Source: a plasmid
Length of the DNA stretch: 4,234 nucleotides
Strand: one strand, 5' to 3'
Assembly: GCF_056746865.1 (NCBI RefSeq)
Contig: NZ_JBWKMP010000009.1
Shown: positions 1-4,234 of the stretch, piece by piece
How positions within the stretch are numbered: position 1 is the first letter of the stretch
Layout of the letters: each line of letters starts with the position of its first letter
Program-made: the position numbers and the translations under genes
Notes under the pieces: generated by a model
The model's input: the letters and a program-made list of their open reading frames with translations, nothing else
What the model was told of the DNA's origin: nothing
The model's database searches: none

Positions 1-50
1 GCACACAATCGAAACGAAGTGAAGATTGTATAAGTGCGCACTTCGTGATG
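1..50. other. oriT: Putative MOBQ-type origin of transfer (oriT): nic-like core TAAGTGCGC at 31-39 inside a perfect 12-bp palindrome AAGTGCGCACTT (32-43), flanked by short inverted repeats
   Basis: Seen in sequence: TAAGTGCGC at 31-39 matches the nic-region core I recall for RSF1010/R1162 oriT (GTAAGTGCGCCCT). Inverted repeats at 14-21/39-46 (ACGAAGTG/CACTTCGT) and 5-10/24-29 (ACAATC/GATTGT). Position fits a divergent mobA-oriT-mobC arrangement if the window is circular. Recognition is from memory; no alignment was run. Confidence 0.45.
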
Positions 51-73
51 TGCCGTGCATTATGCCAGCTCAG

Positions 74-132
74 TTTTTAAACTACCAGTGACGCGATAAA
101 ATGCGATTTTTCATCGCGTACGGAGTTACATC
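74..132 (+). promoter_or_regulatory. Putative mobC promoter and operator region: -35-like TTTAAA (76-81), -10-like TAAAAT (97-102), CGCGAT/GCGAT/ATCGCG repeat set (92-118), SD GGAG (122-125)
   Basis: Seen in sequence: sigma70-like hexamers with a short 15-bp spacer. A small hairpin GCGAT-TTTTC-ATCGC (103-117) lies between the -10 and the SD, and CGCGAT (92-97) pairs with ATCGCG (113-118). GGAG sits 7 nt before the ATG at 133. Promoter assignment is inference only. Confidence 0.3.
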
Positions 133-408
133 ATGAGCAGAACGCTCGAACAGAAGATTGCCGAAGCTGAGGCCAGATTACAGCGCCTGAAGGCGAAGAG
201 CCGGAGCCTGGACACTGCGCAAAAAGTCATTGTGGGAGCAGCCATGCTGGCGAGGGTACGGAGGCCGGAAGAGGCGCAACTGCGTGCGTTCCTGCTCCAG
301 TTCCTGCGAAAGGAAGTCACAAGACAGGCCGATGTGAACCGGCTACAACCACTGATTAACGAGCTGGAGAAGCTACCAAGACCACCTGCGAAACCGCAGA
401 ACGGATAA
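133..408 (+). CDS. mobC: MobC/TraD-family relaxosome accessory protein, 91 aa (MOBQ mobilization accessory protein)
   Basis: ORF with an SD. The N-terminal coiled-coil-like segment (EQKIAEAEARLQRLKAK) and central motif QKVIVGAAMLARV resemble RSF1010 MobC (about 94 aa; recalled motif RKVLVGAMILAKV). Small size and apparent divergent placement relative to mobA across oriT fit. Homology is recalled, not searched. Confidence 0.75.
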   Translation: MSRTLEQKIAEAEARLQRLKAKSRSLDTAQKVIVGAAMLARVRRPEEAQLRAFLLQFLRKEVTRQADVNRLQPLINELEKLPRPPAKPQNG

Positions 409-574
409 GCCCCGGCGCGTAAGTGCCACATGCACCACCGGACGCCTTTGCGCTTCCTCGCACATTCGCTCGCTACGCTCGGTCATGAGGCTGCGGCGAG
501 CGCTACCACCGCAATCACGAGGAAACCAGCGCCATTGCTGGGCGGAACCGGAAAAACCGCAGGAACGCCAACAG

Positions 575-620
575 CTCAAAAAAGCGCCGAAAAGGCGCTG
601 TTATCTGATAAGGCTATTTG
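575..620 (-). other. ori: ColE2-type origin of vegetative replication (Rep binding and primer synthesis site), abutting and overlapping the rep stop codon
   Basis: The minus strand reads AAATAGCCTTATCAGATAACAGCGCCTTTTCGGCGCTTTTTTGAG. The block AGCCTTATCAGATAACAGCGCC (plus coordinates 594-615) matches what I recall of the ColE2-P9 minimal origin, and ColE2 ori is known to lie immediately 3' of rep. Recalled, not aligned. Confidence 0.6.
577..599 (-). terminator. Hairpin AGCGCC-GAAAA-GGCGCT followed on the minus strand by T6; probable intrinsic terminator for rep, embedded in the ori
   Basis: Seen in sequence: 6-bp GC-rich stem (583-588/594-599) with a 5-nt loop. On the minus strand it is followed directly by TTTTTTGAG. 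It lies 15 nt downstream of the rep stop codon. Confidence 0.45.
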
Positions 621-1522
621 TGCATTGCCCAATTACGGATCGTATTTCGATGTACATCCAGCATCGCCGCAATAGCTTTCTGAGAATATCCATTCTCCAG
701 CATACATAGCGCCATGAAACGCTTGTCCTCGTAGGCTTCGCCTTTAGCAAGGCCACCTTTCCGGCCTCGAGCGGCCTGTACAGCGGAAAAGCCTTCCGGT
801 GAGAATTTTCTGTGCGTGTATTTCGCAATGCTCTTGCCAATAGCCCGGCATTCAGCCAGTGAAAGAGGAACGGGAAGCGATGCGTTGTACATTTCGACAC
901 GCTGGATCACGGCATCAAGCCACTGTGAGAATGCTGGCCATCCCTGACGAATCGCTCTGTAAGCCCATTTACGCGTTATTTCGAACAGGTGGCAGTTTCG
1001 CCCCAGCCCGTAATGTTTATCGACGCTACGACGCTCTGAGGCGCTCAAATCGAGATAATCAGCCAGTTCATCGAGGGTATAGGCTTCCTCGCGCCACTCC
1101 ATCACCTGCCATTCCAGGTGGAACGGATTTTTGCAAATCAGTCCGCTGTAGTTCACATCTGCGTCAAGTTTCTCACACAGCGCACGTTCAATTGCAGCGG
1201 CGTATTTCAGCACCTTAACCGACGCATCAGGCGCGGTTCTCACGGCAAGATTGAGCGCGTATAGCAGGTGAGCGTGCCCATTCACGGGATTTTTTACGGT
1301 GATGTTCGGCGCGGGGGCGTTCCGGTCGCTCCAGTCAATCGCAGCCCCCTCGCGGTCAACGTCAAAAACCAGCCAGTGTTGCGCATGTGGCTGGTTCTGC
1401 TGAATGTACCGCGCAAGAAGCGCACGCCCTTTGCCGGAGATGCGAAGGCCGAAAGCGGGATCATCCGTGTGATAGGGACGGTGAGGTAAATTTTCTTCGA
1501 AGTATTGAAGCGCGGCGCTCAT
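614..1522 (-). CDS. rep: ColE2-type plasmid replication initiator Rep, 302 aa (plasmid-specified primase with C-terminal HTH DNA-binding region)
   Basis: A 302-aa ORF matching the size of ColE2-family Rep (about 35 kDa). The C-terminal stretch SQKAIAAMLDVHRNTIRNW is HTH-like. The conserved ColE2 ori block sits immediately downstream. SD GGAAGGA lies about 9 nt upstream of the ATG. Overall similarity to ColE2/ColE3 Rep is from memory. Confidence 0.9.
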   Translation of the reverse strand: MSAALQYFEENLPHRPYHTDDPAFGLRISGKGRALLARYIQQNQPHAQHWLVFDVDREGAAIDWSDRNAPAPNITVKNPVNGHAHLLYALNLAVRTAPDASVKVLKYAAAIERALCEKLDADVNYSGLICKNPFHLEWQVMEWREEAYTLDELADYLDLSASERRSVDKHYGLGRNCHLFEITRKWAYRAIRQGWPAFSQWLDAVIQRVEMYNASLPVPLSLAECRAIGKSIAKYTHRKFSPEGFSAVQAARGRKGGLAKGEAYEDKRFMALCMLENGYSQKAIAAMLDVHRNTIRNWAMHK

Positions 1523-1529
1523 GTGTTAC

Positions 1530-1618
1530 GATTCCTTCCAGGTTATCGACCGACATCGCCCCTGTATCTTCGTGAAAGTCTTGGCGGATCTACACGAATT
1601 TCAGGGGCGTTTGTTTTT
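1530..1618 (+). ncRNA. Predicted antisense copy-control RNA (ColE2 RNAI-like) complementary to the rep mRNA leader; the 5' end is uncertain
   Basis: Established: ColE2 Rep synthesis is controlled by an antisense RNA (about 115 nt) complementary to the rep leader. Seen: a + strand intrinsic terminator (1557-1618) in the right position and orientation. Candidate -35 TTGAAG (1505-1510) and -10 TACGAT (1527-1532) are weak. The boundaries are inference. Confidence 0.4.
1557..1618 (+). terminator. Long imperfect stem-loop followed by TTTGTTTTT on the + strand; probable RNAI terminator and major antisense stem-loop
   Basis: Seen in sequence: outer stem CGCCCCTG (1557-1564) pairs with CAGGGGCG (1602-1609); inner stem TTCGTG (1569-1574) pairs with CACGAA (1593-1598). 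A U-rich tract follows on the + strand at 1610-1618; the minus-strand side has no U-tract. Confidence 0.45.
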
Positions 1619-1677
1619 CAGTCGCTTACACTACACCCAACGGCAAATCCTGTCGATCCTTCCCGAAAAACCGATCC

Positions 1678-1705
1678 ATTTACCATAACTCCTGTTGTAC
1701 GTACC
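1678..1705 (-). other. XerC/XerD site-specific recombination core (cer/psi-like multimer resolution site): GGTACGTACAA-CAGGAG-TTATGGTAAAT
   Basis: The minus strand reads GGTACGTACAA (XerC arm, 10 of 11 vs cer GGTGCGTACAA), CAGGAG (6-bp central region), TTATGGTAAAT (XerD arm, 11 of 11 vs cer). Reference sites dif, cer and psi are recalled from memory. Confidence 0.75.
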
Positions 1706-1804
1706 CCTTAAAACGCTCTCAGACGCGTTCTGACGCAAAAAACACAAAAAGACAAGAAAACACCAGGCCAAACCAGAAAAACGCGTCAGAATCGTTTTCA
1801 GGGG

Positions 1805-1822
1805 TCTGCATAACTATTCACG
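1805..1822. promoter_or_regulatory. ARG-box-like element (TCTGCATAACTATTCACG); candidate ArgR accessory site of the cer-like resolution site
   Basis: Seen: half-sites TGCAT and ATTCA separated by 4 bp, resembling the ARG box consensus (TGAAT-4 bp-ATTCA). It is centred about 120 bp from the XerCD core on the XerC-arm side, where cer-type accessory sequences lie. Assignment is tentative. Confidence 0.3.
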
Positions 1823-1897
1823 AAAGCGATGCGCGATCGGTTTCGACCGTTCAGAAGCGCGAACGGGTCAAAACGGCAAACTTTCTCATCCAGAAAA

Positions 1898-1938
1898 CGC
1901 CTCACGGGACGCGGAATTTTTTCGTGTCCCGTGAGACG
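1898..1938 (-). terminator. Probable intrinsic terminator downstream of mobA (about 13-bp stem, 9-nt loop, then UUUUCUGG on the minus strand)
   Basis: Seen: CTCACGGGAC (1901-1910) pairs perfectly with GTCCCGTGAG (1926-1935), with extra flanking pairs. On the minus strand the hairpin is followed by TTTTCTGG (plus coordinates 1890-1897). It lies about 30 nt after the mobA stop at 1969-1971. Confidence 0.45.
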
Positions 1939-1968
1939 TTGGCGGGGTTCGGGGTGCAGCCCCGGATA

Positions 1969-4188
1969 TCACATACTCATGCCCCGGTAATGTCCGGGGC
2001 GTCGTTGTTGTTGCCTGTGCTGTTCGTCCCGCTTCCATTCATGCCAGGTCTGATTAAATCCGAGTTGACGGAAGAGATAATCCGGCATCTCTTCCGGTTT
2101 GTGGACAGCAGCCAAAAGCCTGTCATGATGGCCTTTGAGCCGGAACTGCATCAGGTGCGGTTCCGGTGGGTACGGAGTATCCGCATCATGGTTTATAGCT
2201 TCTCCGTAACCTGCCAGGCATACCCCGTTCTCCGTGATGGTGCTGACTATCAGATGACTGTAATCCGGCGACGGAAGCGCAAGAACGGGACGCAGCCCGT
2301 CCTCCTGACGCACAAATCCGACAAGCACTTCCTCCGGCCCTTTGCACAACAGCAGATTCAGCGTCCTGCTGTTTCGCTCTGTCGAAAATACAACGGGCAT
2401 GAGTTGCTCCGGTGCCGCATAAGCGGTGACGTCCACCCGGTGCGCAGACGGCAGCGGAGAGGCTACGGGCCTGCGGTCGTCGCTGAAATAAAAATTATCC
2501 GGCCAGTGATGCGGCAGCGCCGGAAAACCGTAAGAGGGCCACCCCTGGCGCATCTGTTCCAGTACATGCCGGACCGTCGCACCGGAATACATTCTCACAC
2601 GCTCAGGCCGCGCCATCGTCTCATGAGATTCTGGCATTCCCTCACGTATATCCGAGACCATCACAGCCCCGCCTGGCGACAGGTAAACATTCACCGGGTC
2701 ATGAACACTCTGGGGGTAATGCGCCAGCTCATCACCCCATACCGTGAATTCTCCGGCTCTGTTACTCAGCATCATGTAGCGGGTTATCCTGCCCGTTCCC
2801 GGCTCTCTGGCACGCCCCAGCCCCGTAATAACCCCGGCTAATGCCGTTTCACGGCTCAGGCGATGGTTATCATGGTGTTTCAGCCGTGCGTCATATTCCT
2901 GTTCCTTCCGGCGCGCTTCCGCTTCGGCTTCCTCCCTGCGCCGCTCCGCTTCCCGTGCTGACAGTTTTTCTTTCAGCTCTGCCATTCCCGGCGAAATCCA
3001 CGTATTCCACTGCGTTTCAAAGGCCTGACGACGGGCGGGAATGTCCCGTTCTTTCACGGCCCTGTAGGTGCGGCGAAGAGATTCAATCTGTTTCTCGAGT
3101 TTCCAGAAGCGGAGTTGTCTTTTGCGGTATTCCGGTTCAGCCCATGTCATCAGGGGAAGCTCTGACAGGATGGACGCTACCGGACGGGCTTTTCTGAGTC
3201 CGGTCATCTCTTTTTCGAGAATATCCCGCTCTTTCACCAGCGCATTCCCCTCACGTTTGATGTCGTTTGCCTTCCCGTTCATCGCCACGAACTCCGGTGT
3301 CATCTCCCATGCGTTCCCGCATTCCTGCGGCAGTGTGGCAATGAATTCCCGCAGGGTATCCGCTGAGGCATTCGCGGCGGGAATGGTCAGATTAAGGGCT
3401 TCCGCTGCACGACGTGCGGCATCGCTGAGTTCCCGTTTCCGCACGTTCTCCTGTACCTGGATGACTGCCAGCCTTGTGCGGGAAACCTGTATTTCCAGGT
3501 TAAGGCTGTTAATCAGGCGGTTCTGCTCACCGCGTTCTGTTTCCATGCCCCGTTTTTCCATCGCACAGGCAGCCTTTCCGAGGTGAAGGCCCGGCGCTTT
3601 CTCCAGTCCCTGACGCTCGTATGAACGATGGTCTATCTCTTCCTGGTAGCCGGCGTTCGCAAGCGCTCTGTTCGCATGGTCAGCCCATGATGCGCGCCAC
3701 GTCTCGGCGAGTGCCCGGTCGTTCCAGTCCCTGACCTTTCCTGCGAATCCCGTTTCCCCGACAGCTCTCGTGGTCAGCATGATGTGTGCATGGGGGTTGG
3801 TCCGGTCCATATGATGGAACGCCACATCGGCAATCATGCCCCGACTGACAAAGTTTTCCCGGACAAAAGCGAGAACGGCCTCCCGTGCGGCCTCGCGGGA
3901 AATCTCACGGGGAATGGCGAGTTCAATCTCCCTTGCCAGCTGGGAGTTCCGGCGCTGTTCGGCTTTCTCGACCGCATTCCAGAGAACGGAACGGTCACCA
4001 CACCAGGACGGTGCATTCACAGGGGTGAGAATGACCGCATCATCAACGCCGCGTTTACGGGTGTAATCGTGGGTTAATCCGGTACGGTCATCGGGTATGA
4101 CAGAGCCGGAACGGTAGGCAGCAGAAGCAACGGCACTGTAGCCGTTTTTTCGCGAAATGATTTTCATGCTGAGATGATAAATCGCCAT
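1969..4188 (-). CDS. mobA: MOBQ-family relaxase MobA (MobA/MobL-type), 739 aa: N-terminal relaxase domain, charged coiled-coil linker, about 295-aa C-terminal domain of unknown function
   Basis: The N-terminus MAIYHLSMKIISRKNGYSAVASAAYRSG closely resembles RSF1010 MobA (MAIYHLTAKTGSRSGG...), with the catalytic Tyr at residue 25 (codon 4114-4116). His-rich metal-binding motif HHMDRTNPHAHIM is at residues 125-137 (about 3778-3816). The charged linker spans residues about 405-440. The C-terminal domain (about 1972-2856) was not recognized. Confidence 0.9.
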   Translation of the reverse strand: MAIYHLSMKIISRKNGYSAVASAAYRSGSVIPDDRTGLTHDYTRKRGVDDAVILTPVNAPSWCGDRSVLWNAVEKAEQRRNSQLAREIELAIPREISREAAREAVLAFVRENFVSRGMIADVAFHHMDRTNPHAHIMLTTRAVGETGFAGKVRDWNDRALAETWRASWADHANRALANAGYQEEIDHRSYERQGLEKAPGLHLGKAACAMEKRGMETERGEQNRLINSLNLEIQVSRTRLAVIQVQENVRKRELSDAARRAAEALNLTIPAANASADTLREFIATLPQECGNAWEMTPEFVAMNGKANDIKREGNALVKERDILEKEMTGLRKARPVASILSELPLMTWAEPEYRKRQLRFWKLEKQIESLRRTYRAVKERDIPARRQAFETQWNTWISPGMAELKEKLSAREAERRREEAEAEARRKEQEYDARLKHHDNHRLSRETALAGVITGLGRAREPGTGRITRYMMLSNRAGEFTVWGDELAHYPQSVHDPVNVYLSPGGAVMVSDIREGMPESHETMARPERVRMYSGATVRHVLEQMRQGWPSYGFPALPHHWPDNFYFSDDRRPVASPLPSAHRVDVTAYAAPEQLMPVVFSTERNSRTLNLLLCKGPEEVLVGFVRQEDGLRPVLALPSPDYSHLIVSTITENGVCLAGYGEAINHDADTPYPPEPHLMQFRLKGHHDRLLAAVHKPEEMPDYLFRQLGFNQTWHEWKRDEQHRQQQRRPGHYRGMSM

Positions 4189-4234
4189 TTCTGCCGTAAT
4201 GCCTTTTTGCCGTTTTCTTTTAGCGTCGCAGACC

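Follow-up and report, generated by a model that had tools for sequence, protein, structure and literature searches.

General features of the plasmid

The 4,234-bp stretch of DNA analysed here (hereafter the window) almost certainly represents one complete copy of a small, cryptic and mobilizable enterobacterial plasmid, which belongs to the MOBQ42 subgroup of MOBQ4, has a ColE2-type replicon and lacks a colicin operon.

1-4234 (no strand): complete unit of a circular 4234-bp plasmid, opened inside the oriT region, as indicated by circular records of the same length, an ungapped alignment after rotation and contiguous ends

At least 14 independent circular database records have a length of exactly 4234 bp and are 98.5-99.4% identical to the window. 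Once rotated, the window aligns without any gap with one of these, pSI102-4, from which it differs at 34 positions, and its joined ends (4151-4234 followed by 1-80, a 164-bp query) are found unbroken and 100% identical in three circular records (NZ_CP080169.1, NZ_CP080160.1 and NZ_CP100536.1). This bears out the first-pass annotation, in which the window was considered a complete circular molecule. No identical record was found in databases, the best matches being 99.4% and 99.2% identical.

It is very improbable that the window stems from something other than a free monomer, for instance from a tandem dimer, from a cointegrate formed with a conjugative plasmid or from a copy inserted in a chromosome, of which it would be a single unit. 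A dimer or cointegrate source would look the same in sequence alone, two matching places do occur within one 9009-bp record, some relatives range from 4.3 to 8 kb and 6 of the 2062 matching places in E. coli genomes are chromosomal. Such a source is however difficult to reconcile with a window that has the exact unit length of so many independently assembled circular records, that aligns without gaps to one of them, that has ends running uninterrupted into each other in three circular plasmids, and that displays neither terminal duplication nor foreign sequence at these ends.

Only three genes are supported in this free monomer, namely mobC, rep and mobA. None of the other ORFs has a Pfam match, and the window contains no tRNA gene and no colicin, resistance or toxin-antitoxin gene. 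Both the ORF list and the Pfam search agree with the earlier view that the coding capacity is limited to replication and mobilization, without cargo. The non-coding parts comprise a nick-site core, a ColE2-type origin, a candidate antisense RNA, a cer-like XerCD site, a primosome-assembly-like sequence and a mobA terminator.

The mobilization region

1-132 (no strand): remaining 132 bp of the mobA-mobC intergenic region, with oriT and divergent promoters
4-46 (plus): pair of overlapping inverted repeats surrounding the nick core, read from the sequence
31-42 (plus): nick-site core TAAGTGCGCACT, 1 mismatch to the MOBQ consensus TAAGTGCGCCCT
59-88 (minus): most likely mobA promoter candidate, with CTGGTA (88-83) as -35 and TGgCATAAT, which ends at 59, as extended -10, from a consensus scan of the joined junction
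74-119 (plus): candidate mobC promoter, -10 TAAAAT at 97-102
133-408 (plus): mobC, 91-aa relaxase accessory protein, identified by its homologues and a match to RSF1010 MobC
1896-1940 (minus): mobA terminator hairpin with 21-nt arms followed by TTTTCTGG, identified as an inverted repeat and by RNA folding
1969-4188 (minus): mobA, 739-aa MOBQ4 relaxase, identified by NCBIfam MobQ, PF03389, PDB matches and catalytic residues
3589-4188 (minus): relaxase (HUH nuclease) domain, MobA residues 1-200, identified by domain, PDB and residue matches
4189-4234 (no strand): first 46 bp of the mobA-mobC intergenic oriT region, where the mobA 5' leader lies in part, together with a short hairpin (4225-4227/4231-4233)

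MobA scores 259 bits against NCBIfam MobQ (cut-off 200), in accordance with the relaxase class assigned previously, and matches PF03389 (E 1e-69) as well as the NES (PDB 4HT4) and R1162 MobA (2NS6) structures. The motif I tyrosine (Y25), the motif II acidic residues (E87 and E89) and the motif III histidine triad (H125, H133 and H135) are all present and correspond to the catalytic residues listed for MOBQ4 (Garcillan-Barcia et al. 2019, PMC6856555). The mobA ATG was confirmed to lie at the complement of 4186-4188, with 46 bases separating it from the right edge. The terminator hairpin has an RNA fold z of -4.9, none of 200 shuffled sequences being as stable.

Other ORFs on the mobA strand inside mobA are at most 60 aa long and there is therefore no mobB-like frame overlapping mobA, as had been noted; a domain search detected no Toprim or other primase domain in MobA. 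When compared to RSF1010/R1162 (IncQ1, MOBQ1), the plasmid has the same MOBQ relaxase fold and catalytic residues, the same nick core (TAAGTGCG/C, the slash marking the cut), a homologous MobC and an oriT located between divergent mobA and mobC, but it has no mobB frame in mobA, no primase fused to the relaxase and another replication system. Assignment to the IncQ1/RSF1010-type mobilization module (MOBQ1) was rejected, as both the nested mobB frame and the relaxase-fused primase are missing.

Homologues of MobC are 59-99% identical and confined to plasmid contigs of 4-8 kb, where they are annotated as "mobilization protein" or "relaxase accessory protein MobC". Sequence comparison revealed homology between MobC and its RSF1010 counterpart (35% identity over 66 residues, E 6e-7; hhalign probability 84%), a match which justifies the gene name given in the first-pass annotation. 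Deletion of mobC in MOBQ4 plasmids lowers mobilization by 0.6-1.5 log, indicating that the gene is partly dispensable (PMC6856555).

Joining 4189-4234 to 1-132 restores the expected order mobA - oriT - mobC, with an intergenic region of exactly 178 bp. This is the length of the MOBQ4 oriT fragment that was tested experimentally, and the oriT is active in close relatives (PMC6856555). Divergent mobA and mobC genes around a 178-bp oriT region, together with a MobC of less than 100 aa, place the plasmid in the MOBQ4 family. Within this region, positions 4221-4233 show five differences from the common variant, four of which form two double changes that preserve the base pairing (C-G to G-C and C-G to T-A); the same variant is also present in three other plasmids.

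The MOBQ nick-site consensus is quoted in PMC3832669, and 0.01 matches with one mismatch are expected by chance. By analogy with RSF1010, the cut is predicted to occur after G38 on the plus strand. One inverted repeat, ACAATC (5-10) and GATTGT (24-29), ends 9 nt before the predicted cut, while the other, ACGAAGTG (14-21) and CACTTCGT (39-46), encloses the nick core and confirms the oriT-like motif reported at 14-46. The pairing of 14-21 with 39-46 is seen in the DNA fold, yet its stability is that of shuffled sequence (z -0.05).

The mobA promoter had been proposed to be split by the window edge. Inspection of the joined junction did not support this, all sigma-70-like candidates on the mobA strand being located inside 25-88 and none elsewhere. 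Besides the candidate listed above, an alternative consists of GGCACA (54-49) with TACAAT (30-25); both are weak consensus matches (8/12 each). Since the candidates all lie within 25-88, the window boundary would fall in the transcribed mobA leader and oriT. On the other strand, an inverted repeat (91-101/109-119) overlaps the candidate mobC promoter and could serve as an operator.

In the proposed transfer mechanism, Tyr25 and the histidine triad of MobA would cut the plus strand between TAAGTGCG and the following C within the 178-bp mobA-mobC region, with MobC assisting in this step. The coupling protein and the secretion channel would be supplied by a co-resident conjugative plasmid, with IncI1 plasmids such as R64 being the most effective, and, by analogy, mobC would be the first and mobA the last gene to reach the recipient. 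The helper range of MOBQ4 relatives has been studied, with R64 mobilizing at ca. 1 transconjugant per donor, and the MOBQ4 relaxase prefers an oriT in cis while R1162 MobA acts in trans (PMC6856555).

The C-terminal part of MobA

1972-2868 (minus): MobA residues 441-739, a module also present at the C-terminus of plasmid primases of the SogL/TraC type, containing no primase catalytic domain

The last ca. 290 residues of SogL from the IncI1 plasmids ColIb-P9 and R64 are homologous to MobA residues 441-739, with ca. 34% identity, an E value of 1e-47 and 95% coverage. In the primases, the shared module sits downstream of the Toprim and LPD7 domains. SogL has DUF5710, Toprim and LPD7 upstream of it, whereas MobA has none of these and carries the relaxase domain instead. 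The 2019 description of these plasmids mentions only a "low homology to SogL" and does not tie it to helper preference (PMC6856555).

We tentatively suggest, as a possibility that we hold to be somewhat doubtful, that the C-terminal 290 residues of MobA constitute a module derived from, or common to, the exported SogL primase, and that they act as a docking and translocation signal for the coupling protein and secretion system of IncI1 (MPFI) plasmids, possibly with ssDNA-binding. Such a docking module would explain the mobilization of MOBQ4 plasmids by R64 at ca. 1 transconjugant per donor, and the homology between MobA and SogL may be the reason why IncI1 plasmids are the best helpers. The non-relaxase part of MobA, amounting to 540 residues, was absent from the first-pass annotation.

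Replication and putative maintenance functions

448-517 (plus): segment similar to the PriA-type primosome assembly site of ColE1/pBR322 (single-strand initiation signal)
583-625 (minus): ColE2-type origin that directly follows the rep stop codon and has a hairpin with T-run (599-583), identified by its invariant core and position
614-1522 (minus): rep, 302-aa ColE2-type initiator, also a primase, identified by PF03090, PriCT_1, HTH_23 and PDB 3VW4
1505-1618 (plus): putative RNAI-like antisense RNA directed at the rep leader, with a candidate promoter (TTGAAG at 1505-1510, TGtTACGAT at 1524-1532), a stem-loop (1557-1609) and a T-run
1678-1705 (minus): cer-like XerC/XerD core, arms GGTACGTACAA and TTATGGTAAAT separated by a 6-bp spacer, identified by a match to the ColE1 cer arms
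1706-1887 (minus): probable cer accessory region of approximate extent, with an ARG-box-like sequence at 1807-1820

The ColE2-type nature of the replicon, already recognized, is supported by the PF03090 (E 6e-45), PriCT_1 (E 8e-6) and helix-turn-helix (HTH_23, E 2e-7) domains of Rep, and by residues 170-260 that are near-identical to the DNA-binding domain of ColE2-P9 Rep (PDB 3VW4). As for the proposed comparison with Col156-like plasmids, plasmids 98.7-99.2% identical to the window are typed as Col156 in PLSDB.

A 32-bp origin downstream of rep has been described (PMC6856555). In the window, the origin core TATCAGATAACAGCGCCTTTT.GGCG starts at most 25 nt from the rep stop codon, where the hairpin is terminator-like; this core is invariant across the window, pColE8 and a ColE2 plasmid, with the rep-proximal part being different. 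Rep ends in 45 residues that bear no relation to the corresponding ends of the ColE2 and ColE8 Rep proteins, and since these residues differ together with the adjacent part of the origin, the plasmid is predicted to have its own Rep-origin specificity. Rep would bind the short origin that follows its gene and make a primer there.

ColE2 plasmids are known to control rep through an antisense RNA (PMC6856555). The candidate found here would limit Rep synthesis and thereby control copy number; its stem-loop gives a sub-threshold Rfam match on both strands with a fold z of only -2.2, and its promoter candidate is a weak consensus match. Also on the plus strand, positions 448-517 match the corresponding pBR322 segment at 54 of 70 bases without gaps (score of 70, the highest of 100 shuffles being 34). 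This pBR322-like segment may act as a primosome assembly site.

The cer-like core departs from the ColE1 cer arms at a single base (0.00 such matches expected by chance), and the ARG-box-like sequence TGCATAACTATTCA, located ca. 100 bp from the XerC arm, is the sole match in the window (0.07 expected by chance). XerC and XerD arms, a spacer within the 6-8 bp range and an upstream accessory sequence containing an ArgR box point to a cer-type site, and cer-like sites have been reported for MOBQ4-family plasmids (PMC6856555). Multimers would be resolved there by the host XerCD recombinases, with ArgR and PepA. The cer-like site, the primosome-assembly-like sequence and the candidate antisense RNA were absent from the earlier annotation.

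Relatives and the absence of the colicin operon

1888-1891 (no strand): position of the colicin-immunity-lysis operon in colicin plasmids, absent here, from the pColE8 alignment

The combination of a Q42-type MobA with a ColE2-type replicon links the plasmid to the MOBQ42 colicin plasmids ColE9-J, pColE8, pO26-S4 and ColE2-type (PMC6856555), which have the same 178-bp oriT, mobC, a ColE2-type Rep with the origin downstream of its gene, and a cer-like site. Over its full length, mobA is 97% identical to that of pColE8 at the DNA level. These plasmids differ in carrying a colicin operon, in the C-terminal 45 residues of Rep, in the portion of the origin closest to rep, and in their MOB-suite type, which is rep_cluster_2131 and not Col156. 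The MOBQ41 cryptic plasmids pIGWZ12 and pSE11-6 are similar in size (ca. 4.07 kb), with closely related relaxase domain, oriT and mobC, but have an unrelated Rep_3 iteron replicon (PMC6856555) and a MobA C-terminal part that is only ca. 41% identical.

Positions 794-1887 of the window align to 1698-2825 of the pColE8 locus and positions 1892-4231 to 5297-7635, so that the colicin-immunity-lysis operon is replaced by 4 bases where pColE8 has 2471 bp; the cer accessory region ends at this very position. All MOBQ42 members known in 2019 carried colicin operons (PMC6856555). The operon is descriptive rather than defining for MOBQ42, and the plasmid described here does not possess it.

Because the mob region and the region upstream of rep align with pColE8 on either side of the operon position, and because every MOBQ42 plasmid of the 2019 survey had the operon (PMC6856555), the plasmid might be regarded as a recent deletion derivative of a ColE2/ColE8-type colicin E plasmid that lost its 2.5-kb operon. 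This is unlikely when the details are considered: the operon is cleanly gone, promoter and terminator included, with only the 4 unaligned bases, while DNA identity to pColE8 is no more than 89% for Rep and the region upstream of it, and both the Rep C-terminus and the origin sequence next to it belong to another type. This other type indicates that the listed ColE2/ColE8 plasmids are not the direct parent. Moreover, E. coli and Salmonella of human, poultry and river origin widely carry the 4234-bp form.

Distribution and sequence variation

The plasmid type matches in 1143 of 5426 complete E. coli genomes and is common in E. coli, Salmonella and Shigella. The plasmid is already known, near-identical 4234-bp copies having been deposited and typed automatically, and is therefore ordinary. 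It carries little weight as a discovery and its value lies in the full annotation, since database records give only two or three coding genes and leave out the non-coding sites altogether. To what has been published on MOBQ4 it adds the existence of a widespread colicin-free ColE2-type lineage, the kinship of MobC with RSF1010 MobC, and the strong homology of the MobA C-terminus with SogL, which suggests a testable basis for helper specificity.

The Col156/MOBQ plasmids p8_M37H (NZ_CP092240.1), pSI102-4 (NZ_CP050775.1), pYUAHMCS8-2 (NZ_CP102741.1) and pF17EC0098-6 (CP088362.1) are all 4234 bp long, align without gaps and have the same three genes in the same order. The window differs from such deposited plasmids by 25-60 substitutions, which occur in short patches (50-180, 2103-2157 and 4221-4233), each found in some other relative. 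As judged from these sequence matches, the window is a mosaic of known variants, with positions 40-190 identical to pColE8, 2103-2157 matching p8_M37H and the junction matching NZ_CP080169.

Completeness and gene content

The window is a complete, already catalogued, cryptic plasmid of the Col156/ColE2-type MOBQ4 group and an ordinary object; the first-pass annotation was correct in describing it as a complete or near-complete ColE2-type MOBQ plasmid opened between mobA and oriT. A megablast search returned 95 plasmid records that span 80% or more of the window; at least 11 of the matches listed are circles of exactly 4234 bp (98.5-99.2% identity), obtained from human, poultry or environmental isolates of E. 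coli and Salmonella. Further records of 4234 bp occur in complete E. coli genomes, the best being p8_M37H (NZ_CP092240.1; 99.4%). When rotated by linking position 4234 to position 1, the window aligned base for base with the 4234-bp plasmid pSI102-4 (NZ_CP050775.1), with 34 substitutions and no gap. In addition, a 164-bp junction query (4151-4234 linked to 1-80) recurs internally, uninterrupted and 100% identical, in NZ_CP080169.1, NZ_CP080160.1 and NZ_CP100536.1, two of which are 4234 bp long, indicating that the window ends are adjacent in independently assembled circles. Circular records, ungapped alignment and contiguous joined ends all support a complete circular molecule, although, judging from sequence alone, there is a small probability that the source molecule was a multimer or cointegrate. 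The near-identical 4234-bp relatives, which belong to the Col156-like plasmids suggested for comparison, are typed in PLSDB as replicon Col156, relaxase MOBQ and mobilizable.

Three well-supported genes were found (mobC, rep and mobA), and are listed below with the other features discussed.

Features of the window
133-408, plus strand: mobC, 91 aa
614-1522, minus strand: rep, 302 aa
1969-4188, minus strand: mobA, 739 aa
1972-2868, minus strand: MobA C-terminal module (residues 441-739), non-relaxase
88-83 (CTGGTA) and extended -10 TGgCATAAT ending at 59, mobA strand: mobA promoter candidate, 8/12
54-49 (GGCACA) and 30-25 (TACAAT), mobA strand: mobA promoter candidate, 8/12
91-119: inverted repeat ACGCGATAAAA / TTTCATCGCGT, overlapping the candidate mobC -10 box
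1505-1532 (candidate promoter), 1557-1609 (stem-loop) followed by a T-run, plus strand: candidate antisense RNA opposite the rep leader
1678-1705: cer-like XerCD core, one mismatch to the ColE1 cer arms, none expected by chance
1896-1940: mobA terminator, a strong hairpin followed by a T-run that ends mobA

As previously located, mobA begins 46 bases from the right edge, its start codon being read on the complement of 4186-4188. The lack of a mobB-like frame noted at first reading was also borne out: all other mobA-strand ORFs within mobA are of 60 aa or less, and there is thus no mobB equivalent. No Pfam match was obtained for the scanned ORFs of 53-305 aa outside or overlapping the three genes, and the window has no tRNA gene. 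The longest of these ORFs (305 aa; 1924-2841, plus strand) runs opposite the 3' portion of mobA and probably exists only as a consequence of the mobA reading frame, since no Pfam family matches it and no relative has it annotated. In-frame internal starts in mobA, considered by analogy with SogS and RepB', were discarded as none had a convincing ribosome-binding site.

Mobilization region

MobA passes the NCBIfam MobQ equivalog (259 bits for a cut-off of 200), aligns with the relaxase domain structures of NES and R1162 MobA, and possesses Y25, E87, E89, H125, H133 and H135, the catalytic residues given for MOBQ4 by Garcillan-Barcia et al. 2019 (PMC6856555); its assignment as a MOBQ relaxase is thereby confirmed. 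In close relatives, the relaxase strongly favours oriT in cis, IncI1 (R64) and IncP1-alpha (RP4) plasmids are effective helpers, and deletion of mobC lowers transfer by just 0.6-1.5 log (PMC6856555).

The oriT-like motif reported at the left edge was recovered as an inverted repeat (14-21/39-46) around TAAGTGCGCACT at 31-42, a sequence that departs at one position from the MOBQ nick-region consensus NWACCNNTAAGTGCGCCCTYNN quoted in PMC3832669 and for which 0.01 matches are expected by chance. Joining the ends restores the order mobA - oriT - mobC, as had been anticipated, with an intergenic region of exactly 178 bp; the cloned fragment with demonstrated oriT activity is 178 bp as well (PMC6856555). 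Folding of the oriT DNA was no more stable than that of shuffled sequence, so that hairpin stability supports neither this inverted repeat nor the one overlapping it (5-10/24-29).

A standard promoter scan (9/12) gave no candidate in the control regions of oriT or rep, and the promoter candidates reported here come from our own relaxed scan, used after this null result and yielding weak matches. The first-pass annotation had the mobA promoter split by the window boundary. This was not upheld since, on the joined sequence, all sigma-70-like candidates in mobA orientation lie wholly within the left end of the window; with 8/12 consensus matches, they weakly suggest that the boundary falls in the mobA leader and oriT region rather than in the promoter. 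The inverted repeat at 91-119 could serve as an operator.

For MobC, neither Pfam nor NCBIfam provided a family, and a PDB sequence search gave chance-level matches only. Silence of Pfam is explained by the fact that MobC of RSF1010 (IncQ1, MOBQ1) likewise has no Pfam family. Garcillan-Barcia et al. 2019 (PMC6856555) described MOBQ4 MobC as lacking homology with the accessory proteins of other relaxases. Nevertheless, when compared to RSF1010 MobC (query confirmed as 100% identical to IncQ records annotated 'mobilization protein C'), the window MobC displayed 35% identity over 66 residues (E 6e-7, single comparison) and a MOBQ4 MobC profile gave 84% probability (E 8e-6, hhalign). Both proteins share a K-V-x-V-G-A motif after the N-terminal helix. 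The canonical MOBQ arrangement recognized at first reading thus extends to the accessory protein.

The MobA C-terminal module resembles SogL

Neither the middle nor the C-terminal part of MobA is covered by a Pfam or NCBIfam family, and residues 441-739 in particular are without Pfam match. When 1.8 billion representative proteins were searched with this module, 56 relatives were obtained, many of which correspond to the extreme C-terminus of proteins of 1000-1650 aa that carry DUF5710, Toprim_3 and LPD7 upstream of the match and are named DNA primase or TraC. By tblastn, the module was detected in 1836 conjugative plasmids of 85-120 kb with ca. 34% identity (E 1e-47, 95% coverage), the match being annotated sogL in one of them. 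The C-terminal end of SogL, the primase of IncI1 plasmids such as ColIb-P9 and R64, is ca. 34% identical to MobA 441-739 (E 1e-47), and the corresponding region of MOBQ41 relaxases is ca. 41% identical. In the megablast search, 415 conjugative plasmids had DNA at least 80% identical to some part of the window; this part is not the sogL-like region, which is alike at the protein level only.

Export of SogL to recipients through the IncI1 system does not depend on DNA (PMC8406263), and among the helpers of MOBQ4 plasmids R64 performs best (PMC6856555). Together with the homology to SogL, these data lead us to propose that MobA 441-739 may be the part recognised by the IncI1 transfer apparatus, possibly also binding single-stranded DNA; no paper making this link was found in the literature searched. 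In a structural model the module is rich in beta structure and bears weak similarity to OB folds.

Replication region

Rep contains PF03090 (E 6e-45), PriCT_1 and a C-terminal helix-turn-helix, and its residues 170-260 are almost identical to the DNA-binding domain of ColE2-P9 Rep (PDB 3VW4), in agreement with the ColE2-type replicon initially assigned. A text search of the literature gave no match to the origin sequence, which was therefore examined by alignment to the colicin plasmids. The core TATCAGATAACAGCGCCTTTT.GGCG, located directly downstream of the rep stop codon, is invariant in the window, in the MOBQ42 colicin plasmid pColE8 and in a ColE2 plasmid, whereas the rep-proximal part differs. 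Likewise, the last 45 residues of Rep form a helix-turn-helix that differs from its counterpart in the Rep proteins of ColE2 and ColE8. ColE2-related plasmids are known to diverge in Rep-origin specificity by such joint changes in Rep tail and origin. The parallel divergence of the Rep tail (614-750) and rep-proximal origin (600-625) would thus indicate a distinct specificity type; PLSDB assigns the colicin relatives to rep_cluster_2131 and the window type to Col156. This Rep tail is conserved (95% identity or more) in 72 plasmid records, and the ones listed have sizes of 4.2-4.7 kb.

ColE2-type members have ca. 10 copies per chromosome, an antisense RNA controlling rep and a cer-like site (PMC6856555). 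The candidate at 1505-1618, with an extended -10 that is a weak match in the relaxed scan, fits an RNAI-like antisense RNA opposite the rep leader. No Rfam family reached gathering score in the window, the only matches being sub-threshold ones of the rep-leader stem-loop to PK-repBA, and no rep promoter was found in 1620-1760 even by relaxed scan. The sole ARG-box-like sequence of the window is located ca. 100 bp beyond the XerC arm of the cer-like core. Finally, 448-517 is 77% identical, without gap, to the pBR322/ColE1 segment described as a primosome assembly site of the PriA type, and is a candidate for such a site; by analogy, this region would enter the recipient early.

Colicin operon and mosaic variation

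The backbones of pColE8 and the ColE2 plasmid are colinear with the window except at the position of the colicin operon, where the 2.47-kb colicin-immunity-lysis operon, promoter and terminator included, is replaced by four bases (1888-1891), consistent with the earlier statement that no colicin gene is present. All MOBQ42 plasmids carry colicin operons according to the 2019 survey (PMC6856555); the 4234-bp form, present in many isolates, establishes the existence of a lineage that lacks the operon and has a Rep-origin type of its own.

The 34 differences with pSI102-4 cluster in three patches: 50-180, identical to pColE8; 2103-2157, common to the window and p8_M37H; and 4221-4233, common to the window and NZ_CP080169. 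Such a distribution, each patch matching a different relative, points to recombination among MOBQ4 plasmids that would have been co-resident. Six of the 13 differences of the first patch sit inside the inverted repeat at 91-119. A sequencing or assembly error in the last 14 bases was ruled out, the variant at 4221-4233 being found inside three other plasmid records and hence real rather than an end artefact. Relative to the common variant, this patch in the mobA leader/oriT region differs at five positions over 13 bases, and four of these changes make up two double substitutions that preserve the pairing of a 3-bp hairpin (4225-4233 and 4226-4232).

Follow-up and report, generated by a model that had tools for sequence, protein, structure and literature searches.

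The 178-bp region between mobA and mobC (positions 4189 to 4234 joined to 1 to 132) is very probably the origin of transfer (oriT) of a MOBQ4 mobilizable plasmid with a ColE2-type replicon, and the nic region described in an earlier reading of this DNA (hereafter, the initial annotation) lies inside it. This oriT is an already known element and has the ordinary layout of a hairpin followed by a nick site on one strand.

The plasmid and its mobA-mobC intergenic region

The window (the whole stretch of DNA analysed, 4234 bp) was a complete circular plasmid. A search of 72,556 plasmid records with megablast gave full-length matches at 97-100% identity to many 4234-bp plasmids of Escherichia coli and Salmonella that are typed as mobilizable (MOBQ); 6.7-kb colicin E2-type plasmids matched at 95% coverage in the same search. 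Many of the 4234-bp copies from E. coli and Salmonella were identical plasmids, of human and poultry sources. The genes and the two halves of the probable oriT were the following:

133 to 408, plus strand: mobC, relaxase accessory protein gene (homologues annotated as mobC in RefSeq plasmids)
1522 to 614, minus strand: rep, encoding a ColE2-type Rep
1969 to 4188, minus strand: mobA, encoding a MOBQ4 relaxase of 739 amino acids (open reading frame list plus profile and structure matches)
4189 to 4234, plus strand: mobA-proximal 46 bp of the probable oriT (open reading frames, circular plasmid matches and PMC6856555)
1 to 132, plus strand: mobC-proximal 132 bp of the probable oriT (open reading frames, plasmid matches and PMC6856555)

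MobA matched the Pfam MobA_MobL model (E=1e-69) and passed the cut-off of the NCBIfam MobQ equivalog (259.5 bits, cut-off 200). Residues Y25, E87, E89, H125, H133 and H135 were all present (6/6), and the protein matched the solved relaxase domains of NES (4HT4, E=2e-30) and R1162 MobA (2NS6, E=6e-11). Its N-terminal domain showed 84% identity to those of 4.07-kb MOBQ41-type plasmids and 98-100% identity to those of ColE2-type plasmids. Rep contained the Replicase (PF03090) and PriCT_1 (PF08708) domains. MobC was not matched by any of the Pfam and NCBIfam models searched, and aligned pairwise to RSF1010 MobC with 35% identity over 66 amino acids (E=6e-7); this match contrasts with a statement in PMC6856555 that MOBQ4 MobC proteins lack homology to other accessory proteins.

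Neither the open reading frame list nor the plasmid matches showed genes for colicin, immunity or lysis on the 4234-bp plasmid. A colicin operon is said in PMC6856555 to be carried by all MOBQ42 plasmids, and the window, with a ColE2-like Rep and without this operon, falls outside the definition of that sub-group: it is a cryptic plasmid with a ColE2 replicon, colicin-less and related to the 6.7-kb colicin plasmids.

The two mobilization genes diverge (mobA on the minus strand, mobC on the plus strand) and the distance between them is exactly 178 bp. The plasmid being circular, the oriT carries on from position 1 back into 4189-4234. The MOBQ4 family was defined from plasmids of this kind by Garcillan-Barcia et al. 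2019 (PMC6856555), where mobilization through the 178-bp mobA-mobC intergenic region is reported to be supported by experiment (pRC7/pRC8), and sub-fragments 1-70 or 71-178 alone are reported to give no mobilization. The same article reports a 500-fold preference of the MOBQ4 relaxase for its own oriT in cis, and a decrease in transfer of only 0.6-1.5 log upon mobC deletion, which makes MobC helpful, but inessential. Its main text contains no nick mapping for MOBQ4, and discusses neither the nick position nor the palindrome considered below. An earlier classification (PMC3832669, citing Francia 2004) had already placed ColE2-P9 with the RSF1010-like MOB modules and gives NWACCNNTAAGTGCGCCCTYNN as the consensus. 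The 178-bp region was 92-100% identical to the MOBQ4 family; matches to the intergenic region included MOBQ41-type plasmids with 82-92% identity, and 672 PLSDB records matched a 268-bp query spanning the oriT.

In window coordinates, the boundary between fragments 1-70 and 71-178 corresponds to 24/25, within the right hairpin arm described below, if the fragments were numbered from mobA, and to 62/63 if they were numbered from mobC. If the latter numbering applies, an inactive fragment contained the whole hairpin-nic unit, and this would count against the account favoured here.

A promoter scan found no sigma-70-like site in the intergenic region, and the conserved 3' flank of the nick was dropped as a candidate promoter element. 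An inverted repeat (ACGCGATAAAA/TTTCATCGCGT, 91-119) just upstream of the mobC start was flagged as terminator-like on the minus strand. This repeat could be a regulatory or accessory-protein site, and lies in the half of the oriT that is missing from the orphan copies discussed below.

Hairpin, core and predicted nick site

The 9-mer TAAGTGCGC, which the initial annotation had singled out as a nic-like core, was located exactly at 31-39. This sequence was expected 0.016 times per strand and was present as a single copy in the window; its position in the mobA-mobC intergenic region is meaningful because so few copies were expected. The assignment to a MOBQ-type nic core within an oriT was borne out by the match of the core to relatives, by the 178-bp MOBQ4 region and by the MobQ relaxase. 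The proposed comparison with the RSF1010 and pSC101 oriTs gave an identical core and a hairpin 5' of it, and the fallback suggestion of "simply a divergent oriT" was in essence correct, the region being the oriT of the MOBQ4 family. The elements of the nic region were the following:

4234 and 1 to 4, plus strand: outer arm (C4234)GCAC, complementary to GTGCG (34-38) of the nic core
5 to 10 and 24 to 29, plus strand: nick-proximal hairpin ACAATC/GATTGT with the 13-nt loop GAAACGAAGTGAA (11-23), presumably bound by the relaxase
14 to 21, plus strand: left arm ACGAAGTG of an 8-bp inverted repeat, within the hairpin loop and unconserved in relatives
30 to 38, plus strand: single-stranded recognition core ATAAGTGCG, predicted nick G38|C39
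32 to 43, no strand assigned: perfect 12-bp palindrome AAGTGCGCACTT
39 to 48, plus strand: 3' flank of the nick, CACTTCGTGA, kept within MOBQ4 and homologous to CCCTTCGG(G) of the wider family

Related oriTs were collected from plasmids matching the intergenic region (MOBQ41-type and tiny plasmids), from RSF1010-like, pSC101 and pSK41-type plasmids, and from contigs that encode MobA relatives at 49-68% identity and were reached through the protein only. Genome contigs were also scanned with the 14-mer TTGTATAAGTGCGC; the hits were mostly chance matches in unrelated genomes, and about 20 loci with hairpin-core architecture were kept. The right stem end of these loci was biased by the search pattern, and the relatives found through the relaxase protein were therefore added. 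Stems were tabulated sequence by sequence with a script; a MAFFT alignment placed the left hairpin arms out of register on account of the differing loop lengths.

The core was identical across the 31 aligned oriTs; TAAGTGCGC was common to RSF1010, its IncQ relatives, pSC101, the pSK41-type plasmid and 25 other relatives. A hairpin ended 8-11 nt (mostly 9) 5' of TAAGTGCG/C in 31/31 tabulated oriTs, and 9 nt separated the hairpin end from G38|C39 in the window. Nineteen different arm pairs, with complementarity kept through compensatory changes, were present among these oriTs: ACAAAC/GTTTGT, ACAAACTC/GAGTTTGT, ACATCGC/GCGATGT, ATACCAC/GTGGTAT and ACAATTAC/GTAATTGT, for example. Five further relatives, four of them reached only via the protein, had the same layout (e.g. 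ACATTGC/GCAATGT in Carnobacterium). In RSF1010, cleavage was mapped at TAAGTGCG/CCCTCCC; the substrate CAGTTTCTCGAAGAGAAACCGGTAAGTGCG/CCCTCCC is cut 8 nt past the hairpin, and of the stem it is the base alone that is required (PMC4814116). Homology with RSF1010, together with gene order, predicts a nick between G38 and C39 of the plus strand.

The hairpin at 5-10/24-29 and the circularity of the window had both been overlooked in the initial annotation, which placed the nick in or beside a hairpin formed by the 14-21/39-46 repeat. That repeat is unconserved, and the conserved hairpin ends 9 nt upstream of the predicted nick. Only TAAGTGC was found at the alternative nic location suggested near 417-430. 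This partial core (GCGTAAGTGCCACA, 417-430, with TAAGTGC at 420-426) lies just after the mobC stop codon and was kept in the one relative checked (L136).

Almost every non-IncQ relative had CGCAC immediately 5' of the hairpin. This motif pairs with the GTGCG stretch of the core; no mention of this outer arm was found in the MOBQ literature examined. The cleaved 3' product, which ends at G38, folded into an 11-bp stem with an ATAA bulge (-7.5 kcal/mol, z=-3.9).

By homology, MobA would act as a single-tyrosine HUH relaxase (Tyr25) that recognises, on the plus strand, the base of the ACAATC/GATTGT hairpin (5-10/24-29) together with single-stranded ATAAGTGCG (30-38). It would cut between G38 and C39, remain covalently attached to the 5' end at C39 and pilot the plus strand 5' to 3' into the recipient through the type IV secretion system of a helper plasmid. 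Transfer of this strand 5' to 3' from C39 would mean that mobC enters first. MobC would assist without being essential.

A stretch of about 70 bp (window 4215 to 48) was all that was shared with plasmids of 1.5-2.7 kb lacking any relaxase. These plasmids carried ColpVC and Col(MP18) replicons (L003-L008, H183-H185) and were typed as mobilizable by MOB-suite. Retention of this stretch alone supports, at the level of sequence, the hairpin-nic segment as a functional unit. Orphan oriTs are known on rolling-circle plasmids (pBuzz, as summarised in PMC9282650); the orphan units described here sit oddly with the 500-fold cis preference reported for MOBQ4 relaxases. One of the copies (L005, on a 2031-bp E. 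coli O145 plasmid) had lost GCG exactly at the predicted nick (TAAGT, a 3-nt gap and CACTTCGTGA), which has presumably inactivated the site.

A 9-nt tandem duplication, (G)CACTTCGT(G), which can be read in the register GCACTTCGT or CACTTCGTG, starts at G38/C39 and was found in 10 records (L008 and L011, at the equivalent of window 38-47; H176-H185). The backbones involved were MOBQ41-type plasmids of 4.07-4.1 kb and plasmids of 1.5, 2.7, 6.8 and 11 kb. The duplication may have been left behind when a relaxase terminated aberrantly, 9 nt beyond the nick, and gives circumstantial support to the nick position G38/C39.

Palindrome, inverted repeat and nicked strand

The sequence symmetries reported in the initial annotation were all recovered: the perfect 12-bp palindrome AAGTGCGCACTT at 32-43; the 8-mer AAGTGCGC on both strands (plus strand at 32-39, minus strand as the complement of 36-43); and the perfect 8-bp inverted repeat ACGAAGTG/CACTTCGT at 14-21/39-46, with a gap of 17 nt. 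First-order Markov simulations gave a mean of 1.24 perfect 12-bp palindromes per 4234 nt (probability of one or more, 0.74); AAGTGCGCACTT was the sole one in the window, and a palindrome as such is not unusual at this length. A perfect 8-bp inverted repeat with a loop of 3-40 nt had a chance probability of about 0.07 in 178 nt, which is weakly significant when taken alone.

Comparison of the flanks points to an incidental palindrome, one base away from a widespread nick-site sequence. The commonest 3' flank in the wider family was CCCTT(CGGG), and in the corresponding 12-mer (AAGTGCGCCCTT) 5/6 pairs were self-complementary; the palindrome would be a by-product because AAGTGCG/CCCTT is already 5/6 self-complementary about a GCGC centre and a single C-to-A change at +2 (A40) completes it. 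MOBQ4 and one Desulfatitalea MAG had 6/6 pairs; the CCCTT class had 5/6, and RSF1010 and pSC101 had 4/6. Flank position +1 was always C, and +2 was C, A or T among relatives and A in MOBQ4. The Desulfatitalea MAG with the same CACTT variant encoded a MobA with only 44% identity to that of the window, so the variant probably arose more than once. CACTT was fixed in all the sampled relaxase-bearing MOBQ4 plasmids (window, L010, L009, L137, L001 and L011), and selection on the palindrome, or on A40 itself, is possible given this fixation.

The same fixation, and the location of a perfect 12-bp palindrome within a divergent intergenic region, would be expected of a site for a dimeric double-stranded DNA-binding protein (MobC or a host factor) that opens nic or regulates the mobA and mobC promoters; accessory proteins are thought to bind oriT and to favour a single-stranded nic (PMC6856555). 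However, the left half of the palindrome is the universal nic core, which is also present where the accessory genes are unrelated (the "TraD" of pSC101 showed no similarity), and RSF1010, with a homologous MobC, has only 4/6 palindrome pairs. The small cost of mobC deletion to MOBQ4 transfer (0.6-1.5 log, as reported in PMC6856555) and the promoter scan, negative for sigma-70-like sites in the intergenic region, also argue against this role, which we consider very unlikely. A function for the self-complementarity of the nic region as a whole (palindrome plus CGCAC arm), either as an extended hairpin or cruciform gating the relaxase or as a platform for a relaxase dimer on both strands, is highly unlikely. 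If it were true, the loci L073, L074, L118 and L090 would be two-way origins of transfer, and the finding would be relevant to transfer termination by single-tyrosine relaxases.

The 14-21/39-46 repeat could itself act, alone or pseudoknotted with 5-10/24-29, as a structural switch gating the relaxase, with the nick at a loop-stem junction. Its 3' arm begins precisely with C39, immediately past the predicted nick; folding of the uncut 80-nt strand gave it as the lowest-energy pairing; and RSF1010 MobA cuts nic sites placed in hairpin loops, with reduced yield (PMC4814116). Substitutions at +2 and +8 with respect to the CCCTTCGG class both extend the complementarity with the loop, from 5 to 8 nt, and could hint at selection for this pairing in the ColE2-type lineage. 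However, a complementary run of 8 nt between loop and flank was confined to ColE2-type plasmids and a number of orphan copies, and the run was shorter elsewhere: 6 nt in pMCR-4.2_AB243 (L001), 4 nt in MOBQ41 plasmids and L137, 3 nt in L003 and L004, and 0-3 nt in the wider family. No compensatory changes in this pairing were found among the tabulated oriTs, and the chance probability of about 0.07 given above also weighs against a switch. The fold energy of the uncut strand equalled that of shuffled sequences (z=-0.10), so thermodynamics alone singles out no structure. Because the loop contains AAGTG, a partial direct copy of the core, it is complementary to the palindrome's right half, and this accounts for most of the 8-bp repeat; ACGAAGTG was also present in the loop of pSC101. 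Such a switch is very unlikely.

The initial annotation had raised the possibility that the symmetry makes the nicked strand ambiguous. Ambiguity is unlikely because the orientation of the core is shared with relatives and no hairpin is present on the minus strand at the spacing needed; the choice of strand was inferred from homology and gene order. The plus-strand core (31-39) reads toward mobC and away from mobA in the window. The same orientation was found in RSF1010 (mobC at 519-803 and the core at about 425 of the record, on the same strand), in two IncQ relatives, in pSC101 (where mobA and the core are on the minus and plus strands, respectively), in all 9 relatives found through the protein and, overall, in every relative with mobA adjoining the oriT.

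Cutting of either or both strands by MobA, with an ambiguous transferred strand or two-way transfer, would be compatible with the 8-mer AAGTGCG/C on both strands and with the behaviour of RSF1010 MobA, which needs the stem base plus the core and tolerates nic in hairpin loops (PMC4814116). It would also be compatible with the loci L073, L074, L118 and L090, where complete copies of TAAGTGCGC flank one shared hairpin on both strands. These symmetric relatives, however, have the full outer arm, and the window only CCGCAC. The minus strand of the window reads 5'-ATGCACGGCACATCACGAAGTGCG/CACTTATAC, and its core copy (GAAGTGCG) has G instead of the T conserved in the family at -8, with no hairpin ending 8-11 nt upstream of it. 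The fold of the minus strand used only the unconserved 14-21/39-46 pairing and was no better than shuffled sequences (z=-0.69). Together with the orientation of the core in every mobA-adjacent relative, these data make cleavage of both strands very improbable. The three alternatives (a protein-binding palindrome, a loop-flank switch and cutting of both strands), even when taken jointly, are improbable in comparison with the conventional oriT, nicked on the plus strand.

Symmetric oriTs, in which the outer arm GCGCACTTA provides a full core on both strands, were observed in Ruminococcus sp. YE71, in another MAG and in a Desulfatitalea MAG (L073, about 1840-1900; L074, about 4200-4260; L118, about 5380-5440; L090, about 4460-4520). 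No discussion of a symmetric two-strand core was found in the MOBQ literature examined. In the Ruminococcus-type loci the oriT was not upstream of the relaxase gene; it lay on the strand of that gene, about 1.1 kb past the gene's start.

Comparison with known systems

Earlier work had delimited the oriT of these plasmids to 178 bp and no further; the probable nick (G38|C39, plus strand) and the recognition hairpin are now placed within it. MOBQ4 plasmids abound in E. coli and Salmonella of clinical and food-animal origin, and the unit of about 70 bp is present on plasmids without a relaxase, so a precise oriT helps to predict which small plasmids are mobilizable. Beyond annotation, the result is of little consequence.

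Nothing substantive distinguishes the window from the oriTs of MOBQ4 plasmids (ColE9-J for the ColE2-like MOBQ42; pIGWZ12 and pE2022_4 for MOBQ41): the 178-bp region and the divergent mobA and mobC are the same, and the window plasmid lacks the colicin operon of MOBQ42.

RSF1010/R1162 (MOBQ1) shares with the window the core TAAGTGCG/C, a hairpin 5' of the core, a core reading toward mobC and a homologous MobC; its relaxase domain is distantly related to that of the window MobA (2NS6, E=6e-11). The RSF1010 hairpin has 10 bp, a 3-nt loop and a spacing of 8 nt, whereas that of the window has 6 bp, a 13-nt loop and a spacing of 9 nt. The 3' flank is CCCTCC in RSF1010 and CACTTC in the window, and RSF1010 has no CGCAC outer arm.

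pSC101 has the same core (TAAGTGCGC), a nearly identical loop (GAACGAAGTGA) and the same orientation with respect to mobA. Its outer arm is complementary to the nic core, with a full AGGGCGCAC opposite GTGCGCCCT. It differs in the stem (TTTCT/AGAAA), the spacing (11 nt), the 3' flank (CCCTGA) and the accessory gene, which is unrelated; its MobA is 26% identical to that of the window. The near identity of loop 11-23 to that of pSC101 (L012, 4077-4087), despite different stems and relaxases with 26% identity, suggests that the loop is under selection or that segments of oriT were exchanged, as far as sequence comparison can tell.

The NES oriT of the staphylococcal MOBQ plasmids pSK41, pGO1 and pLW1043 resembles the window in having ATAAGTGCG/C right after the hairpin and a CCCTT-type flank, and NES is the closest solved structure to the window MobA. 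Mimics of NES-family oriTs have a variable hairpin and an invariant core (PMC4993578). The NES oriT differs from that of the window in its Gram-positive host, in being part of a conjugative plasmid, in its hairpin (GCGATCG/CGTTCGC) and in the C at +2, which leaves the palindrome at 5/6 pairs.

Follow-up and report, generated by a model that had tools for sequence, protein, structure and literature searches.

Repeats at the predicted mobC promoter of a MOBQ4 plasmid appear to be a coincidence of one rare allele over well-conserved sequence

The stretch of DNA analysed here, called the window throughout, comprises the whole of a small circular plasmid, 4,234 bp long and with three genes, rep, mobC and mobA. 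The core of its origin of transfer (oriT) lies between the two mobilisation genes and runs across the start of the circular record. An earlier note, made from the DNA sequence alone, had taken the reading frame at 133-408 for the mobC of a MOBQ plasmid, and this is borne out by the published description of the family (PMC6856555), by the annotation of homologues and by homology to IncQ MobC. The genes and the oriT core are as follows.

1522-614, minus strand: ColE2-type replication gene (Pfam Replicase and PriCT_1)
1969-4188, minus strand: mobA, a 739-aa MOBQ4 relaxase, oriented away from mobC (MobA_MobL, 1e-69; NCBIfam MobQ, 1.8e-77)
133-408, plus strand: mobC, a 91-aa relaxase accessory protein placed by homology in the IncQ-MobC / Ti-TraD family (homologues annotated MobC)
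4215-4234, plus strand: left part of the oriT core, across the start of the circular record, with a small hairpin in which 4225-4227 pair with 4231-4233
1-48, plus strand: right part of the oriT core, with the hairpin ACAATC (5-10) / GATTGT (24-29) and then TATAAGTGCG followed by CAC

The mobA-mobC intergenic region (4189-4234 joined to 1-132) measures 178 nt. Garcillan-Barcia et al. (2019) described the MOBQ4 family, in which the 178 bp between the divergent genes mobA and mobC serve as oriT, deletion of mobC lowers mobilisation by 0.6-1.5 log, and MOBQ42 is the subgroup with a ColE2-type Rep (PMC6856555). The window has all of the corresponding traits, namely a MOBQ4 relaxase, a small mobC, the 178-bp intergenic oriT and a ColE2-type Rep, and shares them with the MOBQ42 prototype ColE9-J; on its sequence, the plasmid is assigned to the published MOBQ4 family with a ColE2-type replicon. 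A search with the whole plasmid returned 1,588 records of related plasmids, for the most part from Escherichia and Salmonella; these include the colicin plasmids ColE3-CA38 and ColE9-J as well as plasmids of 4,234 bp that are 98.5-99.2% identical. The MOBQ42 plasmids of the 2019 paper are colicin carriers, the operon being present in all of them (PMC6856555), whereas the 4,234-bp window encodes rep, mobC and mobA only and has no colicin operon, as is the case for many of its 4,234-bp relatives. Salmonella and E. coli have yielded many copies of this colicin-less plasmid of MOBQ42 type, and poultry was the source of several. At 1487-1610, over the rep start and leader, Rfam gives a match to PK-repBA that stays below threshold (27.3 bits; gathering score 45); this is the place at which antisense RNA controls ColE2 plasmids (PMC6856555). 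The 2019 paper makes no mention of promoters or regulation in MOBQ4 plasmids (PMC6856555), no later paper was found that covers them, and in the papers found the transcription start has not been mapped for any MOBQ4 plasmid.

By analogy with RSF1010 the nick would fall between 38 and 39; within 4215-48, TATAAGTGCGCAC comes directly after the hairpin ACAATC (5-10) / GATTGT (24-29). A metagenome scan with the 17-nt nick-site sequence gave 120 DNA stretches, and in the metagenomic loci with an identical nick site (L012-L131) the stem of this hairpin varies in sequence and retains its pairing, as in the variants ACATTGC..GCAATGT, ACATCGC..GCGATGT and ACAAAC..GTTTGT. Some of the contigs (L044, L076 and L111) carry two or three tandem copies of a 9-nt unit, GCACTTCGT / GCACTTTGT, directly after the nick site, at about window positions 39-47. 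Upstream of the nick-proximal repeat, a second, small hairpin (4223-4234 joined to 1-2) keeps its pairing by a double change, with GT (4225-4226) / AC (4232-4233) in nine unique family sequences versus CC / GG in 24 of the 33, and distant elements have comparable small hairpins of other sequence in the corresponding position. Mob-less plasmids of about 2 kb (H88-H100) share only 4215-48 with the window and nothing beyond. Given that these oriT-only plasmids share just this segment, oriT excludes 92-118; the proposal that 92-118 is part of oriT was rejected on this ground and on the co-varying hairpins, which lie upstream of the nick site. The 2-kb plasmids with an oriT core (L010, L011 and H88-H100) have other replicons, ColpVC and Col(MP18), and look as though they borrow MOBQ4 relaxases for their transfer.

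Between the oriT core and mobC, the following elements were found or predicted.

59-67, minus strand: TGgCATAAT, predicted extended -10 of the divergent mobA promoter
74-79, plus strand: TTTTTA, weak -35-like hexamer of mobC (3/6), 17 bp upstream of TAAAAT
82-87, minus strand: TGGTAG, poor -35-like hexamer of the predicted mobA promoter; conserved, with one A84G variant
91-119, no strand assigned: imperfect inverted repeat with arms 91-101 and 109-119, 10/11 complementary in the window allele only
92-97, plus strand: repeat copy 1, CGCGAT, in the spacer just 5' of the predicted mobC -10 and sharing the first base of TAAAAT
97-102, plus strand: TAAAAT, predicted mobC -10 (5/6 to TATAAT), invariant in 33 unique sequences
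103-107, plus strand: repeat copy 2, GCGAT, in the G+C-rich bases that separate the -10 from the predicted start
113-118, plus strand: repeat copy 3, ATCGCG, inverted, in the opening bases of the predicted mobC leader
122-125, plus strand: GGAG, mobC ribosome-binding site, 7 nt before the ATG at 133 and invariant in the family

The three repeat copies and the TAAAAT hexamer lie exactly where the earlier note had placed them. Its reading of TAAAAT as the -10 of mobC also stands, in that the hexamer belongs to the best candidate in a promoter scan and is invariant in the family. In this position-weight scan, the weights of which follow published promoter compilations, TTTTTA-17-TAAAAT is the top sigma-70-like site of the intergenic region and the second-best on the plus strand of the whole window; a simple, stricter consensus scan listed no promoter at this site. 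Positions 78-79, at the end of the -35-like hexamer, read GC in roughly one third of the family sequences. Given that TAAAAT is invariant and forms, with TTTTTA, the best promoter-like site between the two genes, 92-118 is best read as the core promoter of mobC. On the minus strand, TGgCATAAT ranks second in the intergenic scan with a score of 5.41; first in rank is ATGATG-17-AAAAAT (6.36), which would have its -35 over the mobC start codon and was set aside. TGgCATAAT is nearly invariant, the sole variant being G64A in a metagenome contig (L116). This is also the only variant in the conserved GCATTATGCCA block, and it turns the minus-strand CATAAT into the consensus TATAAT, a change that fits a leftward extended -10 promoter for mobA. 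With TGGTAG adjoining the -35 of mobC, the two predicted promoters stand back to back, an arrangement that would explain the conserved block at 57-113.

In outline, the segment 92-118 is probably the core promoter and the start of the leader of mobC, in a plasmid of a known family. TAAAAT (97-102) would serve as the -10 and TTTTTA (74-79) as a weak -35, transcription would start near 108-111, and the leader of some 22-25 nt would carry GGAG ahead of the ATG. The second promoter, with its extended -10 read from 67 to 59 on the other strand, would transcribe through oriT towards mobA. On this model the first repeat copy would be the end of the spacer, the second the G+C-rich stretch from the -10 to the start and the third the first bases of the leader, and the CGCGAT/GCGAT/ATCGCG pattern would be a by-product of G+C-rich bases that flank A+T-rich promoter elements.

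The earlier note had gone further and proposed the repeats as an autoregulatory operator, a binding site for a small dimeric regulator, possibly MobC itself. As an arrangement, the repeats exceed chance only marginally. Neither CGCGAT (3 matches in the window, 4.3 expected) nor GCGAT (15 matches, 14 expected) is over-represented. When the 178-nt intergenic region is shuffled, three copies of any 5-mer fall within 25 nt in 5% of cases, and when the whole window is shuffled, in 63%. A second small cluster with two GCGAT copies, GCGATGCGCGAT, lies between rep and mobA at 1826-1837 and is probably due to chance; pPK8275-4kb differs from the window inside it, at 1828. At the mobC promoter, the dyad extends beyond what had been described, with ACGCGATAAAA (91-101) and TTTCATCGCGT (109-119) complementary at 10 of 11 positions across the 7 nt between the arms, and in the window allele this palindrome overlaps the promoter and brackets the -10. 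Of the shuffled intergenic regions, 3.1% contain an inverted repeat that scores 10/11 or better.

Conservation was assessed in 33 unique family sequences, drawn from plasmid records and metagenomes, and the power of any comparison between members is limited by the shallowness of the family, with at least 80% identity among them. Both TAAAAT (97-102) and ATTTTTCA (106-113) are invariant in all 33. The variable positions within 92-118 are 94, 96, 103, 105, 114 and 115, all six of them inside repeat copies, and the bases between the copies show no variation. In copy 1, C94 is replaced by A in four unique sequences, and A96 is private to the window allele, the other 32 of 32 having C. In copy 2, G103 is A in four sequences and G105 is A in one, and in copy 3, T114 is C in 19 of the 33 and C115 is T in one. 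Just outside the segment, position 119 also varies, with C in place of the window's T in 30 of the 33. Diversity per site is 0.042 over the whole of 92-118, made up of 0.066 in the repeat copies and 0.000 in the bases between them, and compares with 0.050 over 57-91, 0.182 over 119-132 and 0.187 at the third codon positions of mobC. Around the invariant GGAG, positions 121 and 127-132 vary freely. The expectation for an operator is conserved half-sites and a free spacer, and given that 92-118 shows the reverse, the pattern counts against one. Nevertheless, the repeat copies are about three times less variable than silent sites, which indicates some constraint beyond that on the -10, and this could come from a bound protein.

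The allele of the window is rare. Of 533 plasmid records with a match to 72-135, 3 are exact, namely ColE9-J (100% identical over this segment), NC_012882 and NZ_CP100536, and some 99% of the family lack the three-copy arrangement. Elsewhere the symmetry of the dyad falls to 8/11 in the common MOBQ41 and MOBQ42 alleles and to 7/11 in the CGAG allele; two family-rare substitutions, C96A and C119T, would simply happen to raise it in the window. The closest whole-plasmid relatives, pSI102-4 and pPK8275-4kb, have two other alleles of this segment, with A94, C96, C114, C119 and A121 in pSI102-4 and C96 and C119 in pPK8275-4kb, where the window has A96, T114 and T119, such that near-identical 4,234-bp plasmids together carry three different alleles of the proposed operator. 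The differences from the closest 4,234-bp plasmids are not evenly spread and fall in dense patches, at 50-180, 2103-2157, 2182-2789 and 1744-1828 of the window. This clustering of differences from pSI102-4 and pPK8275-4kb suggests that segments have been exchanged with other MOBQ4 plasmids by recombination; the patch upstream of mobC in the window is identical to that of ColE9-J.

Seventeen distant elements with the same nick sequence were also examined, 16 of which have an IncQ-type mobC. A promoter-spanning palindrome was rejected as a general trait of elements with this nick site, being present in only two lineages (L061 and L069) of the 17. In these two, long perfect or near-perfect inverted repeats with arms of 14-18 nt (at 50-98 and 137-182 after the nick pattern in L061, at 50-95 in L069) span the promoter-like -10 elements TACAAT and TATAAT and look far more operator-like than the repeats of the window.

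BLASTP aligned RSF1010 MobC with the window protein at 35% identity over 66 aa (E 6e-7), the RSF1010 query being a sequence that IncQ1 plasmids carry at 100% identity, and a 60-homologue profile of the window MobC, with the IncQ sequence left out, gave RSF1010 MobC a score of 32.8 bits (E 2.9e-12). The family comprises 177 representative clusters. Pfam TraD (PF06412) is matched by 6 of 61 family members, with a best E of 2.4e-7, and the window MobC itself has no Pfam or NCBIfam match at threshold. The 2019 paper reported that MOBQ4 MobC has no homology to other accessory proteins (PMC6856555); contrary to that report, the present matches are evidence that it belongs with IncQ MobC and Ti TraD, a grouping that is a useful by-product of the analysis. 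The AlphaFold model of MobC consists of three helices (pLDDT 96.4) and retrieved no match at E<=0.001 in a fold search of the PDB. Nothing in the model points to the fold of a classic dimeric repressor, the type to which RA3 MobC belongs.

Autoregulation as such is another matter. The earlier note had pointed to autoregulation of mob promoters in MOBQ systems, and there is a real precedent: in RSF1010, MobA and MobC together repress the oriT promoters P1 and P3 (mobA/B) and P2 (mobC) (PMC2200642). Given this repression and the homology of MobC, autoregulation is a fair expectation, and by analogy MobA and MobC may plausibly repress the mob promoters here. It might operate here in the manner of RSF1010, with a MobA-MobC complex at oriT (4215-48) that blocks the predicted mobA transcript and hinders the mobC promoter, leaving 92-118 with no specific role in recognition. 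The gene layout and the homology of MobC, RSF1010 itself being regulated in this way, speak for such a scheme, as do the predicted mobA promoter, which reads through the nick region, and the preference of MOBQ4 relaxases for their own oriT, on which they act in cis (PMC6856555). The predicted mobC -10 is, however, some 60 nt from the nick site, and as an account of the segment this scheme is considered unlikely; it is compatible with the core-promoter explanation and not opposed to it.

Recognition of the repeats or of the dyad at 91-119 by MobC, with or without MobA, such that binding over the -10 and the start represses mobC, is judged improbable. Its position, bracketing the -10 and the predicted start, would suit a repressor, the 10/11 symmetry of the window allele is uncommon in shuffled sequence, the CGCG cores are retained in most alleles of a segment that is constrained overall, and MobC is homologous to a protein that takes part in repression at RSF1010 oriT. 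There is also the MobC of RA3, which regulates itself through a palindrome within its own promoter (PMC4175270), but this is an unrelated ribbon-helix-helix protein. Against the operator stands first the pattern of variation: the half-sites vary and the spacers do not, the half-sites neither stay conserved nor change together among related plasmids, and no compensating change links the two arms. Second, the three-copy pattern occurs in fewer than 1% of relatives, the dyad is reduced to 7-8/11 in the common alleles and near-identical plasmids differ in their alleles of it. Third, the MobC model, with its three predicted helices, shows neither a ribbon-helix-helix nor a helix-turn-helix and matches no solved DNA-binding fold, so that a recognised sequence-specific fold is missing from the proposed regulator. 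The reading of the repeats as operator half-sites is thus unsupported. Had it proved correct, a widespread family of small plasmids of enterobacteria would have had its first regulatory site, and a poorly understood family of accessory proteins a DNA target.

A weaker form of the same idea is that the CGCG at 92-95 and at 115-118 is a low-affinity site for a three-helix protein of the MobC/TraD family, bound more tightly in the rare 10/11 allele of ColE9-J type. Were this so, natural alleles would set different levels of mobC self-repression and hence of mobilisation, but it is slightly less probable again than the full operator. An inspection by eye of the segment against the IHF and DnaA-box consensus sequences gave no convincing match. 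Least likely is that the inverted repeat acts as a hairpin, either as RNA structure in the mobC leader or as a weak leftward terminator (117 to 103, then ATTTTAT), a candidate that was rejected because, although a consensus scan marks 117-103 of the minus strand as terminator-like and GCGAT (103-107) could pair with ATCGC (113-117) as a 5-bp stem, folding is at the level of shuffled sequence (z from -0.06 to -1.08) with a different fold for each allele, T114C disrupts the stem in 19 of the 33 unique sequences with no compensating change, a conserved stem is absent, the predicted transcription start excludes the left arm from the mRNA and no Rfam family matches the site.

In summary, nothing in the sequence or its variation marks the CGCGAT-like repeats as the binding site of a regulator, and the case for autoregulation of the mob genes is not tied by evidence to a CGCGAT operator. 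The preferred reading of 92-118 as core promoter and leader start would make the repeats a coincidence of one rare allele over an ordinary, well-conserved promoter, and the analysis also yields, as a by-product, a testable map of two predicted back-to-back promoters beside oriT.

The match in layout to RSF1010 counts in favour of the promoter reading. RSF1010/R1162 (IncQ1, MOBQ1), the layout of which was taken from an IncQ1 plasmid identical to RSF1010 in MobC, resembles the window in having mobA and mobC divergent around oriT and in the nick-site core TAAGTGCGC; in the IncQ1 plasmid, as in the window, the inverted repeat is followed by TAAGTGCGCCCT and then by mobC, which in either plasmid starts about 90 nt from the nick site. 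The promoter sequences, in contrast, are unrelated, and the RSF1010 promoters are described as overlapping oriT, whereas the predicted mobC -10 of the window stands apart from the nick site. Furthermore, autoregulation in RSF1010 is tied to the complex at oriT and not to a separate palindrome. The mechanism that the earlier note proposed for the window is that of the IncU plasmid RA3, in which MobC represses its own promoter, beside oriT, via the imperfect palindrome OM inside that promoter (PMC4175270). RA3 MobC is, however, a 176-aa ribbon-helix-helix protein associated with MOBP relaxases (PMC4175270) and is unrelated to the predicted three-helix MobC of the window. In the Ti plasmids, TraD is encoded beside oriT and traA; the N-terminus of the window relaxase matches Ti-type TraA models, and TraD is the Pfam family reached by some of the window MobC's relatives, although, unlike those TraD-matching homologues, the window MobC itself falls below every Pfam threshold.

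Follow-up and report, generated by a model that had tools for sequence, protein, structure and literature searches.

A putative ssiA-type single-strand initiation signal in the spacer between mobC and the origin of a ColE2-type plasmid

What does the DNA between the mobilization gene mobC and the replication origin of a ColE2-type plasmid do? The window analysed here, that is, the whole stretch of 4,234 nucleotides, is a complete circular plasmid of 4234 bp belonging to the ColE2 type (Col156; MOBQ4). It is identical in sequence to the Escherichia coli plasmid p6_020022 (NZ_CP032885.1; Col156 replicon, MOBQ relaxase), and its gene content is limited to mobA, a mobC-like gene and rep. A preliminary description, made from the sequence alone, had singled out the spacer at 409-575 as a GC-rich, non-coding segment of 165 bp between convergent mobC and rep, adjoining the ColE2 origin and having no assigned function. 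The non-coding character and the location are borne out by the layout of ORFs and origin and by the lack of a Pfam match, the convergence by the strands of the two genes (Table 1), and the GC richness by a content of 64.7% against 55.4% plasmid-wide. The length is in fact 167 bp, and the absence of an assigned function holds for the databases, in which the spacer is unannotated, but not for the literature. Three candidate roles had been put forward: a single-strand initiation (ssi) or priming signal, a transcriptional insulator and a small RNA. Is there a functional element in this spacer, which of these roles does it have, and on which strand does it act? On the basis of homology and geometry, we consider it likely that positions 417-502 constitute a ColE1 ssiA-type (phiX174-type, PriA-dependent) primosome assembly site serving the ColE2-type origin. 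The insulator and the small RNA found no support.

Table 1. Positions of the genes, the origin and the elements of the spacer in the window.
Feature	Position	Strand	Sequence or extent	Basis or remark
mobC-like ORF	133..408	+		ORF call
Spacer	409-575		167 bp	between mobC-like ORF and ColE2-type origin
Putative ssiA-type single-strand initiation signal (primosome assembly site homologue)	417..502	- (presumed active strand)	86 nt	homology
Left motif	417..423		GCGTAAG	family consensus approximately GCGTMAG
Conserved core	452..502		GCTTCCTCGC-N7-CTCGC-N3-GCTCGGT-N7-CTGCGGCGAGC(G)
P1, 5' arm	461..465			pairs with 485-489
P1, 3' arm	485..489			Watson-Crick fraction 0.66
P2, 5' arm	467..473		CGCTCGC	inverted repeat of the preliminary description
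P2, 3' arm	496..502		GCGAGCG	inverted repeat of the preliminary description
Linker between priming signal and origin	503..577			identity 0.70-0.82 for 505-558, 0.49-0.62 for 559-578
Intrinsic terminator of rep	577..599	-	AGCGCC-TTTTC-GGCGCT + TTTTTT	adjoins origin; terminator scan
ColE2-type origin	596..627	-	approximate extent	alignment with pColE2-P9
Primer triplet	606->604	-	AGA	within origin
ColE2-type rep	614..1522	-		Pfam Replicase, PriCT_1 and HTH domains
MobA/MobL relaxase, mobA	1969..4188	-		Pfam MobA_MobL

When positions 380-640 were compared by BLAST with 72,556 plasmids, the block at 417-502 matched at least 5000 plasmid records, including ColE1, pMB1 and p15A origins and the spacer between repE and sopA of F and BAC. 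Among the matches listed, most cover only 417-506 or 445-504 of the window, and close relatives align across the whole spacer. One such relative, pColE2-P9 (NZ_KY348421.1), shows 89% identity over 409-565 and the same order of mobC, spacer, origin and rep, a layout found also in ColE9-J (spacer 88.6% identical), pCE10B and a Shigella sonnei plasmid. The ColE1-type matches cover 417-506 at 76-79% identity, with the core at 452-501 nearly invariant, and in Rop-bearing plasmids of this type the matched stretch has rop on one side and the RNA II/RNA I origin on the other. The same core, GCTTCCTCGC..T..CTCGC..GCTCGGT..G.CTGCGGCGAGC, is nearly invariant across unrelated replicons, the flanks of which diverge completely. 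An alignment across replicons adds a GCGT(A/C) motif about 28 nt to the left of the core: GCGT is invariant in the ColE2-, ColE1-, F-, IncFII/R- and Enterobacter-type copies, and a left motif of the GCGTAAG type is present in most of 72 non-redundant copies. Conservation in ColE2-like relatives, which had been named as a check on the spacer as a whole, is therefore deep for 417-502, and the functional interval of 409-575 originally envisaged narrows to this block.

The degree of conservation can be gauged from 12 ColE2-type loci aligned with the window as the reference. Identity is 0.88-0.99 over the core (449-501) of these spacers, the loci having been picked by the core pattern together with the origin motif so that invariance at the pattern positions is partly built in; positions off the pattern are equally conserved, and a set selected by BLAST agrees. 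Over the origin (589-618) identity is 0.86-1.0, and at the 3' ends of mobC and rep of the same 12 loci it is 0.41-0.56. The window itself has a private T-to-A change in the core, at 462, which costs one pair of the helix P1 described below.

How is the block placed with respect to replication origins? A scan of 100,044 species-representative genomes for CTCGC-N3-GCTCGGT-N7-CTGCGGCGAGC yielded 89 loci, which together with those found earlier make 101 copies, and 400 nt on each side of every copy were searched for origin motifs in both orientations. Of the 101, 53 have the ColE1 origin motif, at 71-121 nt from the core and with a single side and orientation throughout. A further 12 have the ColE2 origin motif, GCTGTTATCTGATA, with that side and orientation too, at 65-95 nt from the core; in the window, it starts 95 nt from the core end. 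The other three configurations of side and orientation were seen in none of the 65 informative copies within 400 nt on each side, all copies having been retrieved with a pattern derived from the core. The ColE1-type arrangement is illustrated by the Rop-bearing plasmid of locus L004, in which, going from rop, one meets the match after some 200 nt and the origin motif GCGTTTTTCCATAGG about 112 nt further on; with RNA I on the plus strand there, RNA II is on the minus strand and the leading strand runs leftwards. The large plasmids among the matches have the block within 0.4-0.8 kb of a gene for a replication initiator. In an IncFIB plasmid and a Klebsiella IncFII/IncR plasmid, it is flanked by rep and sopA/parA-like genes, and in an Enterobacter plasmid it precedes repA. 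Where the origin is of the iteron kind, as in F-type plasmids and the pIGWZ12-like pEC224_6, the block is not obviously oriented to it as a lagging-strand site would be.

Not all database matches come from the organisms named in the records. Vector sequence from pUC, p15A or BAC accounts for many of those in Streptomyces, Mycolicibacter, cyanobacteria and metagenome bins, and the F-type core occurs also as BAC-vector contamination in many assemblies. In a full-text sequence search of papers, the core turned up in about 50 of them, in printed vector sequences only.

The strand on which the block would act depends on the direction of the leading strand. The ColE2 origin, published as a minimal origin of 32 bp, lies downstream of rep (PMC6856555); in the window it reads CCTTATCAGATAACAGCGCC on the minus strand, straight after the rep stop codon, and GCTGTTATCTGATA at 599-608 is 100% conserved in the ColE2-type alignment. 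When both strands of this origin were checked, AGA was present on the minus strand only. The primer synthesized by ColE2 Rep is ppApGpA. Since the corresponding triplet AGA is confined to the minus strand, the leading strand would run leftwards into the spacer and the parental minus strand would be displaced, as judged from the primer and the origin sequence taken together. The displaced strand would have the same polarity as the displaced strand of ColE1. The block thus lies a short distance downstream of the presumed leading-strand start and, with the strand assigned through AGA and ppApGpA, on the displaced strand, so that the active strand is presumably the minus strand serving as lagging-strand template.

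An outline of the process that we envisage is as follows. Initially, Rep would bind to the origin and make the 3-nt ppApGpA on the AGA strand (minus, 606 to 604). DNA polymerase I would extend this primer leftwards, away from rep, peeling off the parental minus strand to form a D-loop. After about 100-190 nt, the displaced minus strand would expose 5'-GCTCGCCGCAG..ACCGAGC..GCGAG..GCGAGGAAGC..CTTACGC-3', and the exposed strand would fold, with covariation supporting the helix P1. PriA would recognise the folded strand and, with PriB, DnaT and DnaC, load DnaB, and DnaG would then prime the lagging strand. The involvement of PriA and priming at the block itself are presumed by analogy with ColE1.

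Several elements of this outline have precedents in the literature. ColE2 replication starts from a short primer made by the Rep primase and extended by Pol I, the ColE1 counterpart being the RNA II primer and Pol I (PMC4538821; PMC4980987). The ColE1-type ssiA (n'-pas) lies just downstream of the RNA/DNA switch and is exposed by Pol I extension, PriA at ssiA brings in DnaB and DnaG for the lagging strand, and ssiA has been retained in pUC-type origins (PMC3167613). An 82-nt ssi about 60 nt from oriV has been described for ColE1-like plasmids (PMC5935869). As to ColE2 itself, an experimental study is reported to have found ssi sequences in this plasmid (Nomura et al., 1991, Gene 108:15, title cited in PMC6856555), and, going by that title, the ColE2 ssi in question is presumably the present block.

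Does the block carry the sequence signature once associated with such sites? Its minus strand reads GAGGAAGCGCAAAG, i.e. AAGCGC, where the hexamer 5'-AAGCGG-3' would be expected from the literature of the 1980s, according to which it is shared by n' sites on the active strand. This hexamer deserves low weight: at its position, ColE1-type copies have AAGCGG and F-type copies AAGCAA or AAGCGA, and only CGAGGAAGC is common to the whole family.

The next question is whether the block has a structure. The preliminary description had drawn attention to repeats in the spacer, all of which exist, most of them one position off from where they had been placed: the inverted repeat CGCTCGC/GCGAGCG is at 467-473/496-502, the direct CGCTCG repeats are at 467-472 and 476-481, and of the two GGAAC repeats the first is at 544-548, while the second, at 562-566, had been located correctly. 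Such repeats are at chance level, because an inverted repeat of 7 bp with a loop of 3-60 nt was matched in 46%, and a direct repeat of 6 bp within 30 nt in 82%, of 1000 dinucleotide-preserving shuffles. It is thus homology and geometry, not these repeats, that support the reading of the block as an ssi. Folding of each strand as single-stranded DNA, which had been proposed as a check, gave no thermodynamic signal (z of -0.6 to +0.8 against shuffles) for the whole spacer, the 73-nt core or the ColE1 counterpart on either strand.

Comparison among copies is more telling. In 60 distinct cores, the pair 464-486 is AT in 44, GC in 15 and another combination in one, the pair 465-485 is TA in 24, CG in 34 and another combination in two, and the haplotypes of the P1 arms, AC/GT, AT/AT and GT/AC, are all complementary. 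The Watson-Crick fraction of P1 (Table 1) exceeds that of slid partners, the highest of which is 0.34, and that of column shuffles, which is 0.50 +/- 0.02 and in none of 2000 equals it; the covariation was read from positions that the search pattern leaves free. In ColE2-type copies, all five P1 positions are paired (CTCAT/ATGAG). This covariation is supportive of a conserved helix, not decisive, the independent changes being few. In P2, positions 469-473/496-500 are invariant, which is forced by the search pattern and so carries no covariation information. P2 cannot nest with P1, and the two would be either alternative structures or parts of a pseudoknot. One may speculate that the core is a portable, orientation-switchable single-stranded DNA module, a pseudoknot in which P1 encloses the duplicated GCTCG and one copy of the latter pairs with the downstream CGAGC to form P2. 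Such a module would be flipped for different jobs, acting on the displaced strand in ColE2 and ColE1 and on the transferred strand in MOBQ41/Rep_3 plasmids, where it would prime in the recipient. We regard this idea as rather doubtful.

Could the spacer act through transcription instead, as a small RNA gene or as an insulator or terminator between mobC and rep? The two genes converge, a hairpin is possible at 467-502, and a search of the whole window against Rfam at a permissive threshold gave a sole match, to sX9 at 421-484. This match scores 21.8 bits, far under the gathering score of 44, with an E-value of 0.77 expected by chance, so that there is nothing credible in the spacer, and no sigma-70-like promoter was found on either strand between 300 and 700; the spacer thus has neither the promoter nor the credible RNA family match by which a small regulatory RNA would be recognised. 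Likewise, no terminator-like site was found in 409-575, neither strand of the conserved block is a terminator, and the rep terminator is a separate hairpin by the origin, at 583-599 and followed by a T-run. The block is present also in plasmids that have no convergent genes around it. A role in transcription is accordingly very unlikely. Still less credible, to the point of being negligible, is that the spacer encodes a small protein. ORFs of 68-81 codons do overlap the region, at 430..675 (+), 485..709 (+) and 373..579 (-), but they have no Pfam match, two of them cross the origin into rep on the opposite strand, indels of 1 nt and 12 nt in relatives break the frames, and the peak of conservation is a 50-nt block held in common with non-coding DNA of ColE1 origins. 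The earlier view that no convincing ORF is present is therefore upheld.

To which module of the plasmid does the element belong? In a Xenorhabdus plasmid, the ColE2-type rep, the origin and the core are kept, the core being 65 nt from the origin, and the left neighbour is a gene for a coupling protein (T4CP) instead of mobC. In pVCM04, the Rep of which is 39% identical, origin-like ATCAGATATAC repeats are on the opposite strand and upstream of rep; the core with the CTTACGC motif is found about 90 nt past the last origin repeat, in the polarity of the AGA strand. A Salmonella plasmid with a Rep 77% identical has the core 95 nt from the origin. Since the core stays when the neighbours change, as in the Xenorhabdus plasmid and pVCM04, the element appears from these comparisons to belong to the replicon rather than to the mob module.

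This bears on the most serious rival explanation, namely that the element primes the complementary strand on the transferred strand after conjugation, as a leading-region ssi, instead of or besides a vegetative role. The spacer starts about 370 nt from the inferred nick site and, like mobC, would enter the recipient early; on the plus strand, an inverted repeat at 4-41 is followed by ATAAGTGCGC, in an arrangement resembling that of the RSF1010 oriT. Moreover, in pEC224_6, a pIGWZ12-like MOBQ41/Rep_3 plasmid, the element comes directly after mobC but is inverted, so that the polarity active in ColE1 is on the sense strand of mobC, the one presumed to be transferred. In the window, however, the inferred transferred strand is the plus strand and the ColE1-active polarity is on the minus strand. 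The side, orientation and distance to ColE1 and ColE2 origins are fixed whatever the mob genes, and ColE2-type origins keep the element where no mobC is adjacent. Priming after conjugation is thus improbable here, and a vegetative role at the origin remains the preferred reading.

Is the element indispensable for a ColE2-type replicon? In sampled ColE2-type plasmids of Edwardsiella, Aeromonas, Acinetobacter and Neisseria, the stretches retrieved showed no core; nor did that of a 2.7-kb Klebsiella plasmid, which ends soon after the origin and is uninformative. Because the core is missing from some ColE2-type replicons and the minimal origin is only 32 bp, the element is accessory rather than essential. 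Deletion would therefore be expected to affect the efficiency or the intermediates of replication, not viability.

The same observations could be taken to mean that the block has no function here, being a patch of recombination homology or a vestige carried along with the origin. The minimal origin (PMC6856555) does without it, as do several distant ColE2-type replicons, and a 50-nt core found beside many unrelated replicons in thousands of plasmids could be a crossover point. A decaying relic would not be expected, however, to exceed the adjacent genes in conservation, as this block does (0.88-0.99 against 0.41-0.56), nor to keep compensatory changes in a helix, nor to be placed so strictly beside the origin, in side, orientation and spacing, as it is in 65 of 65 informative cases. 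We therefore give this explanation little weight and retain that of a functional priming site.

The DNA joining the block to the origin is of a different kind. The linker is moderately conserved at 505-558, within ColE2-type plasmids only, and variable at 559-578; the alignment shows 503-577 to be absent from ColE1- and F-type copies. Over 500-582 of the ColE2-type copies, there is no consensus structure on the plus strand and a weak, poorly supported hairpin on the minus strand. We have no explanation for the linker beyond its acting as a spacer. A resemblance of GCCATTGCTGGGCGGAACCGGAAAAACCGC at 531-560 to GCGTTGCTGGCGTTTTTCC of ColE1 raised the possibility of a vestigial ColE1 origin, which was rejected, as the two stretches are not at corresponding positions and are left unaligned by MAFFT. 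A cer-like XerCD multimer resolution site (..GCGTACAA-N6-8-TTATGGTAAAT, i.e. a XerC arm, a centre of 6-8 bp and a XerD arm) was not found in 409-575; elsewhere in the window, a good candidate for such a site is located at 1678-1705 on the minus strand.

The finding is in essence already known, as the block is of a described kind of plasmid element that is unannotated in databases. There is little new biology in it: the "unassigned" spacer of a common clinical Col156/MOBQ4 plasmid would hold a textbook accessory site of replication. It has some practical value nevertheless. Thousands of plasmid records contain the block without annotation, its constant placement and orientation beside ColE1 and ColE2 origins make it a simple sequence marker of leading-strand direction, and the core is a sensitive flag for contamination of assemblies by pUC, p15A or BAC vectors. 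The inversion in sister plasmids and the absence from distant ColE2-type replicons are minor clues to the gain, loss and re-use of accessory priming sites.

How does the block compare with known systems? The nearest counterparts are ssiA of ColE1/pBR322 (also rriA, n'-pas or the L-strand factor Y site "pas-BL") and its equivalent in p15A/pACYC184, with which it shares 76-79% identity over about 90 nt and a near-identical core, as well as a location 70-120 nt downstream of a leading-strand start extended by Pol I, in matching orientation. There are three differences from the ColE1 type: the leading strand is primed here by the ColE2 Rep primase (3-nt primer) and there by RNase H-cut RNA II; ColE2-type copies have P1 paired throughout (TCAT/ATGA), whereas there is a 2x2 mismatch in that of ColE1-type copies; and a DnaA box, TTATCCACA, lies between ssiA and the origin in the latter, whereas none is present in 380-640 of the window. 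With respect to pColE2-P9, the spacer of which is 89% identical, the core differs at two positions, 462 and 490.

A primosome assembly site near ori2 of mini-F was reportedly described by Imber, Low and Ray in 1983 and is carried in BAC and fosmid vectors. It is like the present block in having the core, which in F-type and Klebsiella plasmids is bordered by the rep/incC region and by sopA-like partition genes, but it accompanies an iteron origin, is about 0.4-0.8 kb from rep, and has a fork orientation that is not simply that of a displaced strand just downstream of the start. To the n' (PriA) site of phiX174, the resemblance is one of proposed mechanism, in which folded single-stranded DNA would activate PriA and nucleate the primosome; phiX174-type sites are defined by function, not by a common sequence. 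RSF1010 ssiA/ssiB and G4-type sites are likewise single-strand initiation signals near plasmid origins. Sites of the G4 type are read directly by DnaG. Those of RSF1010 need the plasmid primase RepB' (PMC4538821), whereas no gene for a RepB'-type primase is present here, the Pfam matches being MobA_MobL and the Replicase, PriCT_1 and HTH domains. By sequence and position, then, the block can be placed in the ColE1 ssiA/n'-pas family, which includes the p15A and mini-F ori2 sites.

The ssi block is also carried by pEC224_6 (NZ_CP018942.1), a pIGWZ12-like MOBQ41/Rep_3 plasmid, in which it is inverted relative to mobC and is immediately preceded by the mobC stop codon. There it lies about 250-350 nt from a DnaA box, an AT-rich region and four 22-bp iterons. 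This copy has one additional base in the spacing between CTCGC and GCTCGG, and its helix P1 is a CCCA/TGGG variant. At window position 462 the base is A in this plasmid lineage versus T in every other ColE2-type copy (CTCGCACATTCG versus CTCGCTCATTCG), converting a T-A pair of helix P1 to an A-A mismatch.

The core found in assemblies such as those of Streptomyces and Mycolicibacter and in metagenome bins is most likely cloning-vector contamination. Copies of pUC, p15A or F/BAC vector type with identical flanks occur in compared stretches L012, L015, L020, L026, L035, L036, L057, L059, L069, L070 and others; the carriers of vector-type cores are Streptomyces, Mycolicibacter, Alicyclobacillus, Raphidiopsis and Leisingera assemblies as well as several metagenome bins.

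The ssiA-type core was not found in the stretches examined of two distant ColE2-type plasmids, L105 (Klebsiella, 6.1 kb) and L106 (Aeromonas, 7.7 kb), which have in common an alternative conserved block beyond the origin. It consists of GCGGATCTTGGCGAGG, a GC hairpin and GC(A)GTTATCC(A/C)CGGAGC in this order, the last part including TTATCCACG, which resembles a DnaA box; the block may represent a different kind of priming or helicase-loading signal. Nor was the core found in the stretch of Edwardsiella pEI2 examined, where an IS256-family element lies about 150 nt past the ColE2-type origin (L102, 954-1143). A 2.7-kb Klebsiella plasmid (L103, 894-1815) has an inserted gene between the origin and rep.

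Features of the window and of compared plasmids
Feature	Location	Strand	Remarks
ssi block copy	pEC224_6 (L100) 3535-3620		inverted relative to mobC
Alternative block	L105 1030-1150; L106 2215-2325		beyond origin, conserved in both
oriT-like sequence	window 4-41	+	inverted repeat ACAATC..GATTGT, then ATAAGTGCGCAC
Hairpin upstream of rep	window 1487-1610	both	Rfam PK-repBA matches
cer-like XerC/XerD site	window 1678-1705	minus	GGTACGTACAA-CAGGAG-TTATGGTAAAT
305-codon ORF	window 1924-2841	+	antisense, inside mobA

Elsewhere in the window, the hairpin upstream of rep gives weak PK-repBA matches (27.3 and 22.8 bits versus a gathering score of 45) and is probably the control region of the ColE2 antisense RNA I and rep mRNA leader. 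The cer-like site, with its 6-bp centre, probably corresponds to the site that has been reported to resolve multimers in plasmids of the ColE2 type, and the ORF antisense to mobA is probably a spurious one of GC-rich coding DNA. Between the diverging mobA and mobC, the inverted repeat followed by ATAAGTGCGCAC resembles the oriT hairpin and nick sequence of RSF1010/R1162, an arrangement implying that the + strand is transferred, with mobC first.

Follow-up and report, generated by a model that had tools for sequence, protein, structure and literature searches.

The rep leader of the plasmid analyzed here very probably carries the copy-number control element (IncA-type) of a ColE2-family replicon, in which an antisense RNA, RNAI, would act on the leader of the rep mRNA. 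The hairpin on which the original prediction was built is confirmed and its ColE2 interpretation is supported; the element is already known, and is present here in a short form with one main stem-loop. As the mechanism is known from ColE2-P9, where it was worked out in the 1990s, the finding adds no new biology, and what is new is only the placement of the promoters by comparison, together with an incidental observation on how the element relates to the IncB/IncI module.

The window, by which we mean the whole 4234-base stretch that was analyzed, corresponds, after rotation, to the complete circle of plasmid p6_020022 from E. coli SCEC020022 (NZ_CP032885.1), which types as a Col156 replicon and as MOBQ. 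The plasmid class MOBQ4-2 with ColE2-like initiators, Col156, has been described previously (PMC6856555). Three genes are present in the window:

133-408, + strand: small open reading frame without a Pfam match
614-1522, - strand: rep, encoding a ColE2-type initiator primase of 302 aa (open reading frame list and Pfam)
1969-4188, - strand: mobA, encoding a MobA/MobL relaxase

The assignment of Rep to the ColE2-type initiator primases draws on its Pfam domains, with Replicase (PF03090, E 5.8e-45) accompanied by PriCT_1 and a C-terminal HTH as in other proteins of this type, on 82% identity over 263 aa to the Rep of pColE2-P9 (NZ_KY348421.1), and on a match (E 7e-49) to PDB entry 3vw4 ‘Rep’, the one solved Rep fragment in the PDB. 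The rep start codon occupies 1522-1520 on the - strand, and more than 1,200 PLSDB records match the window's leader.

Several further features lie around these genes. Just beyond the rep stop, at 583-625, the - strand has a terminator-like hairpin, AGCGCC-TTTTC-GGCGCT, followed by TTTTTT, and beside it the - strand of about 590-625 reads ...AGCCTTATCAGATAACAGCGCC..., which we take to resemble the ColE2 origin. On the other side of rep, about 45 nt upstream of its -35 element, 1678-1707 on the - strand (GGGGTACGTACAACAGGAGTTATGGTAAAT) has the look of a putative cer/psi-type XerC-XerD core; its parts are GGTACGTACAA, a 6-bp center and TTATGGTAAAT. The right arm of this Xer-like site is invariant in several leaders that otherwise diverge, and a cer-like site in these plasmids is mentioned in the literature (PMC6856555). 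A perfect 10-bp inverted repeat, CTCACGGGAC...GTCCCGTGAG, is found at 1901-1935, 35 nt beyond the mobA stop, with GCGTTTTCTGG following on the - strand. This repeat is probably the mobA terminator, and in that role would keep read-through transcription from reaching the Xer site and the rep promoter.

The hairpin of the rep leader and its preferred strand

An imperfect hairpin had been predicted at 1557-1609, in terminator configuration on the + strand only and antisense to the rep leader, and each of these statements holds. The hairpin is 53 nt long, with a + strand folding energy of -24.8 kcal/mol (z -5.36); 200 dinucleotide shuffles averaged -11.9, and none of them (0/200) did as well. Its outer stem pairs CGCCCCTG (1557-1564) with CAGGGGCG (1602-1609) and its inner stem pairs TTCGTG (1569-1574) with CACGAA (1593-1598), the imperfection being due to two internal loops and an 18-nt apical region. 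On the + strand the T-run TTTGTTTTT abuts the stem, whereas on the - strand AAAAACAAA comes before the hairpin and AUGUCGGUCG after it, that is, an A-run stands before it and a U-run after it is absent. With the rep AUG at 1522 on the - strand, the whole structure is antisense to the rep leader. Its main parts are as follows:

1557-1609, + strand: main stem-loop of the predicted RNAI, with the - strand complement as the putative target stem-loop of the rep mRNA (fold, covariation)
1581-1586, + strand: loop motif UUGGCG, closed by GUC/GAU (sequence; match to the loop of Rfam PK-repBA)
1610-1618, + strand: T-run TTTGTTTTT, the putative RNAI terminator (sequence reading, conservation)

Nine-mers with at least eight T occur four times in the whole window when both strands are counted, and the hairpin abutting the run at 1610 is by far the strongest (-24.8 kcal/mol vs -17.3, -14.8 and -5.6 kcal/mol at the other three). 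A generic terminator scan of the window did not report the hairpin at 1557-1609, because that scan takes loops of 3-8 nt only. The terminator form on the + strand, together with the scan's finding of no other strong + strand terminator between 408 and 1557, would also suit a structure that stops + strand read-through, for example from the gene at 133-408, and so insulates the rep promoter and the Xer site, rather than forming the 3' end of a dedicated small RNA. We regard such a role as extremely unlikely, since 1.1 kb of DNA antisense to rep separates the hairpin from the end of the nearest upstream + strand gene, a conserved promoter pattern lies about 30 nt upstream of the hairpin, and the same arrangement is found in plasmids with unrelated flanking genes.

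The reading of the hairpin as part of an antisense RNA was examined further by comparison. The comparison set comprised 31 Rep-relative loci from species-representative genomes, several plasmid records and pColE2-P9, and 25 leaders were aligned, with Rep identities from 98% down to 53%. The flanks diverge freely in this alignment and a small set of positions is invariant. Every family member examined has a GC-rich stem and then a T-run on the antisense strand, and four positions of the A-run, the complement of this T-run, are invariant in 25/25 leaders.

Among 20 antisense RNAs, 93.8% of alignment cells fall in standard pairs and six of the 15 pairs show compensatory change, compared with 36-51% of cells pairing and at most one pair with two-sided change when the partners were slid by one to three columns as a control; the alignment behind these figures was N-padded and fitted to the structure, and therefore leans towards it. 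This alignment replaced one made with MAFFT, in which the window clade lay one column out of register and the RNAalifold consensus was weak. The antisense-strand hairpin is stabler than its mRNA-strand complement in 20/20 members, by 0.5 to 13.3 kcal/mol, because what are U-G pairs in the antisense RNA turn into C-A mismatches in its mRNA complement, although the sequences are related and do not represent 20 independent events. The same strand asymmetry is seen in pColE2-P9, at the sixth basal-stem pair. Taken at the sequence level, the asymmetry points to selection on the fold of a + strand transcript, as would be expected for a terminator hairpin.

These comparisons bear on whether the hairpin might act merely in cis, as a structure of the rep mRNA leader that affects stability or translation, with no functional antisense RNA and an incidental T-run. 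In favor of this reading, the - strand version also folds well (-23.8 kcal/mol, z -4.83), and compensatory changes preserve both strands equally. However, the T-run after the stem is kept on the antisense strand in all 25 leaders, the mismatches created by the U-G pairs favor that strand throughout the 20 members, and an invariant TGnTAnnnT stands on the same strand at the right distance upstream. Moreover, the same geometry in pColE2-P9 reproduces the size that its RNAI reportedly has. A purely cis-acting hairpin is therefore very improbable, and the preferred reading remains that of a stem-loop shared by an antisense RNA and its target.

Candidate promoters and the predicted antisense RNA

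The original prediction had left both promoters unplaced, and it is here that it can be extended, as positions that are invariant across the family allow the 25-member comparison to place a rep promoter as well as an antisense promoter. The proposed elements, together with the adjoining features of the two transcripts, are:

1651-1656, - strand: candidate rep promoter -35, TCGACA, with GACA invariant in 25/25 leaders
1628-1633, - strand: candidate rep promoter -10, TAGTGT, with the T, the A and the last T invariant in the 25 leaders and variable inner bases
1540-1556, + strand: predicted 5' segment of RNAI, with a small hairpin GGUU-AUC-GACC (fold)
1533-1539, - strand: GGAAGGA, ribosome-binding site of rep, placed 10 nt before its AUG (sequence reading)
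1524-1532, + strand: candidate extended -10 of the RNAI promoter, TGtTACGAT (TG at 1524-1525, hexamer at 1527-1532), from invariant positions
1505-1510, + strand: candidate -35 of the RNAI promoter, TTGAAG, within rep codons 5-6, with the TTG invariant or nearly so

On the rep strand the invariant positions read GACA...TA---T, a -35/-10 pair with a spacer of 17-18 nt among the leaders and of 17 between TCGACA and TAGTGT in the window. GACA-N17-TAnnnT occurs once in the window, where 0.17 occurrences would be expected by chance, and the pattern is present in 25/25 leaders. Going by spacing, the rep mRNA is predicted to start near 1621. The AAGGA found in the Rfam PK-repBA consensus and in relatives lines up with its ribosome-binding site, GGAAGGA.

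On the opposite strand, TTGAAG and TGtTACGAT are separated by 16 nt in the window. The corresponding pattern, TTG-N15-17-TGnTAnnnT, is found in 24/25 family members and once in the window (vs 0.04 expected by chance), and TG, TA, the final T and one A are the only positions from the hairpin to the AUG that are invariant in the 25 leaders. The antisense strand of the Rfam PK-repBA consensus carries the same arrangement, as TTG-N16-TGtTATAAT. An RNA from this promoter would be expected to start near 1540 and to run to roughly 1617, giving a predicted RNAI of about 78 nt in the window; the predicted antisense RNAs across family members are 72-82 nt long. Such an RNA would be fully complementary to the rep mRNA from about +4 to +82, and the mRNA complement of its 5' segment (1540-1556) ends beside the ribosome-binding site. 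Most of the relatives that were folded are likewise predicted to have a small 5' hairpin. At the level of sequence, then, two transcription units converge and overlap at the rep leader, and the leader contains a countertranscript gene with a promoter and a terminator of its own.

Each hexamer of the two promoters matches the consensus at only 3-5 of 6 positions, and a generic promoter scan of the window reported neither promoter, its 9-of-12 match rule being too strict. The antisense -10 overlaps the spacer from the ribosome-binding site to the AUG, so that part of its conservation could serve translation. Conservation is, however, lower at the ribosome-binding site than at the antisense -10, an argument for selection on the promoter.

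Two other candidates in this region were set aside. An alternative antisense -10, TAAATT (1487-1492), which would give an RNA of about 118 nt, was dropped, as a 34-nt insertion in pColE2-P9 explains the 115 nt reportedly observed there. The only small leader open reading frame of the window, of 31 aa at 1461-1556 on the - strand, begins at an AUG that immediately follows the hairpin and extends over the rep start in a different frame. As a leader peptide it would have no usable ribosome-binding site, its ATG is missing in the related leader L002 and it is not conserved, and we conclude that it is probably not a gene.

Comparison with pColE2-P9 and the proposed control of rep

The leader of the window is homologous to that of pColE2-P9, and this alignment lends support to the interpretation of the region as a control of the ColE2 RNAI type. 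Starting upstream of the rep -35, the two leaders match base for base up to the end of the A-run and the five bases that open the stem's 5' arm (CGCCC). The loop core (CCGCCAAGA on the mRNA, UCUUGGCGG on the antisense RNA) is also common to both, as is the block ATCGTAnCACATGAGCGCCG, which takes in the spacer between ribosome-binding site and AUG, the start codon, the first rep codons and the antisense -10. The resemblance to pColE2-P9 RNAI (IncA) extends to the Rep family, the rep promoter, the mRNA 5' end, the stem base, the T-run, the antisense-strand loop core UUGGCGG and an antisense promoter pattern overlapping the rep AUG. The differences consist of a 34-nt indel and the inner stem: in pColE2-P9 the main stem-loop and the ribosome-binding site are set further apart by 34 additional nt that are absent from the window, and the inner stem and the loop flanks are not the same, which probably changes incompatibility specificity.

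The extra 34 nt of pColE2-P9 (L043, about 2990-3045) form a second stem-loop, CCGCGUUUCCC-GAU-GGGAAAGCGCGG, and pO26_10153_4 (L036) has the same long form. The window's leader also aligns with that of the E-group nuclease-colicin plasmid CP122746.1, which is of the short form with a one-base loop variant, CUUGCCGG, so that the short form belongs to the classical ColE2-related group. From the homologous promoter to the T-run, the pColE2-P9 RNA is predicted to be 108-114 nt (about 113) long, compared with about 78 nt for the window. The RNAI of ColE2-P9 is said to have been put at about 115 nt by Takechi et al. in 1994, and the agreement of our prediction with this length supports the promoter assignment. 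The RNAI/IncA determinants of pColE2-P9 and ColE2-related colicin plasmids are reportedly the work of the Itoh laboratory, from 1993-1994.

Two other antisense systems share parts of this plan. CopA/CopT of R1 (IncFII) likewise has a countertranscript to the rep leader, begins with loop-loop contact, inhibits translation and uses a GGCG-type loop, but R1 has a leader peptide (tap) with translational coupling and another initiator, and no sequence similarity between CopA/CopT and the window was detected. ColE1 RNAI shares its name and its role as an antisense regulator of copy number, whereas its target is the primer precursor RNAII rather than a rep mRNA and ColE1 has no Rep protein; the Rfam scan of the window gave no match to Rfam RNAI.

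A dead relic of the replicon is carried by hundreds of large IncF conjugative plasmids, of which pSF-166-1 is an example:

About 2400-2718 of pSF-166-1 (L037), corresponding to window 1582-1798: relic, unannotated in the record

In this relic rep has been fused, from near codon 40, straight onto the hairpin loop by a deletion that took out the 5' arm along with the antisense promoter and the start of rep; still in place are the 3' arm, the promoter of rep and the Xer-like site upstream.

In ColE2-like plasmids, rep is controlled post-transcriptionally by RNAI, a plasmid RNA that binds the rep mRNA at its 5' untranslated region and keeps it from being translated (PMC6856555). The translational block in our model is adopted from that published account. 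In the window, rep mRNA would be made from TCGACA-17-TAGTGT on the - strand, starting near 1621, and would carry a leader of about 100 nt with the stem-loop at 1609-1557 as its main feature. A constitutive + strand promoter, TTGAAG-16-TGtTACGAT (1505-1532), overlapping the rep start codon, would produce the RNAI countertranscript, whose layout we infer to be a short 5' segment, the stem-loop at 1557-1609 presenting UUGGCG, and a U-tail. The UUGGCG loop is the presumed site of first contact, meeting the mRNA loop CGCCAA before pairing would spread to a full duplex, the end of which (1540) would lie immediately upstream of GGAAGGA (1539-1533). Such a duplex would keep ribosomes off the rep start site, and the supply of Rep, and hence initiation at the origin, would fall as the concentration of the plasmid, and with it that of RNAI, rises.

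The predicted duplex stops just short of the ribosome-binding site. As the paired region 1540-1617 ends beside GGAAGGA without covering it, RNAI might instead be made and lead to cleavage or decay of the rep mRNA, for example by RNase III, or alter a distant leader structure needed for translation; later ColE2 work is said to have found that upstream leader structure matters for Rep translation. We consider both forms of this explanation improbable, if less so than the alternatives discussed above. The duplex end is 2-3 nt from the ribosome-binding site, inside the 30S contact region, the sequence indicates no specific cleavage site, and the ColE2 mechanism is given as prevention of translation (PMC6856555). 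A block of rep translation remains the form of control that we favor, and it may come about by direct exclusion of the 30S subunit, through an effect on leader structure or with help from cleavage of the duplex.

Relation to the IncB/IncI-type leader

A permissive scan matched the window at 1487-1610 on the - strand to Rfam RF01089 PK-repBA, the leader of the IncB repBA operon, at 27.3 bits (E 0.0045), below the gathering score of 45 bits, and the hairpin alone matches PK-repBA on the + strand at 22.8 bits, with a loop that matches the model. Scores in the ColE2 clade (window, L002, CP122746.1 and CP082708.1) are 23.7-27.3 bits. On the rep-sense strand, scores of 34.6-51 bits are obtained for relatives whose Rep identity is 42-66%, five of which are at or above the threshold of 45 (Yersinia, contigs tied to two metagenome-assembled genomes, Mixta, Xenorhabdus and Aeromonas veronii). 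The leaders that match PK-repBA come from Xenorhabdus, Yersinia, Pectobacterium, Mixta, Edwardsiella pEI2 and Aeromonas, and PK-repBA-like leaders are located at:

L005-L030: about 130 nt upstream of rep
L035: 456-566
L038: 337-459
L039: 365-486

The distant relatives have an mRNA loop UUGGCGG and, within a leader open reading frame, a CCGCCAU able to pair with that loop. The frame itself is of 16 codons, opens at an AUG aligned with the rep AUG of the window and ends over a TTG/GTG rep start. In the window clade both the leader open reading frame and the distal CCGCCAU are absent, and pColE2-P9 is likewise without the extra codons; rep of the window uses the very AUG that opens the leader frame of the relatives, and no leader peptide is coupled to it. 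The mRNA loop of the window is CCGCCAAG, the reverse complement of the UUGGC(C/G)G type. No complement of the mRNA loop was found downstream, TTGGCG occurring on the - strand only at 566-571, and a pseudoknot in the window was rejected, as both the loop complement and the distal CCGCCAU are absent.

Both the sub-threshold match of the window and the scores of its relatives, which reach or approach the threshold, could suggest that the window uses an IncB/IncI-type switch, in which a leader peptide and a loop-distal pseudoknot activate expression and the antisense RNA blocks the pseudoknot. With a score below 45, no conserved leader open reading frame, an mRNA loop that is not UUGGCGG and neither pairing partner in the window sequence, we find such a switch scarcely credible here. 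Judged by the three defining features that were tested in its sequence, none of which it has, the window is not a PK-repBA member, and its leader looks like a simplified relative of PK-repBA.

The likeness to the IncB pMU720 RNAI/repBA leader and to the ColIb-P9 Inc RNA/repYZ comprises one long stem-loop whose hexaloop is UUGGC(G/C)G, an antisense RNA some 70-80 nt long with a U-tail, and a promoter TTG-N16-TGnTAnnnT overlapping an AAGGA-N9-AUG block. In contrast to those systems, the window has no leader peptide and no distal pseudoknot partner, and UUGGCG is on the antisense RNA rather than on the mRNA. This last difference reflects a change of loop orientation between clades, in which the apical loop (window 1575-1592) is reverse-complemented when compared, for example, with L013: the window clade and pColE2-P9 have CCGCCAAG on the mRNA and CUUGGCGG on the antisense RNA, and all more distant relatives have CUUGGCGG on the mRNA.

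To our knowledge, the initiator protein of IncB/IncI plasmids is unrelated to the ColE2-type Rep. Most ColE2-family plasmids (Xenorhabdus, Yersinia, Pectobacterium, Edwardsiella, Aeromonas) keep the full module of UUGGCGG loop, leader peptide and CCGCCAU. It may be that the ColE2/Col156 control region is a stripped-down descendant of an IncB/IncI-type (PK-repBA) module that serves an unrelated initiator elsewhere, a proposal for and against which we see the chances as evenly divided. The ColE2 clade appears to have lost about 48 nt, a deletion that would have brought the ribosome-binding site and AUG of the leader peptide directly against rep, and recombination between the stem arms could be the source of the loop flip. 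A literature search that did not include the primary ColE2 papers found no paper linking ColE2 replicons to the pseudoknot switch. If the proposal is true, one control cassette has been exchanged among replicons of unrelated types and can work in either loop orientation once the pseudoknot is not needed, and the observation of a simplified, loop-flipped derivative would be of modest interest for plasmid evolution.

For the plasmids themselves, the element would set the copy number and one incompatibility specificity of very common small plasmids of E. coli, Shigella and Salmonella, and would account for which small Col156-type plasmids can coexist. Its correct placement aids annotation, as this RNA is marked by neither RefSeq nor Rfam.

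Follow-up and report, generated by a model that had tools for sequence, protein, structure and literature searches.

A probable cer-like XerCD multimer-resolution site upstream of rep in a ColE2-type (Col156) plasmid

Organization of the plasmid

The window, i.e., the whole stretch of DNA that was analyzed, is a complete circular plasmid of 4234 bp of the Col156/ColE2 type (MOBQ4), which carries the genes listed in Table 1 and is without a colicin operon. Positions 1500-1960, queried as 461 bp, are 100% identical to several 4234-bp plasmids of E. coli and Salmonella, such as pXDL-5 (NZ_CP043038), whose record gives Col156 replicon typing and a MOBQ relaxase, and more than 1100 PLSDB records match the Xer/rep region. 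The replicon has the components of the ColE2 (Col156) type, namely a Rep primase with PF03090 and PriCT domains, an antisense-RNA stem-loop in the rep leader, and a short origin directly downstream of rep, where the ColE2-type origin motif TATCAGATAACAGCGCC lies 3' of the stop codon; this motif is shared with the ColE3-like relative L008 and is nearly unchanged in L011. A strong hairpin (1935-1901) sits between mobA and the Xer accessory sequences, and is plausibly the mobA terminator, which would insulate the Xer site from upstream transcription.

Table 1. Observed and predicted features of the 4234-bp plasmid, with positions in the window.
Feature	Position	Strand	Remarks
Small divergent ORF	133..408		Pfam: no match
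rep, ColE2-type primase/initiator	614..1522	-	Pfam Replicase PF03090 (E = 6e-45), PriCT_1, HTH domain; Col156 typing
Predicted antisense RNA I unit: promoter TTGAAG-16-TACGAT (1505-1532), RNA ~1539-1618, terminator hairpin 1557-1609 followed by a T-run	1505..1620	+	PWM and fold
Predicted rep mRNA leader, target of antisense RNA I	1523..1621	-	Based on promoter prediction and the ColE2 paradigm
Predicted rep promoter: -35 TCGACA (1656-1651), 17-bp spacer, -10 TAGTGT (1633-1628)	1628..1656	-	Conservation; top PWM candidate; predicted start near 1621
XerD-binding arm TTATGGTAAAT	1678..1688	-	Same as the XerD arms of cer, mwr and parB; invariant in 18/18 related ColE2-type sites
Central (crossover) region CAGGAG, 6 bp	1689..1694	-	Always 6 bp in relatives
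XerC-binding arm GGTACGTACAA	1695..1705	-	1/11 mismatch (G4 to A) against the cer arm GGTGCGTACAA
Accessory sequences (presumed PepA/ArgR wrapping region), ~184 bp	1706..1889	-	53-60% identity to cer, mwr and parB; shared blocks
Degenerate counterpart of the cer Pcer promoter: GTGAAT-15-TGAAAA	1795..1821	-	Aligned position of ColE1 TTGCAT-15-TAAAAT (L002 3796-3822)
ARG box (ArgR-binding palindrome) TGCATAACTATTCA; minus-strand reading TGAATAGTTATGCA	1807..1820	.	Unique in the window; 0.02 expected by chance
Terminator-like hairpin (1935-1901) and U-tract (UUUUCU), end of mobA	1894..1935	-	Fold -31.6 kcal/mol, z = -6.4; inverted repeat I1
MobA/MobL relaxase gene (mobA)	4188..1969	-	One of three main genes

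The Xer core

A 28-bp Xer core, GGTACGTACAA-CAGGAG-TTATGGTAAAT, is present as a single copy in the window, at 1678-1705 on the minus strand, and was matched in none of 200 shuffled sequences. Its two 11-bp arms, for XerC and XerD, flank a central region within the 6-8 bp of cer-like plasmid Xer sites. Read directly against the core of ColE1 cer, GGTGCGTACAA-TTAAGGGA-TTATGGTAAAT, the XerD arm is identical and the XerC arm agrees at 10 of the 11 positions, whereas the central region, 8 bp in cer (TTAAGGGA), is 6 bp here. On each of these points the earlier note, made from this DNA alone, had read the core correctly. It had also likened the central region to those of dif and of pSC101 psi. The length is indeed the same, as is that of the 28-bp core, but it confers no special status, since two sites of the ArgR/PepA type have 6 bp as well: pJHCMW1 mwr (GGTGCACGCAA-CAGATG-TTATGGTAAAT) and CloDF13 parB (GGTACCGATAA-GGGATG-TTATGGTAAAT), which share the XerD arm of the window and differ in the XerC arm.

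All elements of the site are on the minus strand, in the order accessory sequences, XerC arm, XerD arm, rep, and the orientation towards rep that had been proposed is thereby confirmed. Counted from the rep ATG (A at 1522), the core is 156-183 nt upstream, so that its placement before the gene stands, while the previously given distance of 130-180 nt was slightly low. The extent proposed for the whole site, 1678-1900, fits as well, as homology with the relatives starts at ~1887-1889.

An ARG box and accessory sequences beside the XerC arm

As in cer-like sites, accessory sequences in the range of ~180-200 bp adjoin the XerC arm and contain an ARG box at the corresponding distance from the core. 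Their length is in line with the ~180 bp of cer and mwr (PMC2699498), and they lie on the same side of the core as in cer, with shared blocks. The minus strand from 1960 to 1655 aligns almost without gaps with ColE1 cer, starting upstream of the ARG box and continuing across the core, and in a four-way alignment of the window, cer, mwr and parB the core, the ARG box, a T-tract and two further blocks, CGCG and GGTG..TT.TTG, stay in register. Identity over the accessory sequences is 55% to cer, 60% to mwr and 53% to parB. The outer boundary, near 1887-1889, is also where homology starts among ColE2-type plasmids and in the remnants on IncF plasmids described below. T-tracts are located at -76, -55, -45, -37 and -8 here vs. 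-66, -44 and -7 in cer, and their phasing is not clearly alike.

An ARG-box-like element about 120 bp from the core had been pointed out before, and it corresponds to the palindrome at 1807-1820, which, like that of cer, consists of one TGAAT and one TGCAT half-site. The distance between the centers of ARG box and core is 122 bp, vs. 121 bp in cer. From the center of the box to the XerC arm we count 108 bp in the window, mwr, parB and all relatives, and 106 bp in cer, whereas the distance from the box to the XerD arm is a constant 125 bp in the window, cer, mwr and parB.

The accessory sequences separate the site from two others that have a 28-bp core and a 6-bp central region. In contrast to the window, with its ARG box, psi uses ArcA and not ArgR; no ArcA-type repeats (TGTTA-N6-TGTTA-like) were found within 1706-1889, two matches elsewhere in the window being at chance level, and a psi-like (ArcA/PepA) site was rejected for this reason. 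The dif site, which is FtsK-dependent, lacks accessory sequences (PMC11724359), and a dif-like, FtsK-dependent site is ruled out by the presence of accessory sequences with an ARG box. Core length in itself is compatible with accessory control, as recombination can depend on accessory sequences whether the Xer site has 28, 29 or 30 bp; Xer sites on small plasmids all have accessory sequences, and 28-bp sites that do not have them are found almost only on large replicons (PMC11724359).

Conservation among ColE2-type plasmids

We compared the window with 14 ColE2-type plasmids whose Rep proteins are ~55-94% identical to its own, which makes 15 replicons. The Xer core occurs in 10 of them, i.e., the window and nine relatives from E. 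coli, Salmonella, Klebsiella and Edwardsiella (Rep ~60-94% identical), and is absent from the other five (L012, L014, L015, L017, L018). In all ten Xer-bearing replicons the core is 28 bp long and has the same orientation, the XerD arm is invariant, the central region measures 6 bp, and the XerC arm begins 183-217 bp before rep. All of them keep the ARG-box palindrome, and the stretch from the box to the core is free of indels throughout. The central region of the relatives reads CGGGAG, CGGGAA, CGGATG or CGGGCG, with CGGGAG commoner among ColE2-related sites than the CAGGAG found here. The XerC arm varies more among the relatives than the XerD arm; variable XerC arms are usual among Xer sites. 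The ColE3-like plasmids L007, L008 and L010 show the same arrangement at the same distance from rep, with cores of the form GGTRCGTRCAA-CGGGAR-TTATGGTAAAT, and the accessory sequences of L008 and L010 are 85-88% identical to those of the window. PMC6856555 and PMC2831885 cite Hiraga et al. (1994) for cer-like sites in the ColE2-related plasmids ColE2-P9, ColE3-CA38 and ColE9-J. Neither the site nor the 6-bp length of its central region is thus new in kind, and the subfamily is one that has already been noted in ColE2-related plasmids.

This pattern bears on the question whether the locus could be a non-functional remnant of a cer-like site, carried along with the replicon. That the related mwr site resolves dimers inefficiently in standard medium (PMC2699498) would agree with such a relic. 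However, the XerD arm has remained invariant, the length of the central region and the ARG-box palindrome have been kept, and the interval between ARG box and core has stayed free of indels even though Rep has diverged to ~60% and the accessory sequences to ~55% identity. We consider a relic highly improbable.

Proposed function of the site

Taken together, homology to cer, mwr and parB and conservation in the relatives agree with the cer-like XerCD site that the earlier note had claimed. The most probable reading of 1678-1889, to which we assign a probability of roughly 0.85, is a cer-like XerCD multimer-resolution site of the 28-bp class, presumably dependent on ArgR and PepA, of a ColE2-type (Col156, MOBQ4) plasmid. 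Both proteins are required at mwr (PMC2699498). Following the cer/mwr paradigm, the XerC and XerD proteins of the host would bind GGTACGTACAA and TTATGGTAAAT, respectively, on either side of the crossover region CAGGAG, with ArgR at the ARG box and PepA on the ~184 bp of accessory DNA around it. When the plasmid is a dimer, its two accessory regions, as direct repeats, would interwrap around PepA and ArgR, and this would activate XerC-first strand exchange within one molecule only, converting dimers to monomers; either XerD or a Holliday-junction resolvase of the host would complete the reaction.

Some doubt remains, because we infer the binding of these proteins, the recombination and the dependence on accessory factors from sequence, homology, geometry and conservation, and because cer derivatives with a 6-bp central region hint at a selectivity looser than that of cer. 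The combination of a near-consensus XerC arm and a 6-bp central region resembles such engineered derivatives, which reportedly lost their dependence on accessory factors (Summers 1989; Blakely and Sherratt 1996). A literature search for "type II hybrid" cer derivatives gave no match. By analogy with the derivatives, strict resolution selectivity would not be guaranteed at the site.

If the assignment is correct, it places a multimer-resolution site on a very common small plasmid of E. coli and Salmonella, with little import beyond annotation; in the PLSDB record the Xer site (1678-1889), the rep promoter and RNA I are all unannotated.

The predicted rep promoter, its leader and RNA I

A consensus promoter/terminator scan of 1400-2050 found no promoter on either strand. 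The scan also misses the known Pcer promoter of ColE1, as the 15-bp spacer of Pcer falls outside the required spacing of 16-18 nt, and it is therefore uninformative. A position weight matrix (PWM) scan was written to replace it, in which TCGACA-17-TAGTGT ranked first on the minus strand of 1560-1960. As its score is no better than that of the best match in shuffled DNA, support for this rep promoter comes from conservation. The block ATCGACAG, which contains the -35 box, is invariant in the ten-plasmid alignment and is followed 17 bp on by TAnnnT; the spacing between the two is fixed at 17-18 bp in the 10 replicons with a Xer core as well as in the five without one, where the block has this or a variant form. 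In the distant lineage the sequence of the spacer differs, with its length kept. The predicted promoter starts 21 bp downstream of the XerD arm, which puts the core at about -57 to -84 if transcription starts near 1621.

According to the ColE2 paradigm, the 5' untranslated region of the rep mRNA has a complementary antisense RNA (PMC5304414, PMC6856555). Expression of rep would be controlled here as in ColE2, by an antisense RNA I from the plus strand (~1539-1618). The candidate RNA I promoter scores 11.3 in the PWM scan, and the stem-loop with its T-run folds at -30.6 kcal/mol (z = -3.6). The complement of the predicted RNA I terminator, AGAAAAACAAACGCCCC, is conserved in all relatives, just downstream of the rep promoter. 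Rfam, which has no family for ColE2 RNA I or for Rcd, gave sub-threshold matches only, among them PK-repBA at 1487-1610 (E = 0.0045). The Xer site appears to abut the replication-control module yet to be separate from it.

Counterparts of Pcer and Rcd

In ColE1, cer carries the Pcer promoter (TTGCAT-15-TAAAAT) and specifies Rcd, and it is not adjacent to a rep gene. The placement of the Pcer hexamers is our own reading and agrees with the reported spacer of 15 bp (PMC5935869). The aligned position in the window reads GTGAAT-15-TGAAAA, in which the critical A2 and T6 of the -10 hexamer are lacking, and GGAAT-like degeneracy is seen at the site. The fold of the Rcd-equivalent region is not better than that of shuffled sequence (z = -0.29), and substitutions among the relatives in the inverted-repeat arms of this region are not compensated. 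The Rcd-like transcript that had been suggested finds no counterpart in these features; an Rcd-like RNA at the site was rejected on the degenerate promoter and the insignificant fold. A ColE1 cer in the strict sense was likewise rejected, as the central region has 6 bp instead of 8 and the combination of Pcer with a 70-nt Rcd checkpoint RNA was not found.

Possible exchange between plasmids at the Xer site

The mwr and parB sites reside in plasmids of the ColE1 type (RNA I/II), away from a rep promoter. In pMTY18530-5 (L016), by contrast, accessory sequences of the mwr type are found together with a ColE2-type rep. Over the 200 bp on the left side of the core, identity to pJHCMW1 mwr is 94%; over the 200 bp on the right side, it is 88% to L013, a plasmid of the ColE2 type, but only 50% to pJHCMW1. 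The switch from the mwr-type left half to the ColE2-type right half is located exactly at the Xer core.

More than 400 conjugative plasmids, mostly IncF, also match the Xer/rep region. In the two IncF plasmids that were examined the Xer site is intact and the rep fragment (Col156) is dead. The IncF homology extends to either side of the core and stops at the accessory boundary near 1887. On a Rosenbergiella chromosome there is a remnant that consists of the core and ATCGACAG.

Besides resolving dimers, the site may be a hotspot of intermolecular Xer recombination, which would give cointegrates and module swaps between plasmids, possibly with a selectivity relaxed by good arms and the 6-bp central region. 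The mosaic that switches at the core, the IncF plasmids with a Col156 rep fragment and an intact site, and the chromosomal remnant in Rosenbergiella all speak for such a role, and plasmid evolution mediated by Xer sites has been proposed by Tolmasky and co-workers (as cited in PMC6764390). On the other hand, the conserved ARG box and the fixed geometry argue for accessory control that has been maintained, and hence for resolution selectivity, the IncF homology crosses the core, so that this junction was not made there, and rare historical events do not define the normal function of a site. We regard this additional role as a tentative possibility, less likely than not. The homology switch at the core and the IncF remnants are of modest value for the understanding of plasmid evolution.

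Position of the Xer site relative to rep expression

The earlier note had placed the core where the rep promoter is expected, had likened the XerD arm to an extended -10 element, and had speculated that assembly of the recombination complex might affect rep transcription. In its broader form the idea is that the core overlaps or controls the rep promoter, and that assembly of XerCD, PepA and ArgR, or a promoter within the core or accessory sequences, alters Rep synthesis according to the monomer or dimer state of the plasmid. Several observations could be taken in its favor: the core adjoins rep, co-oriented with it, in all ten Xer-bearing ColE2-type replicons; only two distances separate the XerD arm from the -35 box, 21 bp in the Col156/ColE3 lineage and 10 bp in that of Klebsiella/Edwardsiella/Kluyvera, and they differ by 11 bp or about one helical turn; and a weak candidate promoter, TTAAGG-18-TATGGT (1711-1682; PWM rank 2), has its -10 box inside the XerD arm, where XerCD binding would occlude it.

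Other observations speak against it. The conserved TCGACA-17-TAnnnT lies downstream of the core and not on it, and rep is preceded by this promoter block or a variant of it in the five Xer-less replicons of the 15. In L014, L017 and L018, GGAAGGATTCGACAG is followed after 18 bp by TAAYTT and then by the complement of the terminator, with the stop codon of an unrelated nadS/toxin-antitoxin gene immediately before the block; the Xer-less L012 and L015 have variant -35 boxes. As the block is present in Xer-less replicons, the rep promoter would work without the Xer core, which runs counter to the proposed effect of the recombination complex. Read as an extended -10 (TGGTAAAT(G), or TGG-TAAATG), the XerD arm ranks 87th or lower in the PWM scan, and this reading was rejected. 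The degenerate counterpart of Pcer, the unstructured Rcd-equivalent RNA and its uncompensated arms also speak against the idea.

The 11-bp difference is suggestive, but the two spacing classes coincide with two lineages and represent one indel event, and they provide no statistical test of helical phasing. A scan of contigs for TTATGGTAAAT-N(4-34)-ATCGACAG gave 79 loci, of which only six were true ColE2-type matches and the others chance matches or a Psychrobacter-specific motif; six loci are too few to test helical phasing. The constant adjacency, finally, can be explained by linkage alone. Exchange within the core would not part the XerD arm from the sequence 10-21 bp to its right, so that the two stay juxtaposed without regulatory coupling, and tight linkage is most simply the reason why core and rep are always neighbors. 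Control of rep by the site is thus very unlikely. Were it real, it would tie the sensing of dimers to copy-number control in a Rep-dependent replicon, and the present evidence points the other way: the Xer site appears to lie just upstream of the rep promoter, not on it, and nothing in the sequence suggests that it regulates rep.

We give very little credence to a related scheme, in which the location of the core at about -57 to -84 of the rep promoter, on one side and in one orientation, lets the XerCD/PepA/ArgR complex report the multimer state to replication control. The secondary promoter with its -10 box TATGGT in the XerD arm could be covered in one of the two states and exposed in the other, or XerD could contact RNA polymerase at the rep promoter, and in either case the supply of Rep would differ between monomers and dimers. 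As to TTAAGG-18-TATGGT itself, it may be a minor promoter that is occluded by XerCD.

Probable exchange at the Xer core

The ColE2-type plasmid pMTY18530-5 (L016) is a mosaic with its breakpoint at the Xer core: the 200 bp to the left are 94% identical to mwr of pJHCMW1 (L003), and the 200 bp to the right match a Klebsiella ColE2-type replicon (L013) at 88% identity. Judged by sequence, this pattern is the signature of heterologous plasmids exchanging at the core. In pJHCMW1 itself, the Tn1331 inverted repeat (GGGGTCTGACGCTCAGTGG...) starts 19 bp past the mwr XerD arm, so the original right flank of mwr was displaced by the transposon.

The central region reads CAGGAG in the window plasmid and one other plasmid compared with it (L005); most Col156/ColE3 relatives, like the copies carried by IncF plasmids, have CGGGAG instead. 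As homology in the central region is required for strand exchange, one might speculate that this one-base difference limits recombination with co-resident CGGGAG sites.

The distance from the centre of the ARG box to the XerD arm is constant at 125 bp in cer, the window, mwr and parB of CloDF13 (L004). In cer, which has an 8-bp centre, 106 bp separate the ARG box from the XerC arm, versus 108 bp in the other three; a gap 2 bp shorter balances the two extra central bases of cer.

Coordinates of the features compared
Feature	Source	Position
ARG box-core span, cer	ColE1 (L002)	3796-3938
ARG box-core span	window	1678-1820
Central region	window	1689-1694
Mosaic	L016 (NZ_AP023195)	519-946
Segment compared with mosaic	L003	3115-3342
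Right flank of mwr, with Tn1331 inverted repeat	L003	3343-3400
Region with IncF-type copy	L098 (NZ_CP145623)	16578-23117
Region with IncF-type copy	L099 (NZ_CP051736)	16578-22932
Homology to L098 and L099	window	794-1887
Rosenbergiella locus	L020 (NZ_JABBFR010000002)	4800-4862
RNA I/rep-leader loop	window	1574-1590
Hairpin region (-)	window	1894-1940
Inverted repeat	window	about 1-55
mobA-ORF intergenic region	window	1-132 and 4189-4234
91-aa ORF	window	133-408

Copies on large plasmids and core-like sequences on chromosomes

Matches to this region in PLSDB include more than 400 conjugative plasmids, mostly IncF. In both of the IncF-type copies inspected (L098 and L099), the Col156-type rep is truncated or deleted, its remnant adjoining cjrABC-like genes, and the Xer site is intact (GGTACGTACAA-CGGGAG-TTATGGTAAAT) with a complete accessory region, whose boundary is the end of their homology to the window. 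Possible readings are that the large plasmid has co-opted the site or that a cointegrate left it behind as a scar.

A chromosomal contig of Rosenbergiella gaditana carries GATGTACGCAC-CAGATG-TTATGGTAAAT, followed after 7 bp by ATCGACAG. The left flank (GCTGAGGGTTTCTGAGG) is plasmid-like and no rep is present at the locus, which from its sequence looks like a leftover junction from the integration of a ColE2-type plasmid. Thirteen Psychrobacter chromosomal loci (L019, L024, L032, L047, L048, L062-L064, L066, L072, L075, L078 and L090) share GGNCCACGYTTTGCWAC-TTATGGTAAAT, with ATCGACAG always 34 bp further on; they represent a conserved chromosomal motif whose match to the search pattern is fortuitous.

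Flanking elements

Just 3' of the mobA stop codon lies a strong hairpin with a U-tract (z = -6.4). It is likely a terminator that keeps mobA transcription from running on into the Xer site and rep; because it has only four U residues, it escaped the consensus terminator scan.

Within the hairpin loop of RNA I and the rep leader, the Col156/ColE3 lineage, as aligned with its relatives, has UUGGCG on the RNA I strand, whereas the Klebsiella/Edwardsiella lineage has the motif on the mRNA strand instead (ATCTTGGCGGAT versus ATCCGCCAAGA). The Rfam PK-repBA match is weak (E = 0.0045) and probably reflects the loop motif common to both.

mobA and the 91-aa ORF, for which there was no Pfam match, are divergent, and the intergenic region separating them contains an inverted repeat. 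Going by the published description of MOBQ4 (PMC6856555), oriT should lie in this intergenic region, and the ORF should be mobC.

Follow-up and report, generated by a model that had tools for sequence, protein, structure and literature searches.

A cer-like dimer-resolution site with a predicted bent spacer in a ColE2-type mobilisable plasmid

Introduction

The closest described counterparts of the element analysed here are the multimer-resolution (Xer) sites of ColE1 (cer) and pSC101 (psi), and the cer-like sites of ColE2-group plasmids. At cer-type sites the accessory DNA wraps around PepA with ArgR (PMC2655662; PMC11724359), and phased A-T tracts have been stated to lie between the ArgR and Xer sites (PMC2831885). 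In ColE1 the same region encodes Rcd, a transcript of ~70 nt that is made from the promoter Pcer, the hexamers of which lie 15 bp apart (PMC5935869; PMC4393325). The group of plasmids that combines MOBQ42, a ColE2-like Rep and Col156 was described by Garcillán-Barcia et al., who reported a cer-like site there (PMC6856555). For the cer-like sites of ColE2-group plasmids we refer to Hiraga et al. (1994), as cited in that paper (PMC6856555).

The window analysed in this work, i.e. the whole stretch of 4234 bp, is a complete circular plasmid. It is identical to the E. coli plasmid p6_020022 (NZ_CP032885.1) and to many further E. coli and Salmonella records, and it is typed as Col156 and MOBQ. An initial annotation, made from the letters of the sequence, had picked out an A-rich tract flanked by short repeats at 1717-1795. 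It proposed that the tract was intrinsically bent DNA, and that the repeats might alternatively be binding sites for a host factor or the stem of a structured minus-strand RNA. Here we argue, with a probability of roughly 0.8, that 1717-1795 forms a bent spacer in the middle of the accessory region of a cer-like Xer (multimer-resolution) site, carried by a ColE2-type mobilisable plasmid, and that its role is chiefly architectural. The tract and the repeat would then be ordinary plasmid architecture, and the element is one that has already been described in this plasmid family.

Results

Plasmid context

Three genes stand out in the plasmid.

133-408, plus strand: small divergent ORF of 91 aa, with no Pfam match
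614-1522, minus strand: ColE2-type replication initiator (rep), Pfam Replicase and PriCT_1 (PF03090, PF08708)
1969-4188, minus strand: MobA/MobL relaxase (mobQ), the end of which is at 1969

The ORF at 133-408 diverges from mobQ across the junction of the record. It is probably the mobC accessory gene as described for MOBQ4 plasmids, with oriT between this ORF and mobQ. Directly past the mobQ stop, and just upstream of the cer-like accessory DNA, the minus strand holds a strong hairpin (1896-1940, MFE -32.2 kcal/mol, z -5.9) that is followed by UUUUCU. This is probably the mobQ terminator, and as such it would protect the cer-like site from read-through. Downstream of the core, 1557-1609 in the rep leader folds into a hairpin (z -4.0), after which the plus strand has a T run (TTTGTTTTT; the element spans 1557-1620), and weak Rfam matches to PK-repBA are found on both strands at 1557-1620. 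These observations are consistent with a ColE2-type antisense RNA I, which controls rep translation, together with the rep leader.

Anatomy of the cer-like site

The cer-like Xer site encloses 1717-1795 and is read in the direction of the minus strand. Its parts, with the evidence for each in brackets, are listed here in order of position.

1678-1688, minus strand: XerD-binding arm TTATGGTAAAT (identical to the ColE1 cer XerD arm)
1689-1694, minus strand: central region CAGGAG, 6 bp, which makes a 28-bp core (direct sequence reading)
1695-1705, minus strand: XerC-binding arm GGTACGTACAA (one base off ColE1 GGTGCGTACAA)
1710-1713, minus strand: T/U run (GCGTTTT, 1716-1710) immediately before the XerC arm (matched in the alignment by the 3'-terminal run of the ColE1 Rcd-coding segment)
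1713-1728, minus strand: small 4-bp hairpin ACGC-GUCUGAGA-GCGU before the U run, weak and terminator-like (MFE structures)
1719-1731, minus strand: 3' arm of an alternative stem S2 in the ColE1 Rcd stem register, pairing with 1778-1790 (repeat finder; the register covaries across families)
1728-1736, no strand assigned: one arm of the inverted repeat, TTCTGACGC as read on the plus strand; on the minus strand it is GCGUCAGAA, the 3' arm of stem S1 (repeat finder; alignment columns 97-105)
1737-1782, no strand assigned: 46-bp spacer that is A-rich (runs of 3-6 A) on the plus strand and T-rich on the minus; site of the predicted bend, with homology to the loop portion of ColE1 Rcd (curvature, alignment)
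1778-1790, minus strand: 5' arm of the alternative stem S2 (repeat finder, alignment)
1783-1791, no strand assigned: other arm of the inverted repeat, GCGTCAGAA as read on the plus strand; on the minus strand it is UUCUGACGC, the 5' arm of stem S1 (repeat finder; alignment columns 39-47)
1795-1800, minus strand: TGAAAA at the place of the ColE1 Pcer -10 hexamer TAAAAT (alignment columns 30-35)
1805-1822, minus strand: ARG box CGTGAATAGTTATGCAGA, an ArgR half-operator (aligns to the ColE1 ARG box)
1816-1821, minus strand: GTGAAT within the ARG box, at the place of the Pcer -35 hexamer and followed by a 15-nt spacer (alignment)
1823-1887, minus strand: distal accessory sequence of the cer-like site (plasmid-database homology, typical extent to 1887)

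The initial annotation had placed the tract between an XerCD core and an ARG-box-like element, and both were recovered by a core search, by alignment to ColE1 cer and in an alignment of 87 sites. The sequence features by which a cer-like site is recognised are present in the window: two 11-bp arms around a central region of 6-8 bp (GGTACGTACAA-CAGGAG-TTATGGTAAAT, 1705-1678, minus strand), an ARG box on the XerC side at a set distance, ~180-200 bp of homologous accessory DNA and, by prediction, intrinsic curvature that A/T runs impart to the stretch from the ARG box to the core. The small hairpin at 1713-1728 was missed by a terminator scan, and it is poorly conserved in family C, the sequence family of the window (see below).

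Comparison with the cer accessory sequences, which had been proposed as a check of the annotation, shows that the two are homologous. The accessory regions of ColE1 cer and of the window align nearly gap-free, and their T runs and predicted bends coincide in position. Both sites have the same XerD arm, XerC arms one base apart and a single ARG box ~107 bp from the core; measured from the ARG box centre to the XerC arm, the distance is 108.5 bp here and 106.5 bp in ColE1. They differ in the central region, which is 8 bp in ColE1 and 6 bp here and has a different sequence too, and only ~55-60% of the sequence from ARG box to core is identical. Furthermore, ColE1 has the long Rcd hairpin where the window has a 9-bp stem around an open U-rich loop.

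The psi site of pSC101 uses ArcA in place of ArgR and differs in this from the window, which has an ARG box; the accessory DNA of psi lies outside the comparison made here. What psi and the window have in common is a 28-bp core, a 6-bp central region and adjoining accessory sequences, which in psi need PepA (PMC11724359). The cer-like sites of the ColE2-group or MOBQ42 (Col156) plasmids share with the window the replicon type, the place upstream of rep and the sequence family. From these the window differs in nothing substantive, having two private substitutions (1723 and 1727).

Relatives of the site

In a sensitive search, 1844 plasmid records proved to hold homologues, with a typical span of 1660-1887 (query bases 1-228 of 1660-1900). 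For a comparative set we scanned genome and metagenome collections with core patterns, a search that retrieves sites with matching core sequences; this gave 163 loci and from these 87 distinct cer-like sites. Their alignment (A2; the window and 86 others) has 138 columns and is nearly gap-free. The ARG box and its spacing are conserved across the 87 sites, and the CGTTT of the run beside the XerC arm is invariant or nearly so.

The sites fall into four sequence families, namely A (ColE1 type, 22 sites), B (12 sites), C (the window's type, 33 sites) and D (20 sites). The central region measures 6 bp in 33 of the 33 family-C sites, against 8 bp in ColE1 and 7-8 bp in the other families, and a full ARG box and accessory region are still present in the window. 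Family-C sites that are 86-92% identical are found in colicin plasmids with a ColE2-type Rep, e.g. a site with 91% identity that lies upstream of the ColE2-type rep of a colicin plasmid.

Large IncF plasmids also carry cer-like copies. In a 178-kb IncF plasmid (L167, NZ_CP029580.1) positions 4001-4228 are a family-C site, 86% identical to the window and near a colicin/microcin immunity gene, and ~420 conjugative plasmids carry family-C-like copies. The copies in conjugative plasmids are perhaps remnants of integrated small Col plasmids. One metagenome contig (L063) has a pair of cer-like sites at a distance of 429 bp, with core matches at 1293-1316 for the first, which is identical to the site in the window, and at 1722-1745 for the second (aligned segment 1597-1728), which is without an ARG box. 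On other contigs, e.g. L047, a cer-like site recurs at plasmid-length intervals; these recurrences are probably concatemer assemblies.

Predicted DNA curvature

We computed helix-axis paths with the AA-wedge and the Bolshoy-Trifonov dinucleotide parameters, which follow the published wedge tables. The code gave correct results for its controls, i.e. phased A6 and A4T4 were curved, out-of-phase A6 and T4A4 were straight, and the predictions were strand-symmetric. In both models the strongest or joint strongest bend predicted for the plasmid is at 1742-1743 (99.8-100th percentile). For the 130-bp fragment 1700-1829 the ratio of end-to-end to contour length is 0.80, against a plasmid mean of 0.96, and none of 300 shuffles was as curved. 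A curvature prediction for a fragment at 1700-1830 had been suggested together with the claim that phased A-tracts make this cer-type accessory region intrinsically bent. The region is predicted to be curved in both models, and the claim gains support from these models, from the shuffles and from the homology to ColE1 cer, and agrees with the published placing of phased A-T tracts (PMC2831885). The A/T runs in the tract are not spaced strictly at 10.5 bp.

Curvature is predicted in all four families. It is strongest in family C, and on average 0-10% of shuffles are equally curved; family A, the ColE1 type, is weakest, with 3.8% of shuffles as curved under AA-wedge and 10.3% under Bolshoy-Trifonov. 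The curvature maximum of ColE1 cer falls at the homologous place. The same alignment columns hold a T4 run in family C and an A4 run in family D, with curvature predicted in both, so an A/T run is kept in place while the RNA sequence there changes. The A-rich tract would be the bending element of the site; read on the opposite strand, it corresponds to the loop of Rcd.

The second-highest predicted curvature of the plasmid (AA-wedge) is at ~585, just downstream of rep. ColE2-type plasmids have a short origin that is placed just downstream of rep.

The inverted repeat

The perfect 9-bp inverted repeat of 1728-1736 (TTCTGACGC) with 1783-1791 (GCGTCAGAA) is real, as both direct reading and a repeat finder (repeat I8) confirm, and direct reading likewise finds ACGCGT at 1723-1728 and 1781-1786 and GACGC at 1722-1726 and 1732-1736, just as annotated. 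The spacer at 1737-1782 is indeed A-rich and 46 nt long, but the string that had been printed for it lacks the final C. Perfect inverted repeats of at least 9 bp, with arms at most 100 bp apart, occur in 3% of 200 mononucleotide shuffles of 1600-1900, and the repeat taken alone is therefore only mildly unusual. The repeat finder also reports a second, overlapping inverted repeat (I6) of 1719-1729 with 1780-1790, which is 11 nt long and 91% matched.

Is the repeat conserved in relatives? The arms are: in the 53 sites of families C and D they are among the best-conserved columns of the alignment. Their complementarity is another matter, as the repeat is perfect in only 15 of the 53, and a mid-stem A.C mismatch is found in 21. 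Only a small sub-lineage, 2 of the 33 family-C sequences, has the extra copy of ACGCGT/GACGC at 1722-1728. This copy goes with the substitutions at 1723 and 1727, private to the window's sub-lineage, which create the second ACGCGT and complete the ColE1-register stem (1790-1778 with 1731-1719). These substitutions might be chance or a compensatory pair. The completed stem is S2, which is thus also possible in the window; it has 13 positions, including one U.U and one G.U, and its pairs 1786-1723 and 1782-1727 form only in the window's sub-lineage.

We considered whether the 9-bp repeat is the positional equal of the ColE1 stem and rejected this, as its 3' side lies 10 alignment columns away from that of the ColE1 stem. 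Judged from the alignment, the repeat is the counterpart of the Rcd basal stem, i.e. the base of the Rcd hairpin, most likely as a weakly constrained relic or variant of it. A pure relic would leave the conservation of the arms in families C and D unexplained, and some constraint is possible, either an RNA stem or another contact.

Signals of an Rcd-like RNA

The ColE1 segment homologous to the tract is Rcd-coding, and runs from just past the Pcer -10 hexamer to the U run beside the XerC arm. Positional homology in the alignment therefore puts the tract where Rcd is found, in the part of cer that separates the ARG box from the XerC arm, and on the strand that points toward the core. The earlier suggestion of a structured minus-strand RNA thus named the right place and strand. 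A terminal U run and a stem formed from both ends of the segment are further points of likeness to ColE1 Rcd.

The signals themselves are weak in the window. ColE1 TTGCAT-15-TAAAAT aligns with GTGAAT-15-TGAAAA (1821-1816 and 1800-1795), so that the place and the 15-nt spacer are kept while the hexamers differ; those of the window are the weaker, and the -10-like TGAAAA has a G in place of the key second-position A. A generic promoter and terminator scan of 1500-2000 called nothing. No family covered the region in an Rfam search, and ColE1 cer itself obtained no Rcd match in it, which implies that Rfam is without an Rcd model.

Folding sets the two plasmids apart. The ColE1 transcript region forms one long hairpin with an MFE of -35.5 kcal/mol and a z of -5.0. 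The window RNA has an MFE of -17.6 to -20.6 kcal/mol with a z of -0.8 (1787-1710) or -1.2 (1795-1710), and 25-38 of 200 shuffles fold as well. By this measure the stable long hairpin that closes the Rcd transcript is not found in the window. With z-scores computed for all 87 sites from mononucleotide shuffles, the means by family are -6.0 for A, -4.0 for B and -1.4 for both C and D.

When the ColE1 pairing register is followed across the 87 sites, double-sided changes are seen in 13 of 19 pairs, and the covariation score is 0.351 against at most 0.179 with slid partners; none of 500 shuffles reaches the observed values. Families A and B have different stem sequences round an almost invariant loop, with many G.U and almost no A.C on this strand. 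Comparative analysis thus gives families A and B the signature expected of a real RNA on the ColE1 top strand. In families C and D the G.U versus A.C pattern comes down to two or three substitutions and so favours neither strand convincingly. From families A and B we built a covariance model of ColE1-type Rcd, and it gives the window 23 bits (E ~2e-5 to 4e-4) as its sole significant match there, far below the 86-99 bits of family members. This score shows homology, not conserved structure. Of the 15 positions of the loop block GGTGGTTTGTTGCCA, which is unchanged throughout families A and B, the window matches only 6. In the window's lineage, the Rcd features appear to have decayed or diverged, and the features of the suggested minus-strand RNA are weak in the window, as seen in the fold z, the hexamers and the 23-bit score.

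Discussion

Our preferred explanation, that of an architectural spacer, draws on the homology to known sites, the site anatomy, the predicted curvature and the weakness of the RNA signals. How the spacer would act can be described by analogy with work on ColE1 and pSC101, from which we infer both how the DNA is wrapped and that Xer, ArgR and PepA are needed. The ~90-bp spacer between the ARG box (1805-1822) and the XerC/XerD core (1678-1705) would be bent intrinsically by its A/T runs. In a plasmid dimer, this bend would help the two directly repeated accessory regions to wrap round PepA and ArgR. The wrapped complex would trap a fixed number of supercoil crossings, so that XerC/XerD strand exchange would be confined to one molecule, and such intramolecular exchange would turn dimers back into monomers.

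Compatible with this architectural role is a working gene for an Rcd-like small RNA of ~78 nt, on the minus strand from ~1787 to ~1710, which would be made in dimers from the Pcer-like promoter GTGAAT-15-TGAAAA. The inverted repeat would be its basal stem, and the RNA would delay division until dimers were resolved, as in ColE1, the Rcd of which is marked by expression in dimers, binding to tryptophanase and induction of indole. The place, the strand and the 15-nt hexamer spacing do match ColE1 Pcer/rcd (15 bp: PMC5935869), and the ColE1-type covariance model singles out this region of the window. Families C and D conserve the arms and the GCGTTTT run, and within family C a G in column 44 mostly goes with a C in column 100 (5 of 6), which resembles compensatory repair. 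That said, the predicted RNA folds no better than its shuffles, whereas that of ColE1 does so by a wide margin, and the mean z of -1.4 in families C and D extends this to the relatives. A G at the critical second position of the -10-like hexamer, the empty promoter and terminator scan, the mid-stem A.C mismatch in 21 of 53 relatives and the poorly matched loop block also speak against such a gene, and a start equivalent to that of ColE1 would leave three to five of the nine 5'-arm bases outside the RNA. We therefore see a working gene as possible but doubtful.

The same arm conservation could reflect DNA recognition, the two arms being paired sites for a host DNA-binding protein (PepA, FIS or another) at the ends of the bend. 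In families C and D the sequence of each arm is well kept even in sites that have lost the complementarity of the two arms, and the arm centres are 55 bp apart, about five helical turns. However, families A and B differ strongly in sequence there and yet have the same host proteins, the arms match no known motif, and binding of PepA without a recognisable DNA motif has been reported (PMC11724359). The host-factor alternative of the initial annotation is left unsupported by these differences between cer families, and we consider it improbable. Still less probable is that the repeat acts in a plus-strand RNA, as a hairpin with an A-rich loop followed by UCGUUUUC, e.g. as a back-up terminator for transcripts leaving the rep antisense-RNA region. 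The fold on that strand has a z of -2.5, and all nine pairs are standard or G.U in 42 of 53 family C/D sites on the plus strand versus 19 of 53 on the minus strand, but this asymmetry amounts to only two or three independent substitutions. Nor is a 46-nt open loop credible as a terminator; the scan showed no evident plus-strand promoter, and the antisense-RNA hairpin at 1557-1609 already has a T run of its own. Finally, the T-rich minus strand could code for a hydrophobic peptide of 30 aa (MQTPENDSDAFFWFGLVFSCLFVFFASERV), as the ORF 1811..1719 exists and most family-C relatives keep it open. Stop codons are, however, naturally scarce in T-rich DNA, and this ORF is without a ribosome-binding site, has variable sites spread evenly over the codon positions (10/10/13), and is truncated or without an ATG in several relatives and in most ColE1-type sites. 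We judged it to be non-coding, and its chance of being a gene is next to nil.

Under the architectural explanation, the main gain is for annotation. An unannotated stretch of 230 bp, present in over 1800 enterobacterial plasmids with known sequence and among them large IncF plasmids, is accounted for, and the odd-looking A-rich tract and repeat become standard parts of a dimer-resolution site.

A further idea, which we put forward tentatively and hold to be rather unlikely, is that families C and D have kept the bend and the two arms but lost the ColE1-type Rcd hairpin. If this is true, very common plasmids may resolve their dimers without an Rcd checkpoint; alternatively, they may have a structurally different U-rich RNA, or may use the conserved arms for some other contact. 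A clear signature of Rcd RNA is seen only in ColE1-type sites and not in ColE2-type sites, and this matters wherever the Rcd checkpoint is assumed to be general in small plasmids.

Follow-up and report, generated by a model that had tools for sequence, protein, structure and literature searches.

A strong hairpin lies between the mobilisation gene mobA and the resolution site of a small plasmid. The stretch of DNA analysed (the window, 4234 bp) is a complete circular ColE2-like plasmid (Col156, MOBQ4). It is 99% identical over its full length to Salmonella pSI102-4 and likewise to many 4234-bp plasmids of E. coli and Salmonella typed Col156 / MOBQ, and its group, MOBQ42 / ColE2-like, has been described (PMC6856555). 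On the minus strand, mobA (1969-4188) encodes a protein of 739 aa with a MobA_MobL (MOBQ) relaxase domain at aa 18-213 and ends with a stop codon at 1969-1971; the gene that follows it on that strand is a ColE2-type rep (614-1522) with Replicase and PriCT_1 domains. A 91-aa ORF lies on the plus strand at 133-408. Between mobA and rep, a cer-like multimer resolution site (1680-1887, minus strand) can be read from the sequence, with accessory sequences upstream of a putative Xer core, GGTACGTACAA-CAGGAG-TTATGGTAAAT (1707-1680, minus strand). A probe for this core finds it conserved throughout the Col156 relatives. MOBQ42 plasmids are stated to possess a cer-like site (PMC6856555). At 1888-1891 the window has a cargo junction: in relatives, a ColE2-type colicin operon sits here between TTTTCT and GAGAAA. 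The MOBQ nick motif TAAGTGCGC occurs once in the window, at 31-39 on the plus strand, and a homolog of the ColE1 L-strand assembly site is found at 451-502, separate from the hairpin. The hairpin was also considered as a MOBQ oriT, and this was rejected: the nick motif (TAAGTGCG|C) is absent near 1896-1968, its single copy being that at 31-39 on the plus strand.

The preliminary description had reported a perfect 10-bp inverted repeat, and this is borne out: CTCACGGGAC at 1901-1910 pairs with GTCCCGTGAG at 1926-1935 (both as plus-strand letters). The repeat forms part of a longer hairpin (1896-1940, minus strand) with arms of 21 nt each, 1896-1916 and 1920-1940, which are 86% complementary. 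Folded as RNA of the minus (mobA) strand it gives a 14-bp stem, a 1x1 mismatch, two further pairs and a 9-nt loop, such that the loop measures 15 nt between the perfect arms and 9 nt once the two extra pairs form. A generic terminator scan did not list the main hairpin because its loop limit is 8 nt. The 50-nt core of the hairpin folds at -29.9 kcal/mol on the minus strand, and the 106-nt region 1870-1975 at -41.6 kcal/mol (z = -3.75), with none of 200 shuffles folding equally well; on the plus strand the same region reaches z = -5.79, again with none of 200 shuffles as good, and forms two adjacent hairpins (1896-1967). Taken alone, the bare repeat is weakly non-random, given that 15 of 200 dinucleotide-shuffled windows (7.5%) contain, at one place or another, a perfect inverted repeat of 10 bp or more whose loop is 3-20 nt long. 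Rfam covariance models, searched at E values up to 1, gave no match overlapping 1885-1975 on either strand.

On the mobA strand the 3' side of the stem is abutted by the tract TTTTCT (1892-1897, minus strand). The minus-strand U-tract to which the preliminary description had pointed is therefore present, as UUUUCU (1897-1892), but it is short and interrupted (four U, a C and a U), and its first two U are able to pair with the AA at 1939-1940. A TransTerm-like tail score of -3.36 is obtained for the 3-47 stem, with TTCTGG as the tail, and one of about -4.4, by hand count, for a shorter 13-bp stem that leaves all four T in the tail; after this 13-bp stem, T occupies five of the first eight bases, which is a weak U-tract. 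In combination, a tail score of about -3.4 and a folding energy of -29.9 kcal/mol would be within the limits usually applied to terminators. Two features of the hairpin itself speak against a terminator, namely the short, interrupted U-run of which two U can be absorbed into the stem and the large loop (9-15 nt). Besides the hairpin, the stretch from 1969 to 1522 showed no terminator-like site on the minus strand.

We thus predict that the hairpin 1896-1940 together with UUUUCU is a factor-independent terminator of mobA in this plasmid, to which we give a probability of about 0.5. Of the earlier proposal that the structure terminates mobA, the position, orientation, stem strength and U-run fit; what does not sit well with it is that the hairpin belongs to a portable module found also in plasmids without mobA or without the T-tract, and that the stem is, in the family as a whole, more stable antisense to mobA. 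Were the prediction correct, RNA polymerase would pass the mobA stop codon at 1969, transcribe a C-rich block and then the GC-rich stem, and pause on the U-run, where formation of the stem would free the transcript near 1888-1893. Transcription of mob would in this way be kept out of the cer-like site (1887-1680), the rep leader and rep, and in the colicin-bearing relatives it would also be kept off the SOS-controlled colicin promoter. That transcription actually ends at the hairpin, and that insulation is the benefit for which it was selected, we infer.

An insulating role would have parallels. Like the intrinsic insulator terminators found at the edges of mobile elements, the window has a GC-rich stem followed by a U-run just past a stop codon, and its hairpin stands between a mobilisation gene and cer, the rep leader or a colicin promoter. 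It is unlike them in its loop of 9-15 nt, in a U-run that consists of just UUUUCU, in the occurrence of the hairpin elsewhere without a U-run and in the better folding of the other strand. For Tn916, an insulating terminator at the end of the element has been described (PMC11658703). As for the resolution site, the hairpin lies at the accessory-sequence edge of cer, and Rozhon et al. (2010; PMC2831885) argue that transcription entering cer must be controlled; they set out an orientation rule for cer/mrs in ColE1-like plasmids, and transcription into cer can disturb both the Xer/ArgR/PepA complex and the control of Pcer. The same problem would arise here, where it is the accessory edge of cer at which the hairpin stands, both in ColE2-like plasmids and in a single ColE1-like one, L108b; however, the paper (PMC2831885) accounts for a fixed orientation and not for a terminator, and this hairpin is undescribed there. 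The possibility that the hairpin is itself a part of cer, as a Xer accessory sequence, was rejected because the module occurs without cer and, in L005, the two are 1.3 kb apart.

The second, smaller hairpin had been placed at 1951 and described as overlapping the 3' end of mobA. It is real, but it begins at 1950 (CGGGG 1950-1954, TGCAG, CCCCG 1960-1964) and has no overlap with the mobA coding sequence: given that the stop codon is 1969-1971, the second hairpin lies outside mobA, starting 4 nt past the stop codon. On the plus strand it extends to nine pairs over 1947-1967, wobbles included. It is held within a conserved block (1941-1968) that is C-rich on the mobA strand and G-rich on the plus strand, and this block matches ColE1 1497-1522, about 35 nt from nic, and pMB1 GTTGGCGGGTGTCGGGGCGCAGCC, with 32 of 34 positions identical to pMB1 GGTGTTGGCGGGTGTCGGGGCGCAGCCATGACC. 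The second hairpin is part of a block shared with the nick-adjacent region of ColE1 and pMB1 and not a structure of the mobA 3' end. In ColpVC plasmids the block is the outer end of inverted repeats of 29-108 nt that flank oriT (84 bp and perfect in pVCM01), and in a phage collection the block was matched by tiny plasmid-like records alone.

A search with the intergenic segment against the PLSDB plasmids returned 416-424 records, many of which do not have this mobA. Among complete E. coli genomes the segment is present in 245 of 5426, at 305 plasmid places and at no chromosomal place, and the replicons that carry it are of ColE2-like, ColE1-like and rolling-circle ColpVC type. What is shared comprises the C-rich block (minus strand 1968-1941) and the long hairpin flanked by CCAACG and CGTT. 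The hairpin of the window is one copy of a portable, plasmid-only module common to hundreds of small enterobacterial plasmids. In ColE2-like plasmids it follows a 516-aa MobA (L004, L005) or a 176/177-aa ORF (L006, L009); in the ColpVC plasmids L003 and L010 (2.0-2.1 kb) it is present where the sole encoded protein is a Rep_1 rolling-circle initiator; and the module is found also in the Col(MP18) plasmid L011 and in the ColE1-like plasmids pYUSHP2-6 and pHW30076, the latter non-mobilizable and yet with two copies. Our search of the literature on single-strand sites of ColE2, ColE1/pMB1 and ColpVC found no published description of the hairpin. An identity with the 'ssi' palindrome of pIGRK/pHW126 (PMC6854812), which has been likened to ColE1-type sites, was considered and is not supported; the pIGRK/pHW126 plasmids have a G+C content of 31-37% (PMC2831885).

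The hairpin trails three different co-directional ORFs, those for the 739-aa MobA, the 516-aa MobA and the 176/177-aa protein, by 15-37 nt (27 nt past the mobA stop in the window), L012 being an exception in which no co-directional gene terminates at the hairpin, an observation that runs counter to a terminator. It precedes cer/rep in the window, L004, L006, L009 and L012, a colicin promoter in L001 and L097, whose MOB backgrounds differ, and a ColE1-type cer in L108b. In the colicin plasmids the order is mobA, block, hairpin, TTTTCT, SOS promoter, col-imm-lys, cer and rep, which places the hairpin in front of a lethal operon, inserted directly 3' of the T-run (window ~1888-1891). In L005 there is a copy of the hairpin on either side of a cargo gene, and 1.3 kb of cargo separates the module from cer; in the ColpVC plasmids, L008 and L007 the module occurs without a cer core. 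Unrelated replicons share the module with breakpoints exactly at the boundary of block and hairpin and at that of hairpin and downstream sequence. Its orientation does not vary with respect to RNAII or rep transcription; nor does it vary against the L-strand-site homolog (ColE1-like and ColE2-like plasmids) or against rep (ColpVC). Relative to oriT, the orientation is constant in Col156 and ColE1-like plasmids, while among ColpVC plasmids oriT may point either way or be present as two inverted copies.

Conservation of the structure was assessed in a nearly gap-free alignment (A1) of 32 distinct hairpin variants; a pattern scan of the genome collection gave 43 matches of which two were real, and a scan of metagenomes was the source of further usable variants. 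For the 21-pair structure, 71% of the cells in A1 are standard pairs, compared with 29-40% after sliding the partners by 1-3 columns. Eleven pairs are changed on both sides, and of 500 shuffles none came up to the real alignment on even one of five measures. For the upper half of the stem, eight or more distinct self-complementary sequences were seen, GACGCGAAAAAATTCCGCGTC, CAGGGAGCGAAAAGATTTCGCTCCCTG, GGGCCACAAAATTTTTTGTGGCCC, CCGGATTAAAATCCG, CGCGAAAGGATTTCGCG and ACGCAATAAATTGCGT among them. A covariance model (R1) built from A1 recovers every copy, with the window scoring 71.8 bits on the minus strand at 1879-1942, and finds no match in ColE1. Given this conservation with covariation, the hairpin is not a product of chance. 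In a palindrome, compensatory-looking changes can also arise through hairpin-templated repair without selection.

The variants differ in the features that matter most for termination. In about 70% of them a 4x4 internal loop (CCTC opposite TCAC) separates a 4-bp lower helix (AACG/CGTT) from the upper stem; in the window the lower stem is fully paired. All 16 distinct variants that come from ColE2-like, colicin-adjacent or cer-adjacent surroundings have at least four T in a row after the stem, and the 21 from ColpVC and other ColE1-like plasmids all lack such a run; the variants with this run span at least five downstream sequences: the cer flank, two colicin promoters, an AT-rich cargo region with TTTTTTT before it and the ColE1-type cer of L108b. 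A fully paired lower stem is restricted to the same variants (8/16 against 0/21), with compensatory sets CCTC/GAGG, TTTC/GAAA, CTTC/GAAG and CACATC/GATGTG. Such a distribution of the T-run and the perfected lower stem by context fits co-option and strengthening of the hairpin as a terminator or insulator: the module would not have been built for mobA, and the ColE2-like lineage would have gained the run of at least four T and the fully paired lower stem. Other variants are observations against a terminator. The hairpin is kept without a T-run in 2-kb rolling-circle and ColE1-like plasmids, and L001, the commonest variant of colicin plasmids, has a 3x3 internal loop between the strong stem and the T-run, which would make it a poor terminator where insulation should matter most. 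In addition, the apex of the hairpin is flipped between L113 and L147, and perfect and imperfect lower stems alternate within lineages.

A further departure from what a terminator predicts is in the strand. With RNA parameters the G-rich strand (the plus strand of the window) folds better than the C-rich strand in 36 of 37 variants, by a mean difference of -7.6 kcal/mol, and with DNA parameters it does so in 35 of 37; the greater stability of the opposite strand is likewise an observation against a terminator. Read in the mobA sense, the positions that are not Watson-Crick pairs comprise 71 A.C and 8 G.T cells, an asymmetry that amounts to roughly 15 against 8 when counted as independent events. 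The RNAalifold consensus on a MAFFT alignment is -2.6 kcal/mol for the mobA strand and -8.3 kcal/mol for the other, the apex columns of this alignment being misaligned by indels, so that its apex pair counts are underestimates. The 2-kb rolling-circle ColpVC plasmids have, on the C-rich strand, a weak hairpin of -9 to -15 kcal/mol with A.C mismatches. This family-wide strand bias is the reverse of what is predicted for an RNA hairpin on the mobA transcript. Given that the nick motif TAAGTGCGC is on the plus strand, the T-strand of the window, and likewise of all Col156 relatives, is the G-rich one; in ColE1-like plasmids the G-rich strand is also the transferred strand. The strand bias, together with the match of the block to the ColE1/pMB1 nick flank, therefore makes a role in single-stranded DNA or at a module junction possible.

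One such role would be that of a single-strand initiation site on the G-rich transferred strand, a hairpin of the primosome-assembly or primase-recognition type that primes complementary-strand synthesis after mobilisation, much as the H-strand site of ColE1/pBR322 does, any termination being a by-product. This is what the folding preference in 36/37 and 35/37 variants would suggest, as would the excess of A.C over G.T mismatches, although the latter shrinks by independent events; the two adjacent hairpins on the plus strand of 1870-1975 (z = -5.79), the nicking of the G-rich strand in the window, every Col156 relative and the ColE1-like plasmids, the restriction of the element to plasmids (305 places against no chromosomal one) and the minimal 2-kb plasmids, which hold oriT and module close together, point the same way. 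The block directs attention to the ColE1/pMB1 region between bom (nic) and rop, which we take to hold the site of H-strand primosome assembly, that is, the factor-Y/PriA site (rriB, PAS-BH). The likeness consists of 26-34 nt of near-identity to GGTCAGGGCTGCGCCCCGACACCCGC (ColE1) and its complement (pMB1), of the same order on the G-rich strand, with hairpin(s) and then a GC-rich block, of the nicking of the G-rich strand in both and of the hairpin in the ColE1-like L008 and L168, which fills the slot of ColE1/pMB1's own inverted repeats. However, ColE1 has the block without this hairpin, other inverted repeats being there, and the block of the window is 1.9 kb from the nick as opposed to ~35 nt. 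A primosome assembly site of the phiX174 type or like ColE1 rriB spans about 60-100 nt and has hairpins on its active strand, which the two adjacent plus-strand hairpins match; the similarity in sequence, which is to ColE1/pMB1, is confined to the block (26-34 nt). In RSF1010/R1162, the ssiA and ssiB hairpins are primed by the MobA-linked primase; here too are MOBQ plasmids with GC-rich hairpins on a defined strand and a relaxase with a long C-terminal extension, but no primase domain was found in the MobA of the window, the sequence similarity is limited to a short GC-rich motif, and the module is also present with a shorter MobA, with a ColE1-type oriT or with no mob genes. The C-terminus of MOBQ4 MobA has been noted to have low homology to SogL primases (PMC6856555); in a test for a primase it gave no sequence match in Pfam, NCBIfam or PDB, and the single-sequence AlphaFold model made for testing it (pLDDT 36.6) was unusable. 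A G4-type primase site was rejected, as CTG 3' of the hairpin is not conserved, and the lack of such a conserved start site tells against initiation on the transferred strand more generally, as do the L-strand assembly-site homolog that the window already has at 451-502 and the two copies in the non-mobilizable pHW30076. Furthermore, in about half of the ColpVC plasmids the G-rich strand is not the transferred strand; both orientations of oriT occur there, which disfavours a strictly T-strand-specific role in these plasmids and favours the block as a recombination boundary. A site on the transferred strand is, on balance, rather unlikely.

That boundary could be the main purpose of hairpin and block, as a palindromic junction at which MOB, oriT and cargo are exchanged by homologous or hairpin/cruciform-mediated recombination, with the palindrome upheld by hairpin-templated repair and not by selection for a function in RNA or priming. 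The exact breakpoints on either side of the hairpin in unrelated replicons, the colicin operon inserted immediately 3' of the T-run, the cargo of L005 between two hairpin copies and the ColpVC inverted repeats of 29-108 nt, which end in the block and surround an oriT of either orientation or an inverted duplicate, are all consistent with such a junction, and so are the flipped apex (L113 and L147) and the alternation of perfect and imperfect lower stems within lineages. It leaves unexplained, however, why the module of three replicon types keeps one orientation with respect to rep/RNAII transcription and to the direction of the fork, why the T-run is confined to particular contexts and why the mismatches are asymmetric between the strands; it is also compatible with an added function, given that conserved functional sites are where homologous exchange happens. 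As the main explanation a junction is improbable. Reading the module on the C-rich strand instead, as a lagging-strand initiation site or single-strand origin, would place it on the lagging-strand template of theta replicons and on the displaced strand of the rolling-circle ColpVC plasmids. In every case the C-rich sense runs in the direction of RNAII or rep, and it shares a strand with the active homolog of the L-strand assembly site (ColE1-like and ColE2-like plasmids) or with the rep sense (Rep_1 plasmids); the 2-kb rolling-circle plasmids, moreover, require a single-strand origin, lack a homolog of the ColE1 L-strand site and retain the hairpin some 300 nt upstream of where their double-strand origin is presumed to be. 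But it is in exactly those plasmids that the hairpin is weak on the C-rich strand (-9 to -15 kcal/mol), a stronger hairpin with a T-run, at L003 1734-1805, is an alternative candidate in ColpVC, and which ColpVC strand is nicked is itself deduced. Initiation on the C-rich strand is very unlikely.

In summary, the prediction of a mobA terminator concerns this plasmid and leaves the history of the hairpin in its family beyond that role unexplained. It is possible, and we propose this tentatively, that hairpin and block are an undescribed, portable, plasmid-only element whose primary activity is at the level of DNA, either initiation on the transferred strand or a boundary for module swapping and inversion, and that termination of mobA is a secondary, lineage-specific co-option. 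If the hairpin is simply the mobA terminator, its significance is for annotation alone: it would explain how a 4-kb plasmid shields its dimer-resolution site and copy-number control region from mobilisation transcription, with the lethal colicin operon of its relatives shielded as well, and it would mark the exact spot at which cargo is inserted. The wider interest would be in the modularity of plasmids and in how the transferred single strands of small mobilisable plasmids are made double-stranded, given a covarying hairpin module that recurs in hundreds of small plasmids not otherwise related, keeps one orientation with respect to replication and folds better on the strand that is not that of mobA.

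In the 6.7-kb relatives of this plasmid, the colicin E2 operon is inserted exactly between TTTTCT and GAGAAA, 3' of the main hairpin that follows mobA (1896-1940), at a point that corresponds to 1888-1891 of the window; in L001, a relative carrying the colicin genes, the operon occupies 3873-6368. A different cargo gene is found in L005, a ColE2-like relative, where it sits between two copies of the hairpin and its 3' flank (3335-3398 and 4696-4758). The site 3' of the main hairpin is a hot spot for cargo insertion. The hairpin itself also varies among colicin plasmids: variants L113 and L147 share an otherwise identical, perfect 20-bp palindrome whose apex is flipped (AAAATTTTTT versus AAAAAATTTT), an outcome that loop inversion via recombination between the arms would be expected to produce.

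Within the final codons of mobA the plus strand carries a terminator-like hairpin, ATGCCCCGG-TAATGT-CCGGGGCGT (1979-2002), followed by CGTTGTTGTT, and three copies of CCCCGG/CCGGGG make alternative pairings across the mobA stop codon possible (1959-1972/1987-2000). The encoded C-terminal 300 residues of MobA (aa 438-739, window 1969-2880) gave no match in Pfam, NCBIfam or PDB sequences, and a single-sequence AlphaFold model was unusable (pLDDT 36.6); the shorter, 516-residue MobA of relatives ends differently. Low homology of the C-terminal part to SogL primases has been mentioned (PMC6856555).

Within the cer-like site, the minus-strand sequence TGAATAGTTATGCA (1807-1820) resembles an ArgR box; the Xer core follows about 100 bp further downstream, as it does in ColE1 cer. 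In the rep leader, Rfam PK-repBA matches both strands at 1487-1610 with 27.3 and 22.8 bits, below the gathering score of 45, and these matches span a hairpin, CGCCCCTG...CAGGGGCG (1557-1609), where antisense RNAI control of the ColE2 type would be expected to sit. Just past the rep stop, the minus strand holds the ColE2-type origin sequence CTTATCAGATAACAGCGCC (within 583-625) and, 3' of it, the terminator-like hairpin AGCGCC-TTTTC-GGCGCT followed by TTTTTT (599-583), a region overlapped by a weak match (568-619, E 0.0025) to R1, the covariance model of the main hairpin. About 70-150 nt downstream of the origin, on the expected lagging-strand template, sequence comparison identified a segment (451-502) with 85% identity (E 8e-7) to ColE1 1310-1361, where the L-strand primosome assembly site of ColE1 is located; homologs are present in all Col156 relatives and in the ColE1-like plasmids examined.

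The MOBQ-type oriT (1-45 and 4216-4234) bears its nick motif, TAAGTGCGC, on the plus strand at 31-39, with an inverted repeat, ACAATC (4-9)/GATTGT (24-29), on its 5' side. Copies 86-97% identical to it occur in ColpVC and Col(MP18) plasmids without a relaxase. In ColpVC-type rolling-circle plasmids inverted repeats enclose the MOBQ4-type oriT, and the conserved segment found at 1941-1968 of the window forms their outer ends. Such repeats lie at 1073-1156/1412-1495 in L010 and 1077-1105/1579-1607 in L003, both ColpVC plasmids, and at 1208-1315/1687-1794 in the Col(MP18) plasmid L011; those of pVCM01 are perfect over 84 bp. Depending on the plasmid or metagenome contig, the oriT faces one way or the other or is present twice in inverted arrangement; it looks like an invertible or portable cassette.

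Follow-up and report, generated by a model that had tools for sequence, protein, structure and literature searches.

What does the large C-terminal part of the MobA relaxase contribute to a small plasmid that already encodes a primase for its own replication? The window analysed here is a complete circular plasmid of 4234 bp. Its mobA gene (1969..4188, minus strand, from the list of open reading frames) encodes a MOBQ4-type relaxase of 739 aa plus the stop codon. A first-pass annotation of this DNA had set apart a C-terminal domain behind a charged linker and had offered, among other readings, a coupling-protein or type IV secretion system (T4SS) interaction domain and a diverged primase.

The relaxase and its plasmid context

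The N-terminal 200 or so residues had been read as a MOBQ relaxase, and the family searches, the structural matches and the catalytic motifs all agree with this. The relaxase (HUH) domain (aa 1-213; 3550..4188, minus strand) matches the Pfam family MobA_MobL (PF03389; aa 18-213, 1e-69, 235 bits against a cutoff of 26.7), the NCBIfam model MobQ (NF041496; 259.5 bits against a cutoff of 200) and the PDB relaxases 4HT4 (2e-29) and 2NS6 (4e-9). Motif I contains Y25 within AAYRSG, while motif III contains H125, H133 and H135 within HHMDRTNPHAH (aa 125-135), where the pattern HxDxxxPHxH is present. The same tyrosine and histidine triad are named as the catalytic residues of these relaxases (PMC6856555).

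Aligned along its whole length, the protein shares 54% identity with a MOBQ41-type MobA. It is 95% identical to the MobA from a colicin E2 plasmid, and in plasmids 98.7% identical to the window the mobA product is labelled 'MobQ family relaxase'. The mobA frame is real. It is uninterrupted in relatives whose proteins are between about 41% and 95% identical, and third codon positions take the most substitutions (18-19 of 35). An antisense ORF of 305 aa (1924..2841, plus strand) was rejected as a gene. It is broken up in relatives, with only 126-159 aa left in plasmids 96% identical there and 68 aa in a MOBQ41 plasmid. A search near aa 400-450 of MobA for an internal in-frame start led by a Shine-Dalgarno sequence, in the style of SogS or RepB', found none. 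M303 is a weak candidate for an internal start.

The gene mobC (133..408, plus strand; 91 aa), a relaxase accessory protein whose homologue is so annotated in a relative (L004), diverges from mobA across the origin of coordinates. The intergenic region between the two genes, formed on the circle by joining 4189..4234 to 1..132, measures 178 bp. It is the predicted oriT region, following the published layout of these plasmids, in which a 178-bp fragment separating mobA from mobC contains oriT (PMC6856555). An Rfam scan of the window returned nothing. The replicon was typed as Col156, and its initiator is a ColE2-type Rep primase, as the first-pass annotation had recognised (614..1522, minus strand; PF03090 at 5.8e-45, PriCT_1 and a C-terminal HTH).

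This organization is that of the MOBQ4 family, comprising pE2022_4/pIGWZ12 (MOBQ41) and the ColE9-J/ColE2-type plasmids (MOBQ42), which share the mobA, oriT and divergent mobC layout and the ColE2/Col156 replicon (PMC6856555). However, the window plasmid carries rep, mobC and mobA only and lacks a colicin operon, whereas all the MOBQ42 plasmids of that study have one. The colicin-bearing relatives measure 6.7-8.1 kb. The missing operon concerns cargo and leaves the assignment of the relaxase untouched.

The C-terminal domain and the Sog proteins

Between the relaxase and the C-terminal domain lies a middle region (aa 214-438; 2875..3549, minus strand) that is rich in Glu, Arg and Ala (13.9%, 13.0% and 12.1%, respectively, over aa 214-444) and predicted to be mostly alpha-helical. 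The low-depth full-length AlphaFold (AF2) model is poor overall (pLDDT 55) and was used solely for this part. There, aa 260-440 are helical with a pLDDT of about 80-90, and a single unbroken helix is predicted for aa 352-438 (2875-3135, minus strand; block pLDDT about 74-90). The C-terminal end of this helix is the highly charged segment REAERRREEAEAEARRKEQEYDARLK (aa 412-437; 2878..2955, minus strand), which falls within the Arg/Glu/Ala-rich linker annotated earlier at 2869-2976. Composition and the modelled helix support a long helical charged linker, and the earlier view of a separate C-terminal module placed behind the linker is correct.

The C-terminal domain itself, of the type designated here Sog-C, was delimited by BLASTP, tblastn, phmmer and AF2 at aa 439-739 (1972..2874, minus strand). 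Homology and structure put its start at aa ~439-449 rather than exactly at residue 445, near which the first-pass annotation had set it. The domain is rich in His (5.4%) and Pro (8.8%) as had been stated, but its Trp content (1.7%) is unremarkable. The peptide HYPQSV...PERV quoted at the time corresponds to aa 490-531. The domain had been described as lacking any recognised motif, and the profile checks give the same picture. Residues 445-739 had zero matches in Pfam and NCBIfam at E<=1 and one chance-level match to PDB sequences (E 1.6, with a cut-off of E<=10), and a profile built from 17 homologues retrieved nothing from the PDB (best E 0.037). No curated family covers the domain.

The AF2 model of the C-domain is compact and confident as a monomer (pLDDT 86.4), and the predicted fold is all-beta, with two barrels. 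The N-lobe (aa 449-513; 2650..2844, minus strand) is predicted to be an OB-like, five-stranded barrel with one short helix, with a confidence that drops toward its end. The C-lobe (aa 565-695; 2104..2496, minus strand) would form a meander beta-barrel, in which the motifs LLL, G(V/F)VR, AGYG and F.L are found. Two short helices and a tail complete the model (1972..2082, minus strand). The helices (aa 703-729; H266-272 and H278-292 in the AF2 numbering) contain the conserved motif LGF.QTW..W, and the polar/basic tail RRPGHYRGMSM (aa 730-739) is predicted to be disordered, with a pLDDT of 54-68 at the end.

Database searches with the C-domain led to Sog. It is 34% identical to aa 946-1246 of the 1255-residue IncI Sog (E 5e-49, BLASTP) and matches other Sog-like representatives with E values from 1.4e-46 to 3e-31. 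Over the C-lobe, the window MobA and IncI Sog share 48% identity. The C-domain HMM maps to Sog aa 932-1255, with the Toprim_3 (aa 266-365) and LPD7 (aa 776-861) domains of Sog both upstream of the shared region. The homologous part thus corresponds to the last ~320 residues of SogL/SogS, the conjugatively transferred primase of IncI1 R64 and ColIb-P9, and belongs to both the SogL and SogS forms. Sog and relaxases have in common that both are protein substrates of conjugative secretion systems. In comparison with Sog, MobA lacks DUF5710, the Toprim primase and LPD7, and in MOBQ4 MobAs part of the OB-like lobe is missing (alignment columns 113-155; pLDDT 44-79). Judged by sequence similarity and by the invariant Gly, Leu, Phe and Pro columns that it has in common with Sog, the MobA C-domain is a member of a conserved ~300-aa module at the extreme C-terminus of Sog that is absent from Pfam.

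This relationship had been touched upon in one sentence by Garcillan-Barcia et al. 2019 (PMC6856555), who attribute to the C-terminal part of MOBQ4 relaxases a "low homology to SogL primases". Their text is silent on which part of SogL is meant, on the function of the region and on any tie to helper preference. What the alignments add is that the part common to MobA and Sog is the non-primase C-terminal module.

That wording, together with the precedent of the MobA-RepB fusion of RSF1010, is what would speak for a diverged, RepB-like primase. RSF1010/R1162 MobA-RepB (MOBQ1) likewise joins an N-terminal MOBQ relaxase, matched here by PDB 2NS6 at E 4e-9, through a linker to a large C-terminal domain needed for the lifestyle of the plasmid. 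However, the C-terminus of that protein is a primase, whereas comparisons of sequence, profile and fold detected no resemblance between the C-domain of the window and RepB. The match is to the end of Sog beyond the Toprim domain, no primase family or structure was hit in Pfam, NCBIfam or the PDB, profile search included, and the predicted fold is all-beta. Furthermore, the ColE2-type Rep is already on the plasmid and makes a primase linked to MobA unnecessary. A primase is therefore scarcely credible here; this option of the first-pass annotation is abandoned, while its doubt about a RepB primase of the RSF1010 kind is upheld.

The module was found in 2609 plasmid records (tblastn, PLSDB), and an exhaustive phmmer search yielded 57 cluster representatives that carry it. 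Among full-length homologues it always occupies the extreme C-terminus and is preceded by only two N-terminal architectures, namely a MobA_MobL relaxase or DUF5710/Toprim_3/LPD7. Word-indexed homologue searches returned near-identical fragments or partial Sog-like proteins only and revealed no further architecture. Five conjugative plasmids were inspected (IncI-gamma/K1, IncI1/B/O, Pseudomonas, Serratia and Klebsiella oxytoca), and each has its Sog-like gene within a Dot/Icm-like transfer operon, flanked by traJ/icmT on one side and by dotI/dotH/traO on the other. In a 110-kb IncI plasmid, the module is absent from the relaxase NikB and from every other ORF, Sog being its sole carrier.

Lineages of the module and a proposed role in I-type secretion

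The relaxase and the C-domain do not share the same relationships. A second E. coli MobA (P0031), encoded on a ~5-kb Rep_3 plasmid, is 67% identical to the window MobA in the relaxase and only 26% identical in the C-domain. With an IncB/O-type Sog, in contrast, this C-domain shares 78% identity. The C-lobe of MOBQ41 is 70% identical to that of IncI Sog, compared with 50% to the C-lobe of the window. In a neighbour-joining bootstrap analysis, the MobA C-domains fall in two separate Sog-containing clades (97%; 95% within 96%); a bootstrap of the N-lobe alone was left out on account of saturated distances. This polyphyly of the MobA C-domains among the Sogs implies domain exchange, although the two clades could partly stem from old co-divergence rather than from repeated transfer. 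The occurrence of MobA copies in two Sog clades, the two-architecture distribution and the operon linkage of the Sog-like genes are new observations.

We propose a mechanism in which the HUH domain would nick oriT and stay covalently bound to the transferred strand, with the long charged helix acting as a spacer. The Sog-C module (OB-like barrel, beta-barrel, two helices and disordered polar tail) would then bring MobA with its attached ssDNA to the I-type T4SS of the helper, either as a mimic or as a copy of the Sog module that this helper exports in abundance. That the secretion system recognises this module is our inference, as is the identity of the receptor, for which a TrbC/DotL-type coupling protein or its partners would be the candidate. 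The chances that the module is a substrate-recruitment or translocation determinant for I-type (MPF_I) secretion seem to us about evenly balanced. The support is circumstantial, and consists of the C-terminal position, the presence in two classes of exported proteins, the linkage to MPF_I operons and the published helper preference. Of the options in the first-pass annotation, the coupling-protein or T4SS interaction domain is the one that the comparative evidence favours most.

Regarding helper preference, R64drd11 and pCTX-M3, both MPF_I, were the best helpers of MOBQ4 plasmids, which also co-reside naturally with MPF_I plasmids; RP4, R751 and R6K (MPF_T) mobilise them too, but less well (PMC6856555). 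Several observations count against the proposal. NikB and the rest of the IncI plasmid lack the module, which is therefore not the signal by which I-type systems generally recognise DNA substrates. ColE1 also lacks it and yet is well mobilised by R64. Taken with the mobilisation by MPF_T helpers, this indicates that I-type mobilisation in general does not require the module and that the module is not exclusive to it in a strict sense.

Evidence from Sog itself is of two kinds. Hundreds of SogL copies enter recipient cells, and their passage does not depend on DNA (PMC8406263). In a TraDIS screen, transfer needed the SogS part, while the N-terminal quarter of sogL was dispensable (PMC4288162, Table 2), and a second TraDIS study found sogLS to be required (PMC10286972). 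Against recruitment, this requirement could reflect polarity or another function. Our literature search found no experiment mapping the Sog export signal to residues of the module, nor any mapped Sog export signal. The same data bear on a role that begins only after entry into the recipient and serves establishment or anti-defence, comparable to that of the cargo domains of 'polyvalent' transferred proteins. Sog has been placed among the LPD7 polyvalent proteins, proposed carriers of early-acting effector domains (PMC5512222). However, insertions in the SogS part stop transfer itself in both screens, and the published helper specificity suggests a role on the donor side. In addition, the invariant positions of the C-domain alignment are Gly, Leu, Phe and Pro, with no catalytic-looking conserved residues. 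We regard a recipient-only role as highly improbable.

On the predicted model, the OB-like N-lobe would fit nucleic-acid binding as well as protein recognition, which also weighs against recruitment. The module could accordingly handle ssDNA, binding the transferred strand for protection, termination and recircularisation or the recruitment of priming, with the sharing between MobA and Sog reflecting a common job on the DNA side. Such a function is an old proposal for the Sog polypeptides, speculation that Sog coats the transferred strand is relayed in PMC6112013, and Foldseek gave local matches to the OB-like domains of hSSB1 and RuvBL. Nevertheless, the N-lobe is the least conserved part of the C-domain and is the lobe partly deleted in MOBQ4 MobAs. 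The C-lobe is the best conserved part, and the conserved core consists of this second barrel and the LGF.QTW helix, which is all that distant homologues retain. Moreover, a generic binder would predict neither the strict C-terminal position nor the match in lineage to helper Sogs. On balance, ssDNA handling appears unlikely.

The match in lineage would also be expected of a homotypic interface, through which MobA would bind the Sog of the helper and ride its export with no direct contact to the coupling protein. Sog is exported in large numbers and is alone among the helper proteins in having the module. There is, however, no evidence for Sog oligomerising via the module region, and the compact AF2 monomer is confident without a partner. 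In addition, deletion of sog cuts R64 transfer only about ten-fold, according to the account of earlier R64 work in PMC6112013, which would make reliance on Sog a weak route. A ride on Sog is, in our estimation, quite unlikely.

Direct recruitment by the secretion system would have parallels elsewhere. A BID domain with a charged tail reportedly forms a bipartite type IV secretion signal in the Bartonella Bep effectors and in alphaproteobacterial conjugative relaxases, as Schulein et al. are said to have described in 2005. The XVIPCD of Xanthomonas effectors (PMC8740702) and the TSA/TSB domains of F/R1 TraI (PMC3912908) are further cases of this recruitment logic. By analogy, Sog-C would combine a folded C-terminal domain with a disordered polar/charged tail, common to a relaxase and a non-relaxase substrate. 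More tentatively, and with the balance somewhat against it, Sog-C might represent, for conjugative type IVB (I-type, Dot/Icm-like) systems, the first folded domain recognisable as a secretion signal. It would have been copied repeatedly from helper Sogs onto the relaxases of small plasmids, a form of signal piracy in which the variant carried would tune which I-complex helper works.

These considerations bear on substrate choice by I-type conjugation systems, which are ancestors of the Legionella Dot/Icm system and major carriers of ESBL genes, and in which the export of Sog has been known since the 1980s. A compact and well-predicted module of ~300 aa, present in Sog and in relaxases of small Enterobacterial plasmids that are very common, offers a concrete object for truncation, swaps and reporter fusions. 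If it is a targeting module, it would explain why MOBQ4/ColE2-type plasmids travel with IncI, IncK, IncB/O and IncL/M plasmids, make helper range predictable from sequence and provide a tag for protein delivery via I-type systems. If it is an ssDNA-handling domain, it would still attach a function to the SogS region, which is essential but so far unexplained.

Finally, variation among the closest relatives is unevenly distributed. In comparison with a 98.7%-identical plasmid, identity is 99.7% in the relaxase, 99.9% in the middle region and 96.0% in the C-domain. Most differences fall in two places, the C-lobe and oriT, which counts in favour of recruitment; a recombination patch in the C-lobe (2103..2446, minus strand) accounts for 33 of the 56 differences. 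The C-lobe and oriT are the kind of regions expected to carry specificity.

The plasmid and its relaxase

The plasmid is a complete circular molecule of 4234 bases. Many Salmonella and E. coli plasmids of the same 4234-bp length match it over their whole extent, with 98.5–99.2% identity; the one near-identical plasmid inspected is typed as Col156/MOBQ. Three genes are present: rep (614–1522, minus strand), encoding a ColE2-type Rep with PF03090 Replicase and PriCT_1 domains; mobC (133–408, plus strand), encoding a 91-aa relaxase accessory protein; and mobA (1969–4188, minus strand, from the ORF list), encoding 739 residues. A homologue of MobC is annotated "relaxase accessory protein MobC" in one relative, most near-identical records label the ORF "hypothetical protein", and no Pfam or NCBIfam family was matched above threshold. 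mobA and mobC diverge from a putative oriT region that spans the circular junction (4189–4234 plus 1–132); in the MOBQ4 family, oriT has this same location (PMC6856555).

The plasmid belongs to MOBQ4, subgroup MOBQ42 (ColE2 replicon). Its mobA is counted in MOBQ and in MOBQ4/MOBQ42 because it shows their defining features, the exception being the colicin operon, said to be present in all MOBQ42 plasmids (PMC6856555): no colicin, immunity or lysis gene was found in the whole window (1–4234). In the colicin-bearing relatives L003 and L005, the operon is located between mobA and rep, and the corresponding window segment measures just 446 bp (1523–1968).

The MOBQ relaxase that the first-pass annotation had placed at the MobA N-terminus was confirmed by Pfam MobA_MobL (1e-69, residues 18–213) and NCBIfam MobQ (above cutoff), and PDB NES/MobA relaxase domains match at 2e-29 and 4e-9. 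The charged string quoted there, REAERRREEAEAEARRKEQEYDARLK, was located at residues 412–437 (window 2878–2955), and Glu, Arg and Ala make up 39% of the middle region (residues 214–444). AlphaFold modelling of the entire MobA gave a result of low quality (pLDDT 55, with just six sequences in the alignment); in this low-depth model, residues 260–440 are helical with pLDDT about 80–90, and one unbroken helix covers residues 352–438, stopping just short of the C-domain. This confident helix prediction supports a long charged helical linker as the predicted structure of the MobA middle.

The mobA reading frame is genuine; it remains open in relatives of about 41% to 95% protein identity, with substitutions peaking at third codon positions. 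A 305-aa antisense ORF (1924–2841, plus strand) is almost certainly no gene: it measures 126–159 aa in plasmids 96% identical there, and in a MOBQ41 plasmid just 68 aa of it remain.

Relatives and distribution of the C-domain

The C-domain (the last ~300 residues, about 439–739) had been described as lacking any recognisable motif, and indeed residues 445–739 have no Pfam or NCBIfam match at E ≤ 1. PDB sequences gave nothing meaningful (one chance-level match, E 1.6, at a cut-off of E ≤ 10), and a 17-sequence profile of the domain found no match in the PDB. Its supposed richness in W, H and P holds for His (5.4%) and Pro (8.8%) and fails for Trp, which at 1.7% is not notable; the quoted HYPQSV... 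peptide corresponds to residues 490–531.

A tblastn search of 72,556 plasmids with the C-domain matched 2609 records. Small MOBQ plasmids are among them, as are large conjugative plasmids, roughly 1900 in number, whose matches cover about 95% of the query at about 34% identity (E about 1e-47). In the large plasmids, the matching genes are labelled "LPD7 domain-containing protein", "DUF5710 domain-containing protein" or "DNA primase". The matching gene of an IncI-gamma/K1 plasmid encodes 1255 aa, the length of SogL (PMC6112013), and is flanked by traJ/traK and traL/traM/traN; its size and position are those expected for sog. BLASTP aligned MobA residues 449–733 with Sog residues 946–1246 (E 5e-49), and the family HMM of the C-domain spans Sog residues 932–1255. 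The Pfam domains of Sog are DUF5710 (8–59), Toprim_3 (266–365) and LPD7 (776–861). Since the match covers residues 932–1255 and Toprim_3 only 266–365, the common piece is the extreme C-terminus of Sog, distant from the primase. A low similarity of the C-terminal part of MobA to SogL has been mentioned, with the part of SogL not specified and no conclusion drawn (PMC6856555). MobA has the terminal module in common with Sog; as a whole it is not a Sog family member, because it lacks Toprim and LPD7. Neither is it a relaxase–primase fusion of the RSF1010 type.

When 1.84 billion cluster representatives were scanned exhaustively with phmmer, 57 matched the C-domain, and the module is terminal in every long protein (for example, 1058–1357 of 1369, 1133–1410 of 1423, 998–1215 of 1226 and 928–1219 of 1232 residues). 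Pfam scans of 19 module proteins revealed two N-terminal architectures only, a MobA_MobL relaxase (four proteins, including that of the window) and DUF5710/Toprim_3/LPD7 combinations. Distant members keep just query residues about 160–280, the second lobe. Among the 996 six-frame ORFs of one whole IncI plasmid, Sog was the sole match to the family HMM (E 2e-136); NikB, that plasmid's own relaxase, gave no match.

A Sog-like gene occupies the same slot of a Dot/Icm-like operon in all five conjugative plasmids compared (two from Escherichia and one each from Pseudomonas, Serratia and Klebsiella), with traJ/dotB and icmT upstream and dotI, dotH and traO downstream. In the last three, the "LPD7 domain-containing" genes within these I-type operons lie at 1137–5429 (Pseudomonas, L007), 2139–5375 (Serratia, L008) and 2196–5321 (K. 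oxytoca, L009). MOB-suite nonetheless types the K. oxytoca plasmid, with its Dot/Icm-like cluster, as "non-mobilizable, MPF_T".

Predicted fold and probable exchange of the module

An AlphaFold model of the C-domain built from the 17-sequence alignment (mean pLDDT 86.4, pTM 0.68) comprises an N-lobe of five strands and a short helix (residues 449–513), a helix (536–549) and a C-lobe folded as a meander beta-barrel (about 565–695; core pLDDT 92–97, lower, 69–90, over 565–597). Two short helices with a conserved LGF.QTW..W motif follow (703–729), and the protein ends in a disordered polar/basic tail. The N-lobe is less conserved than the C-lobe, and MOBQ4 MobAs lack a segment present in Sogs (alignment columns 113–155; pLDDT there 44–79). 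The best Foldseek match of the model has an E of 0.015; from the aligned lengths, we infer that the OB matches probably fall on the N-lobe and the barrel matches on the C-lobe. Handling of ssDNA through this OB-like lobe is a possible, though unlikely, function. No Foldseek match was to a primase, BID, XVIPCD or TraI-TSA structure. The diverged primase considered in the first-pass annotation is effectively excluded, since the homology lies elsewhere than the Sog primase region, the predicted fold is all-beta and no primase match was obtained in Pfam, NCBIfam or the PDB or by Foldseek.

A different MobA from E. coli (P0031/P0077) is encoded by Rep_3 plasmid contigs of ~4.95 kb, L013 (1–4971) and L014 (1–4954), which also carry a mobC-like gene of 96 aa and one of the SdiA-regulated family. 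They represent a third type among the small MOBQ4-like plasmids of E. coli. The relaxase domain of P0031 is 67% identical to that of the window MobA and its C-domain only 26%; across 283 residues, the same C-domain shares 78% identity with P0039, a Sog-like protein (IncB/O type) from IncI1/B/O-type plasmids. Likewise, the C-lobe of MOBQ41 MobA shows 70% identity to IncI Sog versus 50% to the MOBQ42 MobA of the window. In a neighbour-joining tree of C-domains (300 bootstraps), P0031 groups with P0039 (97%), and the MOBQ41 and MOBQ42 MobAs group together (95%), nested with IncI-type Sogs (96%); the modules of MobA thus come out as polyphyletic in the Sog tree. Such a topology points either to movement of the module more than once between relaxase and sog genes or to tight co-divergence with helper lineages.

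Between the window and L001, a 98.7%-identical plasmid, 56 sites differ: 33 fall in 2103–2446 (MobA residues 582–695, C-lobe), 18 in the oriT/mobC 5´ region (4221–4234 plus 50–180) and five in the remaining ~3700 bp. The two patches look like patchwise recombination at two likely specificity sites.

A possible link to I-type secretion

Relaxases are piloted together with DNA through the secretion system, and a terminal domain followed by a tail is a typical layout of type IV secretion signals (BID plus tail, XVIPCD). All that MobA and Sog have in common is this module, placed strictly at the C-terminal end, and the disordered polar tail behind it. We give about an even chance to the proposal that the module would let I-type type IV secretion systems recruit the MobA–ssDNA complex, having been copied from, or imitating, the protein that the helper itself exports; the whole path from a shared module to a signal is one that we infer. 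The closest functional analogy is the BID-plus-tail signal of Bartonella effectors and conjugative relaxases, which has no sequence or fold relationship to the module and belongs to a different class of secretion system.

The embedding of module-bearing Sog-like genes in I-type operons counts toward recruitment. Sog is among the few proven protein substrates of a conjugation system, with hundreds of copies exported without DNA (PMC8406263, citing Wilkins & Thomas 2000). The I-type helpers R64drd11 and pCTX-M3 are the best mobilisers of MOBQ4 plasmids, and co-residence is documented (PMC6856555). In a transposon screen, transfer required the SogS portion and not the N-terminal quarter of sogL (PMC4288162), and sogLS was required in a second TraDIS study (PMC10286972). 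Binding of the module to the helper's Sog, with MobA riding along, is a rather doubtful alternative, and action of the module in the recipient, in establishment, seems quite improbable. Counting against recruitment to I-type systems through the module, NikB lacks it, R64 mobilises ColE1, which has no such module, and MOBQ4 plasmids can be mobilised by RP4 and R6K too, at lower efficiency (PMC6856555).

Earlier work has described this MobA together with its family and the helpers it prefers, and gives one line to the SogL similarity (PMC6856555). As far as the literature searched shows, several points are new: the common piece is delimited as a terminal module outside the primase, occurs in just two architectures of exported proteins and is linked with I-type operons in different genera. 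The prediction of a fold with two barrels, the evidence that modules were exchanged and the targeting hypothesis built on all this are likewise new. Though an ordinary gene of a very common plasmid, mobA makes a long-standing question, the I-type recognition of Sog and relaxases, accessible to precise tests.

An in-frame ATG (M303, window 3280–3282), preceded by GGAG at a distance of 9 nt, is a conceivable candidate start for a 437-aa C-terminal polypeptide, by analogy with SogS or RepB'.
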